From positions 18,788,001-18,852,000 of the forward strand of contig NC_087245.1 of assembly GCF_037042905.1 (NCBI RefSeq): a DNA stretch of 64,000 nt. Direction: 5' to 3'. The stretch comes from Lytechinus pictus (taxonomy: Eukaryota). The notes below the pieces were generated by a model, which was not told the DNA's origin, did no database searches, and was given only the letters and a program-made list of their open reading frames with translations. The translations under genes and the position numbers were made by a program. Each line of letters opens with the position of its first letter. Positions within the stretch are counted from its first letter, which is position 1. This document shows, piece after piece, positions 1 to 64,000 of this stretch.

Positions 1-1248
1 TCACCTTGTCAAAGTAATGACTATCCCATTCAAGATTTTTTTTTTTTTTTTGGGGGGGACTATTTTTGTACTGCATGAATCTACAACATAAGATGAGCTT
101 TACATTGCATTGAATGAGGGTTTTCTGGGGCTCTTCTGGTGCAAACTCATCCCCAGCCTCTATGTAATTTTTCCCTGATCCCGTTGGATACACTGTTATA
201 CCATTCATATTTGTTTTCTCCTGTACATTTCACTTGTTTGAGGTTTGGGGGTTGTTATCAAAGAACACTACATGTAGGTCATTGTAACAATGGGATGATT
301 AGACTTCCCAAATCCATGGCATCTCTCTGTCTATATTCATGTGCATTGGGCTGCAAGGGTTCCATGATATGATGATGATATCAAAATATCTTGACATTTC
401 ATTGAATATATATAACATCCATCACATAGCACAATGTGTTGATGTCTTTCAGACAAGAAATATGCCTTGAAATGGAAAGATTTGTCAATTTGTAGCCCCT
501 ACCAATATTTTATCCCCCCATCACTACATAGTAAATCTTAACTTATAAAAAAAAATTGGATGTGAATATTACTTGTCATGTTGACATTGATTATTTACTC
601 TTAGTGGGCCATATTTCTCATGAATTCTGTAATCTGATTGGTCGATTTGTTTGTGAGATGAACCCTTATTTACCTACTTTACTGGGTCACAAACGTCAAA
701 CAGGTAATATGAGCCCATTTCACCTGTTTGGTGTTTAGCTGTTGTTGTTTTAATGTTGTTTTCATTGTCATGCGCATGCCCAGTGCTGATGTCAATCACG
801 TAATATAATATGAGGCTGTATTACGTGCGTATTCAAGCATCGCGCTGCGCACTATTTACACATCGATTTCAATGGCAAATCGCACTCTTTTTTTTTACTG
901 TGATCATTGTGATGTCACGAATGACTTCCTTTCAGAAATCACTCTCAAAATGCAAGGTTTTGCTTTTGTTTTGGTTATTTCATTGATTTCCCCTATTCTG
1001 CAATAATATAAGGATACATCTACGCCTCTGGCCTCGTGGAATATGGAACCAGAACGTAGATATTTCCTGTATTACGTGAACAAACAGTGTGTAACTAATA
1101 ATATTGTAGTATATACAGCTAGCAATAATGCAATACCCCAATAAGCAATATAATATAGCCATATTAAAGAAAAACACTATTATACCAATTTGTTCACTTT
1201 CCAGCTTAAAAAAAAAAGAAAGTTATCCCAATTTGTTGTTACTTACAG

Positions 1249-1476
1249 CATGACTGGATCTGTTCCTTTCCATCGGACACTTTCTATGAGAGCAAACTGG
1301 AAACAGACTTGTCGGTCAAAAGCCGCAGCCCTGACCCTGTGAGAGCGATCTGGCCAAACAGAGGTCAAACCCCGACAGTCTTCTGTCATGTGTACGGCAA
1401 GGAGGAAACCCTAACGGTCAAGTCTGATGAAGGAAATGAGATGTCCAAAGGCAACATGGCAGAGGTCATGCACGCT
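1249..1476 (+). CDS. HELZ2: HELZ2-like exon (HDWICSFPS...EVMHA)
   Basis: acttacag acceptor, gtaagt donor, 228 nt, phase 0/0. Confidence 0.9.
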
Positions 1477-4400
1477 GTAAGTGTCCTTGTTTCATATTTT
1501 ATTTTAGATATTTTAAAACGCAAAAAAAATATTTTCGTGCACTTTACGATTAAGACACACAAAGTAACAAAGGTTCCTCATGATTAGCTTTTAATTCCAT
1601 TTCAACGAAATAATATCTTCACTGAATATCATCGCGAGTGAACAATAGACTACTCCTGCAGGGCATTTCAATTCATGCATGTACCTAACAGCTACACCAC
1701 CTAGAAACAAGCTATGATATTCACCCGCTTTTTATAATCAATATTGCTCAATTTTTAGAATACACGAAGCATCACACGATATGCAACCATATTTGAAGAG
1801 TTTAGTTGCAAAAGGGGTTAGGTCCACTTTGGACCATTCCAAGAAAAAACATGTTTTTTATTCTCACTTATTGCAATGTTCATATGAGAAACTAAATTGT
1901 CATGATGTACTACCCTATCATGTGAACATAAAATTGGGTATAAAAGAAATCTACCTGTCTTCAATTTTTTTCTATATATATTTTTTTTAATTATCATTGT
2001 GGACCTAACCCCTTTTGCAAGTAAACTTAAATTAATCCAATCTCTTTTGATTAAAAAAGTGATTTTTCTTTGCCACTTTCATTCATGTTTTCATTTGAAT
2101 TTCAAATTTTCTTTCGTATCATCAGATTGACTAAAGGTTTAGAGGTTTAGAGACAGAAAACAATAAAATTTATGAATAATTAACCTAACCCCTTTTGACA
2201 AATGAGTTCTTCAGAAGAGTTTTGTTGCAAAAGGGGTTAGGTCCACTCCAAGAAAATCATTTTTTTCATTTCTCCCATATTGCAATATTCTTATGCGAAA
2301 CTGAATTTTCATGATACCCTTCCATGAGAACATGAAATTGGGTATAAAAGAAATCTACCTGTCTTCATATTTTTATGATATTCTTTTCCAAAAAAGTATC
2401 TGTGGACCTAACCCCTTTTGCAACTAAACTGAAATGGACCTAACCCCTTTTGAAAAAAAGTGGTTTTTCTTTGCCATTTTTGTTCACTTTTTAATAGGAA
2501 TTTCAACTTTTCTTTGGTATCATCTTATAGAGCTACTAAAAATCTATACATTGAGACGTAAACATCAAATTTGATGAAAAATGGACCTAACCCCTTTTGC
2601 AAGTGAGCTCTTCATTTTTAACTCTGGGAGGCAGGCCCAGTCACGCCTTGTTTCATCGCTGGAGCAGTTGCTCAAAGTTTTTATTGTATTGATTCAATTT
2701 ATGAATGTCACAAATTAGTTCAATAATTATTCAATTGTCATTTTAGTTACAATGCCAGTTGTAATGGTTGGATGAATTGATTGTCATAATTATTGTCTAA
2801 TTGTATATCTTGTTCATGTATTTGTATTATTGTTTTATCACCAGCCAGTACCAAATTTCTATGTATTGGACAATTAAATCAAATCAATATACCAGTTTGC
2901 ATAGATTGAGTGTTACTATGTAAAACCATTATCAAAGAGTTCATATCAGTAGGTTTAGATTCCAGTTCAAATAGATCTACAAACTGGCTTACTATACATA
3001 ATATAATGCAACTTACTTCCTTTCTCGATTTACAGACAAGGATAGTTAATCAGCTGATGAGGAAGGGAGCTCAAGCGAGTAACATAGTGGTTCTCTCCCA
3101 GTACAAGCTCCAATGCACACAGATCGAGGAGAGGTTAAAGGTCATGGATCACAATGGGGTCAAGGTCAGCACAGTCGTCACCAGTCAAGGTGAGAAAGGA
3201 TATGATTTATGGTTATCTCAGAAATGTTTATATTGTAATAAAAACTCTCTACTGATGAATAGACATTATTTAGAACTTGAATGTTTATTTTTGGGGGCCA
3301 TGTATGTCCTCACTGTTCAAATAAACTGTTTGCCATAAAAATATGTTTTTATGCCTCCGCCCATTGTAGGTGGTTTCAGCGGCACCACACTTCAATTCAC
3401 AGAAGCAGTTTTTCAGTTGTGCCAGAATTATATTTGCACCCCATGACGGAGTTCAGTCATAATACCTGGATTTATGGAGTGCTTTTTGGTAGAGGATTCA
3501 TAGAGCTACTATTATTAGCTCTAGCTCGAGTTACAACTTTAATCTGCGGCGCTCATTGCATTCAAGGAATTAATCCTTACAGGTACCCATTTACCTCACC
3601 TGGGTCAAGCGTAGCGTAGTGTGGATCAATTTCTTGTTTAAAGAAATTATGCCTTGGCTAGGATTCAAACCCACAACCCTCTGTTTCAAAGTCCGGAGAC
3701 TAATCCAATGGGCCACAACGCTCCGTGTATATTTTCTGGTTGCATAAGTCCGACAGCTGTGAAGTATTAAATGAAAATCAGGGTTTTCTTTTCTTACTTA
3801 CACATATATTTTTTATCATTATTATGATTAACTATAATACCTTCTCAGGTGTCTTTAACAGATGAAGCTAATGCATATGAATATGCAAAAAAAATTCTTT
3901 GAAAACCTCAGAGAGTCTGAAAATATGTTTTTCCTATCATGACATTTACAGGAAGTGAATGGGACTATGTAGTCCTGTCTACGGTTCGCTCCATGCCTCA
4001 GATCGAGATTGATGACAAACCAAGCAGGGGATGGCAACGTAAACATCTCGGTTTTATCATGGATGAGAATCAGATGAATGTTGCGCTGACTCGAGCCAAG
4101 CGAGGGCTCATCATTATCGGTATGTATGAACAAATGTTGCATCATTCTGATGCATATAAGAGAGGAACAATACGTGACCAAAAAGGCAAATATTGACTTG
4201 GATTCAAATTGAGGTTTTGGAGAGGTTAATAACAGAAACAATTCCTGACCAATAAGGCAATAGCATATTGACTTTGATTCAAACTTGGGTTTTGAGTTAA
4301 AGGACAAGTCCACACCAACATATGCACATCCTGGTCAGTATGCAAATGATGGGACTGATGACATCACACACTCACTATTTCTTTTGTATTTTATTATTTT

Positions 4401-5125
4401 AAATATTCTAACATTCTCCTCATTCTCCTGTGAAACAAAGTTTTCTTCCTCCCTGAATGTATGGAATTACCATTTTATGGTTCAGTCAACTTGGTCCTTA
4501 CTGTCAAATCAGTAAAAATTGAAAAATGTTATAATTCAAACAGTGAAAAACAAAAGAAATAGTGAGTGAGGGACATCATCAACTCTCTCATTTGCATATC
4601 ACTGAATTGTGCATATACCTGTTTTGTGAAAAATAAGCGAAATCTAAAATATAACTTATTTTACATTCGATTTTGATTTAACTTTCAGCATCATTCTTTG
4701 ATTTTTCTCTAATGATTCGAATTAACATTTTTCTGGGGTGGACTTGGCCTTGAAAGAAAGATAAATAACAGAAATAAAACCTGAATGCTACCCGATATAT
4801 TCCTATACTCTAGTCATGCGTAATGTTGTGCATAACTTTACAAACAACTTTATGAAACACCACTTTTGCCAGAAAGACAATAACTTATTGATTTGGATGA
4901 ATAATTCTGGGACTACTATATCACACTCATTGTTTCTTGTACTGATTCTTAAAAGTTCTTCTCCCATTTTTTATTACTCACCAACCATTTTCTTTTCCTT
5001 TTTTTTCTTTTGTAGGCAATCAGCATCTCTTAGAAACTCACCCAAGATGGAGAGATCTTCTGAAGAAATATCGCGATCAGGATTGTGTAATGGAGGCCAG
5101 ACGGTTCCCACCTTTTGGCTATTAA
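1249..5125 (+). CDS. HELZ2: HELZ2-like (PRIC285-like) UPF1-type SF1 helicase, 3' partial; exons 1249-1476, 3036-3189, 3952-4119, 5016-5125
   Basis: Spliced translation HDWICSFPSDTFYESKL...IVVLSQY...VSTVVTSQGSEWDYVVLSTVRS...LGFIMDENQMNVALTRAKRGLIIIGNQHLL...W..LL contains SF1 motifs IV-VI. The SQGSEW and PSRGWQRKHLGF segments resemble the HELZ2 C-terminus. All introns GT-AG and in phase. Confidence 0.88.
1795..2613. mobile_element. Head-to-tail dimer of an about 410-bp TIR MITE (1795-2212, 2214-2613), possibly Sola-like
   Basis: TIR GAAGAG..TTGCAAAAGGGGTTAGGTCCA and its reverse complement in both units; whole dimer flanked by ATTT. Confidence 0.7.
3036..3189 (+). CDS. HELZ2: HELZ2-like exon (TRIVNQLM...VVTSQ)
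   Basis: tttacag acceptor, gtgaga donor, 154 nt, phase 0/1. Confidence 0.9.
3472..3724 (-). mobile_element. tRNA-derived SINE
   Basis: Minus strand starts GGAGCGTTGTGGCCCATTGG (A box) and has GTTTGAATCC (B box); core CCCAGGTGAGGTAAATGGGTACC shared with the 16.0-kb copy. Confidence 0.8.
3952..4119 (+). CDS. HELZ2: HELZ2-like exon (GSEWDYVVLSTVRS...NVALTRAKRGLIII)
   Basis: tttacag acceptor, gtatgt donor, 168 nt; helicase motifs V-VI. Confidence 0.93.
4301..4750. mobile_element. Kolobok/T2-like MITE family 1, internally deleted
   Basis: TTAA|AGGACAAGTCCAC...GGGGTGGACTTGGCCT; body matches the other copies. Confidence 0.8.
5016..5125 (+). CDS. HELZ2: HELZ2-like last coding exon (GNQHLLETHPRWRDLL...FGY*)
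   Basis: Long polypyrimidine tract plus tag acceptor; in phase; TAA at 5123-5125. Confidence 0.9.
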
Positions 5126-5150
5126 TGTAATACCAGAAGAGGAGGAAAAA

Positions 5151-5439
5151 CAGTGTTTTCACAGCCATGGAAAATCCTGGAAAAGCCATGGAATTGCATT
5201 TATCTCTTGGCTATGGCAGCTTTCCAGTTTGTCATGTCTCGCAACTCTCATACTCTATGATCATACTCTGCTATTACATGCATGTATAATTGGTGTTCAT
5301 AATTTCCATTTTTCCCAGTTTTGTGACATCCCAAATTCTACATAACTCCCACGACGTCACAGGAAGTCATGGAAAGCAGCAATTTAATAGGCATGGAAAA
5401 GTTATGGAATTCTGTTTTCAAATTTCTGTGGAAACCCTG
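5151..5439. mobile_element. hAT-like MITE in the HELZ2-like 3' UTR
   Basis: CAGTGTTTTCACAG ... CTGTGGAAACCCTG ends with repeated CATGGAAA subterminal motifs; no clear TSD. Confidence 0.55.
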
Positions 5440-8400
5440 AAAAAGCCCTGTGGTACATTTTGTATAGTCCCTTCAAAACTGTTGATTAGACCTCGGAAAG
5501 TGATGGGTCCTTGGTTGTCTAACAATGGCCAGAAGCTGTTAACCTGTTTCTTGAGGACCAGGACTAATAATTTGGTACATTCTCCTTGTAACCATTGATT
5601 AGATTGGTACTTTCTCCAGGCTTATGACTGTTCTGGAGGATGGCCATATTATAGGGTGTAATTAGACCCATCTGTTATCTAAGACCAGGCCTAAATTGCA
5701 ATATATTGGTCATTTCATAGCTATTGATTAGGCCTAGATATGGGGTTAGAAGTGTTCTGGAGAATAGTCTTGTTGGTACAAGTTAGACTCAGTTCTTTGC
5801 AAGAACCAGACCTGATTACAATCCATTACTAATTTCAAAGCGCTTAGAACTGTTCTGGTGAATGGTTAGTTCCCACGTTTGAGATTAGTCCAGCCTGTTT
5901 TTTCTTCAGGACCAGGTCTGATTAGTTGCAACTGTATCCGGTCTTTTTTATTGGGATATTATCCTGCTGATAAGCTGTAATATTTTTAGCAAGCTTATGC
6001 CTAATACTTGTTTTGCAATAATAGTTTCAGTCACTAATTAGTTTTTAAGTTTGATAATGTACTATTGTAATTGCTTCAACAAAACAATTAAACATGAGCA
6101 GGTAAGCAACTCAAAATGATGAAATCTTAATTTTGTAAGTACTATGTTATTCATCTGTCGTTGTGACAATGTATAAAGAACTTGGATTCTTGTAAGATAC
6201 TAGTACATGTAGATAATTTTACTGTCATTCAAGAGACATGTCTCACGTTTTAGATGTTTTAGACTGAAGTTCAAGACATTGAATCCAACCAAAATACTCA
6301 AACAACACAACTCTTGCCAGTTCCAGCTTCACTGTTGAGTTTGGAAAAGTACAATGGCTTTACAAATAAGACTCCACACAAAGGTAAAATATCTTTCCTA
6401 TTTGTAAGAGGAAAAAGTTATTAGCCCAATTACTTGATGACTGTTACCCTCACAAGACTAAGTTAACACCCTCAATGGTCTTGTGCAATTTTATTTTCCA
6501 AAGAGATTTTGCCATACCACATTATAAGCTGCAATAACATCACATTATAGAAAAGTTTAGTACATGTATATCCTGTTTCTAAAGAAGATTGATTTATTAA
6601 GTTGAATAATTCTTTAGGAGTTAAGAATTATCATGGAAGACAAAGAGAAGGATGATGATCACAAATTATAATCGAGGAATAGAGGCACATATTTCATCGG
6701 ATTTTTTTTTTACAGATATTCAGGGATGGATTCAAGATTGCATTAATGGAGGGGCACAGAAAATGGGTTGATCTCTTCCACATTTTCTTTACATCAAATC
6801 GTAAAGGAAACACTTCTCTCCCCCCAAAATGTGATGATCGTAAACAAAAACAAAATAAATGGTAACTATGTTCTCTTTCAAAATCAGGAGTGAAATTCAT
6901 TTTAAAAGTAGGGGATTTTCCATTAAATAGAGAAGACCCACAATGTACAATTTGGCCTTATTAGGGGGAATGTGCCCTTTCCCATGTGATCTGTTCCTGA
7001 TTTTATGGTAGAAGGCATTGGCGATACACAGAATATTTTGCAACAAATAATGCTTTCATAAGTGTGTGTAGATCAAAAGTCTTTGTGTGTTAAGATTGTT
7101 ATATCATTTTGTTTAATGCATGTTAACCAGCTTCCATAGGCTGGCTGATTTGGATTATGTTTACAGAATTAAGTATTTATTTTTGAGTACCAGTTTATGA
7201 TGGGCTTTGTAACACTTTTATAAGTAATTCAATTTACTCAGTATGCTTTTATTTTTTGTATTTTGCTCTCTCCTGAAATCATGATCATTCCACATTTAAA
7301 TAAATCAATTTGCCGTGAAAACTGAAATTGGGATTACTTTGAGGTATAAAAATCAACTATAATGTCATCCTATTCCTTCACAGAACAGAATATGCACCTT
7401 GAGATTTCAGTTCATTACAAAATTTTGATTAATCTGTGTAATTATAGGGATGTGTTGTACAATCCGTTGTTAAGAGCTGTTTGTAAAACAAATAGCATAA
7501 CCAATCTCTCGAATTGTTACCCATGCCAAACTATCAAAAGGGAGAAACGTCTATCATAAAATCTAGATTTACAAGGTATGAATTTTTTTTTGTCTAGTAT
7601 AGTATTTTGTACTTTTTTGTTATGTTTGGTCAGGGGTACAATTAAGAAGTTGTTTTTATTTAAGTAGAATTATGTTGCATATTTTCTAAATGTATTGTAA
7701 TGTTCAAACCTTGGATAAATGCAGCTGTTGATTAATTATGAATAATGTAAGTTGTATGATATTACTTGTAGATGGAGAAACCAATACAAAAGCACCTATT
7801 GGACTGATTTCCACAAGTAGTCAGGCATCGGCATAAAGTACTGAAATTAAACTTTAAGAAGTTTAGCCTAGGCCTATAGTGATGGCGGTATGTCAGTGAA
7901 ACGGGCCAATCATATTAAATAAAAATGACGCTCCTTTTTCTAAAACTTTGCTGGAAGAGATCCTTGGTTTTTTACCCTTACAAAATGAACTCACCCATCT
8001 TTCTCCTTTTTAAATGTCATATAGAGTTATTTATTTAGAAAGATACAGAGGCCTTGTGAAAAAAAGAAAGATATTGCTTTGTTAAAGTAATGCAGCTGAT
8101 TGAAGTGCGATTAATATTCTTGTTGTAGAAAATGATTTCTTTTTGTAATGTTTATAGTAGAATTTAGTCTCATACATGTATTTATTTATTTTTCTAGATT
8201 AAGCTATGTAAGTCCCCTGGATTTTGTACTGTTTAGTTATGTATATATATTCATATTTCACAGCTTCATAATTTGCATATTCCTGCATTCATTGCCACAT
8301 CAAATGTACTTCGGTATCATAAGTGTCTGTTTCTCCGTTAACTTTTCCTTGCAAACACGATAACTTCAGTTAGTCAAACCTACTGTAGGCTCATATAATT

Positions 8401-9280
8401 TGGTGTTTATGATATTAGCATGAATGCTAGGAAGCCTATTGATTTTGAGGTCAGACATGTTTTCATCTTACCGTTCTGAAGTCCTTGTACATGTAAATGC
8501 GATGATACTAGGAATTCCATTGATTAGGTCAAAGGTGAAGTCGCCAACTTTCACTTCTCGCTTCCATTACTCCATTTTCTATGTTACAGATGGGCGTATT
8601 ATGTGCTTGTGTTAGCGACACTTGTTTAGAGAATAGCCAGGTTAGTGGGCGAATATTTTCAGCTCCCTGAGCCCTTTTCATAAAGTTCAAAATATAATAC
8701 GATATAATCAGAAAGGAACTCCCGGCAAACTGAGATAAGTAATATTGGATTTACACTGTATTTTTTGTTGCGTTGAAGAATAGGAACACATTTTATTCAA
8801 CAAGATTTGTAGAAGATGTTTTAGTTAATAAATGTTCTTTTTACGTAACCGAGTTCACAGATATTATTTCAAAGTAGTGATGCTGCATGGGATCAGTACA
8901 CTTGAAAAACCATATCATTCACTTTTTCATTAGATCAACAGCTTTATTGTTATATCATTATAAATAATAGATTTAATTCTGTTTTTAATTGAGATTATTC
9001 AAGACAACATCAATTCTATAGGTTTATTGTTTCAAATAAATGGGGAACAAAAATTAACAATCCATGATCACCCTGTCAATCAACATACAGAGAGAAAACA
9101 TGCCATAAGGTACCTGTATATAATAAACTACACATATAATTTTACAAACGAAACCCTCTTAAAAATGGCCTGAGGAGTATTATGCGACTGCACAGTTCTG
9201 GATTGGCCTGAAATCTTGGAATATGAGTGTTTTTTGTGATTTAGTTGTAAGTATGTGCTGAAGAGATGATGGGCAATTCA

Positions 9281-9428
9281 ATGGATGGTCCGGGCTGAAG
9301 ATAAAACAGTTATATGCATTATGATGTCACATCCCGGAACATAAAACGTTCTTATTTTTTCATACATGTTATATGATGCACAAGTTGTGGCAATAAATAA
9401 TGTACTATCTCCAGCCTGGACCATCCCT
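9281..9428. mobile_element. Short Kolobok/T2-like family 2 derivative
   Basis: GGATGGTCCGGGCTG ... CAGCCTGGACCATCCCT|TTAA. Confidence 0.65.
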
Positions 9429-9650
9429 TTAAAGGGACAGTTGAAGGCAAACGATAGTAGAAGGATGCATTGAAAGTGGAGGGGGTAAGGATGAGTGTGA
9501 AATGGATGAAAACACATCTTTGATCTACTGAAAATGGTTTGTGAGCAGTACAACATAATTTTGATTGTAAAGACTTCAGAGCAGATTTATGGGCATACAT
9601 AGAATGAAATTGGGTTGTGTATATATATACTTGAATATCAAGGCAGTTAA

Positions 9651-10223
9651 AGGACAAGTCCACCCCAGCAAAAATTTGATTTGAATAATAAGAGAAAAAT
9701 CCAACAAGCATACCACCGAAAAATTTCATCAAAATCGGATGTAAAATAAGAAAATTATGACATTTTTAAGTTTCGCTTAATTTCACAAAACAGTTATATG
9801 CACATCCTGTTAGGTATGCAAATGAGGGAACTGATGACATCACTCACTATTTCTTTTGTATTTTATTATATGAATTATTCTACTTATTGTCCTGTGAGAC
9901 AAAGTTTTATTCCTCCCTGAACATGTGGTATTACCATTGTTATAACATCTTATGGCTCAGTTAAGATGGTCCTTAATGTCAAATTGGTGAAAATTGAAAT
10001 ATTGCATAATTCAAACAATTAAAAAAAAAGAAATAATGAGTGATGGACATCATTTGCATGTCACTGAGTTGTGCATATAACTGTTTTGTGAAAAATAAGT
10101 AAAACTTTAAAATGTCATAACTTTCTTATTTTACATCCGATTTTGATGAAATTTTCAGCACTATGCTAGTTTGATTTTTCTCTATTTATTCAAGTCATAA
10201 TTTTTCTGGGGTGGACTTGACCT
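9651..10223. mobile_element. Kolobok/T2-like MITE family 1, full length
   Basis: TTAA TSD both sides; TIR AGGACAAGTCCACCCC / GGGGTGGACTTGACCT; long subterminal inverted repeats. Confidence 0.88.
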
Positions 10224-12194
10224 TTAAATATAGAGATTAAATTATGGTTTCATATCGACAAGCATGCAAGACAATTCCTTAGTGGAAATTATAAATCTAT
10301 GCCTAAAATTGCACATAAACTACTCAAGGCAGCTCACACTTTTTCATAAAGTTTGATTCCTTAAAAAGTCAATAAATGGGAACCCATTGTAGGAGTTGCA
10401 ATCAGAACAAGTCATGAAGTAAAATGCAACTTTATACAGGATATGCATTTGATTTTTTTTCAGACCCCTGGACTATCAAATATAAAGTTAGTATATTACA
10501 AATTCTCTAAATGTACAAGGAATGTGTGTGATTGTTATAGTAGTACCCTGCAAGCATATATCATGACAAAACTAAGTTAATATAGACCAGCAAACCAGTT
10601 TGTGAAGGCATGTTACAAATAACAGCTCAACTGAAGCAATAAATGACTATCTCTTGGTACAGACCTCAATATAAAAAAGAGTCTATTTTTCTTTAGTTTC
10701 GTGAATTATCGAGAAAATTTTATCATTCATATTTTCCTCTCAAAATTCACAATGGTTTTGGGGTCTGATTGAAGAATTTTAATCAAGGTTTTCATCAAGG
10801 CAGATACTGTAGGCACTGATGAAACTGACAAGAGAAGTTTGAAACACTAGTTCTTGAACTTCTTTGCATGAACATTTCCATCTGAAAAACTCTCACTGTA
10901 GAGTGATGAAAAGGATATGTACATTTTATACATGTAACCTCATAATTTAAATAAATAAAATATATTAATCACAATGCATGATATCTCATAGGCTTTTACC
11001 AATTGCCACTAAAAGGAATATATAAAAATAATGTATAAGCCTCTAATGATTATCAGCCTCGGAAGTAAAGCACCATGCACGGGAAGAAGAAATGCAATAA
11101 GATCTATAAAAAACATACATGCAGAGATTTTGCATATGACCAAACTGAAAGTCACACTCACAGCCATAGATACTTGAATATTTTTACATACATTCTTATA
11201 CTCATTTTAAAAAATACAGTCATGGTTTTGAAAATAAGCAACTAGCTGGTCTATGGTTGTGAGTCCACTCCAAGGGACCTGACAGGCAGCAGTAAAATTT
11301 GACATAAATAAAACATCTCAAAGTTGGCAGTTTAAGGAGATAAAACCCAAAGTTAAATCACCCAGAAAGACACCATCACATATATGTAGATCTGGGAGAT
11401 TTTTCATGAAGTTCTTTAACTAATACATAAACCGAGAAACGACTGAAATATAACAAGCCAAATGTGTCTCAATGTAGCATAATCTGAACATGCAAATATT
11501 GATTAACATTTTCAAATACACACATTTAAACTGGTAAATTGTTATCAATGCAATAAAGTTTGGAAATATTTTATGTGAAGACAAAATTTATATTTTGGCA
11601 TTTCACATTAAAGTTGTAAATAAAGTTCTGACTAGATGACCAGACTCCTGAAACAACCCCCTGGAATGTTTGTTCCAAGTTCTATTAAGTATACCTGCAC
11701 TTTACTGCGGCAGCCCGAACACAGTGTACTGTGAAAGACGTGTCGAGGTCCCCGGGGCAAACCTGCACTCAACTACCACTGCATACACATACCATACTGC
11801 ATACACATACCATACAGTATACATGAAAGTGGTAATGTTAGGTGCAAAGGTTTTAACTGGTAAATGATGTATATAACACTAGTGAACTTTTCTATTAAAA
11901 GAGTTAACCTGAAAGGAATATTTAGATAACAATATAAAATGGAAGATTTTTTTTAACAGGTTGGTAACATTATCAGTTTATTGGCAGTAAAGTACTTTTC
12001 TCCCATTTGTATGTAAAACGTTTGTGCCCCAAGGAAGATGTAACCTACTAACACAGCATAAAATTACATCAAATATAATCTCAAAATACACTGATCACAC
12101 TCAACTACATATGGGAAAAATAGAGTATAAATAGAATATAATTTCTATACATTTATAATGATGGAAAATAGGAAGATTTTTTCAATAATAAACA

Positions 12195-12853
12195 ACAAGT
12201 GGAGCTCCTCTGGCAATCTCACCTGCATTACGCAATGCAATATAGCAGCAGTGCTGACTTTGAAAACTACTATGACACCATTCATATAATGATACAATAC
12301 TACGTTCATTGACCCGAAATCACTTTTGACCGTGATCATGTGACCTAAGACTTGTCAGTGATACTTGAATACCCCTATGTCCACAGTTCATAAACTATAT
12401 TCATAAAAGTTATGACGGCAATTTAGTAATTACCTCCAACATGGCCAAAGTTCATTGATCTAATGACCTTTGACCTGTGACCTGAAACTCACATAGGATG
12501 TTCAGTGACACCTGATGACCCTTATCGCCAAGTTTCGAGAACTAGGTCCTTTCAAGTTATGATGACATTTCAAAAACTTAACCCTAGGTTTAAATTTTGA
12601 TATTGACTCCCCAACATGGTCTAAGTTCATCGACCCTAAATGACCGTTGACCTTGGTCATGTAACCTGAAACTCGGGCAGGATGTTAGTAATACTTGATT
12701 AACCTTATCTAAGTTTCATGAACTAGGTCCATATACTTTTCAAGTTATGCTGTCATTTCAGAAACTTAACTTTGTTAAGATTTGATGTTGACGCCGCCGC
12801 CGTTGGAAAAGCGGCGCCTATAGTCTCTCTCTGCTATGCAGTTGAGACAAAAA
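12195..12853. mobile_element. Interspersed repeat with internal TGACCTTTGACC tandem units (Helentron/HINE-like); related fragments near 24385-24610 and 25736-25915
   Basis: ACAAGTGGA..CCTCTGGCA start shared with 25736; internal repeated units; terminal hairpins before GAGACAAAAA. Confidence 0.55.
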
Positions 12854-13119
12854 TCATGAGTTTTGACCCACTGGCTCTGCTATTTGCAGTAGTTTGGTTA
12901 AACACCAAAGACTTTGATTACTACAGCAAAGCAGTATATGTAGTATTCTTTCTTTGGCCATCATTGAGAAACAATCATTTTGAGTTCAGTTACAGATTTC
13001 TGCATATCATGAGTGAGGAACTGATAAGAAATTTGTACTCGTACACTAGTACTACTACAAGAAAATATTTCAGAATTGTTTGCAAACATCTATACAGGGT
13101 AGCCTTCTGTTAACCACCA

Positions 13120-13250
13120 GGGCCCTGTAACACACAGGTTAGCGATTAATCAAGTGCTTGCTTTTTATGATTAATTGTACATTGTAGTCAATGCAATCAA
13201 TCGTAGATAACTGATCTGCAATGATTGCTAATCTTCGTGTAACGGGCTCC
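13120..13250. mobile_element. Small fold-back MITE; related copy near 57828-57950
   Basis: GGGCCCTGTAACAC..GGTTAGCGAT arm is inverted at the right end. Confidence 0.6.
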
Positions 13251-13793
13251 ACAGGTCACCTGTATGTAGAATCTCAAAAGTGAAATATTTGTACAGTAAA
13301 AACATCTGTTCACAAAGAATCAATATATGATGGATTCTTTTTAAAACAGGTTAACCTTTTTCCAAATTAATTCATATTTGCATATCACTGAACTAAGACA
13401 TACAACTCTTTCAAAGAGTTTTATCATGTAATGCAGTATGATAATGATAATAATAATGCATGAAATGTTTTAGACTTGTTTTAAATGAACAAGCTTAATA
13501 ATTACTGTAAAACAATTATTTAAATAATACATGTATACTCTATCCATTGAAGTGATCATGACAGAAATATATAAATAACCATCAAATAGTGCTATTCTAC
13601 AATGTAGCTAAAATATACTTTTTTTTTATTCGACTTGAAACAAGTTACAAATAAGAAACTACAACATACAATAAATAACATGTGGTCTGCATAAAAAAGG
13701 AATATCTCTAACATTCAATACATGTACATCCAGTAGCTATACGAACTAATATCCAGGGTTGTATGATTCTTGATATTTTACCAGAAGAGGTCA

Positions 13794-13994
13794 TCATTTC
13801 TGAGCTGAATCATCTAAGCTTTGATAGCCTGCTGTACCAGACTCTTCTAAATCACTGTTTGCGACAAGACCGGCTGTGTCATGCATCTGTACATCTCGTT
13901 CTTTCGGTGTGACGTAGACGTAACAACACGCCATGATGGAGAATAGGAGGATGACGAAACCCATTAAACCAGCAAAGAGGAAGAATTCCATAGC
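13794..13994 (-). CDS. SLC15A1/2: SLC15 last coding exon ([11 protein letters not shown]...[11 protein letters not shown])
   Basis: tag acceptor, EFFLFA TM12 motif, TGA at 13794-13796. Confidence 0.95.
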   Translation of the reverse strand, partial: AMEFFLFAGLMGFVILLFSIMACCYVYVTPKERDVQMHDTAGLVANSDLEESGTAGYQSLDDSAQK

Positions 13995-16900
13995 CTAAAA
14001 TAAATACATGTAAAAAAGCCATTAGGTGTACCAACCACTTGAAAAATAACATGCAAACTGCTGAAGAGTATACAACTGATCTCAAAGAATTTCATCCATT
14101 CTAAAGGTAAATGGTTAAAGAAATTTGAAATAAATAGAGAAAACTTTCGTGCTTGCAAAAAAATGTTTTTAAAGTTAAGAACGATGTCAGGCTTTCCTTG
14201 ATGACAGCCTCCAGCTGGGCCTGTGGTGCATCAAGTATTGAAAGAGACACTTTTGTGCATGTGTCAAGTTTTAAATTCCCATGCAAATTAAACATATAAA
14301 TCCATGCCAATTTATTCATAAAAGACAGTAACCTGGGGTGGTATTCTGGGAAACTCATGAATTTTGTCATTTTGGTAATTTCTCTCCAAGATGTGACACC
14401 GCTATGATTGTCACAAATCGCTATTCTGAAGATTGTCTATTCTCTGTAAGTTTCCGCGATGTGTTTTCCTATTGAAATTATACTTTGTCACATGATCACG
14501 AATTGACCAATCGTTTATCTAGAATACTAAAGAATATTCATATTAGAGGGATATAATAGACAATATTTTCCCCAGTACAGTGAATAAAGAAAAGCCTATC
14601 TACATGTAAGTGCTAGAAGCATAGCAGAGCTTATATTGCATTACCATTATTGCTTTCTTACCTGACTTTCAATTAGTTGAGATTCAGCGATGATGACAAC
14701 AATAAGATTCCCAAAGGCAACAGTCATAAGCCAAGCAGCTTGAACACAGGACTTCATACTAGATGGGGCCTGCATCATGTTTAATTAATAAAAAGCAAGA
14801 AAAAAAAAGGAACAATGTGACCAATCATTTGGCTGGTGAAAAGAAGAGTGGAATTGACAAATGGGATGCATAGGCCTATAGCTACATAGAACTACAACGT
14901 AAGTTTTATACGTATTCTCCATTTGACATGCTAAGTATTTTGCTTAAGAAAAACTCAAATTAATGGGTTTCGATAGCAGGCTTTATCAGAGCTTAATGGT
15001 CTGAATTATGTGACATCACATTGTGTCAGGAGGGTTGCGATTCCATAGAATTGTACATAGAAAAGGAGGATTACTTTTACAATTTTTAGATTATGAATTC
15101 CATTCTTTCTATTTACAGAGGTAAATGTTACTGAAAATTATTCAATGCTTAAATGGATGGAAACCTACAACTCTTCACTAGGTTTTTTTGTAATTTCTTT
15201 CTTTGGATCTTATTGTGCCTAAATTGCATGTCAGAAGTTTTTACAAAATAATCTGAATGCAAATAGAATTGGAAAGCTGCGCAAATGGAATATGGCAAGG
15301 GGGCGGTGCATGAGATCCCTCCGATTGAACAATCCATCCCATTCACATCATACAGATCACAACATTGGATGGGATGATGCCCAAATAATTTACTTTGAAA
15401 GTAATTTCTGGAAAAGAAAGGTAAAATAATTACAGTGGATAAATAGGATTGACCCAGTACTTAGAGAGACTCTGGATGTATATTGTCACCCATCTTTAGA
15501 CAATGTAAACAAACTCTACACCAAACACTGAATATTCACACAGTTTACTACACAAAACGTATTAACTTCAAACTGTAGTGAGTATCACACCAGACCTTTG
15601 ACTAAGTAAATCAAACACCAAGCACCCATACAGTTACTACACCAAACACGTTGATCAATACATACCTGTGAGTAAGAAAACTCCAGACCTGTGATCGAGA
15701 ATAAAATCTCTCCACAAGTGATGATAACATATTGAGGTATTTGTAGGAGCATTGATACACTATTAGGCTGGACCTCCATGTGGATAGCAAGATGAATCTA
15801 CATTGTAGAGGTGAAACAGATAAAAAGGACAAATTATTTGTTTTGTTTGTAATATATTACAGGACCTCTCTTCACACCATTGATAGGTTTACTTCAACCA
15901 TTTTATTTTTTCGATGAGGCCTACATTAAAAGGGTATGTGTGCAGAGTGATAAGAGTGTAGAGAGCACGGTTCAGAGCAGTTATATCAAGACATAAACAA
16001 GAAGCAGAAGGATAGACCTCATATTGGTGTAATTTCTTTCGGCAAGAAATTTATACACATTGTGCTGCACTCGACCCAGGTGAGGTAAATGGGTACCTGG
16101 CAGGATTTTATTCCTTGAATTGCCACCGCACTGTAAAAGGCTGCAGGGCTAAAGCCAGGGTAATAATATCCAATGAGAAGTGCATAGGGACGCATTTGGC
16201 AGTGATATGCGCTATATAAGCATGTCGGTATTATTCATCCGGGCATTTTTAATCTCGAGCCCTAGCAACTGGCCGGCCGATGAAAACAATGCACTAGTGA
16301 CCCATACAGCAGCGCAGCGTTTTGGCAAGCCTACAATGCATAATACACAAACATCGCATTCATACTTTGTGCTGAACATCGTAATAATCGAGTTTACCCA
16401 TTTCGTTATCTGGAGGTTTACAAAACTTTCTGAAATTTTCAGTGCTGTTTCTGACATTGTATCATTGTGTTTCTTAAACTTTGTTTTCATCGCGCTATGG
16501 TCAGTGCTGTCGTCGTTAAGCAGATGTGACGTCACTCCGCCCGCGCCTACTCTCTAATATATAATAAGACATAATATAAATTTATTTAGAATATATCAAG
16601 GAAGGATATTAATACTTACAATATCTGGATGTGATATATTGGCAGGCTGTAAAATCAACCGATAGATGCCGCCCATCTGAACATCAACACGACCCAAAAG
16701 CTCTTTACTAGCATTTCCCTCAGGCAATCCATACACATTGTACCTGTTGTCAACCAACAAACAGTACATTGTATATACATTGTTGAGGAACAATACCTCA
16801 CCAGATTTGTTAAAAGATATCAAATTGAAAATTTATTTCTAGAGCAATGAATTTGCGCGTTTCATAACACATTCACGTAAGTTGTGCCCTTATTCTATTG

Positions 16901-19900
16901 TAACATATGCATTAATCATGAGGGATTGTTTGACAGTGTACTCTATACCTTCCATTAATAAATGTTCTCTTTCACTCACAATTCCACTCATTAATCTAAT
17001 ATAAGGTAAATACTCACTCTCCAGGCTCAATACCGCGAGATGAGCTGACATTGTTTCGTAGAACATGCATAGTGTAGGTTATATCCTTCAAAGGTTCTTC
17101 TATGGAGATGGTCAGGTTATCCGGTAGAGTGCCAGTAGACATGAAATATCCAAAACTAAGAATTAAACAAAAAAAAAACAAAAAAAATAATGGACTATAG
17201 GGCAATTGATCATTTTCTTTATTTGATAAAAAAATGCTACAATCTAATACATTCATTGATTATTTGCTACGGTGAATTTTCCTTGCGGTTATAAAGCGCC
17301 TTTCATTCAAGCTACAAAGCGCTTCACAATTCGCAATAAAATTCATTCACAAAATAAATAGGCCTTCAAGAGATTCTTGTGTCGATTCACAGATGCATCA
17401 TTACATATATAACAGGAGTAAAAAAAACGTTGCATGAAAAAAAAATGAAATTTTAGGAATTTATTTGTATTGGATTGAATGGAGTATTATCCCTAACCTA
17501 CATCACAATGATATCACCGAAGGGACCAATCTAGATCTAGTGATTACAACTTTTGATTAACATAACAGAAACCCATTATTTTCTTGTTTGTTGGATTTCA
17601 AACTTAAGTGTATCTGATTTTTATTTCTTCTTTAAAAACTTCTTTCTGTGTGGATTCCTGTAATATACATCAGTGCCAGGTACACTATAAAATCTAACTT
17701 CTGACCATTTAATTTCTTTAGTACATGGTTTAGACAGACGTACTGGCAGTGATTGTCTTACCTTATTTTTCCCAGTCCTTTACTTGACTTTTCTAAATGA
17801 CCTTTTACCTACAGATAGACATAATAGAGAGATAATGAAATAGAAAGACAGACAGACATATAGATGAGGGAATGTTGACACATGTAGATATAATGCAATT
17901 ACTTACAATTATACATATACACTCAAACCCAAGGCAAAAAATAAATATAAGTAGGAAAATATAGATGTAATGTGAGATACATAACGCTTAGTGTTTCACC
18001 CTTGTAATTTATTCTTTACTAGAAAATACCTTAATTTTTAGCATAATCATGGTCATTTTGATTTTACCAGAAGATTTCTTCAATGTTTTCAATCAGAACA
18101 CTTTCTTCTGGAAAAATGTAAATGGTCATATTGATTATATTCAATCCAATTTAATTTATTTCACTTAAAATTGAAATCAATTACAGGGTAAAAAAATTAA
18201 CTGAAAAAATCTTTATAAACAAGTTCATCTTAATTTTAAAATATTCATTCTTTAGAAATATTTATTCCTATATGTTATCAAAGGTGGTTTTTTCAAGATA
18301 TTTCTATCCTCAAATTTATGAAATTGTGAAAGGAAAGGTTAGTGTTTACTGAAATTCTTTCTGTTCATAATAAATGCTATTAATGCATTATATCAAAACA
18401 TAGCTTATAGCAGTGGATTAAGTTTCACTCACCTGAATAGCTTGGAGTTGGTCTCCTGAACTGTACACTGTGACACTTTCAACCTTCTGACTGCCTAAGC
18501 TGGCAGAAAATAATTGAACAGCACCCAGTTCCGAACAGCTAGGCTCAAATTTTACGTCATAATCTCCAATTGGAAAATCAATTTCTTTGGTCCCCTACAA
18601 TGCAAATACAAAATATAATATTAATACACAGGATAACCATTTATTTTATGCATGTACAACTGTTATAGTTTCAAAAAGATAAAAATATATTCAACTATTA
18701 CGCAACTTCATATTTGGAAATCACAAATTTCTGTCTTTTCATATAATACACCCGTTAATTGCTTGAATAAAAATGCACAGATGGAAGAACTAATGAGTGA
18801 AGAAAATTGTTCTAAACTTCGAGGCATGAATTGTCAACAGCTCTGTGCATCTACAAATATTCCATCATGGAAGATGTGCCCAAACTGTGAAAAGGCTTTT
18901 CATAGAACAAAAAGGCAGAATACAAGTACATACATGCAATCAAATGTTTATTTAATCAGAGCAATAAGATTTCACATTCATGATGTCAGTAAATTTGTTT
19001 ATGCCCAAAAATTTTCTCCTGAAAAAAAAAATTATTGAAATGGATATGATTTACCTCGCCTATATCAATATTTCCAGTATAGAATTCACTTTCAACACCG
19101 ATGGGGCAAGGTGATGCATTAATAATATTGACAATAGCTTGGTCTTTGCCTGGTAACTTGATTTCAGTACTCTGTAAATACAAACAATTAATAGAAATCA
19201 GAAAATTTGTCTTTAAAATATCTTCATTTCTTTATATGTGGTACATGTATCTTATCATTTATGAAATCTATTATAAGAAAAAAAATTTTATCATAGGTTC
19301 AAAAAAGAAACTTTAAAAAAATTATGTATGAAACAAAGATAACAATGACAATAATAAAAACAATGATAACAATAATCTTGCTACAGATTCTTCTTAACAT
19401 AAAAGTACTTATTCTGAAGTCAAAACTCTGGTCTAAAGTTGTGATTTAACTATGGATGGTCAACTTTGACATAAATCTCAAACAGTATAGGTTCAATGTA
19501 TCAGCTCATTTGACTCTAATCATTCTTAAATGCCTGGGGTGGATTAAGAAGCATTAAATAATCAGGAAAGAGCACGGTTAACATGAGAAACATTAATTTT
19601 AAACAAAATTTTGACATGGTTGCCTTCCCATAATTGTAGCACAGATTTATACGGATTTAACTTAAGGTATATACAAAACATTAATTTTAAACAAAATTTT
19701 GACATGGTTGCCTTCCCATAATTTTAGCACAGATTTATACCTTAAGTTAAATCTGTGCTAAATTATGGGAAGGCAACCATGTCAATTTAAAAAAAAAATT
19801 AATGTTTCTCATGTACTTTAAGTTAAATCCGACTTCAGAATACGGGCCAATGTATTCGTAAACATTCAATTCAAGTATTTATTTCCAAACATAACACTTG

Positions 19901-22900
19901 ACTGGAGAGCAGTATGAATATAAATAGAATACAATCTTTAAAATCGACTGAATTTAAAAACACACTTCATCTTACGTCTATTTTCAACTGAACAAAACCA
20001 GCCAATATGAAAGCAATAGCGGCAAGGATCATTCCACCAGCCATCCTTTGCAAGGGACGCTTTGGAACATTGCACTTGTCTAGGAGGGGGTAAATGACTC
20101 CTTCAAAAAGAGGGATGAAGAATAGGATGAAAACTGGATTTAGGGCCTGTATAATAGAAAAATAAAACGTTAGGGTAGGGAAAAGAAAGGAGAGTAATTT
20201 TATTGTTCGATACAGATAACATAGATTTGCATAAAAAAGTAATAACACTATGAAGAATAACTAGATATATTGCTGAAGGAAAACACATATTGAAAATGGG
20301 TCTTGCATATCTTTACCCAAAGACCAATGTTTGTGCCAAATTTCATGAGTACTGGTAAAAAACTGAGGAATTAATCTGCAAGGATTTTTTTCCCATAACA
20401 TGCTATTACCATGGCAATACAACTTCCAAGACATGTGAAAATGTGTCTTGCACATCTTCATCATGAAAACATTCTTACCTGCATTTGATCTGGTTTGATT
20501 TGATAAGAGCCCTGAAGAGAGAAACAATAAAGGAAAAAATGAAAACATTTGATTCATGGTAAGCTAAATTCACTCTGCGGATTGCTTAAGAAATAAATGA
20601 ATCATCATGTAAGAAAAAAATAACAGAAATCAAGTGGTAGAATATACAAGAAATGACTTCAAACAAAATCATTAATAGAAAGCATTTCATGTGTGTATTT
20701 CAGGTAATTATCACATGTTTCCACACAGGTGCATATCTTTATAACTGAGGGGCAACTGAAATAGTTACTTTGAAAAACTGGAAATTTAAATGAATTCTAC
20801 TTAAAGAATATCAAGCATCATATGTATCTACACTACATGAATTTTGTTATCACCACAGGTACACAGGAACAGAATGAGGGTTTAATGACGCTGGATGATA
20901 CCGTAGTGTATGTGTTTATAGTGAAAGCTGAAATTCAGCTCTGATATCAAGAGTTCTCAACATGTCTGAAGACCAAAAATCCTAGGAATTTTACGAGATT
21001 TTTCAGACTTTCCAAGGATTCTTAGAATTTTAAAGAGAACATCTAATGACTTCTTTTTAAAGAATACAAACGATATAATCTACCTTCCATCAGTCTAAAA
21101 CATCATAAACACCATGTAGGGATAAGAAAGTTACTAATATTTCAAGTAAACTTTATACAAAATGGAAGCATAGTTTCTGAATGTGTAATTGATAAAATGT
21201 AATCCAAATTCATAGATAGCATGAAGAGGAAAAAAATAAGTTTCCAAAAATGACTTAACTGACCTGACCTGAAAAGAATTTGAAAACTCAAAATTGTTTT
21301 TGCATTTTCCTACACCTAACTTTCCCTCAAACAAATATTTTCATAATGCAGGAATCATTATTATCACTACATGTATCTTCTTCCTAAACAATATATTTAT
21401 TACATAAAAAATATTTATATTTATGAATTAAATTTCGACTAGAAAATGTAATGAAGAGTTACAAAATCCTTAAGTGGGAAAATATTCATGTCTCTTTGAC
21501 ACTAAGTATGCTCTTGATATTAATGCTTTGCAATCACTGCCATTTATGGAACTGTTTGAAAAGTGACCCTTTCAAATCTGATGCTGGTGGATATCTATTA
21601 AAAACTATTTTGAGATGACTGACCAGTCGACCATCCATGTGTTCTGCCTGGAGTGTCCAGCGAGATCCTTGTTGATCAAACAATGCCCAGAAGAAAGGAA
21701 GTGGTAAGAAGATGAAAAGGACATGGAGAAGCACCTTGATGTCTTCTATCAGAGAAGCCTGTATATTCACAACAAGAAAATGACTATTCATTCATACATA
21801 CGCAAGAATCTCAAGCAAATGTCTGAATTAGTATACATTGGAAATATTGATACAATTCTTATTCAATTAACTTCTATCTACTGTCTTCCCCCCCCCCCCC
21901 ATTTTTTATGTAGTTTTCTTTTCTTTTGGGGATCAATTTCTTTCAATTTACACCAACAAAAATAAATGCTCGTAGTGGGAGGATATATTATCATAATGGC
22001 TACAGTGTTTTATATAGCATCTATGTTTTTTTTTCTCCCTCCTGAAAAATTATCATTTTCAGCCATGTACATGCAACAAAAATTGATATGAAGTTTTTTA
22101 AATACTCAGCCCATAAACATATAAGCAGGTCATGAGTTCACTTAATGACTGTAACTTACACATTCCTACTTGTTTACATATTTTGGCTCATTCATAACTT
22201 CCTTCTGGATCATTCAGTAGATTTCACAATGAAATTTACATTGATGACCCTTGTACATATCATTGGTGTGAAATTCACACACTGGTATTTCCTGTAATGA
22301 ACACACCTGTCAATCAAATACACCTGTAAAATTTATCTACCACCACCCCCCCTTTCTCCTTAACTCTCTCTCTCATTTCTTAGTCGCACACATCTTTCTG
22401 CTCGTCATTGAACATCTTTACAAATTATTAAGCAAAGCAAATCATGAGTTGAGGTATGTACATGTAGTTACGTAGTTATAGTAAGTGGCAGAAATAGGGG
22501 ATGGGGCAGGGGCAACCCACTTTCCAGCCACCCCCCTCCCCCCATTTTTTTTAAGTGATAGGAATAAAAGTGAGAAGAAAAAAAAATAAGAGGAAATACA
22601 TGAAAGTGTATATTGGGTCATTCTTTCTTTATTCACCTTGCCCCTCCCCCCTCCCAATCAAAATACTCTGATGCCACCCCCTGGTTGATAAACCGGACAA
22701 GCAATGCTTGAAACTAAAGCTGAACAAGTTGAAAGTATCTTTAAAAAAAATGAAATGTAATTCTTCTGTAAACTAATGTCTTGCCAAAAGGGCACTAGAA
22801 TCATTCACTGAGATTTAAACCCAGTTCTGGGCTTACAAGACCATAGTCATACTGTTGAGCCATGATAGTGCCAGTTATAAAAATCTGTTAGAACTTACAC

Positions 22901-25900
22901 CATATTTTTCCTCTGCCCAGTCAAGCCAATGCTCTTTCTTCTCTGGACTGTTTCTGTTCTGAAATCGATTCTTCACAGCAAACTAAAGAAAGAAGAACAA
23001 ACATATCTCAGATTTAATTTTGTAAATTCAAGAAGCAGAGTATAGGTAATGATGTAATGATAATAACACCAACAATAATGTACTAACAATCACAAAAATA
23101 ATAGAAAATTATCAAAGCAGTATGAATAAGTATAATTCTAAAAACAAAATCAATAAAATTGATCATAAAGAAAACAAGGCATAAGCGATTTTGTGTCTCG
23201 CCCACTTATGAAAATAACGAGAAATATCTTGATTTGAAGGAAGAAAGAAAGAAAAAGCAAGCAAGAAAGCAAGAAAGATATATATTTTTCAATTCAATAA
23301 ATAATGTAAAAAGAAAGACAAAAAAAAACCATGATTATCACTTACCCCCATTGCTTTAATAACCTCTCCAACAATATTTCCAGAAGGAGGATTTTGCTGA
23401 TAAAAGTAACGCCCACACACAAAAATTGCTGCAAGAAATACATGCAAAGGATAAAATAATGAACACCATAAAGCTGTCATTTATAAATGCAAACATGCAC
23501 ATACATAGTTTAATTAACACAATACTAAATTTACTATGATTCCAAAATATATTTAGTACACGTACATGTATGGATTTTTTGCCTGAATTAAAAGAGTACT
23601 TTTTCTTCAGATATTTTCTGTTATTTTCGGCTTAACTCCTAGTATCAACAACAGTATTTATTACTGTGTTGTTTAAATACACTGGCTTCACTCTAATACA
23701 GAATGAAAAGAAAATGAATGAATTGTACATTTATTGCATCATATTGTAGAAATGGAAAAAATGCCAAATAGCTTTAAAGTGGCACCAAGTGAAACAATTA
23801 TGACGAAATTGAAAATGATAAAACGCCACCCTCACCCCTAAACCTGTCTTAACTAATTTTGATTATTTTCCTATTAAAAAAAAAAAGAATCCATTGAAAT
23901 ACACGAGTTAATTGCTAAAACTCTGATAAATATTAAATGATGAAAATGCAGATAATTTTTCGTGCTCTTTCTCTCAAGTTCAGGGGTCACTTCAACCCTC
24001 TGTTCTTCTCTTTTATAAAGTGTAAGAAAATAAGATGACAATTCTTAAATCCTTACCAATGGCAACTGCCATTAGAGCAGCAGGAACACCAAAGGCAAGA
24101 GTGTAGCAGTCATTCCCAAAGCACTTGACATCATGGCGTAGGATAGGTGTAATAAACGTTGAGATGAGGCTCCCAGAATTAATGGAGAAATAGAATACTG
24201 AGAAAAACCTCTGGATTTCTTTCTCCTAGGTAAAAGGACATAATCAAATTGTGAATACTTCTTACGAAAGAAAAAAAACTATGCGATTGAACAATGGTGA
24301 TTCAGTTTAGTTTCATCCTTCACTATTACAAGTGAAACACACTATCAATCTTGCCTTTGTTATGCAATTGAACGTAGCAGCAGTGCTGATAAGATGAATA
24401 AAGAGAGGAAAAAACATAAAATCATAAATGACCTTGAACATGTGACCTGCAACCTGATGATAAGTGAAATCTGATAAGTGATACCTGATTACCCTCGTGT
24501 CGAGGTTTAACAAAACTGGTCCATGACATTTCAAAGACTTAACCTTCAATAAGATTTCAATGTTGACGACAGCTCTAGTGCCGGCACCTGTAGTCTTGCA
24601 AGACAAAAATCACCAAATTATATTTTTCTTGATATTTGAGTCAGAGTGCTAGCCTGAATTCTTGAAATAAAATACAAATAAAAGCAAATACAGCCTACCT
24701 ATCTGATGCTGTACACTGTAGTGTCTGCACTGTATACACTTGAATCTTTGATTCAAATCTAATTAGCATAAATTGCTTTTGAGTTGAAAACGCAGCCCAC
24801 TAGCACACTATCACCTATTCATGCCAGCCGAAAAAAAGGCCGACATAAATAGATAATAAACAAGGCCAGCATAAAGGTTAGCTGGGGTTATGATATGTTG
24901 TAGAGTCTTGTGTTGTGCATGTTTATTGTTGTGTTGATGTGGTGACATCATCATGTAATGACATTGTCATCACATGAATAGTCACACATTCTGTTACATG
25001 TGTCTCTCTACACTGGCCTTGCTTGCTCACTGCCTCCAGCTGATGAGCAAGCAAGGCCTGTCTTATATACTCCAGCAAATGATAGGCAAACTTTTTGACA
25101 GTTAATGAAGAAACTGCCACGCCATGGTTTAACTTCCATTATAACATGCATAAACATGATGTTTGACAATAGACTATACTAGTATCATCCAATAGGCAGG
25201 AGGAGATGAGAACTTTTAGCATGCATTCATGAATACGAATTAGAATTCATTACATAACTTGAATTCATAATGACCAGTTCACAAAGATGTATTCAAACGT
25301 TAAGCCTACAATGGCTAAAATTTCAGTAAGCTAACATCTGGTTCTTCCATTTATAAGTGTCTGTCTACTCAAAACAAATGAACAATACTGAATATGTGCA
25401 GAATTTATCTAGTAATAATGGGACTACTACTGGGTCAGACAATGACCTACTAGCTAGAAAATGCCACATGTCATGCATATCTTTCAGACAAAGATGAATG
25501 CATGGTTTATAGCGGTTGCTAAGTCAGACAAGGTTTGGTGAATAAATTTACATATTAGCTCAGTATGCTCAATGCCCAAGATAACTTGCTAATGCTATGA
25601 TTATAGAAAATATGTATCATACTCAATGGGGCTGCGCTACAGGGGCAGCAGGGGGGTAATCCCCCCCCCCCCACGATTCTTCATGTAGTGAAAAAATGGG
25701 GGAAAGATCTAAAATAAAAAAAAAAATAAAAAAAAACAAGTGGAATGCCTCTGGCAGTTTTGCCTGCATTTCGTGATTCAATATAGCAGTAGTGCTGCCA
25801 TGTAAAATACTAAGTTCATTGAACCTAAATAACCATTGACATCCATCATGTGACCTGAATCTCGAGCAAAATGATCAGTGATACTTGATTACCCTTATGT

Positions 25901-28900
25901 CCTAGTTTCATGAGAGAAACAAATACACAAAAGGGAAGAAAAAGAAAACAATCATCAAATAACAGGAAAGAAAGAGAGAGGGTGAATCCAACAAACCTGA
26001 TCTGCTTTAAACTGATCTCCACCAAAGGCTGACACACAGGGCTTGATCCCACCAGTTCCCAGACCTATCAGTAATAGGCCTATCATAGGACCAACTCTGA
26101 CAGGTAGTGATAAAATGAGCATGGAAAAATCCATTAAACATTACCATTTGCAAAATCATTGTGGCACTAAAAGGGCTGACAGCATATCTTTTAAAACGGT
26201 TTATTACATGAATCTTATTTCAATTTACATGAATCTTATTTCAATCTCTATGGCAGAGTGATAACAAAGATCTATTGTGTGTGAAATTAAAAATTATTTA
26301 CAATTACTAAACATCATACAAATGTACAGAAATTATGGAATAAATGCCCTTTAACTTGAAGAGAAAATCATATTGATATGGATAGACTGATTGAACATTC
26401 ATGATTTCTACTTGAATAAAAAAATACACTGAAAATAACCACACAATCATACACTTATTACAATTAATGTATCTACAAAGCTCAATAATGTGAGCTGTAA
26501 CATAAAAATATTTATTTTGGATTAAAAAAGAATCCTAAAAAATTTGCAATTTATTTTCAATAGAACATATATCTACACTACACATTACAAGGAACTAAAA
26601 AAATTCAATATGCAGGAAATATGTGAGTTCAAAATGAGAAATTTTTATAAAATCTTACTGGTAGGCATGTATGCAATAGTATTCAAATACTTTGAAGGAC
26701 ATATGTTTGTACTATATACTTTCTCAGGATTCCATTTTAAGTTGTACTGTATCACCGAGGTTACTTACAATTCAGGATTGCCTGTCGTCTGGGGAGGTAG
26801 CGCAGTGAAGCACATGACTGCATTGCCCAGCATGTAGATCTGAGCAATATAGACAATAGTTCTGGAACATAGAGAAATAAGAGTTTGTTATATATATATA
26901 GTTTGATATAATTAGTATATATTTTGGTTACATAATTGCATAAGTATGTTTAAGTAAGCAACTGGAGAATAAATGCATTTGAGATATGAGCGACCGAGTG
27001 ATTGATAGATTCATAATTCAGACATTCTCGAATATGTTTTTTGTTCATGCTATATGCGATACAAAATCTAATATGTTGCTTTGCAAAATTTGTAGGAATT
27101 GTACACAATAAAACGAAATCAAACAAACTATCATTTTTATTCATTTTTTTCACAGTAATTACACAAATCAGAGTGTTCCAAGAAGCAGACATGTTAGAGG
27201 GCAATCAATGTACATACATGCATTAATCATGATAAATCAATGTTTTTCAATGATCTCATACACATGTTTCCTAACGTTATGCCCTCCACTGCAAAGTCAT
27301 CTGTGAACTGTATACACACAACACCATTGTTAATGAGGCCTACATGTACAATTCCTTTTGGGTCAATAACTTCTTCCTAGATAGTACACTGGCAGGTGAA
27401 AAATTTAAAAATCAAAGAAAATATTTAACTGAACAAGGAACCCCCACTGCAGACAAATGTAAGGATTAATCAGTAGGACTATAGCAATGAGATATCAGAA
27501 AAACTGTAATGTTTGACGAAGGCTTGTTATCACATAGAATAGGAGTGAAACACTGTGATTAATTCAGGGTGTTGATTTGTAAAGCAATTTCTCACAATAC
27601 ACCTGTGCATATGATGTCATAATCTCATAGCGCCCTCTCTCAGAGGATATAGGAAAGTGTGTAAACGGAGTAGTCAGAGATGTGCAGATTACTAATGGCA
27701 ATCGCATCAGCCTCTAAGACGATGGCACAATGTCTTCAATGCACCAGGTCTATAAACATGATGGAACAAGATCATAATATGGGTGCAACTTGCAGGGGAG
27801 CAATTTAAATTGTGAATATTGGATGGCATCTATTGGGTACTCACTTGTACTTTCCCAGCCAACCATCAGCTATCATTGCACCAATGATTGGAGAGAAGTA
27901 GCACAGCATGTTGAAGGAATGGAAGATCACTGTCGATGTATTATCACCAAGGAGCAGAATGTTTGTCAGATATAGAACCAAGATGGCTACAAAAAAATCA
28001 AAAAGAAAAATCACTCTTATCAGTGGTTTAAGGATAAACATTACAAGTACAACACTGACCTAAAGTAGAATGTTTGGGAGGCACTGTGATTAAAAGATGA
28101 AGATGAAGAGCAGAATAGATGATTGAGGAAGAAAGCTAAATAGAAGAAAAGAAGAAGATACGTGGAGCTGAAAAACTTGAATGAAAAAGAAGAGAAGGGG
28201 AATCAGAAGACAAATATAAAAAAGAGGGAAAAGAAGATAAGAAGAGGGAAGAAGCAAAAGATAATGAAAGAAAAGAAGATGAAGAAGTAGAATGGAGCAG
28301 AAGAAAAGAAGAACAGGAGAGAAACAGACAGGATAAGAAGAGGATGATCAAAGAAAAAGAAGAAAGATAAGACGTAAGAAAAAAGAAAGGCCAAGTTAAA
28401 AAAAAAAGAAGATACAAATGATGAAGAAGTGAAGAAAGACACCCCCAAATATGGTGATGATCACTTTTTAGTTTTAACATCACTTTTAACATAGAAAGAA
28501 GAGAGGATGTTGTGTATATTAGACTGATAACATTCTTGTATGGAATGACTGATTGTCCGCTATAACATCAGGGGTGATACTGATACTTCATAAAGAACGC
28601 TAAATGAATGGATAATGGAAGAGGATAGTGATAAGAGAAATCAAGAACTTCCAGAAGATAAAAAAATGGGAAAGAATTTACAATAAAAGAAGAAACCAAC
28701 AGTTTCACTTTGAATATTACCTTTCATGCCATAGAAGGAGAACCTCTCGCAGAACTCTGTTCCTACAATGAAGAACACACTCTTTGGAAACCCTGATTGG
28801 CCCGTCACAAATTTCTGTGGACAAATAAGCAAAAACTAATTGAAAACACATTCACTTAGAAATAATTTCCTGTACAAACAATTTCTCAATGATCATAAAG

Positions 28901-31900
28901 TCATATTTTTCTTGGATAGCATGTTATTCGTAATGTTGAATCATCAGTAAAAGTGACTACAAAACTTCAAGCTGGCCAATATCATTTTGACTTGCATGCG
29001 AATCATGTTCATCATATGAAATATGAAATAAAATAATCAGAATTGCTGTTTGAATTTTCTTTGAATTGATTGCAAATCTTTGAAATACAAGGTCCAGGAC
29101 TAAAACATTTAGTTACCTTTACTCGACCCCATCCTTTGCCACTGATAGCTTGTTCCTGAGGGCGATCAATCAAAGAGCTCCCTGAAATGATACAAATTTT
29201 TTTTTAAATAAAAGCGGTTGTCGCTCTGATAATTGCAGGTACTCTGATAATGAATGAATAAATGCATGATTGAAGAATTAACACAAACATATTGCACATA
29301 CAAGTATATGATACATAAATTATCCACAAAAATGAATGAATATATGATCTATAAAAATGAAGTGTGAAAGCCCACAATTGAAAAAGTACACCTGTATGTA
29401 ACTAAAGATTTTTTTTCTTTTAACAATATATGTATTCTATTTGTGTGGTAGTAGTAGTTTTGGCGGTGGTAGTAGTATTAAAATAGCAGAAGTTGTGGTA
29501 GTAGTTACATGGTAGTATAAATAGAGTAGTAGTAATAATAGTAGAAGTAGTGGTAGTAGTAGTAATAGTAACAGTTGTAGAAGAAATAGTATACACAATA
29601 TAACATTTGTACAAAGACAATGGTGAAAGTAAGTTAGAGAGGAAGGGAAATAAGGAGAAGATGAAGAAGAAGGGGAAGAAGAAGGGAAGAAGAAGAAGAA
29701 GGGGAAGAAGAAGGGGAAGAAGAAGATGAGGAGGAAGAAGAAGAAGAAGCAGAAGAAGAAGAAGATAAAGAAGATCAATGAGGAGAGAAGAAATAGGAGT
29801 AGGAGGAAGAATAAGGAAAAAAGAAGGAACAAAAAGAATTTGACATCATTGTTTCACGACTACCACTGGCATTCATGGCAGCAATCCCTCTCAAGGATGA
29901 ATATAATGTTTTACCAAAAGACATTGGTTGGTATTCTCCAAGCATTGACCAATTGTAAAGTCAACCCTGTACAATACATATATCATAATAATATTGAAAT
30001 ACTTTACATGAACAATCACCACAAATTAATTATAACTGTCTGCAATCACTTTAATACCCCTAAAATTCATAATGCATGTGGATGATGATAAAATGTCTGT
30101 ATACTGCTATAACACCCCCCCCCCCCCCATCCTAGTATATGTGGAAAATATTCATCATTAAATTTCAAACACAATAAATGTAGAAGAAATAGTATACATA
30201 ATATAACATTTGTACAAAGACAATGGTGAAATGAAGTTAGAGAGGAAGGGAAATAAGGAGAAGATGAAGAAGAAGGGGAAGAAGAAGAAGGGGAGGAAGG
30301 GGAAGAAGAATAACAAGAACAAGAAGAACAACAACAAGAACAAGAAGAAGAACAAGAACAATAAGAACAAGAAGAAGAAGAGGAAGAAGATAAAGAAGAT
30401 CAAAGAGGAGAGAAGAAATAGGAGAAGGAGGAAGAATAAGGACAAAAAAGAAGGAACAAAAAGAATTTGACATCATTGTGTCACGACTACCACTGGCATT
30501 CATGGCAGCAATCCCTCTCAAGGATGAATATAATGTTTTACCAAAAGACATTGGTTGGTATTCTCAGAGCCTTGATCAATTATCAAGTCAACCCTGTACA
30601 ATACATGTATATCCACTTATATGGATTGCCAGTTTAGTTGTTTACCCATTTATCAAGTACATATCAGTTTCATATAGCAGTGAAAAGTTTTCCCAAAAAT
30701 AATTTTCATCACTAAAATGGGAAGAAATATGGAAATGGGTATGCCAAGATACAATTAATTTTCATGAACTCTGTTATTTCATCTCTTTAAAATCAATTTT
30801 GGATGGAGATGAAGCTTAGAATTCCATGGTAGTATGGACTAGAATCTTTGCTCAGTCTGCAGTTCAGTTAAAACTAGGTTTAATTATGGAATATCATCCA
30901 CTTTAATCACCGATGCGAAACTCAATCCAGTTGATCAACAGCCCCTGAAATTTTGACTTGACTGTCATAACTCCTGGAGATACAGGATGCAATATCTGAG
31001 AGATGTCTTAACATCATTTGTGATTTCATGTCATAAAGAGAAGTGGAACAGGACACCATTTCAGTATGTAGGGTGTATTATCTAAAGCAGCAAAATTTTC
31101 AAAAGGGATATTTGATTGAGCAATAGGGGAAAAATATGAGGGTATGAGGAGAAAGAGTGGGTAATATGATTCCATAGAATAGAGAGGGGGAAATGTGTAA
31201 GAATACCCAGTTTAGGGTATGAAAACAATATTTTTTTATCCTAGTAATTTTCTGATGATGAGATGCACCAATGATGTATTGAGCACATTGTGACATATGC
31301 TAGATCTATCAAATTCATAAAACAAAATTCAGGTACATGTATTTAGCATTTATTTTAAGAAGTTCAAATTGATCATGAATAATCAAGGATAGGGTTTATG
31401 GGAGGGAAGCTTCCTGGGGGCCGTTTCATAAAGCTGCTCATAAGTTAAGAGCGACTTTAAGAACGACTGGTGATCCTTTCTTGTGGTAAATAATATGTTC
31501 ATTAGTGATTACTTAGCATCTAAGAAATGTTCACCAGTCGTTCTTAAAGTCGCTCTTAACTTACAAACAGCTTTATAAAACACCCACCAGGGCTGGGAAG
31601 GGATGTTGGGGGCGGTTGGGGTGGGAGGGTGTATGATTCTTTTTCATACTCATTCAGTTTCCTTTGATTCGATTGCTTTGCTGTAAATTCATTTTATGTT
31701 ATATTCTGTATTTTTAGACTAGGTATTTACCTAGTTCTTGATAATTTTAATGTTATATTCTGTAACTTTTGTAACTTATGGTATGCTTTTGCTCAATAGC
31801 AATTATGTTATGTTACTTTTGGGGGGGTAATATTCTATCAGAATATGTATATGTGTATATGTTTTTTAACTGAATTATCAACTCAATAAAGACTATTAAA

Positions 31901-34900
31901 AATGTGAAATAAATACATATCACTGTCAATCCAACATGTTCTGTGTTTCAAATAGCATCTAGTATTTCACCTAACACTTAACTCGGGGGAACAGGCAGTG
32001 AAATCGAAAAAAATGTTATTCCCTTGTCCTCAAATGTGCAAAATTGAGAAGTATCAAAAACATTTTCCATTATCTGCCTAAAACCAAAAATGTTGACAAA
32101 GAAAAAAATGCTGGTGGCAGTAGTAATTTTCAAGCATACAAAGATGGATCTCTCTGTAGGAATTTAAATTGACATGTACTGGCTAGTACGGTAAGCTCAA
32201 ATATCACAGCAAGTGGTTTACTCAAGCATGAATTTTGTTACTGTGCATGTACATGTATATTGATAGCACTCATAGACATTCACTATAATATGAGTTAACA
32301 ATATCACAAATATATATTCACTATTTTCTCAAACTCATTACAGAAATTTAAGAGATGTTTTTTCAAGACTTTGATGTTGTTTTTACATGTACAAGTATAC
32401 ATGAGTGGACAATTTGATGTTGGACATGGCAAATTACAATATACAGTACTAAATATGCATATTGTTATTTCAATTTTTTAGACAGCAATGACACAATGCA
32501 TTCAATCTTAAAAGAATTTGAAAACATTTAGCTCTACAAGAAAACAATGTACTAAAAGTCAATCAGCAAACAACATTAATAACAATAATTGTAAATCAAT
32601 ATGATATGGTGTTTGTGATGTTTATTACAACCTGTATGTTAAAGACTATTCAGGCTCAGCATTCAGTATTTTTCATGAATCGGAGCTAATTAAGATTAAA
32701 AAAACATGTATAATATCCAGTACAGTGGTGCTCAAAAGTCAGTGAACCCCACTAAAAGAAAAAAATATTTTTGAGTCATCAAGTTCTGTCATGTTTTACA
32801 TATTAAATTGTGATTTCTCTGGGCTTACAGAACGTTGTAATGTTGTTGTTTATGTTCAACACTCAGCATAAAAGAGGGCAATATGTGAAGGGCTTCACTT
32901 ACTTTTGAACACATCTGAATTTACTAATAATGTAGTTTTAAAGGCAAAGGGTATAACTTTTGATTTCAGGTCAAAATTTCAAATTTATTTTTAATAAACA
33001 TATCAACATGTCAAATTTTTAAATTACTCATTTCTAAAGCTTAAACTACATGTAAAAGGGGAACCTATAAAAAATTGTTGATTTATGGAAATCATTCTTT
33101 TGATTTTTACTGCTAAAATTATCATTTTTTCCCAGAAATACATAATTGATTTGTCCTTCATGATTCAATAATCTAATGTACTTTGAGGTGTAAAAGGTAG
33201 TGGTTTTTGTCAAATATTCAAGGTCATTCATTAACTTCAATGTGTTTTTAAAATTCATGACAAAATTTGATTTTTACAGTATGTTAGGGATCTCTTCTAA
33301 AGAGGGAGAGGGAGGTAATCTTTACTACTTCGTGAGGGCCAATTACCCCCAGAAATCAGATTTCAAATAAGAAAGTTTCAAATTTCTTATTTTGTTTTGG
33401 AAAGTTTCAGTTTACAATAGTGTGTGTTTCAGAGACTTCAGTCATGTTAACATTAAAGTCAATAATTTTTTGAAGAAATCTATCTTTAAGATGGCATATT
33501 TAAAGGGGTTTGAGGTTAAAGATATCAATAAAAAAAAATTTAATGCAACAAAAAAATAAAAAAATAAGAATACAATTCTACTAGTTCATGAAACAACGAA
33601 CGATATAAGTCTAAAGACATACGGTGTATTTTATATGTATCTTTGTATATTAAATTGTACACATATGATTACACAGTTCTCCATTACAAATTACATTAAC
33701 ATAACAATTAAAAATGAACAAATGTTAGTCAAACCACAACCATGCAAAGAGAAGCAAACTAAAGCCTCATGATCGTAATAATGATACAAAACCAAATTCA
33801 CCAGAAAACATAAATCTTGGGCATGCCCCCCCCCCCCTCCCCTTCAGTAAACACAATTGTCATTACTCATTAGCCCTAAGTACAGAAAGAACTGAAGCAT
33901 GCATCAAAACATCTTTTACATTTACTGAAGCAATGGTGTATAAATGTTGCAGGACAAAGTAGGAAAGAAGCATGCATGATATAAAATGATAAAGAGATTG
34001 GAATAATGAAGGAAAATGAAAGGGTGACAAATACTAATAAAAGCTTGCACCACTGTATCTGAATAAATGAATTTAAGAAATTGGTAACGCATAAGTAGAT
34101 AACGAAGTAAACAAATATTATTACTTCAATATTATCTCAAGCAGTAAAATGATAAAAATAATAATGACTAGGATTCCCACACCTAAAGTACAAGTAATGC
34201 CATACACATGTCTAAAACCTTAAAAAGCTGCTCTATGCAACTTAAGAAAACTATTTCAAGAGCAAAGGATATAACAACTTGGGACAACGAAAGAAAAGCA
34301 TGTCTGAAACCATAAAAAAATGAATTAGTCAAATGAAGACAATTATTTACAGAGCAAGTTAGGCAACATAACACCATGAACATGCAACTACGGACAAAAT
34401 TTACAGCAAGCAGTACCTGCGGTAGGTCTTTTATAAGCTGCGCTTGAATATGGTGACTCGGTGTGCGTAGTACCATCTTCCAGCGTTTGAGGATCCATCA
34501 TAAAAGGAACTAACTCGTCTTCAGCAATAAAATCAGTCATCTGCTAGGAAGCGACAGAAAGACCATGTTCAGTTACCTCCAAGTTTCCCATTATCATGAA
34601 AATGTAACAGCAATTTAGTGTATTTATTACTTATTTATTCAGACCTTTCAAGAATACATTATAATGAAAAAAATATGTATATGTAATACAAATCATTCAA
34701 GTGCAAGATCGACCTGAATTTAAGATTGTTTATGTAAATACCCAGGCAAAATATTTCAAGCAAGAATTTTTTTTAAAGACTTTTGTTACAAAGATGGAAA
34801 GATATGCACAATGGTTAGGCCTCATATCGAGCCAATTCAAAATTTAACTTAAAATTCCACTATAGACCAACAATCTATGTTAAATTAATCATTCTCTAGT

Positions 34901-37900
34901 GCATAGATGTTTCTAAAAGGATTCATTATGAAAATTAATAGAAAAGGATGAAAGCAATAATATGTTGGGAGGATTTGGGGATTGAAGCAAAAACAAAATT
35001 ATATTTATTGCAGCAGCTTCTGAATGGTGTTATTGAAGTAGATCTGTAATGATATAGAGACAGAAATATAACAGATGTCTAGAGTTAGTAATGACAAGAG
35101 TTTAAGTGAATGGAGGTAAAATGTTAGTGCAAAAGGAAAAAGGGTATATCATTGGAATACCAATTCACATATATCTACAAGTAAGTTTTTAACTTGAACA
35201 TAATATATTCCTAACAGAAGTAATAAAACTGATTATTTTTACAATACTAATTTATAAAAATAATTATGGAGGTTCGATACAAATATTTGGATCAGAACTC
35301 AACTATTCCATGACAATTAATAGAAATAACAATTACAACTGAATTAATACCAGTTCATATTATATTCATACTCTATCATATAGTGCACAGTCTTCGATAT
35401 GGGCAAAATTTACTTTCTGAAAATTTAGCATTTTTGTTTAGTTAATACCAATCATGATTTTCTTAAGCCTTTATGATAAGAATTACCAGAAAAAATGACC
35501 AATATTCCATCATATAGGATGCTATTGAAGCAATAATGAAATACATCAATGATAAAATACTAGTGATTTTCTTTAAGATAATGACTGCTCGATCCTCCCT
35601 CCCATAACAACTAATCCCTACAAATGCTTGAGAAACAAAACTTCCCACATAATACATTGTATGGAAAAAGATGTTTTAGGTCTGTACCTCAAGACTACCT
35701 AACAATGAACCTGAATTAAACCATTCTGGATTTGTAATTGATTAGAAAATGCTGACACTCAGGCGATTAATTTCTTCTTTTCTATTTTTAATTTTCAAGT
35801 TTATCTTTTCTATTAGATATTCAATTATCAGATTGAATTATACTGAAATCACTGACATGTAATAGTGAATTACAGACACCCATATGGCAATCAAGTGATT
35901 TTAAATGAAAAAATAATATGGGTACCTTATTCTCATGCATGGTTTTCTGAGACTACCTCGACTTAATTTGGAAAATAATTGATACAGATCCCAAAGTCTT
36001 TAAAGGACAAGTCCACCCCAACAAAAAGTTGATTTGAATAAAAAAGAGAAAAATGCAACAAGCATTACACCAAAAAAATTCATCAAAATCAGATGCAAAA
36101 TAAAAAAGTTATGACATTCTAAAGTTTCCCTTAATTTCACAAAACAGACTAAGCACATCCTGGTTGCTTTGCAAATTGAGGGGACTGATGACGTCATCCA
36201 ATCACTATTTCTTTTGTATTTCATTGCATGAAATATTTTCACTTTCCCCACATTGTCATGTAAAACAAAGTTATATTCCACCCTGAACATGTAGAATTAC
36301 CACTGTTTTAACATTTTGCAGAACTTTTAGACAGGTTATTATTGTCAAATCTGTAATAACTGAAATATTGTATAATTCAAACAATAAAAAAAAGAAATAG
36401 TGGATAAGGGACATCATTGACCCACTCATTTGCATATCATTGAGATGTGCATTTAACTACTTTGTTGAAAATAACTTTACTATATTACATTCGATTTGGA
36501 TAAAATTTTCAGCATTATACTTCCTTGATTTTTCTCTATTGATTCAGATCAACAATTTTGGGGGATGAAGTTGACCTTTGAATCTAACAACCAATGAAAA
36601 AAAATTAATAAAGCAACTATTTTTTATTTGAAATAAACGTGTTTGAAAACAGCATTTTTATGATAAAAAGGTGTTGATGATTGAACACATCCTGAATCCT
36701 GTACCTTCTCACTATAAATCCCCTACTTCTATCATGGATCTAGTGTAGCTCCACGCTTCTGTCATGAATATTCCTCTGAGCTACTCAGATGTCCCTTGAG
36801 ATTTGACCGGGATTGTTTTCCCTTCTCCGCAATATACCTGTCACACTTAAGATATTAATCCTGACTCGTTGCCTCCAGACGAATAATGTATTCCCTGAAA
36901 ACTGCAGATAAACTCGCTTTCTAACGTCGCTTCAGCGATCTGATGTTACGCTATATCAACTCCTTCAGTGCCAATAGGGTTTGGTATTTGAAATGAAAAA
37001 AAAAATGAACAAGCATTTTGTTGACTTTCAAGCTTGAGCAAAATATATATTTTTCATTCTGTATTGCTCTTTAATAGAAATTAAAACAGAAACCTTCAAT
37101 TTCTCTTGCTCAGTCCAGGCTCAGCCAATAAGTAATAATTTCCTCCTAAAGACTTGTCAGATTTTGACATATCATTTGCCCTAAGCAATAACAAAGCAAG
37201 TGCTTTATGTAGCCTACTCTCCATTCAAGTACACAAATTGATCAAAATATATGGCAATCAATCATTTTGTCTACTAAACGTTTGGAGCTATCTGAGATAA
37301 AGATAAAATAAAGCATGGTACAGTACAGGTACATGCGGACAGTGAAATCTCCAACATGTTCCTTCATGGAACACAATATTTCTGCTTTGAATAAAAAAGT
37401 ATGTCCAGCGACTACAAACAAAAACCATAATTAATCACATGACCATTTACTATTGAATGGTACTTTAATAGATAGGCCTACCTCTCTTGATTTCATTGGC
37501 TACCGTACTATTAAATCTCAAAGCCAAAGCCATGTTAATTATGTTATGTAAAATTCAACACCATTCTGCACGTGCCGTCATAACACATCTCATATAATAA
37601 AAATTGGAAAATATCAATTCCAGGTTCAATAGCAACTGCCAGAAAACTCATCCATAAATAATTGTCAATTCAGTTTGTCCATGAATCTAGCCTACAAGAG
37701 GTGCCTACTGCATGTAGATCTACATGTACTACTGTATGTGTTAAAAGATCGATTCAACTTTTTTTTTCAGGAGCTCATCTACAGTGTGCTCCAAATTATT
37801 TTCTCATCTGAATGATAATCTATACTTTTAACAGCTCTATGTTTGATCTCTAGGGTTTTTTTTTCATAAAGAATTGGACTGGGAACTTCCAGAGAAACAA

Positions 37901-40900
37901 TATTAATTAAGCAATCATATAATTTTGAGTCTAACATAATTTATAGATCAAAGACTGCCAATTTAATGAAAATGAATCTACACGTGCATCTATGTCTTCA
38001 AAGTCATGATCCCACAAGAGTTAGGCCTAGAATAAAATAGGCCTATACATTTTCAAATAAAATAATTTCAGAATTGTGTAATTAACACTTATAAATTTGC
38101 ATGTTTAATTTATTTGTGTGTTTCATAATACACTGTACATGCACGCAAGTTGTGATATCACTCATACGTAATCCTGAGAAATTGGTCAAGCCCGGTGTAC
38201 TTAAAGGGGTACTGCGGGCTGAAAATATTTATATCCAAATAAAAATTCAAAGAGCAAAATGCTGAAAAATTTCATCAAACTCTGATAACAAATAGTGAAG
38301 TCATTGAATTTTAAAGTTTAGCAATATATTGTGAAAACAGTTTATGCACGTGACAGCACGTCATCATGAATATTCATTAATTAGGTGGGCTGATGATGTC
38401 ATATCCCCACTTCCCTTTGGCTTATGTTATTACATGAAATCATAATTTTTTCATTTATTCATACATGTGTAAATGATATATCTCCATTATTAAACAATGA
38501 AATAGGTTGCAACAATGAAATGCACTAAATCAGTCATCAATCCAATTTTTTTAGTTCTTAGAGTACAAAATTTGAATAAACCTAATTTCATATAATAAAT
38601 TACAAAAGAACAAGTGGGAGATATGTCATCATCAGTTTGCTCGTTGAATATGCCTATCTCATCTGTTTCACCGAAATAATGCAATTTTTTTATAAAATGC
38701 CATAACTTTGTAATTTTTCGTCCAATTTTGATCAAATTTTCAGTGTTTTGATTGTCTGATTTTTCTTTATCTGTTCAAATCATATGATTTTCAGCTTGGA
38801 GTACCATTTAACACCATGCATAAATCAGTAATTTCTCTTTAAAAGTGATTACAACCTCATTCAAACAATTCACTTTCCCTAAGATCTCACTAAGTTTCAA
38901 GTACTGCTTAATCCTTATTCTTCCGTGCTTCAGATTCATCATTCATTTAATGGGGCATTGCAAGAAACTTGAGATCAATTGCCAGTCTATATACGGTCAA
39001 TCTCATTTGTTTCACCGAAAAAATACAAATCATTAAAACGCCATAACTTTGTCCAATTTGGATCAGATTTTCAGTGTTTGATTGGCTGATTTTTCCTTAT
39101 CTTTTCAAATCATATGATTTTCAGCCAGGAGTACCCTTTTAACACCATGCATAAATCAGCATTTCTCTTTAAAATTGATTACAAACCTCATTCAAACAAT
39201 TCAGTTTGCATGAAAATAAAATCTCAAAAAGTTCCAAGAACTACTTAATCCTTATTCTTCCCCGTGCTTGAGATTCAGCATTCATTTAATGGGGCATTGC
39301 AAGAAACTTGCGATCAATTGCAAGTCTATTTATGTTCCTTAAATCAGAAAGTCAAAAAGGGGCCTAAGCTTTCGATCCTAGCAGAATCTTCGTCGGAGGC
39401 AAAATGACAAACATATAAAGTGGAACAACCATAATATAGACCACAAACAAGCTACAGCAACACTAGAAACAAGGAGACAAAAGGGGCATTAGTGAGTAGA
39501 GAAGACCAATCAGGTTCCTTAAATCAATCATAAGTCTTCCAATTAATTTCAAATTCGTTACTGATTGCTGTTCAAACTGCTTCTTGCAACAAGGAGTGTA
39601 CAGCTAAAATTTATCTATTAAAACGACAAGTCCACCCCAACAAAAAGCTGATTTGAATAGAAAGAGAAAAATCAAACAAGCATAACACTGAAAATTTCAT
39701 CAAAATGGATGTGAAATAAGAAAGTTATAACATTTTAAAGTTTTGCCTAATTTCTCAAAACAGTTATATGCACATCCTGTTTGGTATGCAAATGAGGGGA
39801 CCAATGACATCACCCACTCACTATTTCTTTTGTATTTTATTATATGAAATATTTTGATTTTCTCGTCATTGTCATGTGAAACATAGTTTCATTCCTCCCT
39901 GAACATGTGGAATTCCATTACCATATTTAAACATTTCGTGGTTCAGGCAAGGGGGTCCCAATTGTTAAATTCGTAAAAATTGAAATTTTGTTTAATTCAA
40001 ACAATAAAAAAACAAAAGAAATAGTGAGTGAGTGACATCATCAACTCTCTCATTTGCATATCACTGAGTTGAGCAGAACTGTTTTGTGAAAAATAAGCAA
40101 ACTTTAAAATGTTATAACTTTATTATTTTACATCCGATTTTGATGAAGTTTATTCGTGTTTGATTTTTCTCTATTCATTTAAATCAACTTCTTTCTGGGG
40201 TGGACTTGACCTTTGTTTAATTGCAACAGAAAATTTGCAATTGATTGCAAATATTTTCTTGCAACATTGTGGGCGTTATTGCATTTGTGGATGTAACACA
40301 GTCTTTCTCAAAATTCTTACTTGTGGCCCTTTCCATATTGTACATGTAGGTCTTAGGGAAAATTTGGTTGACCAGCAAGCCTCACTAACGATAATTTAAT
40401 GCACATATGAAGAGTGGTGCATGAAATATGAAACCATGAATTGAAATGATATTTTGCATCATTACATATACTGCAACTCATGTGTAAACATATAGCCCAC
40501 CCCATAAAATAGGGATGAAGATAATTGGGAGAAAATATTCTTTCAGGTGTTTCATGAAGCTGTTTCGTAAGTTAAGAGTGACTTTAAGAACGACTGGTTA
40601 TCCTTTCTTGTCGTAAATGGCATTGGGCTTGACACAGGTAAAAAATTTGACAAGCAAAAAAAAAATAAAAAAGTTATCTACCTAATTTTTAGGGGAGGAA
40701 CACCAAAATTTTTTGACAAGCAAAAAATAAAATAAGTTTAGGGGGGACAGGTCCCCCCATCCCCCCCGCTTCCGCCGCCTATGGTAAATGGTATGAATTG
40801 CTGATGGTTTACCATGTAAGGATTCACCAGTCGCTTTCAAAGTCTCTCTTAACTTACAAACAGCTTTATGAAATGGCCCCCAAGACATACATAGGCCCTA

Positions 40901-41346
40901 ATTCATGTGACAAGGGTTTTCTTTGAATTAAGATTTCTTTTATCAACTCACTCAGTATAATTCAATGTCAGGTATTAAATGTCATACTTGATCTTTCTGA
41001 AGGCCATTCCAAAGTTCTTTTATCATCAATTTTGTTAAAGTTATTGTGGCATCAGTGTCATTGCAATAATTTAATTAATAATTATCATCATTAAAATATC
41101 CATTACATTACAATATCATTACCATAAATAATTATTATATTATCCTAATAATTATCATTATAACTAGTAATTATGGTAATTGATATTAATGTAATCATTA
41201 TTTCTTCTATTATAATTATTAGTAGGCCCAAGTAGTGAATTATTATTTCTATTGTGATCATAATTATTAAATGTCATTAGTATTATCATACTATTGTTAT
41301 TATTATCATTATTATTATTATTATTGTTATTAATTATCATTATTAT

Positions 41347-41377
<31 letters not shown>

Positions 41378-41484
41378 TTATCAAATTATTAAGTTATTAT
41401 TGTCCAAGTTTGTCTGAAACATGAAAACATCTTACCTCCTGCAGCACCAGAAGTGTATACGAATTCTGGAGTGATTTCTTGCAT
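13794..41484 (-). CDS. SLC15A1/2: Proton-coupled oligopeptide transporter, PepT1/PepT2 type (POT/PTR family); about 748 aa with the 41.4-kb first exon or 773 aa with the 34.5-kb first exon
   Basis: 19 shared exons (2198 nt) join in frame. Motifs: [10 protein letters not shown] (ExxER), conserved His in [81 protein letters not shown]. Large extracellular domain typical of SLC15A1/2. The first exon is less certain. Confidence 0.93.
14662..14769 (-). CDS. SLC15A1/2: SLC15 exon ([21 protein letters not shown]...ESQ)
   Basis: 108 nt, conserved TM11. Confidence 0.95.
15340..15505 (+). mobile_element. Fossil Penelope-like element, GIY-YIG endonuclease C-terminal fragment
   Basis: [45 protein letters not shown] with one stop and one frameshift; fits the PLE pattern H-x-I-x-W...KRKxKE..I..LNRDxG. 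Confidence 0.7.
15666..15797 (-). CDS. SLC15A1/2: SLC15 exon (IHLAIH...QIPQY...GLEFSYSQ)
   Basis: 132 nt, conserved TM10. Confidence 0.95.
16020..16232 (+). mobile_element. 5'-truncated SINE related to the 3.5-kb copy
   Basis: Shared core GACCCAGGTGAGGTAAATGGGTACCTG..GGATT..ATTCCTTGAAT; tail GCGCTATATAAG. Confidence 0.7.
16294..16569 (-). mobile_element. Non-autonomous Helitron-like element
   Basis: Minus strand starts TCTTATTATATA and ends with a GC-rich segment plus CTAG|T; the 5' flank is G rather than the canonical A. Confidence 0.45.
16620..16743 (-). CDS. SLC15A1/2: SLC15 exon, extracellular domain (YNVYG...GGIY...HPDI)
   Basis: 124 nt, phase 2/0. Confidence 0.9.
17018..17155 (-). 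CDS. SLC15A1/2: SLC15 exon, extracellular domain (FGYFMST...IEPG)
   Basis: 138 nt, phase 2/2. Confidence 0.87.
17762..17808 (-). CDS. SLC15A1/2: SLC15 exon, extracellular domain ([15 protein letters not shown])
   Basis: 47 nt, phase 0/2, needed to reconcile the neighbouring phases. Confidence 0.85.
18433..18594 (-). CDS. SLC15A1/2: SLC15 exon, extracellular domain (GTKEIDF...LQAIQ)
   Basis: 162 nt, tag acceptor, gtgagt donor. Confidence 0.88.
19055..19171 (-). CDS. SLC15A1/2: SLC15 exon, extracellular domain (STEIKLP...DIGE)
   Basis: 117 nt, AG/GT, in frame. Confidence 0.88.
19410..19848. mobile_element. MITE (GGCCCGTATTCTGAAGTC TIR family) with internal duplication/inversion
   Basis: TIRs shared with 53107-53407. 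Confidence 0.7.
19976..20146 (-). CDS. SLC15A1/2: SLC15 exon (ALNPVFIL...VQLKID)
   Basis: 171 nt, phase 0/0. Confidence 0.95.
20479..20511 (-). CDS. SLC15A1/2: SLC15 33-nt micro-exon ([11 protein letters not shown])
   Basis: cag acceptor, gtaag donor; conserved PDQMQ. Confidence 0.93.
21624..21758 (-). CDS. SLC15A1/2: SLC15 exon (ASLIED...[19 protein letters not shown])
   Basis: 135 nt, phase 0/0. Confidence 0.95.
22899..22982 (-). CDS. SLC15A1/2: SLC15 exon (FAVKNRF...[11 protein letters not shown])
   Basis: 84 nt, HWLDWAxEKY motif of PepT1/2. Confidence 0.95.
23346..23428 (-). CDS. SLC15A1/2: SLC15 exon (IFVCGRYFY...KAMG)
   Basis: 83 nt, phase 1/0. Confidence 0.93.
24057..24225 (-). CDS. 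SLC15A1/2: SLC15 exon ([18 protein letters not shown]...MAVAI)
   Basis: 169 nt, FYxxINxG motif. Confidence 0.95.
25997..26096 (-). CDS. SLC15A1/2: SLC15 exon (VGPMIG...[21 protein letters not shown])
   Basis: 100 nt, phase 2/0, POT signature. Confidence 0.95.
26769..26861 (-). CDS. SLC15A1/2: SLC15 exon ([12 protein letters not shown]...NPE)
   Basis: 93 nt, phase 2/2. Confidence 0.93.
27845..27986 (-). CDS. SLC15A1/2: SLC15 exon (AILVLYL...ADGWLGKY)
   Basis: 142 nt, phase 1/2. Confidence 0.95.
28090..28440. repeat. Purine-rich (GAA-like) low-complexity tract
   Basis: Direct inspection. Confidence 0.8.
28721..28814 (-). CDS. SLC15A1/2: SLC15 exon (KFVTG...[12 protein letters not shown])
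   Basis: 94 nt, ExxER motif, AG/GT bounded. Confidence 0.95.
29117..29181 (-). CDS. SLC15A1/2: SLC15 exon ([21 protein letters not shown])
   Basis: tttcag acceptor, AAG|gtaact donor, 65 nt, phase 1/0. Confidence 0.8.
29576..30606. repeat. Local duplication (29576-29978 / 30178-30606) containing GAA-rich simple repeats
   Basis: Unique flanks are nearly identical; microsatellite cores have diverged. Confidence 0.85.
31413..31591. mobile_element. Fold-back MITE
   Basis: About 60-bp inverted arms containing TAAGTTAAGAGCGACTTTAAGAACGACTGGTGA; second copy at 40546-40881. Confidence 0.8.
34417..34540 (-). CDS. SLC15A1/2: Candidate alternative ATG exon B of SLC15 ([41 protein letters not shown])
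   Basis: Polypyrimidine tract plus tagcag acceptor directly before ATG; 124 nt open; CAG|gtactg donor, phase 1; GC content above flanks. Confidence 0.6.
36004..36577. mobile_element. Kolobok/T2-like MITE family 1
   Basis: Same left TIR after TTAA, decayed right TIR, homologous body. Confidence 0.82.
38205..38807. mobile_element. Kolobok/T2-like MITE, family-2 related
   Basis: TTAA flanks, AGGGGTACT..GCTGAAAAT TIR, body similar to 47140-47708. Confidence 0.78.
39347..39513 (-). mobile_element. Penelope-like/retrozyme-like short insertion with minimal hammerhead motif
   Basis: 13-bp TSD GTTCCTTAAATCA (39334-39346, 39514-39526); near-identical copy at 55592. Confidence 0.75.
39362..39400 (-). 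ncRNA. Minimal type I hammerhead ribozyme-like motif (U4C variant)
   Basis: GCCU-CCGACGA-A-GAUUCU-GCU-AGGAUC-GAAA-GC-UU-AGGC. Confidence 0.6.
39622..40212. mobile_element. Kolobok/T2-like MITE family 1
   Basis: GACAAGTCCACCCC ... GGGGTGGACTTGACCT, homologous body. Confidence 0.82.
40546..40881. mobile_element. Fold-back MITE interrupted by a hAT-like MITE (40621-40783)
   Basis: Insert flanked by 8-bp TSD GTAAATGG; arms match the 31.4-kb copy. Confidence 0.8.
41280..41400. repeat. (ATT)n degenerate microsatellite
   Basis: Direct inspection. Confidence 0.8.
41436..41484 (-). CDS. SLC15A1/2: Candidate first coding exon A of SLC15 ([16 protein letters not shown])
   Basis: ATG at 41484, strong GAG|gtaaga donor, phase 1 matches the acceptor at 29181; CpG/GC-box-rich sequence just upstream. 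Confidence 0.6.
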
Positions 41485-41574
41485 GCTCACAGTTGGGACA
41501 CAAAAAGGGCTTACAGTCACAGATTTCTAACTTGATTGATGTCTGTATTATTTGTAGTCGGATTGAAATATGTT

Positions 41575-41670
41575 CGAAACGCAGTCCAGCTCCTCTAGTC
41601 CGGGGATCCGCCCCGCCGGCAACGGCTCTCGCGTTCGTCTGATCACGAGCAGCTGCTAGCTGCTCGAGGA
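41575..41670 (-). promoter_or_regulatory. CpG-rich candidate promoter/5' region of SLC15 with GC box
   Basis: Local CpG cluster with CCGCCCCGCC (Sp1-type box) about 120 nt upstream of exon A ATG, in otherwise AT-rich DNA. Confidence 0.4.
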
Positions 41671-43862
41671 AAATTGGTCCCCAATCTCGTTATAAGACTG
41701 AATTTCCAGGTATCATTTCATACTTGTTTATGTCGATATCTGTGATAATCAATTGTTGGTCTTCATGGAGCCTGACAATAATGGAATAACAATTACGAGA
41801 AGAAACTGTATCAGCAATCATTGTCCTCGGCAAACATATGTTGCAGACGGGAAGCTCAGGAAACAAAAATCAACAGTCCGGATTTTCGCAGCACCCCCTC
41901 TCGTGACAATTGTTATCACAGTGTAACAGTGCGAGTGGAGATCATGACATAGAGATAAAACTACATGCCAGTATTTCGTTCATGAATCCGTGTTTATATT
42001 AAAAATATGATGTTTGGAAACAAAAATCGGATTTGACGAATTTTTCATTTCACACACATTTTTTCCGTATGATTATTGAGTATCATTACCGTACTCATTA
42101 TCCCACCATTTAAAACTTAAGCTCTAATATTGTTTATATTTATTATTATATATTGCCATTGTTGTGTGTGTTTGGTTGTTGTTTTGTGGAGTTATTCATT
42201 TATTAATTTACTTTTTATTCAAAAATGATTTTATATCATAATAATGCATAATTAGTTCACGCTCTGAAGACCCTTTTAACCTCTGGCCAGTAAAAACAAA
42301 ACATGCAATGAAACAAGTACGTCATCATTTCCGTGTGAGTTTTATGAATTCTTTATATCCCGTATAAGATGTTACTGAATGCAAGTCGATTAACACTTTC
42401 AAAAGTAATGTCGAAGCAGTTTCTATATTCAAAATAGGTTTTTTTAGTCATTTTATTTCTTGTAAAGTATAATAATATATTATGACAGTGGATACTGGTG
42501 TCATTGTTGTTATTCTTTCTATTATGAACCATTGATATTTGGAAAGAGCGCTATGTAAAAAGGTTTGATTACCTTTTTTATGAAGTAGGCCCTACCCCAT
42601 TTCATTTTCAAATTAAATTTTGTTTACGTTTTATTCCATATATTTTATTATATGATATTTTTTACTGGAGAATTAAAGAAATACAAATGCAAACTATCCT
42701 CCTTCGCTCCTTGTTTTTCAAAGTATGATTTTGCTTCGGTGTTGAAAAGGGGAATTCCTACTTTAATTGAAAAGATAATTGAGTTTCAAAGTAGAGCTCA
42801 AGTGCTGACCTTGGCGTTCGTGTCCTACCTTATAAAGATGACTCGCCATTTCTTCCTTCAGCGATATATATTACTCGTGTCTTAATTGTTCTGAAAGCCC
42901 AAATACCGTATGTGTATATAACGATTCGAAAGAGTGCGATGAATTAAGGATTATGGATTAGGTTATAAGTTTGTGTTTGGATTGACGCGTAGATTTCCAT
43001 CAATCATTATTGTCATAAGAGAATAAGATGAAATGAATGTCTGCATTCAAATTGGATTCGTTATCATAGTCACGATCCAATTTAAAGGGCAAGTCCACCC
43101 CAACAAAAAGTTGATTTGAATAAAAAGAGAAAAATCCAACAAGCAAAACACTGAAAATTTCATCCAAATTGGATGTAAAATAAGAAAGTTATGACATTTT
43201 AAAGTTTCGCTTAATTTCACAAAACAGTTATATGCACATCCTGATCGGTATGCAAATGAGGAGACTATGACGTCATCCACTCACTATTTCTTTTGTATTT
43301 TATTATGCCAAATGTGAAATATTCTAATTTTCTCCTCATTGGCAAGTGATACAACGATTAATTCCTCCCTGAACAAGCAGCGGCGTAACAGGGGTCGGTG
43401 GCCAGGGGCCCGGGGGTGGGGGGGGGGGCAAGAGCAAAAAATTTCCCGGTCATATCATGGCATGAACAGGCGTAATGGTGTAATGAGGCGACGATTTTGA
43501 GAGGGCCAGATATTGCGCATCGTGCAGAATTTATCTTTAAAAAAAAAGTTGCGAGCGAGCAAAAATTTTGACATTTTTAATACAAAAATCCAATTTTGTG
43601 ATAGATTTTGACATGATATCCATAGAATGATATATTTCATTCTTCTCTCTTTCCATTCCTTTTTTTCTGGTCTGTACTCCACTGTGAACAAGATTCTTTG
43701 CGGCAGTAGCGTGAAGAGTATAAAAAACGAGGGGCACAGTATGGCGCATGTGCTAAACAGCTGCTTAATATAAGTCCCGAGCGAGCGAAGCGAGCGAGAA
43801 AAAAAACTTTTCATGAGAATCTAACTTAATTTGAGATACTTTTTGACATTATATTCAGTTAA

Positions 43863-45335
43863 CACTGGCGTAAATCCCGGGGGGGATGGGGGGGATATAT
43901 CCCCCCCACTTTTCGAGGAGGGGGGGATGGCCTGTACAAACATCCCCCCCACTTTTTACGAAAGAAATAAAAAAAAAATCACAAGAGATAATTGTTTTAT
44001 TGGTGAAAATTCTTCCTAAAATACCGCTTAACAAATAAAACAATATTATTGAATCATAAAATGCAAATAAAGAGCCAGTTCACCATTTCCAAACGAAATA
44101 CTTATGTCCTTATTATAACATTGAAGAGAAATCCCCGTTTCTTCCAATTCATCAATGTTGGTGTCTTTGGGAAGGGATTACGATGGAATGTCAAAATTTT
44201 TTTAATGTAATCTCTAATAAAACCATTAAACCATCATGGGGTAAAAAAGATAATTAATATTGGAGGGGTATTTGCCATATATGGACATACAGTGGCGTAA
44301 CTACGGGGGGCATGGGGCACATCCCCCCCCCCCCCCCATCGGCTGACAAAAAAAAAACGGGGAAAGGGGGAAAGGAGAAAAAAGGGAGAAAGGAAGAGAA
44401 ACGTAGTGGGAAAGAAGAAAATATTCATTATAATGTTATATTATATTATAATTATGTTATGTTACATTACAACTTTATGAAACATAATTTGCCCAGGGCC
44501 TACGTCTTTTTTTATTGTTCCTGGTGCTCGCATTGTCTGTTTAACGAGATATATAATCCTGTTGTACTAAAACATCCCGTTTTCAAGTCAATATAAACCA
44601 AATATATTTCCTAGCACTTGAGTTATCATTGTTTTATGTAGTGACATATGCTTCTTATTCATGACTCACAAGTGATTGCCCCATGTTAAGGTCTTCTTAT
44701 ATATGAAACATTTCCTGTACGTGATAACATTCGCACTAGTGGATTGGTGAGATATGTCTGCTCTTCATGAATTCCTAAAATCAGTCCTTAAAATGTCCCT
44801 TCTGATCTGAATATCAAAAATTTTCAGCTCGCGCTTCGCGCTCGCATCATTTGGTTAATAAAATACGTATGGTCCTAGTTAATTCCTACAAAGAAACCTT
44901 AGAATGCCCCACTTCAGGTCTGAATTATCTAAGTTTTCAGCTCGCGCTTCGCGCGCGCATTGTTTAGCGAGACAGGTACCTATCATGATTACACAAATTT
45001 GATTATATTGTCCCTTTTTTAGGTGTGAATATAAAAAATTTCAACTCGCGCTTCGCGCTCGCATTATTTGATCAGTGAGATACATATCCGTTTAATGACA
45101 TTGTCCTTAAAATGTCTCTATTAGGTCAGTATAACTGGCAACTTAGCGCGCTTCGCGCACTCACTTAGTGATTCAAAAAATTTACTGGTGCCCCCCTCCC
45201 CAATGCCGTGACCCACGGTACGCCACTGTGGACATATCAATGACAATTCCTTGCATATCTAAAAACATGATTGCAAAAAAATGCCAAAATATTTCAGTCA
45301 TCCCCCCCATCCATCAACACGGATTTACGCCAGTG
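43863..45335. mobile_element. TIR element (nest level 3)
   Basis: Perfect TIR CACTGGCGTAAATCC / GGATTTACGCCAGTG; TSD not clean. Confidence 0.75.
44290..45228. mobile_element. hAT-like non-autonomous element (nest level 4)
   Basis: TIR CAGTGGCGTA / TACGCCACTG; perfect 8-bp TSD TGGACATA; internal GCTCGCGCTTCGCGC repeats. Confidence 0.88.
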
Positions 45336-46144
45336 TACTTAACTGTCCATCTTTCTTCCCGCTCTTTACTTTCAATCCTCGGCAGCCCGGTCGTGTTATT
45401 AAGTTGGGTTTTTTTCTTGTCCCATTTCTTTGTTTTCCAATTTACCTTTTGACTAATTCCATTCTACCTTCGTTTCCCGCTATTGCTTGCCACTTTGTCA
45501 TCTTTTGATTTATTTCCAATCATGCTATTGCATTAAGTATTTAGGCCTATTTCGGAATGATTTGTTCTTTCTCAAATGTTCTTCTAATTCCGTTCCTTTT
45601 CCCGCTTAATTCCTTCCTTTTTTCATTAAAATATGTATATATTCTTCGTTTTCTTTTCACTTTCCCCTTTCCCTGTCCTTTTCCTCCTTTTCCTTTTCTT
45701 CTTTCCTTCCCCTTTCCCTTTCTTTCTTTCTCCCTCCTTTTTTTTTCTTTTTCCCGTTTTTTTTAAATTTCCCGGTGAAATCCGCCAGGGGGGCAGCTTG
45801 CCCCCCCTGCCCCCCGCCTGTTACGCCACTGTGAACAAGTGGCATTAGCATTGTTTAATACTATATGTTTCAGTCAAGTTGCTCCTTATTGTCAAATCTA
45901 TAAAAAATGAAATATTGTATAATTCAAACAAATAAAAAAAAGAAATAGTGAGTGATGGACATCATTGACTGACCCACCTAGTTGTGCTTATCACTAGCTG
46001 TTTTGTGAAAAATAAGCGAAACTTTAAAATGTCATAACTTTCTTATTTTACATCTGATTTTGATGAAATTTTCAGCACTATGCTAGTTTGATTTTTCTCT
46101 ATTTATTCACGTCAGCATTCTCCTGGGGTGGACTTGACCTTTAA

Positions 46145-47708
46145 AGGGATGGTCCAAGCTGGAGATATTTATACATTGCGTATATCAAAAAAAAATTTAC
46201 ACTTTGAAAAAGCCCTTGGAATCAAAATATATATACAACTTGTGGGTATATTTTTTACATATAATCGTGGGTTTGGGTCTCATCTATCCAATGAAAGTGA
46301 GTTTTGACAGAATGTTACACTACAGTGAGCACTGTCCATCTTTGTAAAGCTCGCAGAAATCTGTTTGCGCATGAAAATGCTCGTTTTCACGCTGCGAAAC
46401 ATTTCTCATACTTTTTCCTTGCACTTTAGTCAATTGAAATAAAACGGATATACATTCAAGCATTTTGTAACAATTTTGCCACCCAAATTGAAATTTCAAC
46501 ACTTAGTAAGCACAACCTTTTCCTTTTTTGCGCCAGCTAGATCTGAGGACATAACTGAATCTGAACAAAAGTTTATATCAGACATCTCCAGCATTGTTTT
46601 TGCAAAGTTTTTATCATTAAAAGTGTGTTCACATTTCGTTTTTCATTTAATACTTGTTTCTCCACACTTTTCCCAAGCTTGACAATGATTAACAAAATGA
46701 AAATCAAGCCTAAGCCATTTTATGTAAATAACAGCTCAGTGTAAAGCAAATATCGTCACGATGGCCTCGGTGTGTGTGGGAGTGGGGTGGGGCGCAATGC
46801 ACTCTTTGAAGTGTTTTGGGCAAGGAAACAAGTTAAAAAAGTAAAAGATATCTTCAAATCAAATTTACTAACTAATTTCCACGTGTTCTTAATGATAAAG
46901 GTCTACTTTTATTCGCGTAATTATTTCAAAGTTCTGCTTATGCGCAAATCACTTTTCACTAACTTTTCAAAAGTAAGTGGTGCTCACTCAAGCGGAAATA
47001 TTTTTCGATAGTTATATCGCCATTTGCTTAAATGGATCTGTACCAATGTTAAAATGTGGAAAAATCTTCAGGATATTACAAATGTATAATTTTACAGGGT
47101 TTTTTCTAAGTGTAAACTTTTTTTGGATACACACTGTTTTTCAATTAATAGAGCAGAGCAAAATGCTGAATATTTGATCAAAATCGGATAACAAATAACG
47201 AAGTTATCGAATTTTAAAGATTTGCACTTTTCCGGTGAAACAGTTCTAGGCATGTCTTCATGAATATTCATCAGGTGGGCTGATGATGTAATATCCAAAC
47301 TTGTTGTGTTTTTTTTGTTATATGAAATTAGGTTTATTCAAACATTTTCTACCAAGAACTAAAACAACTGGATTGACAACTGATTAAGTGCATTAGATAT
47401 TTATTGCCGCAACTTGTTTTATCGTAATGGAGACACATCATTTACACACGTATATATGAAAAAATGAAACAATTATGATTTCATGTAATAACATAAGAAA
47501 AGGAAAGTGGGGATATGACATCATCAGCCCACCTAATGAATATTCGTGACGATGTGCATATGACTGTTTTCACAAAATATTGATAAAATTAATAATTCAA
47601 TAACTTCGTTATTTTGTTATCCGATTTTGATGAAATTTTTGACATTTTGATCTGTGAATATTACTCTATTTTTTTTAGATATGAATATTTTCAGCCCGAA
47701 CCATCCCT
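46145..47708. mobile_element. Kolobok/T2-like MITE family 2, split by a Tc1-like element
   Basis: TTAA|AGGGATGGT...ACCATCCCT|TTAA; about 600 bp after removing the insert. Confidence 0.85.
46174..47136. mobile_element. Tc1/mariner-like non-autonomous element
   Basis: Decayed CAGTGCGTATC..AAAAGTTTACACTT TIRs; inverted homologue at 54448-55426. Confidence 0.82.
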
Positions 47709-49808
47709 TTAAAGAAAATTGTTATTTCATGCGTTTTTTGTTTTAGTTCATTCATTTGATTCTTCTTTGTAATTAACGCTTTAACAAAAGTAATTAAAAT
47801 GTGAACTAAAATTGAATTATTAACTATATACATGACAATTCTCTAACAGTTTTATGTTTTCTGAACAACTGGATGAAACTGGAACTTATATGCCATACAC
47901 ATGCAAAGAAAAAAAATCCTCATTACTTCAGAGAGAAGTTAGATAAAAGAAAGATCTTGATTATTATATTTGTTATACTGTTGTTACTTTTCAATATCAG
48001 CGCATTTAAATTGAAAATCATTATTTTTTAAGGCCACATTTTCCGTAAATTTTGCTGAGATAATAGTTTTTACAACATTATGAGGAGATGGTAATTGATT
48101 TTTCCCCATCAAGCATGATTTGGTTTCCTAAAATTCTCTTCTTTTTTTCAAAAATGAGTGGAGCTCTGAATAATTCAGATTTGGGTGATAATTTTCATTG
48201 CATGCTATATGTGATCAGACCTATAAATTATTTTAAGATTGTATACTGCCTTTATAGGCGATGTTTATGAGCTCGATTAATTGTGGCGTTGTCTGTTACA
48301 ACAAAATAATAGCTGCGGGTGCTTCCATTTTCCGAGACATTTAACATCATCAGTTATCAGCGCCACAAAGTACGCAAAACCTTCACTTAAACATTCAAGC
48401 AAGGACACTTCAGCCAGCACTTTAGAATATAATATTGGCAGATGCTTTTAACAACAAATAATCGTTTAACATTGCATAAACACACGGAGAACGCGCCGGC
48501 CCGGCCGTTGAATGTGCCATTTTTTCTCTAGCTTTTGTGATTATAGAAGGATAAAATGTTTTCACTAAAAATTTCGTTTGTTTTGTTTGAAATTAATTAT
48601 TTTCATATTGGACGGATTTGAAAATCAATGAAAAGATATAGTACACCCTAAGTGCCCACCATGTTTTGCACTAAATTTGATATCTATCATGTACAGATGG
48701 ATTTGAAAATCTGATACAAAACATACTGTTCTGGTTGTTGTTTTAATCATAATATATTTTCTTAAGTTTTACTTTATCATAACTTCAAAATCTAACTTAT
48801 TCAATCATCTTACGGATTGATTTGTAATCTAAAATTTTTAGTCTAAACATATTATAGAGCACATATATCATTAAATTTATATTTTGTTCCGAAAATTATA
48901 TTCCTTGACTTAACTCCTCCTTCTTCGTCCAGGTTTATACGTCTTCTAATTGTCTTGTTTTTAATCAATTTCCTTAACACGAAAAAGTACAGGCCTATAT
49001 GGATACATGGAGTTTTACTGCTATCTCATCAACCAATCCAAGCACATCATCACATTCACCGTCGAATAGTTATCTGAAAAGCTCACATTTCGCTCCATCA
49101 ACAGAGATACAGTATAAATAAGTTAACATAGTACTTTGAACGGGGTGCGAGTCACCGCAGAAGATCTTTCAATACTAAAGATAATGATTTGTGGTTCTTT
49201 TTCATCGTTTAAATTCGTACTAGAAATGGCTTCTGTGTTTGAGAAGGAAAGAAAAGTGTTTAAAAAACTTTATGTGGCAATGAAAAAAAAATCATAACTT
49301 ATATCTGGGCGCCTCCTTTTACTTTTTGATCTTTTTTAAAAAAGAGATCAATATCCCCATTCAGTTTATGAACGAATTCCATGACATTCGTCTTTCGTGG
49401 GTGTTAATGTATATAAGTCTAACTTGCATATTTTAACTAAATCAACTTGGAAGTTTTCTGCACCTCCTTATTATACCATGATTAGTATAGAGGCTACATC
49501 ATCAGCATAAAGAGACATTTTAAATTTGAGGTGCATGTTTATACTTTACACATTTGCACATGTCATTGATTAAAAAAATCAATGAGCCTAATATAGATCC
49601 ATGAGGACAAATTATATATGTTTCGCATTGGTTTGTTTATAAGTATTTTTACCAGATTTGAACATGAAATCATCTTTGATCACTTTTCGCTGGACGATTG
49701 CATATGTATTTATGTTATCTGACGGATGTCCTTATACGTATATACGTGAACATATTTTTATGAAATGTATGCCAATATGTGCTCACCTTACCCAAAAGAG
49801 TAGAACTA

Positions 49809-50097
49809 CACTGGCGTACCTAGGATTTTCCAGAAGGGGGGCAAATTTTTGGAGGATATTTCGTCCGCGAAAAAATTAGACGAGCAAAACAAAAAAAAAA
49901 GTTCTTCGACCCCCAAAATAGGATTTCTTACCACAAAAAAAATATTGACAAGGAAAAAAAAAAAAAAGGTCATCAGATTCAAAAGAGGATCAGTTGTGAC
50001 TCGTCAGGTGGGCAGGGATACGTCCCCTGCATGAGTTGTGACTCGTCAGGGGGGGGCAGTCTGCCCCCCTGCCCCCCCCCCCTTAGGTACGCTAGTG
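49809..50097. mobile_element. MITE with CACTGGCGTACCTA TIR
   Basis: CACTGGCGTACCTAGG ... CCTTAGGTACGCTAGTG. Confidence 0.7.
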
Positions 50098-51974
50098 GGA
50101 CTACTTATTTGAGATGCACAAAGGCTTAATAAGATTAGACCAAGTACCACAGGTGTCGATCCGTGACGTCATACTATTCAAGGATGGGTGAAACAATAGG
50201 CCATCCCCTTGAACAATAGATTCACAACACAAATCAACACCCGTGCCAAGTACAGACTCATGAGGGACTCCTTTATAAGACACAAAACAAAATCTTCCAA
50301 TCAGTGACAAATTACATTGACAATATAGAAACAAAGTGTAATTCTAATTAGAATTTTAGTCACTGAATCATTTTCACTGGTTTTGTGTGATCGATATTTC
50401 ATTGTATCCATTAAATGTACTTTGATTCGTTTCCATTATATTGCACTCTATACATCAATATGTTTCATCATCAATGAGGTAAAGTACCTTCTGTTTTCAT
50501 TATGAACACGAATTATTACAGGTTATCAAACCATCATTTCAAATCGCCATTCTGACACAGTAAAAAAATAAAAGAAAAGACCTTATACGGAAACCAAAGA
50601 ATGAACTTATCGATAATTCTTTTGTATTATCAATCACGACTGGTAGGGGGGAATAAAAGCTAGCAATACTGCTGCCATTGTTCTGCTGTCAAAATGACAA
50701 TACAATAGAAGCTTTCAATTTGAATCCCGCGAAGGGCACCATCAAGTATTGCACCGGTAAGTGCAGTAAATCCTTTCCTGAATAACCTCGATTACTTTGA
50801 AAATGAACACATCAGCAGAAAATTTGTAAAATACACAAGAACCAAATTAAATGTCAACATGTCAACATAACTGCGCAAGTTGTATTTCTATGACGACAGT
50901 GATCAGTTTGCATCAACCTGGCAACTATTGTAATTAATATCGCTAGCTGCAGGGGCGTCGATCCATTTTTCAGATTGGGGGGGGGGGGCAAAATCATGAA
51001 TCAACGTTCCAAAGGCGCTTGATCACACAAAACGAACAAACTCATTCACACACACACACACACATAGGCCTATATATATATATATATATATACTGTAAAA
51101 AAAACCATGATTTTACAGAAAAACAAAGAAGATTTTGCAAAAAGCAATAATAGAATCATTCTGTAAATTCATAAAACAGGATTTTTTCTGCAATTTAACA
51201 GAACAGGTCTGTTTAAAAAAGGGTGTTTTATTCAAGGAAATTTGTAAGGTTCCATACACCAAATACCAATTTCATGTAAGATTACGCAATCTGGTAAGAT
51301 TACAGGTGTTCTCGAGACTCTGCTGCAGGAACTTCTTTTATTTAAGGATAAATTTTCTAACAGTGTATATATGACTCATGAGAAAGAGACACATATCTCA
51401 CCAACAAATTAATGCGAGCGCGAAGCTCGAGCTGAATTTTTTTTTGTATACTGACCTGGAAACAGGAAAAAGGTACCTGTTTAGGACTGTTTGTAGTAAC
51501 TCATGAGGAGGATACATACAAAAAATAAACGCGAGTGCCGAAAACAAGCTGAAATGTTTTATATTCTGACCTGTAAACTTGATATTCTAAGCATTTTGGT
51601 ACCAATGATTAAGATGGGTATCTAAAAGAACAAAAGATGCGAGCGCGAAGCGCGAGCTGAAAATTTTGATATTTCGATCTGAAAAAAATTGACAGTTTAA
51701 TGGACGTTTTTAATAAAGAACAAGATATATATCCAACAAAAGATTATTGCAAATCGAAGCGGGAGTTCTTTTGAGGTTTAGAACTGAAAACGGGACATTC
51801 TATTCACCTATTTAATCATGAAAAGTATGGGTTTTTGCTACATAAATGATGCGAGCGCGAAGCGCGAGCTGAATTTTTTTATATTCCAATCTGAAAAGCG
51901 GACACTTTGAGCACGATTTGAAAAAAAGAACGAGTTGTGTATCTCAATCTCGCTTGCTGATTTCTGTGTAACAC

Positions 51975-52146
51975 CATAGGCGGCGGAAGCGGGGGGGGGG
52001 GGACGGGGGGGGACCTGTCCCCCCTAAATTTGAGGTGGGGGGACGATCCCCCCCCTTAAAAAAAAATTTATAACCTTTTTTTTTTTTTTTGCTTGTCAAA
52101 AAAATTTTGTGGTCCCCCCTAAATTGTGGGGCTTCCGCCGCCAATG
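51975..52146. mobile_element. hAT-like MITE
   Basis: CATAGGCGGCGGAAGC / GCTTCCGCCGCCAATG TIRs; perfect 8-bp TSD TGTAACAC. Confidence 0.85.
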
Positions 52147-53106
52147 TGTAACACTACAATTTTATTTTATTTTTGCACATGCGGAATTATGGGGGGGGGG
52201 GGGCAAAACGATATGTTTGCCCCCCCCAAAAAAAAAAAATATTTTCATTGGTGGGGCGATCGCCCCCCCCCCCTGCCTCCCGGAGTTCTGTAATAGGATC
52301 CATTCATTTTGCGAATGAAAATTAAAAGAAGAGACACGGTGCGCATGCGTTATTTTTTCTACCCATACATTCAATATTGTTATCTAAAAAACTGAAGTCT
52401 ATATGCCAATAAACGTATCCATCACTTCTACGAAAGTGATAGTTTCAGAATCGAATTGGAGGAGGGGCTTGTTCGAAGTATTAGTCTGATATTACTATCA
52501 CTTCCCGATCGATGTTTGTCATTCATGAAGTTGATTTCAATGGGCAATGTAGTCAAGATGATGTTGGTAGAGTGTTAGAATTCGTTCATATTCGATCCTA
52601 TTTTGAGATGATCAGAGTAACTCACCACATATTGGGATAGGGTAAGTACTCAGTTGTTATTGTAGAATTACCATGATATGTAGTCCTTTATATAATTCAC
52701 TATTTAATGTTGAATAATTATCATATTCCATTATTTCTGTTTTAGAATGCGTCTATCACGTCATACATGCCCATTTGCCAGTCGCACTGTCCCCTATTTC
52801 AATAAAAAAGAAATATCGCATTGTTCCGTCGATGTAAAAATGGAGGGGATTGTAATTTTGTTTGAGGAATAGTTTTCCCATTAAGGTAATCGGAAGAAAA
52901 AAAAACACAACAAAACCTTAGGTAGCCCTCTTTGAAAATATTTGTACACCTTTTCAGTCCCCGGGACCAATATGATATGGCTTATAAAGTTTTTTTTTCA
53001 AATTTGAGGGTGGATGAAAGATGAAATACTGCACTTGTATCAGCATTAGATATGAAGTCATCTTTGTCTAATTCACCCCGGGGTTCATTTCGATAGGCAG
53101 CCCTAT

Positions 53107-53407
53107 GGCCCGTATTCTGAAGTCAGGTTTAACTTTGACCATGGTCTAAGTCTGTGCTAAAGTTTTGGGAGCCAAAAATTCTAACATTCTGTTTACATTG
53201 TATATTTCTTATGTTTACTATTTTGTTTTCTTTTGCTTTCATAATGATGAAAAATACTTCAGTTATCATTCCCTGACAATTTGGATGTCATATGAGTTAA
53301 TAAATTGGATGTGTACTGTTAGTGATTTGTGCCTCTATTCGCTCTCCATAGTTAAACCACAACTTTAAACCAGGGTTTAATTTAAATTCAAGTTCAGAAT
53401 ATGGGCC
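53107..53407. mobile_element. MITE, possibly PIF/Harbinger-like
   Basis: GGCCCGTATTCTGAA ... TTCAGAATATGGGCC TIRs. Confidence 0.72.
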
Positions 53408-54447
53408 AATAAGTCACAATAGAATGTCAAACTCTAAAAAAGGTTTACCCAATACTGGGTAAAATGGGAACATGTATGCTTGCTGGGTAAAATGGTACCA
53501 AATACTTTGTAAATATTACGCAATGTTGCGTTTAAATTTACCCTTTAAACTTGCTTTTTGCCCAAAATGGGGGAAAATTACACAGCAAGCATGCTTGTTC
53601 ACTTTCTACCCAAAATTGAGTAAAATTTTACTCAATCTTTTTTAGAGTGGAAGTACACTCTAAAAAAGAAAGTGTGGAAAGGGGTAAATCACCCTTAAAA
53701 GGGGCCGGGGAGTGACAGGGACACATAATTTTTTTACCAAGGATGGAAAACGCTGTCACCCCTCTGACCTTTTGTCACCCCTCGGACCTTTTCCACCCTT
53801 TTCGCCTTTTGTGTTCTGTGTATAGAGTTTATCCTACTGATGCAATCAATATTTTAATTTTCCCTTGTGATAGAAATATCTGACGGTTCCGCATTTTAAG
53901 GTAATTTTAGTCAATTTCAAATGTTTGGATAACAGTATATGGTGATTTTTTTTTTGCACCGCCAGACAGAGCGAATCTTAAAACACATCAAATACATTGA
54001 GAATGCAAGTCAACTCACACTGAAAAGCTGAGAGGTCTTTGTCGAAATTGTCATGAAGAGAGTTTGACAATACATGTTTATGTACTATGTATCTATGTTT
54101 CAGAAAGCGTTCTGCGTTGTGATTGGAAAAAAACAAACTTCCTTGTGTGAAAAATTCATGCAGGTTGCAGGATGGTTTATTTGAATTCCATATAATAGGA
54201 GGACGCTAAAACTGTGTAAACAACTAAAGTGCATTTAAATCTCGATGAGTTCTGGACGTATGATTAATTACCAACCTTTACATGGGGCTCCATTTGTTTT
54301 TTCCGGATATAAATAAACTGTACAAGACGTTAATCCCCACTCTATTGGGCTTACTGTTAATTGCAGTCATTAATGAAGATTTCATTGCTAGTCTCACAAG
54401 AAAAAAAATAAGGCAATTACAAGAATCATAGTTCAATTCTATATATA

Positions 54448-55426
54448 CAGTGCGTATCAAAAAAAAAGTTTACACTTAGAAAAAATCCTGTAAAATCATA
54501 TATTTGTAATATCCTGAAGATTTTTCCGTATTTTAAGATTGGTACAGATCCATTTAAGCAAATGACGATATAACTGTCGAAAAATATTTTCACTTGAGCG
54601 AGTACCACTGGCTTTTGAAAAGTTGGTGAAAAATGATTTGCGCAGAACTTTGAAATAGTTATGCGAATAAAAGTAGACCTTAATCATGAAGAACACTTGG
54701 ATTTTAGCTAGTAAAATTGACTTGAAGATATCTTTTACTTTTTAAACTTGTTTTCTTGCCCAAAACACTTCGAAGAGTGCATTGCACCCCACCCACTTCC
54801 CCACACACCGAGGCCATCGTGACGATATTTGCTTTACACTGAGCTGCGATATACATGAAATGGCTTAGGCTTGATTTTCATTTTGTTAATCATTGTCAAG
54901 CTTGGGAAAAGTGTGGAGAAACAAGTATTAAATGAAAAATGAAATGTTAACCCACTTTAAATGATAAAACTTAGTGAAAAAATGCTGGAGATGTCAGATA
55001 TAAACTTTTGTTCAGATTCAGTTATGTCCTCAGATCCAGCTGGCACAAAAGAGGTAAAGGTTGTGCTTACTAAGTGTTGAAATTTCAATTTGGGTGGCAA
55101 AATTGTTACAAAATGCTTGAATGTATCCGTTTTATTTCAATTGACTAAAAAAGCAAGGAAAATGTATGAGAAATGTTTCGCAGTGTAAGTTTGATATCGC
55201 CCTTTCCCCTTGACACAGCGTGAAAACGAGCATTTCTGCGCAGATTTCTGAGAGCTTTACAAAATGGACAGTGCTCACTCAAGTGTAACATTCTGTCAAT
55301 ACTTTTACTTTCATTGGATAGATGAGACCCAAACCCAAGATTATACGTGAAAAAATTACCCTCATGTTGTATATTTTTTAATTCCCAGGGCGTTTTCAAA
55401 GTGTAAACTTGTTTTGATACGCACTG
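54448..55426. mobile_element. Tc1/mariner-like non-autonomous element
   Basis: TA|CAGTGCGTATCAAAA..AAGTTTACACTT ... AAGTGTAAACTT.TTTTGATACGCACTG|TA. Confidence 0.88.
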
Positions 55427-55591
55427 TATATATATATACATCCACTTGGTATGGGATTGGTTGAGGTTTCCAAAAGTGCTCAATGCCGGGGCAGAGCAAT
55501 AATATATATGTGTGAAGTTATACATGTACAACATCTTTGGCAACTCTTTTATTTTAAATATTGTTCTCTTCATTCATTTCTTTACAATATT

Positions 55592-55825
55592 AGAAAGTCA
55601 AAAAGGGGCCTAAGCTTTCGATCCTAGCAAAATCTTTGTCGGAGGCAAAATGGCAAACATATAAAGTGGAACAACCATAATATAGACCACAAAAAAGCTA
55701 CAGCAACGCTAGAAACAAGGAGACAAAAGGGGCATTAGTGAGTAGAGAAGACCAATCAGCTTAGTGAAGGGGGTGAAAGAAAAGGAGTAGGCAGACACAA
55801 AGAGAAGTTAGTGTAAGTAAGGCCA
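55592..55825 (-). mobile_element. Second, apparently longer copy of the hammerhead-bearing element (motif 55608-55646, more decayed)
   Basis: About 165 nt nearly identical to 39347-39513; right boundary approximate. Confidence 0.7.
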
Positions 55826-55833
55826 GTAAAAGA

Positions 55834-56707
55834 CCTCAAAAAAGTTTGGAAATCTGAGTTTGGCCATTAATTTCTCCCAACTCCCAATTTTACACAATGC
55901 ATATTTGACATCATTTAAAAGATCATTTAATTCTCTTTGAAATGATACCATGATTGTTATGATCATGCCATCACGAAAATAGCAGGATTCAAAAGTGTTG
56001 GATGATGTCTGAATTTAAAAGCTGCAAACGAGCAAAAAAAAGTTTGGAAATCTGAGTTTGGCCATTAATTTTTCCCAACTCCCAATTTTACACATTGCAT
56101 ATTTGATATCATTCAAAAGATCATTTAATTCTCTTTAAAATGATAACATGCTTGTTATGATCATGCCATCACGAAAAGAAAAGGATTCAAAAGTGATGGA
56201 TGAGGTCTGAATTGAAAAGCTGCAAAACGAGCAGAAATAGTTATGGAGGGTCAATACAGAACATGATTCTTTTGTCTGAATAGAGAAGAAAATCCATTCA
56301 AATCAAGCCCCTGCTTCTTCATTTTTTATGTTTTGTTGTGGTTTATGTAGTGATGGTTTGTTTGTTTGTTTGTTATGTGTTTGCTTGTGCAGAGGTGTGT
56401 TTGATTCCATGTTAATGTTGATGTTAAGGTGCATGAAAACAATAAAAGAAACCGCTGAGAAACTCACTCATCACCACGGAAAAAAGAACAGTGACTCTTA
56501 ATATTGTGTCTTTTTGCAACTTTTGAATTTTGACCTTGCCCCACATTTGAAGGCACTGCACCTCCATGTGAACCATAATCATATCATGTAGGGTATCATT
56601 TTCAAGAAAATTAAATGATCTATTCATTGATATTAATATCACATTGATATTTAGTAAAACCGAGGAGGGATTATTGACCAAAGTAAGATTTCCAAACTTT
56701 TTGGAGG
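55834..56707. mobile_element. TIR element with an internal about 197-bp tandem duplication of its left end
   Basis: CCTCAAAAAAGTTTGGAAATCT / AGATTTCCAAACTTTTTGGAGG; unit repeated at about 55838 and 56035. Confidence 0.65.
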
Positions 56708-56746
<39 letters not shown>

Positions 56747-56768
56747 TAATATATATTAATATAAATAT

Positions 56769-57143
56769 ATAATGAAATGAGGGTCAACTCAAAAGATGAC
56801 GCAGGAAACCATTCTTAGCTTTAGCTTTCGTTTTTATTAAGACTTCGTCACAAGCGGTCTGAAAAATAAAAGGGGTTACAACATCCAACTTTGGCTTATA
56901 ATCACAAATTAATGCACATCAATGAATTATTAACAAGTTGAATATATTCCATAATCTCATTAGACAGATGCATGAATCTATCATCAGTCTAATGAGATTA
57001 TGGAATATATTCAACTTGATAATAATTCATTGATGTGCATCAAGCCATACTTGGATGTTGTAGTCCCTTGTATTTTTAGGCCGCTTCTACACGACAGCTA
57101 AAGCTTTCTGCGTCGTCTTTTGAGTTGACCTTCATCTCATTAT
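56769..57143. repeat. Long fold-back inverted repeat between (TA)n tracts
   Basis: Arms 56769-56970 and 56982-57143, near-perfect over the inner about 60 bp, 11-nt loop. Confidence 0.85.
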
Positions 57144-58058
57144 GTTACATAAAGAGCGTTTGGTACACTTAAATTTGGCATCACAATATTTATATATATA
57201 TATATATAATACATGGGGATATTAATTTCTTAATTTTACCATTTTTGGATTCACCGGCTCTTGGCTTTGCTAAACAAGGAATGGTGATCTGTGATTGCAT
57301 TTACCTTGTAAAATGTATGAGAATACAGGGTTTCTGTTTGTAATTTGGCTTCATTTTGATCTGCTGTGAATTCCAGGAAATATTCAAGCTCACTTGGAAG
57401 GGATGGATACAGGATATCATGATTGTGGGGGATGGGGCAAAGAAAATATTGATCTATTTGATTTTCGCAGATTATTTTTCCTCAAGAAGAAAAGGAGGCT
57501 CTCGCTGCCAGAATGCACCATAACCGCAAAATATAACATTACTGCTGTTCAAGTGTGTTATGGGGTCACAGGTATAATTTTTTGTGGAAAATGGGCGACA
57601 ATCGATTTGATTTGGCAGATTATTTCTTCTACAGTAATAAAAATGTTTTGACTGCCCAAAAGCACCATGTTATAGCTATAGTTATTCCGTATAATTATCA
57701 TATGATTTCTCATATTTGTTTTGGTTTTGCTTTAATTTGCTATTATTTACCATTACGTTGGTTCTGCTGCTAATTTTATGATTTGCTTTATTTGTTTTGT
57801 TTAGCAAATAAAAACTGAAGAAGGCCAGGGGCCCGTATCATAAAGCTAAGCAATCTTCGGAGAATATTTTTCTACGATTGATTGCATTTATTACAATGTA
57901 CAAATCAATCGTACGATTAATCGCTAATCTTTGTGTTACGTACGGAGCCCATATCACAAAGCTTCGCAACATAATAGTGTATACTCTACTTCATTCTTGA
58001 TTCTACTCTTCACACATGTATTATAAAACATGATCAGAGCGATTGGTATACATATATA

Positions 58059-58093
<35 letters not shown>

Positions 58094-58160
58094 TTAACAA
58101 TAATTTATCATATTATGTTTCTGTTTCTGTTCTAAAAAGAAAATGCAATAATTTTGTGTG

Positions 58161-58519
58161 CCCCTTTCATATTGCGCTTCTCACCGGCGAACTACACCGG
58201 CGAAGTTCGCCAGCGAAGGGGAAAGTGTCCAGTATGAAAGGTACAGATGAGAACTTCACCGGTGAAGTTCGCCGGCAAACTTCTCCACCTCTAGAGGTGG
58301 AGAACTTTGCCGGTGAAAAGGCCAGTATGAAAGTAGTCCACCTCCTGGACTGTTGTTATTTGGTACGATACGACTACCAAACACATAGCACACTACATCC
58401 CCAGAACACGCATACACACACCCCCTGAATAGTCACAAGTTCTCCTGTGTACCTTTCATACTGGACACTTTCCCCTTCGCTGGCGAACTTCGCCGGTGAA
58501 AAGCGCAATATGAAAGGGG
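58161..58519. mobile_element. GC-rich fold-back MITE with nested palindromes
   Basis: CCCCTTTCATATTGCGCTT / AAGCGCAATATGAAAGGGG TIR plus long subterminal inverted repeats. Confidence 0.8.
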
Positions 58520-60398
58520 TATTAAAGGGTCACGTGGATTAAAAAAAATAATATTTAAAGCTAATATCATACCATATTTTTTGTCAGAATTGACTGACGT
58601 CTATGAAAAAATTGAAATTATCTGAGCGAAGTAACATTAAGATGATCAAGAAAAATTATTATATATACATTCTGAAAAAATATTGGGTAAATGAGGGTAA
58701 TTATGTGTCCAACCAACATTGAGCATCTCTTTGGGGCATTTCTATTCATCCAGTGTGATGAAAAATTTTCCCATTCTGAAGTAATTGCTGCTTATTTTTT
58801 AACTTTATTTTGACGATATGCTTCCCGCATTGGGCAAAATACTGCCCCAAATTGGTTGGACACATAATTACCCTCGTGGTGGTAAAGATGTTACCCAATA
58901 TTCATTGCAGTGTATATGTCAATGTCATACCCCTTGATACACTAATTTTTCTATGTCATTTTATTTTTTGTTGGAAATGAAATAAATAGGAATTCGAATT
59001 ATACAAAAACAGGAATGGAATTTCATCCAGTAACTCCATCGACCATAGGTAATACAGTAAAAAGAAGGTCATTGTATCAGGAAAACATTTTTCACTAAAA
59101 TCAGAGCATCGATGTCATTGCCTACACCTAACATTGGTATATTCAAACCCGTTCAACTTTTTGAAATATCGATCATGTTGACGGGGGGAAAATAGAGAAT
59201 CATGAAATAAAACCCTTTATCGCTTCTTTCTTTTATTTTTCAAAATCCCAGTTAATGAGAGTAGCCATTTGCCAGTAGCTACCAGTGATATGAACGTCAT
59301 CGTCCGTATGTAATGCAAGATGAGGATTTGTCATTAATAATGGATATCGATCTGGTAATGCTGGTATCCCCGGTAACAGTAAAATCAGTGGTGTATTTAT
59401 CGAATAGTGGGGGGGGGGGGGCAATAAGCCCTTTCCTATCCCTTATTTTAATCCTATATATCCGACCGATATGGTTGGTGGTGGCGGCACAGAGTGTACG
59501 TGCGTGTGGGTGGGGTGCGAGTGTGTTGTGTTTTCACAGACGTGTATAAATCAGATATGATTATTGAGATGAGAGTCCAACCTTTAACGTCACCATCCGA
59601 AAACGTGAATGCGCAGGGAATAAAAGTATGTGCGGTGTACGAGTTTCAAACCACTGATTATATAGGTCATCAAAATCAGACTCAGATTGAATATCAATTC
59701 CGAATCATGGGTATGTAGGCATGGTTGGAGGACTATGAAAGAGGCTTAATCTCTGCATTAAAAAAAAAACACAAACAGATACGGGGGGGGGGGGGGTGTG
59801 TCTCGTCCTCTAGCTCCCTTTTGCTTCTCACCCCCTTCATCAATACGCTTCTATTTCATATTGTATTCATGATGTTTGTAATGGAGGCATGGTTCCCACT
59901 CGCCCATGATCCGGAAGTGATATTCAATATATCTCATCCTTTTTCCCCCTTTTCACGTTTCATGTCAACAATATCCCAGATTCACCATCACTGGAATGGA
60001 AAGTGATTAAAGGCCAAGCCATTTCAATATGATTCAATATCGTTGATTAAAAGGATGTATTCATTGTAGATATATATTCATAGGTCTACACATGAATGAC
60101 AAGTGAGAGTGATCACAGAGAACCTGGCATTCTAATTATTTTTTTTAATTATTAATTTTTGAAAAATGTTTATTTTATTATTTTGACAAAGGTAAAATGT
60201 TAAAAAAAAACTATTTTGATTATAGATTTCAAATTGATAGGTCAAGATAGATCATTAAAAATGAAAACCGATTGCGTGAAACAAACTAGCAATCAGTATG
60301 ATACATACATGCCTATATATATATATAATAATACAAAACATTTATAGGGCGCTTAATACGGGCGTTTCTAATCGCGCTGTGTTCTGAATTTATATATT

Positions 60399-60429
<31 letters not shown>

Positions 60430-60440
60430 TTAAATGATTG

Positions 60441-60682
60441 CACTGCAAAAACTCCGGTGTTGATTTAACACCAGCCTGGAATCTATATATGTCCACACCA
60501 GAGAGGTGTGAAACAACACCAGTTTGGTTTTGGTCTAACACCAGATAGGTGTTTATACAACACCAATTAGTATCAAAACAGAATCGGTTTAATTCCAAAG
60601 TGGTTCTGTTTCAATACTGCTCTGGTGTGGACATATATAGATTCCGGGCTGGTGTTAAATCAACACCGAAGTTTTTGCAGTG
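60441..60682. mobile_element. CMC/EnSpm-like MITE; related CACT-ended elements near 51092-51365, 53430-53649 and 58668-58912
   Basis: CACTGCAAAAACT...AGTTTTTGCAGTG, about 60-bp TIRs, 2-bp TSD TG. Confidence 0.8.
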
Positions 60683-63000
60683 TGGAGACTTCTCAACGTC
60701 CTCTCTGTGAATGTCTTTCATGATATAAAAATTACGCGTATGGAGATAATTTCCATACTTTAATAATAAAAAAAGTAATAATGTATTTTTCAGTGTAAAT
60801 TTTTTCGTATCCCAAAGATGTACATGCAGTCAGAATGTGGGCATGAAAGTGCTAATGACACATGCATGGGCGGCGATCCTGGGGGCTGGGCGCACGGTGC
60901 CCCCCACTTTTTGAAGCACTGAAAACGTGCACCGCTTACGCAAGAAAAAAAACCCTCACGAACGTGTAATTTGGGCTCATTTCACCACCTTAAATAAGTC
61001 ATTTGTTTTCTTTGTTTTAAGATAGTGCCCCTTTCGAAAAAATGTGCCATTTTCCCCCTGTGCCCCCCCCCCCCTTTCCCTGGACACATGCCAACTACAC
61101 CGTTTGTCCACATTGAGCAATCTGAATTTCATTGAATCATAATTTCATTTGGGGTAAATGCCATAATCCGTTGCTAGGCATACTCAGAATCCATCCATTT
61201 TGAAATCGGTCTGATGTAATGTTCTACATTCACATGATTAGGAAATAGGAACGAATTCAATTAAGTCATTTTATTCATGTAAAGGCTCTTATTGTCTCTA
61301 TTAATGAAAGACTTACCTCCCGTACATTTCTTGCAACGCATTGTTGTATAGTGTTTAATTAAAGGCATTCCGTTAGACAGGAATTAATCACAACGATGCT
61401 ATCCTTCAAAATACACAAAATAAATGTAATAAATATCTGTATGCATGACTTTGTGAGTATGGGCGGGAGTGTTGGTTTGAATGCAGAGAGCGGCGGCGTC
61501 ATGGGGAAAATATCGAAAAGGTCGCGATGCAGTGAAAGTTTTGCCTTTTCAAAAATGAAATTCCCATTTTGTGAACGATTTTGACACAGTATAAAACATA
61601 TCATATTTCACCCATTTTCGAGGGTGACATCCTCCCCCATCCGTATACACCAGTGTGGGGGAAAGAGAGTGAGGGCAAATATGGAAATCAACTGTAGCAG
61701 TGATTAATACAATACTTCCTTATGAGACATATTTCTCTAATTAAAGGAACAATTATGTATTTTTTTACAACCGAAACTTGGTGTCGACTTCCAATTTACT
61801 CTTAACGAAAACGAAGTAGCAAAAATCTCTCATCTCTTATTTCAAAACTTTGATACTGGTGTCATTTGACATGTTTGATCCAGGGTGGAGTAAATTAGTG
61901 GCGGACCCAGGGGGGGGGGGGGCATTTCCGACCCATGCCCTTCAGCAAGTGACAAGGACGATGAGCACGGTGGGGGGGGGGGGGGTAGTAGGCATGGACG
62001 TATAGGCACAATTTTTTTCAAGGGGGCTGATAATCATTGCCCGAATATCAACTTTAGTTTTTAATTTGCGAGCGAACATTCTTTTAAATTATTATTAGCC
62101 TTTTTACATGATGTGAAACGTGCAGAAATTATACATTCGGTCATAAAATTACCAATACACGAGGATATTTGGGCACCTCGCAGTCCTGAAGGTGGGAAAG
62201 GTTACCCAGGGGCTGCCCAATGAAACAGTTGGGATCTTGCTACTACTGATATTTGCTATCGAGCGTTTGCACTTTATTGTCGAAATTAATTCTTTTTTGG
62301 TATATCATTCCAGAAATGAAATGTATTGGATCGTGATCAACATATTTCTAATCAAGTGGTAATTGCAATGTTTATATTAAAATACTTTTTTTATTCCTCT
62401 TTGAAGGTGTTACATTATGTTCCCAATTCTGCTCATTTGGAGACGTTACAAAAGAGGTATATTTGACATTGAAATCAGTTGTATTCATGTATTGATTTGC
62501 ATTTGGTTTATTTCCATATACACAGTTAAAAACAAAAATAAATGCATCCATTCACTCATAAAAATTAAATATGAACGTGAAAATATATGCGACAGTAACA
62601 TGATAATCACTAGATATTGGGAAAATCACTCACTCACTGGCAGGAATGTCAAAAGGTTGAGGGAATTGAAATTGGAAAAAGATAGATAGGCGGATGAAGG
62701 GATCGGGTACATAGGAGAGAAAGGGGCGGCGGTAATAACCAGAGGAATGTGTAAGCAGGGGTATAGCTAGGCCTTTTCCAGTGGGGGGGGGGGGTGGGGG
62801 GTGGAGGACCTTGATTATCGACAGATATCAGTACCGACTACGACCAAAACTCATCTATAACTAACTCAGGGGCAGATCCTGGATTTTCAAGGGGGACATT
62901 ATTGTTTACAAAAATTTTGACAAGCCCCACCACCAAAAAGACTTCACTTTCACTGAAACGTGCCTAACAATTTACACTAAAATAATATAAAATTAATAAT

Positions 63001-63930
63001 TGCGAGCGCGAGCTGAATTCTTTCTGAAAATCTAGTCCTAAAACGATACATTTTGTGCACTTAATTATGAAAAGTATAGGTATCTTCATTAATAATTGAT
63101 GCGAGCGCGAAGCGCGAGCTAAAACTTTGATATTCCTTACTGGACCCTAGACATTCTAAGCAGTTTTACAGGATGGGTATCTAAACAGTCGTGCGGGCGC
63201 GAAGCACGATCTAAAACTTTTGATATTCCGACTTAAGAACTGGATATTCTAAGCACTTTTAGTAACCATGAACAAATTGGTTTCTAACTGAAAAATAAAT
63301 TGATGCGAGCGCGAAGAGCGAGCTGAAAATTTTAGATATTCCCCCTGAAAACTGGACATTCTAAGCACCTTTTTTTTTTTTAACTTTGAACAAGATGGTA
63401 GTTAAAAACAATCAATTGGTGTGAGCGCGAAGCGCGAGCTGAAAATTTTTGATATTTCGACCTGAAAACTTTCATTCTAAGCACTTCATTTAATTATGAA
63501 CAAGATGGAATTTTATGCGAGTGCGAAGCTCGAGCTGAAATTTTTTATATTCCAACCTAAGAACTTGATATTCTAAGCAATTTCGGAAACCGTGAACAAA
63601 TTGGTTTCTAATGATATATTTTTGATATTTTTTTTTATATTCCGACCTGAAAACCGGAAATTCTAAGCACTTCATTTAACTATGAACAGGATGGATATAC
63701 CTAAACAGTTATATGCGAGCACGAATCGCCAGCTGAAATATTTGAAATTCCGGCCTAAGAACTGGATATTAAAAGCACTTTTTGTAACTGTGAACAAATT
63801 GGTTTCTAACTAATTAATTGACGCGAGCGCAAAATGCGAGCTGAACATTTTTGATATTTCAACCTGAAAACTAGACATTTATCTTAGGTATCCAACTAAA
63901 AAATTGATGCAAGCGCGTAGCGCTAGCGAA
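63001..63930 (+). repeat. Tandem array of about 90-120-bp units with GCGAGCGCGAAGCGCGAGCTGAAA core; same unit at 51410-51880 and, inverted, at 44820-45160
   Basis: About 9-10 recognisable units. Confidence 0.85.
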
Positions 63931-64000
63931 TATTTTTATTGTTATAATTATATTATCTAAAAGTTGTTCTCTATATTTTTCCTGTCCCTGGTCAGCCCAG

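What the first reader, a model, noticed from the sequence alone, without database searches (positions are those of the whole stretch)
39334..39526. 167-bp retro-insertion carrying a minimal hammerhead ribozyme fold on the sense strand of the SLC15 5' intron
Seen: a 13-bp TSD (GTTCCTTAAATCA) brackets an insert whose minus strand reads GCCU CCGACGA A GAUUCU-GCU-AGGAUC GAAA GC UU AGGC. That gives a 4-bp stem I, a CUGANGA-like box with U4C, a 6-bp stem II, GAAA, and a vestigial palindromic helix III (AAGCUU). Known: minimal type I hammerheads with palindromic helix III occur in Penelope-like element termini and retrozymes and are thought to cleave as dimers. Inference: this is a mobile 3'-end fragment or non-autonomous PLE/retrozyme family. 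It would be transcribed in SLC15 pre-mRNA if exon A is used. U4C may weaken or abolish cleavage.
Basis: partly seen in the sequence, partly recalled or inferred. Interest (0 to 1): 0.75.

Follow-up and report, generated by a model that had tools for sequence, protein, structure and literature searches.

The report
Penelope retroelement tail with variant hammerhead
The insert is the truncated tail of a young, very abundant Penelope-like jumping gene whose small hammerhead-ribozyme motif carries the same catalytic-core change in nearly every copy; the element is of a known kind, and nothing shows that it affects the host gene it sits in.

Summary
In detail: 13-bp TSD (39334-46, 39514-26), 167-bp insert, minimal type I hammerhead on the minus strand. 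The insert is not a retrozyme or stand-alone element. It is the 5'-truncated 3' end of a young Neptune-type Penelope-like element (PLE); 13 of 52 listed copies have a stop-free RT + GIY-YIG ORF. U4C is the family norm, not decay: 1,384 C4 against 20 U4 copies, and all 6 complete 5' ribozymes ahead of near-full ORFs are C4. U4 copies are about as rare as lethal CpG mutants (10-35). Fourteen other motif families here show covarying stems with U4, and one has its own C4 subfamily. About a third of the family's copies are 60/120-bp stubs. Their commonest start is 8 nt before the ribozyme, usually with an extra G. This suggests that capped, uncleaved RNA is the template. RNA reads place the insert, sense, in the SLC15 5'-UTR intron; the junction itself was not displayed. 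Cleavage is untested, and a lone monomer should be inactive. Verdict: known kind of element, with a family-wide core variant I did not find reported for PLEs.

The parts
39334..39346 (.). Target-site duplication, copy at the element's 3' end
   Evidence: 13-mer found only at 39334 and 39514; matches of 10-16 bp flank 8 of 20 family loci with both ends in view, 7 bp or more 15 of 20, the short ones possibly chance
39347..39513 (-). 5'-truncated 3' end (3' UTR / pseudo-LTR) of a young Neptune-type PLE
   Evidence: 40 of 40 scored genome matches 100% identical, 1,223 candidates; upstream continuation into RT + GIY-YIG ORF
39362..39400 (-). Minimal type I hammerhead motif with C at core position 4 (39395); stem I 4 bp, stem II 6 bp, AGCU palindrome; predicted cut after 39366
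   Evidence: homologous U4 motifs with covarying stems in 14 other families
39347..39361 (-). Common 3' end of the family, about 19-20 nt past the predicted cut (first reverse-transcription start site, inferred); the 62-nt tail is absent from this copy
   Evidence: 21 of 30 loci end here, 8 end at the tail, 1 runs on into the element body
39401..39408 (-). GTCATTTT: commonest 5' boundary of the family's stubs; inferred transcription start at G39408 in source elements (not shown for this copy)
39514..39526 (.). Target-site duplication at the truncated 5' end; shares AAC with the element's upstream sequence (microhomology)
41436..41812 (-). SLC15 exon A (5' UTR, inferred), upstream of the intron holding the insert
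   Evidence: 373-nt contig of run X5 with one difference ends at the GT donor; raw RNA depth 7.8/0 and 11/0 by direction, same direction as the coding exons
34417..34540 (-). SLC15 exon 2 with the likely start codon at 34501, in frame with exons 29117-29181 and 28721-28814
55593..55830 (-). Second, more diverged copy of the same family (about 235 bp), with C4 plus G8A and a C-to-U change in stem II

Best explanation
The insert is a dead-on-arrival, 5'-truncated copy of a recently active Neptune-type Penelope-like retrotransposon. Shown: family, ORF, tandem and inverted copies, two fixed 3' ends, TSDs, and C4 in nearly all copies. Inferred mechanism: a source element is transcribed from a start about 8 nt before the hammerhead in its 5' pseudo-LTR and reads through to the same motif at its 3' end. 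Its RT/GIY-YIG protein nicks AT-rich DNA and starts reverse transcription about 20 nt (or about 82 nt, giving the tail) 3' of the ribozyme's cut site, on RNA that has not been cut. Priming at the 5' motif runs off at the cap and gives 60/120-bp stubs, often with an extra G. Priming at the 3' motif gives copies of any length, such as this one, which reaches 105 nt upstream of the start site and ends at a 3-nt microhomology. The C4 core most likely gives a slow or protein-dependent ribozyme that the family tolerates because insertion needs uncut RNA. In the SLC15 pre-mRNA the motif is a lone monomer without helix III and most likely does nothing.
For: Family and ORF. Tandem unit with the motif at both ends 4,198 bp apart (L031) and inverted pairs (L032, L038). 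C4 1,384 vs U4 20; G5A 10, G8A 35, G12A 21 under similar but not identical patterns, so U4 is at the level of CpG decay. Of 7 U4 stubs in inverted pairs, the partner arm is C4 in 6 and truncated in 1. Of 10 near-full ORF copies, 6 have a complete 5' motif, all C4; 3 of these have an upstream pseudo-LTR and no stop. Stubs: 564 of 1,451 copies lack the reference base 19 nt upstream; 86 of the first 100 listed start within 11 nt of stem I (hand count). 141 copies end exactly at GTCATTTT with a non-reference next base; among the 100 listed it is G in 72, A in 20, C in 8 (hand count), where 25% G is expected. One stop-free full-length copy (L109) starts at the same place. PMC11167929 (text parts 1-2): in vitro, RT starts internally at two sites that define the tail, uncut RNA is the main substrate, ribozyme mutants do not impair insertion, and the ribozyme needs the protein. 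PMC4209133 (parts 1-2): a monomeric minimal hammerhead showed no cleavage.
Against: No cleavage, cap or start site was measured. The extra G is cleanly outside the TSD in only 4 of 13 fetched G-stubs; 2 have G plus another base, 4 share the G with the TSD, 3 were undetermined. RNA reads showed no pile-up of ends at 39408 or 39366 (about 6% of each raw run read, tables truncated, weak test). U4 copies are stubs in 13 of 20 against about 36% expected (p about 0.008), which plain CpG decay does not explain. The lowest-energy dimer pairs the stem II arms between molecules rather than forming the double hammerhead. The empty site was not seen. Neptune versus Nematis was not settled by a tree.
Confidence: 0.85

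Rival explanations
1. Same element, but the C4 ribozyme is fully functional in vivo as a dimer or with the element's protein and does a needed job (trimming read-through RNA, circularisation or cap-independent translation); U4C is neutral.
For: All other core positions, both stems and the palindrome are intact in the amplified form. A viroid U4C variant keeps infectivity despite lower in vitro activity (PMC3088659, passage). A 2026 virome screen uses CYGANGA as its core and finds C/T degeneracy there (PMC13481778, passages). Self-cleavage can drive cap-independent translation (PMC13725137, abstract only). U4C amplified in a second family (28 of 51 rows; linked flank differences in 3 vs 2 fetched copies).
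Against: Copies end about 20 nt or more past the cut site and carry the motif whole, so the template was uncut or re-ligated. Stub 5' ends lie before the ribozyme, not at the cut; my patterns required the intact core, so copies starting at the cut would have been missed.
Confidence: 0.3
2. The ribozyme is dead in this family and the sequence survives only as a DNA promoter or protein-binding RNA element, or by the short time since the expansion.
For: Family is very young (40 of 40 scored copies identical), so conservation within it says little. TCATTT and GGATC match the Inr and DPE consensus at +28 spacing if A39405 is +1 (consensus recalled); D. virilis Penelope has an internal Inr/DPE promoter (PMC2377424, passages).
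Against: The stub mode points to G39408, 3 nt off that spacing; by eye the 20 fetched motifs of other families do not keep these boxes. No lethal core mutant (G5A, G8A, G12A) has expanded beyond 10-35 copies, whereas U4C, the one change known to be tolerated, expanded in two families.
Confidence: 0.2
3. The 167-bp unit is a non-autonomous retrozyme or SINE-like family of its own.
For: It has a TSD, no ORF and a type I hammerhead; animal retrozymes are proposed to derive from PLE pseudo-LTRs (bioRxiv 10.64898/2026.07.22.740005, parts 1-2).
Against: No fixed 167-bp boundary: only 2 of 30 loci stop within 12 bp of it. None of the 30 loci holds a second exact copy within 1.5 kb; the pairs seen are 2.8-4.7 kb apart around ORF sequence.
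Confidence: 0.03
4. The host has co-opted the motif to regulate SLC15 by cutting its pre-mRNA.
For: Sense orientation within the likely 5'-UTR intron.
Against: Identical to at least 39 other copies, so recent and unselected; both orientations equally common genome-wide (701 vs 683); no second sense motif between 28.6 and 42.2 kb to act as partner; the other window copy lies upstream of exon A and has G8A.
Confidence: 0.02

Closest known systems
Minimal hammerheads (min-HHR) in pseudo-LTRs of metazoan PLEs (Cervera and de la Pena 2014, PMC4209133)
   Same: Type I; short stem I, 6-bp stem II starting G10.1-C11.1, extra base after A9, palindromic AGCU in place of helix III, U-rich 5' flank; present at both ends of full elements and alone in 5'-truncated copies; opposite-strand pairs; sea-urchin examples listed there.
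   Different: C at position 4 throughout the family. Every row of their Fig. S3 alignment that I read has U4, but their consensus core is CUGANGA, so C4 families may have been missed. This family is highly uniform, unlike most they describe.
Neptune-clade EN+ PLEs (features as in Craig et al. 2021, PMC8557442, passages)
   Same: One ORF, RT then C-terminal GIY-YIG; DKG motif; Cx4CxxC linker; CCHH residues around GIY-YIG; partial tandems, inverted truncated copies, optional tail.
   Different: Tail about 62 nt rather than 30-40; clear 7-16 bp TSDs at AT-rich sites; about 620 nt between ribozyme and start codon. Nematis shares the linker and was not excluded.
PAc, Poseidon element of Anolis (Frangieh et al. 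2024, PMC11167929)
   Same: Two 3' ends just downstream of the hammerhead bracket the tail; AT-rich targets; uncut RNA as template.
   Different: Different clade; in PAc the ORF starts inside the ribozyme. The stub class with an extra 5' G is not described in the parts I read, nor matched in its supplements.
Natural U4C hammerheads (viroid variant cited in PMC3088659; CYGANGA motifs in PMC13481778)
   Same: Same single core change.
   Different: Those ribozymes have a real helix III and are not in retrotransposons; here the change sits on an already minimal, dimer-dependent motif.
Non-LTR retrozymes of animals
   Same: Non-coding sequence with a type I hammerhead related to PLE pseudo-LTRs.
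   Different: Defined by head-to-tail arrays of a fixed unit; not seen here.

Membership tests
EN+ Penelope-like element | Single ORF with RT and C-terminal GIY-YIG endonuclease | tested here: met
   909-aa open frame in L034 and L039; RVT_1 E 1e-8; GIY-YIG E 1.4e-4, exactly at cut-off
EN+ Penelope-like element | Partial tandems forming pseudo-LTRs; inverted truncated copies | tested here: met
   L031 tandem, L032 and L038 inverted; 4 of 10 near-full ORFs have an upstream pseudo-LTR
EN+ Penelope-like element | Optional 3' tail | tested here: met
   8 of 30 loci end about 62 nt beyond the common end
EN+ Penelope-like element | Retained spliceosomal intron in some members | not tested
   RNA was laid on the window, not on the full element
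Neptune clade | CX2-5CxxC linker between RT and EN, CCHH motif, DKG motif | tested here: met
   read by eye from the translation
Neptune clade | Groups with Neptune, not Nematis, in an RT tree | not tested
   no reference sequences were fetched
PLE minimal hammerhead | Stems I and II with covariation | tested here: met
   41 of 45 and 42 of 45 Watson-Crick pairs over 15 families; none of 10,000 shuffles reached either; no covariation within this young family
PLE minimal hammerhead | Palindrome in place of helix III | tested here: met
   AGCU here; 97 of 100 listed generic hits have AGCU, AAUU or ACGU where the pattern left two bases free (hand count)
PLE minimal hammerhead | Core CUGANGA | tested here: not met
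   CCGACGA in 1,384 vs 20 copies; other core positions match
PLE minimal hammerhead | Self-cleavage as dimer or with protein | not testable with these tools
   no assay; no read pile-up at the cut in a weak test
Rfam hammerhead families | Covariance-model match | tested here: not met
   no hammerhead family among 15 matches at E<=10
Non-LTR retrozyme | Head-to-tail tandem array of a fixed non-coding unit, each with a hammerhead | tested here: not met
   single copies of variable length; linked to an ORF

The most novel reading that the evidence does not exclude
U4C is a selected attenuation. The family's RNA begins about 43 nt before the ribozyme's cut, so cleavage would remove the cap from the only mRNA and destroy the primer-proximal template. 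A slower core would then raise copy number, which fits this C4 family outnumbering the 864 hits of my generic U4 pattern and U4C amplifying separately in a second family. The stubs would be a genomic record of the cap and of both RT start sites, a strong-stop-like product that maps PLE transcription starts from DNA alone, and C4-type motifs may hide in PLE families scored as lacking hammerheads.
Probability: 0.2. Interest if true: 0.62.

Novelty: new variant of a known kind. Interest (0 to 1): 0.36.

Why it matters
The role of the PLE hammerhead is an open question (stated in PMC8557442 and PMC4209133). This family gives a natural test pair: a successful element with a core change known to lower activity, beside U4 families in the same genome and a second family with both states. 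The stub junctions add genomic support for the in vitro result that PLEs prime internally on uncut RNA, and suggest where transcription starts. For the host gene it probably matters little.

Tried and rejected
Rfam scan: no hammerhead match. Energy against shuffles: not significant. Dimer folding did not give the double hammerhead as lowest-energy form; the AGCU duplex is -2.5 kcal/mol. PDB sequence search with the ORF: 0 matches at E<=1. Run search on window 27700-29400: no RNA holder listed on record, shares 0.15 or less; not used as evidence. Reads laid on 28600-42200: repeats swamped the tables (1,288 joints and 1,159 differences not shown), so the exon A junction, the empty site and the RNA letter at position 4 could not be read; C-to-U editing is therefore untested. 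Empty-site look-alikes among the window and fetched loci: left flank has a paralogue at 38923-38993, right flank none. A separate U4 subfamily: considered because 7 of the first 10 U4 copies share a shorter T run, rejected as unproven since C4 stubs carry it too and partner arms are C4. A GGTC subfamily as source of the extra G: rejected, none of the G rows continues with upstream element sequence. Splicing as source of the stub boundary: no AG before it. Inr/DPE overlap: noted, not supported across families. Literature: 'hammerhead'+'U4C' gave 1 paper; core-string search gave no PLE paper among 15 of 17 listed; Penelope + cap/non-templated G/strong-stop gave 2 unrelated papers; Penelope + promoter terms 10 of 11 listed; Penelope + sea urchin + Neptune 1. 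Lunse et al. (PLE hammerhead variants cleaving as dimers; seen only as a reference) is not held and may already report C4 variants. Supplements of the bioRxiv preprint were not seen.

Full report
Observation. The 13-mer occurs only at 39334 and 39514, bracketing 167 bp (39347-39513). The minus strand holds the motif as described: stem I 39400-39397/39365-39362, core CCGACGA plus A, stem II of 6 bp, GAAA, GCUU, predicted cut after 39366. Alone it is weak evidence: z-scores 0.00 and -0.65 against shuffles and no Rfam hammerhead match.

The insert is the end of a larger element. All 40 scored genome matches were 100% identical, out of 1,223 candidates; the 30 fetched loci are therefore biased to young copies at least this long. 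Of these 30, 28 extend 235 bp or more from the 3' end and 10 run off the 1.5-kb flank. Upstream lie about 800 bp of 3' UTR and an ORF. L034 and L039 hold a 909-aa open frame with RVT_1, GIY-YIG at cut-off, and DKG, Cx4CxxC and CCHH motifs read by eye. These are Neptune/Nematis features in PMC8557442 (passages). Thirteen of 52 listed protein matches span nearly the whole ORF without a stop. L031 has the motif at both ends, 4,198 bp apart; L032 and L038 are inverted pairs. Of the 30 loci, 21 end about 20 nt past the predicted cut, 8 end after a further tail of about 62 nt, and 1 continues into the element. Duplications of 10-16 bp flank 8 of the 20 loci with both ends in view. Earlier scan notes call this a sea-urchin genome; I did not test that.

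The motif is a real member of the minimal-hammerhead class by structure. A generic U4 pattern has 864 hits against 21 in the reversed control; 97 of the 100 listed are palindromic where two bases were free (hand count). I fetched 20 such motifs. Taking one per family plus this one (15 families; 6 fetched loci left out as repeats of a family), stem I pairs in 41 of 45 positions against 17.6 on shuffling, and stem II in 42 of 45 against 16.9. Only the stem I count is free of my choice of families.

U4C is the family state. C4 has 1,384 matches and U4 20. Lethal CpG transitions are as frequent as U4: G5A 10, G8A 35, G12A 21 (patterns differ slightly). I fetched all 20 U4 copies: 13 are stubs and 7 are longer; in 7 inverted pairs the partner arm is C4 in 6 and truncated in 1. 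The excess of stubs among U4 copies (p about 0.008) is unexplained. Of 10 near-full ORF copies checked upstream, 6 have a complete 5' motif, all C4; 1 starts inside the motif and 3 are truncated in the 5' UTR. A second, unrelated family has its own C4 group: 28 of 51 rows, against 7 U4 rows among the first 100, with linked flank differences in the 5 fetched copies. Every row I read of Fig. S3 in PMC4209133 has U4. U4C is known from a viroid, where it lowers in vitro activity but allows infection (PMC3088659, passage and section 8), and CYGANGA is used as a search core (PMC13481778, passages). I found no PLE case, but Lunse et al. was not readable.

Stubs point to the template. Of 1,451 copies of the core, 564 lack the reference base 19 nt upstream. 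By hand, 86 of the first 100 listed start within 11 nt of stem I and 14 are longer or variant copies; this gives roughly 33-39% stubs. The commonest boundary (30 of 86) is the G of GTCATTTT. Genome-wide 141 copies end there with a non-reference next base; among 100 listed it is G in 72, A in 20, C in 8, with 25% G expected. In 13 fetched G-stubs the G lies cleanly outside the TSD in 4, comes with one more base in 2, is shared with the TSD in 4 and is undetermined in 3. Stubs are about 60 or 120 bp, matching the two 3' ends. One stop-free full-length copy starts at the same place (L109). An untemplated G as a copy of the cap is recalled from LINE literature, not from a call. I infer a capped start 43 nt before the cut and reverse transcription of uncut RNA from two internal sites. 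This matches the in vitro work on PAc (PMC11167929, parts 1-2). An earlier scan note (e1-7811629) described such a stub in this genome as a by-product.

Host context. Three minus-strand frames hit PTR2. Laid RNA shows one-directional depth at 28.6-29.5, 34.0-35.0 and 41.3-42.2 kb, and contigs matching 41436-41812, 34416-34540 and 28721-28814. Splice dinucleotides and the reading frame fit exon A (non-coding), exon 2 with ATG at 34501, then 29117-29181 and 28721-28814. The insert is thus sense in the 5'-UTR intron, but the junction row was not displayed and depth over the insert comes from repeats in both directions. No partner motif lies in that stretch, and a monomeric minimal hammerhead did not cleave in PMC4209133. 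A host role is unlikely.

Verdict. Real and correctly read, but it is a truncated copy of a known kind of retroelement. What lifts it above routine is at family level: a core variant fixed in about 1,400 copies and in likely source elements, repeated in a second family, and a stub class that seems to mark the capped RNA start. Ribozyme activity is untested. Papers seen: PMC4209133 text parts 1-2 of 4 and supplement parts 1-2 of 3; PMC11167929 parts 1-2 of 4 and a supplement search; PMC8557442, PMC2377424, PMC6765202, PMC13481778 passages; PMC3088659 passages and section 8; bioRxiv 10.64898/2026.07.22.740005 parts 1-2 of 5; PMC13725137 abstract.

Noticed in passing
window 55593-55830 (-): Second copy of the same PLE family with G8A and a stem II change, inserted next to a 198-bp two-copy tandem repeat (55838-56237).
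   Followed up: partly
L062-L066 (G000:C1:1944095 and others): An unrelated minimal-hammerhead family (stem II GGUAGA...CUACC, AAUU palindrome) has a C4 subfamily of about 28 copies beside U4 copies: a natural matched pair for testing U4C.
   Followed up: partly
G000 genome-wide (one search list, e.g. C1:14365297/14365347, C2:27700324/27700375, C2:28356983/28357034): Other hammerhead families also form head-to-head pairs 18-90 bp apart, so the stub class is probably general in this genome.
   Followed up: no
window 39374-39407 (-): TCATTT and GGATC match recalled Inr and DPE consensus at exact +28 spacing if A39405 is +1; the DPE-like box is the 3' strand of stem II. Not kept by eye in other families.
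   Followed up: partly
L031:6375-6700 (-): The element's 5' UTR holds a duplicated 155-bp T-rich block with several AG acceptor-like sites just before the ATG; possible retained intron(s), untested.
   Followed up: no
L019 and L020 (G000:C3:10.646-10.652 Mb): Both arms of an inverted pair share about 50 bp of apparent flank beyond the tail end.
   Followed up: no
rows, e.g. G000:C3:16919140, C3:16923977, C2:49461932: Some stubs fold back at the 5' boundary into a sense copy of the core, suggesting template switching at the RNA's 5' end.
   Followed up: no
window 38700-39340: The target lies at the end of a roughly 330-bp two-copy direct repeat (87-96% in blocks).
   Followed up: partly
window 36000-36550, 38100-38800, 39600-40270, 43050-43200: Pieces of a very abundant repeat with long inverted arms (e.g. 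39782-39838/40007-40063); the Rfam microRNA matches there are far below gathering scores.
   Followed up: no
window 29450-30660: A roughly 600-bp local duplication around AAG/AGT microsatellites in the SLC15 intron.
   Followed up: no
L031:8215-9900 and L042:5956-7903: Neighbouring long ORFs that look like endonuclease/RT of another non-LTR element.
   Followed up: no
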